Assembly (NCBI GenBank): GCA_002729175.1
Contig: PBTS01000069.1
Span: forward strand, 36,674-47,980
Source of the DNA: Fidelibacterota bacterium
GTDB taxonomy: Bacteria; Fidelibacterota; Marinisomatia; Marinisomatales; S15-B10
Direction of reading: 5' to 3'
DNA length: 11,307 nt
Shown one piece after another: positions 1 through 11,307 of this stretch. Under the pieces are notes generated by a model, which made no database searches, was not told the origin of the DNA, and saw nothing but the letters and a program-made list of their open reading frames with translations. Within the stretch, counting starts at the first letter, position 1, and every line of letters starts with the position of its first letter. A program made the translations under genes and the position numbers.

Positions 1-1046
1 AGTGAGGCGATCTCTTTTTCCAGCACCTTAATTTTTTCATCCCTGTTTTCCAAGCTGTCCAATTCACCGTCGATTTTTTCTTTATATGCCATAATGCCAT
101 CATATCCTTCGCCATACTTCTTGGAAAAATCGCGGTACAACTGAAGTCTCTCGTTCACCCAGGCAAGCCGCTCGGGATCAGCTTCAATAGTGTCACCGTA
201 ACGGGACAGTTCCATGGAAATGTCATCCAGAGAATAGATTGCCTCTTTCCACTGGACAGCTTTTTCTTTCAGACTGCTGTCCAGTTCCGCCAGGGATTCA
301 AAGACTTTCAACATCCCCCGAAGACGGTCCAGGGCGGAGTCATCATCTTCGGAAAGGGAATAACTAAGTTCTCGAGCAGTATCTTTCAGGTGCTGGGCAT
401 TACGGAGAATGGCCACCTTTTCTTCAAGTAAGCTCTGCTCCCCTGTCTCAAGCTTAGCCGCATTAATTTCTTGAAGCTGGAACCGGTAAAGTTCTTGCCT
501 CTCCCTGGTAATTTCATCGGCGTTTACTGTCGATTCCAGTTCGGACTGCCGCTCTTTGAGTTCTGTAAAAGCAGCGGTGTAGTTTTGGGAAAATTCCTTG
601 TCCACGGAAAACCGGTCAAGAAGCTGCCGATGATTGTCCACATTCAAAAGAGACTGATGGTGGTGTTGACCCAGAAGATCCAGTAGTATGTCACCAATTT
701 CCTTCAGCTTTCCCACGGTCACCTGATGATCATTCACAAAAGCATAACTCCGGCCACCACGAATTACTTGTCGCCTCACAAGTACGGGCTCACCCACTCG
801 GACATAGGAAGAAAGCAGATCTGGCACCTTACCCGCGAGTTCAAAAGTTGCTTCTACAAATGCCTCCTCTGCACCACTGCGAACCATTTCCGTGGAAGCT
901 TTTTCACCGATGATGAGATTCATGGATCCTATAAGGATGGACTTGCCGGCGCCTGTTTGCCCCGTAAGAATGTTAAGCCCCGCACCAAAGGTGAGGTCCA
1001 TATCTTCTATTAATGCGTAATTCTTAACCCGAAGTCTACTAAGCAT
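1..1046 (-). CDS. recN: DNA repair protein RecN, partial (3' end runs off the window)
   Basis: Absent from the ORF track because there is no stop in the window. Manual translation from ATG at 1046 gives MLSRLRVKNYALIEDMDLTFGAGLNILTGQTGAGKSILIG (Walker A), then DLLGQHHHQSLL (Q-loop region) and ADPERLAWVNERL...KKYG. The segments checked are all in the same frame, down to position 3. Confidence 0.95.
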   Translation of the reverse strand, partial: MLSRLRVKNYALIEDMDLTFGAGLNILTGQTGAGKSILIGSMNLIIGEKASTEMVRSGAEEAFVEATFELAGKVPDLLSSYVRVGEPVLVRRQVIRGGRSYAFVNDHQVTVGKLKEIGDILLDLLGQHHHQSLLNVDNHRQLLDRFSVDKEFSQNYTAAFTELKERQSELESTVNADEITRERQELYRFQLQEINAAKLETGEQSLLEEKVAILRNAQHLKDTARELSYSLSEDDDSALDRLRGMLKVFESLAELDSSLKEKAVQWKEAIYSLDDISMELSRYGDTIEADPERLAWVNERLQLYRDFSKKYGEGYDGIMAYKEKIDGELDSLENRDEKIKVLEKEIAS

Positions 1047-1100
1047 GGAAAGAAGAATTTAATATTGCGCCGGGAAAGAATCTCGGCGGGAAATAAGTTG

Positions 1101-2492
1101 CTACCGGGGAAGTGTTTCAGGCAAGTCGGCCACCACGTAAGCCATAACGGCCATAGCAGCCACACAGAGATTTACATCATGGGGATCGAGCTTATCTATG
1201 GTATCTGCATTGGTATGGTGATACCAGAAATATTTTGATCCTTCAACCCTGAGCCCCATCCCTGGAACCCCTTCGCGCATGATGGGACCGATGTCAGCGC
1301 CGCCGCCGCTGGGAGCAATTTCTCCGGCTTCTATGGGTGCGAGCAGTGAGGCAATCTGCTTAATGATTTCCCAGGCATGGTCCGAACCGGTGAAGCCAAA
1401 TCCGGACGGCTTGAACACACCGCTGTCAGATTCCATGGCGAGCACATGGTTTTTCAGTTCGTCTTGGTGTGCGTCGCGATAGGCGTTACCGCCACGGAGG
1501 CCGTTCTCCTCATTCGTCCACATGACCACCCGCACAGTCCGGCGCGGACGGAGACCAAGATCTTTCATCAATTTTACGGCTTGCCATGCTGCTACACAGC
1601 CGCCAGCATCATCCATAGCCCCTTGACCTACATCCCAGGAATCAATATGTCCCCCAAGAACAACCACCTCTTCCGGCGTTTCAATGCCCCTTAACTCTCC
1701 CACTACATTTCTGGAAGGGACATCATCCTCAAAATGGGCTTCCATATAGAGCGACAGGACAATAGGTTCACCCCTGTCGGCCAGACGGCCCAGCATCATG
1801 GCATCTTCCACTGTAATGGCAGCGTGGGGAATCTTGGGAACGCCCTCTTTGTATCCCATCCCGCCGGTGTGGGGTGTATTCATGGAGAATGGTCCCACCG
1901 AACGAATTAGGCTCGCCACCGCTCCCGCCTCAGCCGCGGCATTGGCTCCATCATGTCGGTAACGGACTGTTTTACCATAGTTGATAAACGGTGCATTGAA
2001 GAGAACGATTTTCCCTTTCGCTTCACCGGCACGTCTTTCCAGCTCCTCAAAATCGTCAACCACCAGCACTTCAGCTGTAATTCCATCACTGGGTGTCGCC
2101 ACACTGCCACCGAGGCCAAGCATGGCCATCTCCTTTTTCCACGGTACTTCCATGCGGGCCCATTCTTTTCCACGAACCCATCTCGGAATCATCACCTCTT
2201 CACCGTGGACATTCTCGAATCCATCTTTTTTCATCTCTTCAAGAATCCAGTCAATGGCATCCTCAAGATTCTTTGTTCCGCTAAAACGCGGTCCAAAACT
2301 GTCCGTTAATTCGGCAAGACGATTATAGGCAAAACTGTCGGCCAGAGCAGCGGTGATAAGTTTCTCAGCAATGCCACGGTATGAAGTCCCAATGTGCAAG
2401 TTTTTTTGAGACCCTTCTAGAGATGGCGTAATAGAAAAAGATGCCCACAACAACATACAGGTACTCAAAAATGAGAGATGCAAGTTCACCAT
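1101..2492 (-). CDS. Secreted M28 family metallopeptidase (carboxypeptidase Q / plasma glutamate carboxypeptidase-like, with PA domain)
   Basis: Hydrophobic N-terminal signal peptide; Zn-ligand motifs GGHIDSWDVGQGAMDDAGG, NEENGLRG, ESDSG and YHHTNADT; PA-like insert KGKIVLFN. Confidence 0.92.
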   Translation of the reverse strand: MVNLHLSFLSTCMLLWASFSITPSLEGSQKNLHIGTSYRGIAEKLITAALADSFAYNRLAELTDSFGPRFSGTKNLEDAIDWILEEMKKDGFENVHGEEVMIPRWVRGKEWARMEVPWKKEMAMLGLGGSVATPSDGITAEVLVVDDFEELERRAGEAKGKIVLFNAPFINYGKTVRYRHDGANAAAEAGAVASLIRSVGPFSMNTPHTGGMGYKEGVPKIPHAAITVEDAMMLGRLADRGEPIVLSLYMEAHFEDDVPSRNVVGELRGIETPEEVVVLGGHIDSWDVGQGAMDDAGGCVAAWQAVKLMKDLGLRPRRTVRVVMWTNEENGLRGGNAYRDAHQDELKNHVLAMESDSGVFKPSGFGFTGSDHAWEIIKQIASLLAPIEAGEIAPSGGGADIGPIMREGVPGMGLRVEGSKYFWYHHTNADTIDKLDPHDVNLCVAAMAVMAYVVADLPETLPR

Positions 2493-2652
2493 GATAAAGC
2501 CATGAAGAGATTATCCCAGACGAATCTGTTTATTTCCAAGTGGTTATGAAAAATGTAGAGTTCTTTTTTACTACTTCCTAGATCCTTTCCGGAAACAATG
2601 TAGCTAAAAGAACCTTTCGAACAAACAAATCCAACTGTATCAAATCAAAATA

Positions 2653-3663
2653 TCAATAACCTGACTTTGTTGTCGTTATGACGACGGCTGCTATTCTGTA
2701 AGGATCGCCGTTGGAAGCGGGTCGTCTGTCTTCAAGCCGTCCTTTCCACCCATCTTCAATAGTTCCTACAGGAATCCGTATGGATGCACCTCTATCGTAT
2801 GCGGCAAATGAAAATGTATCGATGGATTCTGTTTCGTGGGCACCAGTCAACCTCTGATCATTATCCGCACCATAAACAGCAATATGCTCTTGAATCTTTT
2901 GCCCAAAAGCTTCGCAAATTTTGGTAAACACCGCTTCATCACCGCATGACCTCATAGTTGAGTCTGAGAAGTTGACGTGCATACCCGAGCCATTCCAGTC
3001 ACCTTTAATCGGTTTGGGATGCCAGTTTATTGCAACTCCGTATTTTTCTGCATTCCTCTCAGCTAGATATCTCGACACCCAAGTTTCGTCTCCGGCATCT
3101 TTCGCCCCTTTGGAAAATATCTGATATTCCCACTGTCCAGTTGCAACTTCAGCATTGATTCCTTCAACATTCAAACCAGCATCTAAACATTGATCAAGGT
3201 GATCTTCGATAATTTCCCTCCCAAAGGTATTCTTTGCACCGACACTGCAATAGTAAGGCCCCTGAGGATCGGGATAGGCATTCGCGGGAAAGCCCAAAGG
3301 AAGACCCGTTTCAGGATTCCACAGGAAATACTCTTGTTCAAAACCAAACCAGAAATCATTATCATCCTCATTTATAGTCGATCGTCCGTTTGATTCATGA
3401 GGGGTTCCGTCAGCATTTAAAACCTCGGTCATTACCAGATAACCATCACGTCTATCCGGATCAGGATAGATTGCGACAGGCTTCAGCAAGCAATCAGACT
3501 CTTTTCCGGAGGCCTGCTCTGTCGAACTGCCATCAAAAGCCCACATAGGACAGTCCTTTAATTCTCCAGAAAAATCGCTTTCAATTTTTGTCTTGCTTCG
3601 AAGACTCTGAGTGGGTTTGCAACCATCTAACCATATGTACTCCAATTTTGATTTCGCACTCAT
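2653..3663 (-). CDS. glnII: Glutamine synthetase type II (short, 336 aa)
   Basis: Motifs KLEYIWLDG, LRSKTK, WAFDGSST, GFEQEY, QGPYYC, GINAEVATGQWEYQI, DWNGSGMH, RLTGAHET, DRGASIRIP and LEDRRPASN. AGGAG Shine-Dalgarno just upstream of the ATG. Confidence 0.93.
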   Translation of the reverse strand: MSAKSKLEYIWLDGCKPTQSLRSKTKIESDFSGELKDCPMWAFDGSSTEQASGKESDCLLKPVAIYPDPDRRDGYLVMTEVLNADGTPHESNGRSTINEDDNDFWFGFEQEYFLWNPETGLPLGFPANAYPDPQGPYYCSVGAKNTFGREIIEDHLDQCLDAGLNVEGINAEVATGQWEYQIFSKGAKDAGDETWVSRYLAERNAEKYGVAINWHPKPIKGDWNGSGMHVNFSDSTMRSCGDEAVFTKICEAFGQKIQEHIAVYGADNDQRLTGAHETESIDTFSFAAYDRGASIRIPVGTIEDGWKGRLEDRRPASNGDPYRIAAVVITTTKSGY

Positions 3664-3811
3664 AGTGGAATCTCCTATTCTTATGTTTTTGAATAAAGCC
3701 AGTGAAAAAGGTTGCTTAAAATTATTAATTATTAGATAAAGAAAAAAATAAAATTTTAAGTATATATGAAAATATAGCTAAATAATTATACCATTATGGG
3801 TTACAGGGGCT
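3664..3811 (-). promoter_or_regulatory. Very AT-rich intergenic region, probable promoter and RBS of the glutamine synthetase gene
   Basis: Strongly A/T-rich 148-bp gap with long A/T tracts; AGGAG lies 8 nt before the ATG on the minus strand. Confidence 0.55.
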
Positions 3812-4936
3812 TTATTCCATAATCCAACCGGCCACGTCCTCACCAATAGCCAATGCTGCTGTCAACCCAGGTGAATCGATGCCGATAAGATTTATCCATC
3901 CGGGGTAATCGGACTCATGTTTCATGTAGAAATCAGAATGCCCATCCACCATTTCCACCAATTTTGGACGAATCCCGGCATAATCGGAGCTTAGGTCGCC
4001 ACGCTCCAGAGCGGGCAGATATATTTTCGCTTCACGATAAAAAAGATCCAAGTCAGTTTCGTCTACGGCATAATCTTCTGATCGGTCATCCATCCATTCG
4101 GCACTGGGGCCCAGTTTCATCTCACCGTTCTGATCAAAACTTAAGTGAATTCCCAATGTATCGTGGGATACATCAGGAATTGGATAGACAAGACGTTCAA
4201 TACGGTGGCGCCATTTCCCGGAAAGTTTGAAATAGGATCCCTTTAAATACCGCAGCGTGGGATGGGATTTATCATTTGTTCCCCAAAGAAACTGAGCTGT
4301 TTTATCACTATGGAGCCCCGCCGCGTTAACCACCCAAGTAGTGGTTACGGAATAGGATGCTTCCCCGGGTCCTTCAACTTGAAGAGAGTATATGTCACCC
4401 TTCGGTTCCGCACCAACAATAACAGCCTTGAGCAGTAGATCGTGGTCGGCATCAGCCGAAGTCCGATGAAACGCTGACATGAGTTCGTGGGCTGAAATAA
4501 TCCCCGTGCACCCTACAAACATGGCTGATGCCGCTGACACTTCCGGCTCCAGCGTCTGAATCTCCGCTCGATCCATCATATGAATCTCCGTAACACCATT
4601 AGACTGGGCCTGCTCATATAAAGCTTCTAACAGCGCCTCCTGATCGGACTGTGCCACCACAAGCTTACCGCACTTACTGTTCCAGACATCATTTTCACGA
4701 CAGAAAGCATAGAGTCGGTCCCGGCTGGCCAGGCAATACTTCGCTTTGAGAGAATCTGTAGGGTAGTAAATCCCGGAATGAATTACTTCGCTGTTCCGAC
4801 TTGAAATCCCCTGCCCAATGCCCATCTCTTTTTCCACGATGAGCACAGATGTTTCTCCCTTTATCGCCAGTGCCCGCGCTATGGCAAGACCTACAACACC
4901 GGCGCCTATAATGACCACCTTGTAATCCACATCCAT
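3812..4936 (-). CDS. FAD-dependent oxidoreductase, L-2-hydroxyglutarate oxidase (LhgO)/DAO family
   Basis: The likely start is ATG 4936 (MDVDYKVVIIGAGVVG, Rossmann GxGxxG); the longer ORF call to 5113 overlaps lrp. Motifs SSRNSEVIHSGIYY, CGKLVVA, VNAAGL, LGIH, YAGIRPK and GIDSPGLTAALAI. Confidence 0.88.
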   Translation of the reverse strand: MDVDYKVVIIGAGVVGLAIARALAIKGETSVLIVEKEMGIGQGISSRNSEVIHSGIYYPTDSLKAKYCLASRDRLYAFCRENDVWNSKCGKLVVAQSDQEALLEALYEQAQSNGVTEIHMMDRAEIQTLEPEVSAASAMFVGCTGIISAHELMSAFHRTSADADHDLLLKAVIVGAEPKGDIYSLQVEGPGEASYSVTTTWVVNAAGLHSDKTAQFLWGTNDKSHPTLRYLKGSYFKLSGKWRHRIERLVYPIPDVSHDTLGIHLSFDQNGEMKLGPSAEWMDDRSEDYAVDETDLDLFYREAKIYLPALERGDLSSDYAGIRPKLVEMVDGHSDFYMKHESDYPGWINLIGIDSPGLTAALAIGEDVAGWIME

Positions 4937-4944
4937 GGTTACAG

Positions 4945-5388
4945 TTACAGTTTCAGGCAGGTCGCTTCTTTGAAAGTTGACATGACGATCATAGTATGAG
5001 TCCGGATCACCCCCGGCCAAGACTGAATATCTCTCAACAGTGACTCCAGAGATGAAGTATCGTGAGCCCGGACTTTGAGGATATGGGACCCTTCTCCCGT
5101 AATGGAATGACACTCCAATACTTCATCATTATCTTGCGCATATTGAACCATATCGCCGTAAGAGCTAGAAGAAGACATATCTAAGAGAATGTATGCTGTC
5201 ACATCATAGCCTACTTTCTTAGCATCCAGCACGGCACGAAAATCTTTTAGAACACCACCTTCAGTCAGTTTCCGAATCCGTTCTGTAACAGCTGGTACGG
5301 ACAGATCCACTTTTTCCGCCATTTCGCTGGCCGTCATACGCCCGTCTTTCTGAAGAAGACTAAGAATTAGTTTGTCTTTCTCATCCAT
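4945..5388 (-). CDS. Lrp/AsnC family transcriptional regulator
   Basis: N-terminal HTH (MDEKDKLILSLLQKDGRMTASEMAEKVDLSVPAVTERIRKL) and C-terminal RAM domain (VLECHSITGE...GVIRTHTMIV); 147 aa. Confidence 0.95.
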   Translation of the reverse strand: MDEKDKLILSLLQKDGRMTASEMAEKVDLSVPAVTERIRKLTEGGVLKDFRAVLDAKKVGYDVTAYILLDMSSSSSYGDMVQYAQDNDEVLECHSITGEGSHILKVRAHDTSSLESLLRDIQSWPGVIRTHTMIVMSTFKEATCLKL

Positions 5389-5433
5389 GATATAGTGAAA
5401 ATTAAGGTAAAACTTCTCTTAATATTAAAATTT

Positions 5434-6204
5434 TTAAGTGTCACGGTGAATATATCTTGGAAGATGAAGTGTAGCAAAATCAAACTGAAAGGTGCAAAGT
5501 CGCGTCACATCGCCGGAGGAGAGGACAGTCTGGAAAGGGAGGATCGGCTCTTCCATCAGTTGTCCGAACAGTGTGGCAGAGGGGGCTTCGGGAATGGTCT
5601 CTTCAGCCGGCAAGGATTCTACCGTACAGTTACGGCTGATAGCCCGGAGAACTTTGTACAGAGGTATATCTTCATCTGAAAAAAGATTCAATTCTATCAC
5701 CGGCACGGCCGAAAGGGAGGACACCAGATTGGGTCGGCGGGATGTCAAAGTGAGCAATGATCCACACCGGGAGCCTCCCGATATAATCGGCATTGTATAA
5801 AGGCTTCCTGTTTCTTTCCGACGCGCCCACCGCTGAAGCAATATCGGGTCGGCACAGAAATGGAGGAGATCATCACCGCCGGGGACCACAATCTCCGTCA
5901 GTGGTGATTCATGAAGTTGGAACCGTGTGATGATTTCAGACAGTTGCGCATATCCATCTCTGTTTCGGGCAATAACCGTAACACTTCGTTCCCCATCTGT
6001 CATTTCAGCACCGATAAGGGGTGTAATATTGGCTTCGCCGCATGCAGTTGCAAATTCAACTGCACCATAGAGACCGTTCTCATCTGCCAGACAAAGCTGA
6101 CGCAAACCGTGATCGGAAGCGAACGTCACGATATCAGAAATGGAATGAACTCCTTTCAGAAAGGAGTAGTGACTCTTACAGATGACGAGAGATGAATAAC
6201 GCAC
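5434..6204 (-). CDS. Stand-alone PHP domain of DNA polymerase III alpha (DnaE/DnaE2-like N-terminus); truncated or degenerate, possibly a pseudogene
   Basis: SHYSFLKG, LADENGLYGAVEF, PLIGAE and IARNRDGYAQLSEIIT match the DnaE N-terminus. It ends in RLCTFQFDFATLHLPRY, like the PHP C-terminal boundary, and no polymerase core follows. The start is uncertain (GTG 6204 or TTG 6228). Confidence 0.8.
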   Translation of the reverse strand: MRYSSLVICKSHYSFLKGVHSISDIVTFASDHGLRQLCLADENGLYGAVEFATACGEANITPLIGAEMTDGERSVTVIARNRDGYAQLSEIITRFQLHESPLTEIVVPGGDDLLHFCADPILLQRWARRKETGSLYTMPIISGGSRCGSLLTLTSRRPNLVSSLSAVPVIELNLFSDEDIPLYKVLRAISRNCTVESLPAEETIPEAPSATLFGQLMEEPILPFQTVLSSGDVTRLCTFQFDFATLHLPRYIHRDT

Positions 6205-6227
6205 AAATAGCGTATAAATAGCGCACA
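6195..6227. repeat. Three imperfect tandem 11-bp repeats
   Basis: aataacgcaca (6195-6205), aatagcgtata (6206-6216), aatagcgcaca (6217-6227). Confidence 0.75.
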
Positions 6228-6276
6228 ATAAAAAGCCGCCGGGCCGGGCATTGGCCCGGCCGTCACGGCTTTTTAT
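6228..6276 (-). terminator. Rho-independent terminator downstream of ssb (potentially bidirectional)
   Basis: Outer inverted repeat ataaaaagccg (6228-6238) / cggctttttat (6266-6276), plus inner stem ggccgggc (6242-6249) / gcccggcc (6254-6261) with a 4-nt loop. T-tracts on both strands; 15 nt after the ssb stop. Confidence 0.85.
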
Positions 6277-6291
6277 ATAAGCAACCGCTAT

Positions 6292-6696
6292 CTAGAACGG
6301 GAGGTCTTCTTCTTCCGAAACGCTCTCCTTGTTAACTGGGACGCTGTCGTTGCTACTACTGCGTCGACCAAGCATGGTGAACATATCGCCGTGCACTTCC
6401 GTGGTGTTGCGCTTGTTCCCTTCCTTGTCTTCCCAAGAGCGCGTTCTCAATCTGCCCTCCACGTACACCATCTGACCTTTTTTGAGATACTGCGTGGCAG
6501 TTTCAGCGGGTTTGCCAAACAGTACACACCGGTGCCATTCGGTATGGTCCTCGAAATCACCATCAGAGTTCTTACGGCTTTCGTTGGTGGCAACGTTAAA
6601 GTTTGCCACGGCCGTACCCGACGGCGTGTATCGGCTCTCGGGATCTCCACCCAAATGGCCTACGAGGATGACGCGATTTATGCTTCCTTTCTGCAT
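6292..6696 (-). CDS. ssb: Single-stranded DNA-binding protein
   Basis: [44 protein letters not shown] and acidic C-terminal tip EEEDLPF; AGGAG RBS upstream. Confidence 0.98.
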
Positions 6697-6785
6697 TAGA
6701 TTTCTCCTTCCTTTGTTTGTTAGACTAACTACCCTCTTCCATTAGAAATATCATATCCCTGACCATGAAAATCAAGGAATTTGTT

Positions 6786-7952
6786 TCATCGCTTCTCGGC
6801 TAAACGGATCGCTTCTCCAGCCAACACTGCATTAAACCCAAACCGGCTCCGCGCCTTATCTATGGCCTCCAGCCGGTGCCATCCTTTTATCCACTCTCTC
6901 TCATCAAACAGATTCGTCTGACGGCCACTGCCGATGAGGTTCGATAGTCCCACCCCAATCAGACGAATCCCTACCCGGCGGGTAATGGCGGAGAACATCA
7001 GCTCCTTCGCCACGGAGAACAGTGAGGGGTCCCTACTCTCAGGCTGAGACAATGTCCGGGAACGATCGATGGTTTCAAAATCTTCGTACCGCAGTTTTAC
7101 CGACACGGTGCGGGCGGCTTTCTGTTCCTTGCGTAACCGCCGACACACTTTTTCCGTAAGCATATGGAGAACAGCCGTGATGTATTGTGGGTCGGTCGTG
7201 TCGGTACGGAAGGTGGTCTCTTTGCTGATGGATTTCCGTTCCCACTCCGGTAACAGTTCGCTCTCATATTTTCCCATAGATGCATACCAAAGCCATCGCC
7301 CGGTCGTCCCCAAAGTCGATTCCATAAGCAACTCCCCCGCTGCTGCGATCTGTCCCACCTGCTCCAGCCCAAAACTCTTTAGTAGTGTAGCTGTTGTTGC
7401 CCCCACACCAGGAATCACCTTCACCGGCAACGGCGCCAGGAAATGTGCCTCCGTTTCCACCGGAACCCACAGCAGACCGTTGGGTTTCGCCTCACTGGAA
7501 GCAATCTTGGCCGTCAGTTTGGTTCTGGCCATTCCCACTGTGCAGTCGAGCTGAGTCATCTGTTTAACGGCCCACCGGATCCGCTCTCCAGTCTCCATGG
7601 GACCGCCCCAAAGTCGCTCCGTTCCTGAAAGATCTATGTACCCCTCATCAATGGACGTCATCTCCACCATCGGCGAAAAAGATTGGAATATCTCCTTCAC
7701 TTTGAAGTGGTAATGGTTGTACAGGTCAAAATCTGTAGGCACGACTACCAGTTCGGGATACCGCCGGATAGCCACTGCCATGGGCATCGCTGAACGGACA
7801 CCAAACTCCCGCGCTTCATAGGATGCTGATGTCACCACGGAGCGCCCAATCTCAGGATCGACTCCCACAGCTACAGGCTTACCTTTCAGAGATGGATCTT
7901 TCAGCCGCTCCAAAGCAACAAAGAAACAGTCCATATCTACGTGAGCAATCAT
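6786..7952 (-). CDS. dinB: DNA polymerase IV (Y-family)
   Basis: Catalytic motifs intact: AHVDMDCFF, ASYEAREFGVRSAMP, SIDEGYID, AKIAS...KPNG, IPGVG. Little finger domain KSISKETTF...IRLIGV; clamp motif QTNLF. Confidence 0.96.
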   Translation of the reverse strand: MIAHVDMDCFFVALERLKDPSLKGKPVAVGVDPEIGRSVVTSASYEAREFGVRSAMPMAVAIRRYPELVVVPTDFDLYNHYHFKVKEIFQSFSPMVEMTSIDEGYIDLSGTERLWGGPMETGERIRWAVKQMTQLDCTVGMARTKLTAKIASSEAKPNGLLWVPVETEAHFLAPLPVKVIPGVGATTATLLKSFGLEQVGQIAAAGELLMESTLGTTGRWLWYASMGKYESELLPEWERKSISKETTFRTDTTDPQYITAVLHMLTEKVCRRLRKEQKAARTVSVKLRYEDFETIDRSRTLSQPESRDPSLFSVAKELMFSAITRRVGIRLIGVGLSNLIGSGRQTNLFDEREWIKGWHRLEAIDKARSRFGFNAVLAGEAIRLAEKR

Positions 7953-8031
7953 TTTATTTAGGTGATTAAGTGATTCATTAATTGGGCGGTTAGCTATGGC
8001 TCCGCCACGTCATTCCCATATGACCGGCCCA

Positions 8032-8060
8032 CGAGTATATTATACAAAAGGCGTATATTC
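8032..8060 (-). promoter_or_regulatory. Putative dinB promoter: -10 TATAAT overlapped by palindrome TATAC-N7-GTATA
   Basis: Minus-strand TATAAT at 8044-8039; palindrome at 8041-8057; no convincing -35 at canonical spacing. Confidence 0.45.
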
Positions 8061-8084
8061 AAAGAATAATAAAAGGGATTGGGA

Positions 8085-9317
8085 TCAACTGCTGTTCAAA
8101 CTTGTGGTAAAACGGACCAACTCATCAGCAAGCTCATTGACCCTCTCCACAACAGTTTCATCGGTGACGGTGCCGTCATTAAGCCGACTGTATTCTGACA
8201 TCATATAAACGGCAAAGGTGGCCAGCCAGTGCTCCCCGCCATAGCCGCTATCAAACATAATGTTGTATCCTTCCCGGGCATGGATGGCCGCCAGCCGCAA
8301 AAAGATCTCCCGCCTCGTATCAGACTCAGGCAACACGGACGCCAACTGGTTCATGGTCCACGCCCGGTGAAACATGAGGCCGATAAGGTGCCCTATACCC
8401 GGATCTTCCGGATCCAGTACCACCGGCGGTGTTCTCAGGGGTGCGAATCGGTCGTCGACCATTGGCGGGAGAAATGTGTCCAGCCAGGCCGGGAATGCGC
8501 CCCTCTCCATTGTTTTGCTCATGGATTCAGCTTCCGACAGACAGGGCGAAAGAAAGTCTGTTCCCGATGGTTCGTAGGCTGTGGGGCAGTCCCTGTCACT
8601 TGCGAAATACTGCTCGCTGAAATGCTTTATGCTACCAAGTAATGCTGTATCGCCAACGGTTTTCGCATAGTCGTGCATGAGAGAAAAAGAGAATGCCGAA
8701 TTGCTGTGTGTCCCCGGTCGGAGTGGTGAAGAGAGGACTTCCAAATACTCTACTGTTTTCTTTGACAGAAGTTCTACAAGGGGCTGCATGTTTTCAGCCC
8801 ATCGCTGACCTTCAGGGTCATCCCATGTTGACAGCTCACTGTAAAGTCTCATGAGCCATGCCCAGCCGTACGTCCGTTCAAAACCCTTGGTGAACTCATT
8901 GTCAGTAAAGAAATGGAATTCGGCTTCCAATTTTTCGGCGCTGAGGTTATTACGAAGTTTCGTGCGGATGCTGTCCCCCACTGAAATATTGGGAAACATC
9001 TTAAGTATCTTTGTCATGGTCCAGTGTCCGTGGACGGCGGAGTGCCAGTCCCAGCAGCCGTAGAACGACGGGGTCACTTCATAGTGAGGCTTGATCCACT
9101 CTTCGCTATCGAACCTGTAACCAATCTTGTAGGGAAATTCCCGTTCCACACAGTTGAGGGACAGTTTCACTAATTCTACCGCCCGCGCCTCATCCAAAAC
9201 CGGTGGCGAAACTTGAGGCAGTGATTTTAGGAGAGATGCTGCTTCGCGTTCCGGCGTGGAACAACCCCCCATAAAAATAAGCGCCAATACAACTGCCCAA
9301 ACATATCTGCTTTTCAC
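8085..9317 (-). CDS. DUF2891 family protein, predicted lipoprotein
   Basis: Motifs PSFYGCWDWHSAVHGHW, FERTYGWAW, RPGTHSNSAF, EPSGTDFLSPCL, HLIGL and YGGEHWLATFAVY. N-terminal lipobox-like ALIFMGG-C. The GTG start overlaps the upstream TGA (GTGA). Confidence 0.85.
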   Translation of the reverse strand: MKSRYVWAVVLALIFMGGCSTPEREAASLLKSLPQVSPPVLDEARAVELVKLSLNCVEREFPYKIGYRFDSEEWIKPHYEVTPSFYGCWDWHSAVHGHWTMTKILKMFPNISVGDSIRTKLRNNLSAEKLEAEFHFFTDNEFTKGFERTYGWAWLMRLYSELSTWDDPEGQRWAENMQPLVELLSKKTVEYLEVLSSPLRPGTHSNSAFSFSLMHDYAKTVGDTALLGSIKHFSEQYFASDRDCPTAYEPSGTDFLSPCLSEAESMSKTMERGAFPAWLDTFLPPMVDDRFAPLRTPPVVLDPEDPGIGHLIGLMFHRAWTMNQLASVLPESDTRREIFLRLAAIHAREGYNIMFDSGYGGEHWLATFAVYMMSEYSRLNDGTVTDETVVERVNELADELVRFTTSLNSS

Positions 9318-10210
9318 TCTATCTCCTCTCTTATCATTGTTCTTTTCGCCAGATCAAATCTATCTCCTTCCCGCAACAGGTGGAACGGCCGGAAATCATT
9401 CTGGCTCAGCATGGGGAATTCTTCACTATTTAATGAACCGTTGTAAATGGCTACATAGCTCTTCCCTATCACTTCACATTGATAGCCCTTCACCACAATG
9501 GCTGTTCCCTCGTCAAGGCCGATCCCTAACAAACTGGGATGCTTGGCTAATACGGAGTACATATCGAACTGCCTGTTTCGCCTCAAGAGGTGTTGGTCGA
9601 TGGCAGAATTTGTGAGCAAAGAGAATCCTTCCTTGTGATCACCCATCATGATGGTATTGCCACTGGTGTCACCCCTTACCAGGTATGACCCCTGAATAGT
9701 GGCCCCAGCGGAAGATCCTCCAACGACTCCGCTCCGGGCCAGAACACCCCGAATTGCTTCCAGTGTTACAGTGTTGGCGTATGCATCCACCAACCGCCAC
9801 TGACGGCCACCGGTGAACCAGACACCTGTAGCGGTCATGACAGCTACAGCAAATTCAGTGTTGTCAGCTTCGTTAGGATCCCGAGTATGAAGAACCTCAA
9901 CCATTGCGGCGCCACGATCCAGGAACATGGTCCTTAATTGTTTCTCTCTATCAGGAAATCCTATATACAGGTCAGTCCCGGCGGTGGGAATGACAACAAT
10001 TTCCGCTTTCTTACCCCCGGCCAGTTCCACAAATTTTTCCAGAATACCAGTCCCATCCAGTTTGCCTCCACCAGCAATGACAAGATGTCCATTCTCCGAC
10101 CCTTTAACAGGTGCCCATTGGTTAGGACTAATAGGTTGGGGAGCAGTAGAGCATGTGAGCCAAAAAACCACACTCAATAGAAAAATAACTGTACGTAACA
10201 ATTTCACCAT
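9314..10210 (-). CDS. Cyanophycinase (peptidase S51), with export/lipoprotein-like signal
   Basis: LVIAGGG, VVIPTA, GVWFTGGRQWRL, nucleophile motif GGSSAGA, IDQH and GIGLDEGTA. The likely start is ATG 10210 (MVKLLRTVIFLLSVVFWLT-C), which avoids overlap with the transporter. Confidence 0.88.
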   Translation of the reverse strand: MVKLLRTVIFLLSVVFWLTCSTAPQPISPNQWAPVKGSENGHLVIAGGGKLDGTGILEKFVELAGGKKAEIVVIPTAGTDLYIGFPDREKQLRTMFLDRGAAMVEVLHTRDPNEADNTEFAVAVMTATGVWFTGGRQWRLVDAYANTVTLEAIRGVLARSGVVGGSSAGATIQGSYLVRGDTSGNTIMMGDHKEGFSLLTNSAIDQHLLRRNRQFDMYSVLAKHPSLLGIGLDEGTAIVVKGYQCEVIGKSYVAIYNGSLNSEEFPMLSQNDFRPFHLLREGDRFDLAKRTMIREEIE

Positions 10211-10226
10211 AAAAGCAATTGAAATA

Positions 10227-11307
10227 TTAGTTCTCAACAAGCGGCTTTTCTGTTGCCTGGCTCCTTGCATATTGAGCTCGGCTCAACCGCAGAGATAGCA
10301 GTCCCCAAACACCGGCCAGAGGTACAGTGGTCGTGGCAACAGCCGTGAGTGACAATCCCAAAGCTGCAAATAAACCATCCACCCCTGCGCCCGCCACATC
10401 TCCGCCGCGATATAGAAATACATCAACAATGGGTTTTGCTTTATATTTTTCTGAGGTGGAGACTACACTGAACAGTGTCTCTCTCGCTGGTCTTGAAACA
10501 GCATACCTTGTCGCCCGGTGTATTGCCTGGAAGATTGCCATCACCCCGTAAAGGGTCCAAATGGAAAGAACAGCGAAGCCGATCATAGTCACGGCTGGCA
10601 ATATAGCCAGGGTCCACCCGACACCTATTCTCTTAATGAGGTGAGTGGTAATAAATATCTGAGTAAACAGTGTGGCCATCTGGGCCAGCATATCGAACTG
10701 AGCAAATCCGGCCACTCTTTGGCTGAGCGTATCCGTATTATTTAAGATGATGCTTGCCTGGGTGAAATAAATCATTGTGTTAGAGATTGCCATCAGTATG
10801 ATGTAAACACCAATCCCAAGAATATATGGAGAGGTGGCAATTGCTCTCATACCGTCCCAAAATGTGCCACCGATCTTTTCAGTTTCTTCCTTCTGATTTT
10901 TTACCTGCTCCATTGCGAGCCGTGAAAGGGATGATCGGATTGCAAGACGATCCAACATCAGCACGATGAAAATCGCCAACCCGAAAAAGGTGGCCCCTAT
11001 TAGCATTAGGCCTACTGGCAAGTAAGCCGATTCAGTCATACCACTTATGACACTGGTGGCCCAGCCACCCGAAATGGCTCCCAGCGTTCCACCTATGCCA
11101 ATAAAGGGGAAAATTCTTTTGCATTGTTCAACATTAAATATATCGACCATAAAGGCCCAGAAAACACTGGTGACAAAAAGATTGATAACACTAAGCCATA
11201 CGTAAAAAGTATACCCAATCAGGCGGGAAATAACGGTCTCTGTATCCGATCCTATTAAACCTCCTCCAGCTGCTATGTCGGTGATTAGTAATCCTGCGAA
11301 GACAAGG
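10227..11307 (-). CDS. NTT/TLC (Npt1-like, ATP:ADP antiporter family) MFS transporter, partial (5' end outside the window)
   Basis: The frame stays open upstream of 11150 to the window edge (...GYTFYVWLSVINLFVTSVFWAFMVDIF...KRIFPFIGIGGTLG). C-terminal family motif RYAVSRPARETLF...KYKAKPIVDVFLYRGGD; multiple hydrophobic segments. Confidence 0.85.
   Translation of the reverse strand, partial: LVFAGLLITDIAAGGGLIGSDTETVISRLIGYTFYVWLSVINLFVTSVFWAFMVDIFNVEQCKRIFPFIGIGGTLGAISGGWATSVISGMTESAYLPVGLMLIGATFFGLAIFIVLMLDRLAIRSSLSRLAMEQVKNQKEETEKIGGTFWDGMRAIATSPYILGIGVYIILMAISNTMIYFTQASIILNNTDTLSQRVAGFAQFDMLAQMATLFTQIFITTHLIKRIGVGWTLAILPAVTMIGFAVLSIWTLYGVMAIFQAIHRATRYAVSRPARETLFSVVSTSEKYKAKPIVDVFLYRGGDVAGAGVDGLFAALGLSLTAVATTTVPLAGVWGLLSLRLSRAQYARSQATEKPLVEN

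Follow-up and report, generated by a model that had tools for sequence, protein, structure and literature searches.

A probable DnaE2-like DNA polymerase encoded in two separate pieces as a new form of polY-dnaE2 cassette in a Marinimicrobia family

To our knowledge, the PHP domain of bacterial C-family DNA polymerases has always been described as part of the catalytic chain, and no description of a separately encoded PHP subunit was found in the literature searched; in a 2019 paper on the Y family, the word 'php' does not occur at all. A stretch of 11,307 nucleotides from the draft genome of a Fidelibacterota bacterium (the whole stretch being hereafter the window) raises the question of what an open reading frame holding a PHP domain and nothing else is doing beside the genes for a Y-family polymerase and an SSB protein (Table 1). 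A preliminary description of the locus had offered three answers: that DnaE is split, with its core encoded elsewhere; that the PHP domain is a free accessory subunit of an active DinB; or that the frame is a deletion remnant. The explanation that best accommodates the evidence as a whole, and that we regard as quite likely, is a split two-piece DnaE2-like polymerase that reassembles and works with DinB, with the PHP piece being inducible.

Table 1. Positions of the features discussed; coordinates are those of the window unless a contig is named.
Feature	Position	Strand	Remarks
lrp/asnC-type regulator	4945..5388	-	first gene of the block separating the polymerase pieces
PHP piece (PHP domain only; N-terminal piece of the split DnaE2-like polymerase)	5434..6204	-	256 aa
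Terminator-like hairpin between ssb and PHP piece	6229..6260	-	8-pair all-G-C stem (6260-6238) followed by a T run
Second motif copy, TATACGCTATTTGTGC	6201..6216	-	overlaps the GTG start of the PHP piece
ssb	6292..6696	-	134 aa; Pfam SSB, E 5.9e-39; C-terminal tip ...EEEDLPF
dinB-like Y-family polymerase	6786..7952	-	388 aa; Pfam IMS, IMS_C, IMS_HHH
16-nt operator-like motif, TATACGCCTTTTGTAT, putative LexA box upstream of dinB	8042..8057	-	
PHP-less DnaE-type core	G000:C15:27444-29729	-	762 aa; outside the window, 6.9 kb past its left edge

The longest version of the PHP frame begins at a TTG and covers 5434-6228 (264 aa), and an alignment of 13 family copies points to a conserved start at the GTG at 6204, giving the length that the preliminary description had proposed. 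The frame has no internal stops and ends 5 residues past a conserved 'HLPRY' at the PHP/palm linker (3-5 residues past 'HLPRF/Y' across the copies). Both this alignment and Pfam, in which PHP is the sole family matched (E 1.5e-15, residues 17-106), agree with the original reading of an uninterrupted PHP-only frame that terminates just past the domain boundary. Its stop lies 45 nt ahead of the lrp ATG (5388), and a sigma-70-like site at 5477-5449, within its last codons, supports the statement that it abuts the lrp promoter. The top NCBIfam match is to the N-terminus of the 'error-prone DNA polymerase' model NF004225. An AlphaFold2 model of the piece (mean pLDDT 74.7) shows a PHP fold over all 256 residues, and its top matches in the PDB are Pol III alpha chains (2hnh, E 2e-11, TM 0.63 on the query; 0.59-0.63 for the leading matches 2hnh, 2hpi, and 5fkw), which are also matched in a profile search of the same database (E 2.8e-11). 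By fold and profile, the piece is the N-terminal PHP-fold domain of a C-family alpha subunit of the DnaE type.

Of the nine PHP metal ligands, which we placed by mapping the motif HHDHEH[C/H]DH onto the sequence contexts of the PHP pieces, one is retained, and this holds in 19/19 PHP pieces. The DnaE1 copies of the same genome retain 9/9, and the site is dead in 6/6 of the contiguous DnaE2-like proteins compared. With a single ligand left, the PHP domain is predicted to be structural and catalytically dead. A stand-alone PHP phosphoesterase of the YcdX or RNase AM type was rejected as an identity on the basis of this ligand count and of its lower structural rank, RNase AM and the amidohydrolases being outranked by chains of Pol III alpha and PolC, some 20 in number. 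Disruption of the metal site, as a deviation from HHDHEH[C/H]DH, is a criterion for DnaE2 in a recent study (PMC12926913), and the PHP piece shows it.

The remainder of the polymerase was sought in the rest of the genome, as the preliminary description had recommended. Three matches to PF07733 were found. Two belong to full-length genes of the DnaE1 type that include a PHP domain; the third, an open frame of 765 aa, has none and is located 12.4 kb downstream of the PHP ORF, sharing its contig and strand, so that the two parts lie in distant ORFs and not on a single polypeptide. The product of this third frame (P0002) matches pol3_alpha (PF07733, residues 8-253), the finger and HHH_6 domains (PF17657 and PF14579), and, weakly, an OB domain. 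It is a DnaE-type core comprising palm, thumb, fingers, HhH, and OB regions. The aspartates of its PDIDVD and KIDLLG motifs (D107, D109, D111, and D250), which we take to be the catalytic residues, are invariant in 23 sequences, and the predicted active site is intact. When both products are aligned to contiguous homologues, the end of the PHP piece and the start of the core, about 5 residues ahead of the aligned palm N-terminus, are adjacent, with no loss, overlap, or extra residues. This core, which starts where the PHP ORF stops, is what the first of the three original answers had anticipated. On NF004225, 62.4 bits are reached by the PHP piece and 545.5 by the core, neither value attaining the required 939; the DnaE model NF004226 fits the core better (685.6 bits), yet here too the score stays under the cut-off, which is 1002.

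A break in a coding sequence within a draft assembly may simply be an error, and a chimeric join at about 5434 was named at the outset as a possible undoing of the locus. The genome is indeed in 87 contigs with an estimated contamination of 7.1%, and contigs from four of the six RNA libraries with matching sequence do not cross 5378-5489. However, the same junctions, of the PHP piece with lrp and of rpiB with the core in divergent orientation, recur in all nine other assemblies examined, from five genera at 39-94% identity, with the interior of the intervening block varying, and a stop that is in frame, falls at a domain boundary, and is shared across genera is not what a chimeric join would produce. 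In addition, 0.99 of the words sampled from 4900-8100 are present in 14 DNA runs, which lends weak support, since all of these runs were flagged as possible sources. The probability that assembly or binning created the split is therefore practically nil.

The locus was compared with 14 further genomes from its Marinimicrobia family (15 with the window genome, G000). As these genomes are kin, counts made across them cannot be treated as independent. In 12/14 of them, a PHP-only frame of 245-285 aa is present at 94-39% identity, the matches ending at query residues 251-256 of 256, and PHP-less cores occur in the same 12/14, at 69-97% identity over the main match, those of G010 and G012 being partial pieces (74-81% identity). 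The two pieces thus co-occur perfectly, both being present in 13 genomes and neither in 2. In the six genomes in which both lie on one contig, they are separated by 7.3-15 kb, and it is to dinB-ssb, not to the core, that the PHP piece stays linked. Among 5.8 billion clusters, 14 hold relatives of the PHP piece, 13 of them being 232-264 aa long. PHP-less cores account for 34 clusters (736-870 aa), and their next-best matches are contiguous proteins, mostly of 1010-1130 aa and at most 50% identical. Many other short PHP-only matches emerged in the profile search. Most of the 10 looked up were singletons on short contigs or ran into the palm, and such ORFs are probably fragments; P0140, which has 3 members of 276-286 aa, and P0142, of 265 aa and located on a contig of 20.5 kb, stop 10-22 residues past the same boundary.

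These comparisons bear directly on whether the two ORFs are remnants of a rearranged dnaE2 on its way to loss, with a functionless PHP piece. The destroyed metal site, the highest dN/dS in the locus, the lack of a recognizable promoter between the ssb terminator and the PHP start, and the fragmented core of G012 are all features that a decaying gene might show. Against this, the PHP frame is open in 13/13 genomes of five genera at a synonymous divergence above 1, with a conserved start and a stop fixed to within one residue in all 13 copies. There are also 34 invariant columns among 19 PHP-piece sequences, an operator-like motif of its own conserved in four genera, and, as noted above, equally dead PHP sites in the contiguous DnaE2-like proteins. 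Estimated by NG86 on unsaturated pairs, dN/dS is 0.27, 0.37, 0.30, and 0.18 for the PHP piece and 0.18, 0.14, 0.12, and 0.10 for the core, values indicating purifying selection on both. The proposal of a deletion remnant fails on the fixed stop, on ratios well away from 1, and on the absence of any full-length gene at this place in the relatives, and we consider decay a very improbable account. The PHP piece nevertheless diverges faster than the core (identity down to 39% versus 69%, with about twice the dN/dS), which is compatible with a relaxed or altered function. The core in G012 is spread over several frames and the matches in G010 and G006 are interrupted; these could be assembly errors or decay.

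In a quick maximum-likelihood tree, 11 split cores form a single clade (SH-aLRT 100), sister (86) to 18 contiguous proteins; by this phylogeny, the split arose once. The closest contiguous relatives, L054 and L055, lie directly downstream of a dinB-like gene. A frame upstream of L054 resembles LexA by eye. In other families of the order, a PolY gene is followed directly by a contiguous DnaE2 in 5/6 sampled genomes. These order-level cassettes were ruled out as the ancestral state by their position in a separate clade of the tree and by the 36-37% identity of their cores to the split cores. Both they and L054 and L055 serve as examples of the arrangement, with no ancestor implied.

Complex prediction was applied to the PHP piece and residues 1-640 of the core. 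The ipSAE was 0.83 (0.82, 0.83, and 0.85 in three runs), with the best of 3 controls at 0.00, and it passes a mark reached by 116/157 solved complexes and 2/215 mismatched pairs; solved structures of single-chain Pol III alpha that the model has learned may account for this pass, which therefore shows likeness rather than binding. The runs agree in at least 96% of contacts, with a partner pLDDT of at least 81, and the interface of about 130 contacts has the PHP piece packed on the palm and thumb, as in single-chain alpha. Since a whole family has kept both pieces intact, the working enzyme probably forms from two chains made separately.

In every family genome examined, dinB is found two genes upstream of the PHP piece. 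Its product scores 296.8 bits on the NCBIfam DNA polymerase IV model NF002677 (cut-off 256), and the reading of an intact Y-family polymerase was upheld by the motifs DMDCFF and SIDEGY, seen intact by eye in the translation, along with a clamp-like QTNLF motif and a C-terminal tail of about 40 aa. The intervening ssb is the sole PF00436 match in a 93%-complete genome and is closed by a terminator-like hairpin, with hairpin-forming sequences also seen by eye at the equivalent place in relatives. The sole genomic ssb, with a terminator of its own, is best viewed as a housekeeping gene and not as a dedicated cassette component. Thus, of the proposed dinB-ssb-PHP cassette, the gene positions and shared minus strand stand, and the membership of ssb does not. 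A search for sigma-70-like sites in the interval from the ssb terminator to the PHP start gave no match, nothing convincing being seen there by eye, and Rfam at gathering thresholds gave no match in the window. In contigs from the four RNA libraries, which cannot prove transcription, ssb is very deep (184-418) and the PHP ORF is at low depth, at the level of neighboring genes. Contigs of libraries X15 and X17 span the hairpin, and those of X15, X17, and X18 end or begin near 5871-5927. The PHP ORF is uncovered in X20, and 5378-5489 has no contig cover in any of the four; neither contig ends nor contig holes prove anything.

The regulation of the pieces appears to differ. The 16-nt motif upstream of dinB lies within the spacer of a sigma-70-like promoter (-35 TTGAAT, -10 TATACT, 8062-8034), and exact matches in the genome number four, at dinB, the PHP start, lexA, and a small Zn-ribbon ORF, with about 0.2 expected by our own arithmetic. 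Across the 15 family genomes, the pattern TRTACRCYNTTTRTRY has 45 matches versus 1 for a reversed control. Among the 30 loci listed, 27 were assigned, to dinB (8), the Zn-ribbon ORF (8), the PHP start (6), and lexA (5, each with the motif 18 nt ahead of the gene), and 4 more of the 45 matches fall at the PHP start by coordinates. The lexA of the window genome is canonical, and the motif is a putative LexA-binding site. It is unlike GGA-N5-TCC and CTAA-N5-TTAG, the Bacteroidetes LexA motifs given in part of a published study (PMC8565304), and assignment to that type was rejected. In the 300 nt upstream of the core, the motif is absent from 10/10 genomes even when up to 2 mismatches are allowed. 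Its presence at the PHP piece, dinB, and lexA and its absence from the core suggest that the PHP piece is probably damage-inducible and the core expressed independently, so that the two may not be co-expressed.

This asymmetry admits a further, rather tentative reading, in which the PHP piece is a separately regulated, damage-inducible licensing subunit and mutagenic synthesis is gated by subunit assembly. Production of the core would not depend on the SOS operator, and the core would be unstable, inactive, or unable to dock to DinB/RecA and the clamp, until the PHP piece was produced with DinB after LexA cleavage. The analogy would be with UmuD' licensing UmuC, and transcription of the polymerase itself would not be the gate. 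The same evidence is open to another view, which we hold to be unlikely: that the PHP piece was co-opted as a damage-induced accessory or docking subunit of DinB, SSB, or RecA, leaving the core to act alone or with another partner. The PHP piece adjoins dinB-ssb in every family genome examined, shares the operator-like motif with dinB and lexA, and evolves faster than the core, which lacks the motif; in addition, in passages describing published AlphaFold models of ImuA-ImuB-DnaE2, PHP forms the main interface to the C-terminal domain of the Y-family protein (PMC12926913). Yet perfect co-occurrence with the core, a predicted interface of this size, and an end exactly at the domain boundary speak for a partnership with the core, and the PHP piece could both dock to DinB and pack on the core.

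The split polymerase is most readily compared with the polY-dnaE2 cassettes lacking ImuA and ImuB that passages of Timinskas et al. describe as the DnaE2B-PolY-RecA module (NAR 2026, PMC12926913). In these, as here, an apparently active Y-family gene lies upstream of a DnaE2-like polymerase with a dead PHP domain, in their case immediately upstream of one of about 1000-1050 aa; L054 and L055 have exactly this dinB-dnaE2 order. A PF00154 search of the window genome finds one RecA only, and LexA-type regulation is likely, both further points of likeness. For the RecA-NT motif in the PolY tail, by which the module is defined, the best local match has an E of 0.032 only: with shallow family alignments, hhalign matches 'AIDKARSRFGFNAVLA' in the DinB tail to 'ALGQIDKQFGKGSIMR' at the RecA N-terminus with a probability of 1.6%, which is not significant, and BLASTP gave no alignment between the tail and the RecA N-terminus. 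The present system differs from these cassettes in that 7-15 kb separate the two parts of its polymerase gene, polY and the PHP piece flank the only ssb of the genome, and of the two parts only the PHP piece carries the motif. This intein-less two-piece DnaE2-like polymerase is a new form of polY-dnaE2 cassette.

The ImuA-ImuB-DnaE2 (ImuC) mutasome is likewise a damage-inducible partnership between a Y-family protein and a second DnaE copy. The dead PHP of DnaE2 is thought to be structural and to provide docking for the Y-family partner; in the published models, as given in passages of the survey (PMC12926913), it is the docking surface. However, the Y-family partner here keeps its catalytic residues and so is not ImuB-like, no second RecA-like (ImuA) protein was found in the genome by PF00154, and the NF004225 cut-off is not reached. 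The 'split cassette' of the mutasome literature denotes the separation of whole genes, whereas here dnaE2 itself is cut. In cyanobacteria, too, a C-family catalytic subunit comes from two distant genes of one chromosome, dnaE-n and dnaE-c. There, a split intein joins the products covalently by protein trans-splicing, and the break falls within the polymerase part rather than at the PHP/palm linker. No intein halves were found at the break in the present case, where Pfam gives only PHP and polymerase domains and the pieces abut without extra residues. A split-intein DnaE was ruled out, with no intein family in Pfam at either piece. Finally, the fold is that of the PHP domain of Pol III alpha (E. 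coli alpha-epsilon; 2hnh, 4jom, and 4gx8 are top structural matches), which in all solved structures is covalently part of alpha, whereas here it has a gene of its own.

From these comparisons, the following scenario may be proposed. In the ancestor of the Marinimicrobia family, a DnaE2-like accessory C-family gene would have been cut at the PHP/palm linker by a chromosomal rearrangement that left the pieces separated by ordinary genes for metabolism and repair, 7-15 kb in all. Both would still be made and would most likely rejoin non-covalently, without an intein, the dead PHP domain settling against palm and thumb of the 762-aa core to give a two-chain polymerase of 1018 aa in total. This would partner the active DinB-like polymerase two genes upstream of the PHP piece in a translesion manner of the polY-dnaE2 (DnaE2B-PolY-RecA) type. 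Physical assembly, polymerase activity, and cooperation with DinB and RecA are what we infer in this scenario.

Several implications follow. Two polymerase surveys treat only intein splits and frameshift fragments, which are joined, reconstructed, or discarded. Surveys that discard or merge 'fragments', like pipelines that name both pieces 'DNA polymerase III subunit alpha', would miss or misdescribe such split systems in uncultured lineages. The locus also represents a natural domain dissection, in which PHP and core have had separate genes throughout the existence of the family and both have been kept; this family-wide retention of separately encoded pieces suggests that a PHP domain can work when supplied in trans. 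With the two pieces, the job of a dead PHP domain could readily be tested, be it stability, activity, or the binding of PolY, RecA, or the clamp. The presence of the motif on one piece only suggests assembly-level control of a mutagenic polymerase, and, if the PHP piece is indeed a licensing subunit, a domain of a C-family polymerase would act in trans as a regulatory subunit.

Every large ORF from 3.8 to 11.3 kb of the window lies on the minus strand, and ORF calls, Pfam and NCBIfam bore out the dinB gene, the ssb gene and the PHP-only ORF that the preliminary description had recognized there. DinB scores 296.8 bits against the NCBIfam DNA polymerase IV family NF002677 (cut-off 256); by eye, it keeps the DMDCFF and SIDEGY motifs and has a QTNLF motif followed by a tail of ~40 aa. 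The best NCBIfam match of the PHP ORF is to the first ~100 positions of the “error-prone DNA polymerase” model NF004225 (62.4 bits; cut-off 939). An alignment of 13 family copies places its conserved start at the GTG at 6204, giving the 256 aa of the preliminary description, and 45 nt separate its stop from the ATG (5388) of an lrp-type gene. Elsewhere in the window, an open-ended ORF (10227-11306) weakly matches the TLC ATP/ADP (NTP/NDP exchange) transporter family (Pfam, 36.6 bits; NCBIfam score far under the family cut-off) and adjoins a cyanophycinase-like gene and DUF2891, as it does in relatives.

Features of the split polymerase locus and its putative control sites (positions are those of the window, or of its contig where prefixed C15)
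Feature	Position	Strand	Description
dinB	6786-7952	minus	388-aa Y-family polymerase; Pfam IMS, IMS_C, IMS_HHH
ssb	6292-6696	minus	134-aa SSB; C-terminal end EEEDLPF
Terminator-like hairpin after ssb	6260-6238	minus	8-pair all-G-C stem and T run
PHP ORF	5434-6228	minus	264 aa; sole Pfam family PHP, E 1.5e-15, residues 17-106
PHP-less core, open frame	C15:27441-29738	minus	765 aa; third PF07733 match; on the window's contig and strand
Operator-like motif	directly past the ssb hairpin, overlapping the GTG start of the PHP piece		TATACGCTATTTGTGC
Near-identical motif	upstream of dinB, in the spacer of a sigma-70-like promoter		TATACGCCTTTTGTAT
Motif at lexA	18 nt ahead of the lexA ATG in the same genome		TGTACGCTTTTTGTAC

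Of the readings first offered for the PHP piece, that of a split DnaE with its core encoded elsewhere proved right. A search of the genome (1.83 Mb in 87 contigs, 93% complete, 7.1% contamination) with the polymerase-core family PF07733 returned three matches, of which two are full-length DnaE1-like genes (1161 and 1146 aa) with their own PHP domains and one is a dnaE without a PHP domain. From its first ATG, the product of this core gene is 762 aa (protein P0002), with the Pfam domains pol3_alpha, finger, HHH_6 and, weakly, OB; it carries the motifs PDIDVD and KIDLLG, whose aspartates are invariant in 23 homologues. The stop of the PHP ORF (C15:42107) and the start of the core (C15:29729) are 12.4 kb apart. 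When aligned with contiguous homologues, the C-terminal end of the PHP piece (...FDFATLHLPRYIHRDT) and the N-terminal start of the core (MNRTSADHLVNICH...) fall on adjacent positions of the PHP/palm linker, with no residues lost or duplicated and no space for intein halves. Together the two pieces amount to 1018 aa, a DnaE2-like size unlike that of the DnaE1 proteins of the same genome. Because both pieces fall short of the NF004225 cut-off for error-prone polymerases and a DnaE model gives the core a higher score, we call the polymerase DnaE2-like rather than a member of DnaE2.

The two full-length DnaE1-like genes lie outside the window, at C36:18896-21136 and C1:3939-6188. The 1146-aa type has the size seen in other genera of the family, and, given the estimated 7.1% contamination, a co-binned relative may be the source of the second copy, which would then not be a paralogue. 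Next to the core (C15:29739-29776, reverse strand, outside the window), the sequence TAaaTTTG is seen by eye four bases ahead of the ATG of the divergent rpiB gene and resembles the TAnnTTTG -7 element of Bacteroidetes-type promoters. The core start is only ~45 nt away, so that rpiB and the core have one very short common control region.

The split is a conserved state of the family. A PHP-only frame of 245-285 aa is found in 12 of the 14 other family genomes, across five genera and with identity falling from 94% to 39%; the matches end at query residues 251-256, and the stop, whose conservation had been raised as a check, is fixed to within one residue in 13/13 copies. The same 12 genomes have the core without PHP; its main match is 69-97% identical, and partial pieces in two of them (G010 and G012) are 74-81% identical. 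Outside the family but within the order, the PHP piece matches best inside frames of ~1003-1058 aa (24-32% identity). The order dinB-ssb-PHP-lrp-L2HG oxidase, and further along divergent rpiB-core-penicillin amidase, recurs in all nine other family genomes examined for synteny. These shared junctions rule out an assembly break at about 5434, which would have made the truncation an artefact. The gap between the pieces is 7.3-15 kb in the six genomes with both on one contig, and the block between PHP|lrp and rpiB<>core is variable inside (glnII, M28 peptidase, recN, PPK2, histidine phosphatase and others). Neither a transposase nor an integrase turned up in scans of seven products and of window products.

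Pairwise dN/dS (NG86, unsaturated pairs only), likewise proposed as a check, spans 0.18-0.37 for the PHP piece (0.27, 0.37, 0.30 and 0.18), against 0.18, 0.14, 0.12 and 0.10 for the core, 0.17 and 0.12 for dinB, and 0.08-0.13 for lrp. Both pieces are under purifying selection, which is weaker on the PHP piece. The core is spread over several frames in G012, and its matches in G010 and G006 are interrupted, which may reflect assembly error or decay. The remaining two genomes, G007 and G011, have neither piece and only a DnaE1-like gene. Both belong to genus g5, and in neither did RecA pass the cut-off (no match in G007; 20 bits in G011). As these genomes are 64-76% complete, the absence of the PHP piece, the core and RecA may stem from incompleteness rather than joint loss of a damage-response set. 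Within the intervening block, the gene for a GlnII-type glutamine synthetase (2653-3663) shares only 53% identity with its counterpart in the congener G002 (locus L037, 12328-13323) and 87-88% with those of another genus (G004, G009, G014), its neighbors being 84-94% identical to G002; this suggests from the sequences that it was replaced in one of the two lineages.

The AF2 model of the PHP piece (mean pLDDT 74.7) best matches Pol III alpha structures (2hnh, E 2e-11, TM 0.63 on the query), with stand-alone PHP esterases ranking under them, and the sequence profile also matches Pol III alpha in the PDB. On our presumed assignment of the metal-ligand motif to the sequence contexts of the PHP piece and DnaE1, the PHP piece keeps one of the nine ligands in all 19 family sequences; both DnaE1 copies of the genome keep a complete site (9/9). 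With one ligand left, the PHP piece is a structural domain or docking surface and not a nuclease. The nine-ligand motif of the active site is that of a passage in PMC12926913. When core residues 1-640 and the PHP piece were modeled as a complex from custom alignments of both, ipSAE was 0.83 (runs 0.82, 0.83 and 0.85), against 0.00 in the best of three controls; 116/157 solved complexes and 2/215 mismatched pairs reached the ipSAE mark. The predicted contacts agree by at least 96%, with partner pLDDT of at least 81. As single-chain Pol III alpha structures have been solved, this pass may be a memory of the fold. It shows that the two pieces still fit like one alpha subunit, a likeness rather than binding.

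Hairpins similar to the terminator-like one after ssb are seen by eye at the same place in relatives. The lexA gene of the genome is canonical (LexA_DNA_bind and S24 domains), and LexA of this lineage has 203 aa. A 17-nt pattern has four exact matches in the genome, the fourth ahead of a small Zn-ribbon ORF, against ~0.2 expected by our own arithmetic for a pattern fitted to three of the four. Across the 15 family genomes, a 16-nt pattern has 45 matches and its reversed control one. Among the 30 loci listed, it lies upstream of lexA in five, of dinB in eight and of the Zn-ribbon ORF in eight, and at the PHP start in six; three were left unassigned. In 10/10 genomes, the 300 nt upstream of the core contain no site with up to two mismatches. 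We infer that this motif is the putative LexA operator of the lineage and that its SOS regulon would take in the PHP piece and dinB but leave out the core. It is unlike the Bacteroidetes LexA motifs presented in a section of PMC8565304.

The Zn-ribbon ORF (C51:1707-1950 of the same genome, outside the window; ~64 aa; a CxxC...CxC pattern taken by eye as a Zn ribbon) lies between PepA-like aminopeptidase and glcD-like genes, with the 16-nt motif just past a TTGACA-17-TAAACT promoter. Its pairing with the motif recurs in 8 of the 30 loci (relatives L087, L089, L090, L091, L094, L101, L108 and L111). The ORF resembles a further, as yet unnamed, fourth member of the putative regulon. The dinB leader from the promoter-like site to the start codon (7953-8033; ...GGTCAgatgggaaTGACGTGGCGGAGCCATAG...) is conserved in three genera (G000, the window's genome, and G002, G004, G014 and G008); part of it could form a hairpin, no known Rfam family was found in it, and it may be a structured leader.

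The stretch is present in 20 of the 24 sequencing runs listed, from 13 studies, with 14 DNA rows flagged as possible sources. We compared RNA-library contigs from four of the six libraries with the stretch (X15, X17, X18 and X20, from four studies); such contigs carry no information on strand, ends or level, and DNA is possibly present in the libraries. In all four, depth is by far greatest over ssb (184-418 versus 2-15 for the flanks). dinB is deep only in X15, a hydrothermal-vent library, where a single 1707-nt contig of depth 184 covers ssb and dinB up to 8045, near the predicted dinB promoter. Three of the four runs have contigs over the PHP ORF, at a depth as low as that of neighboring genes, and contigs of X15 and X17 span from ssb across its start, which is weakly consistent with its transcription.

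In a collection of 5.8 billion clusters, the PHP piece finds 14 relatives (13 at 232-264 aa). For the core there are 34 relatives without PHP, with lengths of 736-870 aa and identities of 63-99%; those with a named source are labeled Marinimicrobia, Neomarinimicrobiota or Fidelibacterota. The next-best core matches are contiguous proteins with a PHP domain, mostly of 1010-1130 aa and at most 50% identical. In an ML tree from a quick search, 11 split cores form one clade (SH-aLRT 100), whose sister group (86) is made up of 18 contiguous proteins; the order-level DnaE2s fall in a clade of their own, with DnaE1 outside. The tree points to a single split in the ancestor of the family. The two closest contiguous relatives with fetched DNA, from MAGs labeled Acidobacteriota and Spirochaetia, lie directly 3' of a dinB-like gene (34-37% identity), which makes a polY-dnaE2 operon the likely ancestral state; the former also has an upstream frame that is LexA-like by eye. 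PolY is likewise directly followed by a contiguous DnaE2 in 5/6 order-level genomes, that DnaE2 being of the different clade. The present arrangement would have arisen by insertion of ssb between polY and dnaE2 and of a block of housekeeping genes inside dnaE2. A profile search recovered other PHP-only-length ORFs in other lineages. Four of these proteins (P0140/P0284/P0285 and P0142; 25-28% identical to the window piece, 42% to each other) stop 10-22 residues past the same “LPGF” boundary, one on a 20.5-kb contig, and by their sequences are possible independent splits.

Among known systems, the closest is a module of polY and dnaE2 that lacks ImuA/ImuB, described by Timinskas et al. (2026, PMC12926913), who link it to an active PolY with a RecA-NT motif. 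The same source presents ImuA-ImuB-DnaE2 models in which the Y-family partner is contacted mainly through the PHP domain of DnaE2. In the DinB tail studied here, BLASTP found no match to the RecA-NT motif, and hhalign pairs the expected segments only at E 0.032. Cyanobacterial split DnaE differs in having a split intein. In excerpts of two polymerase surveys (PMC6511836, PMC3919608), splits appear only as intein cases or as fragments that were joined, reconstructed or discarded, and literature searches on split dnaE2 and stand-alone PHP turned up no account of a PHP piece with a gene of its own, though supplementary files might list cases. The DnaE2-like polymerase encoded here comes in two pieces without an intein. 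It is kept throughout a family of uncultured marine bacteria and is tied to an SOS-type dinB locus, and the separately regulated PHP piece may license the core.
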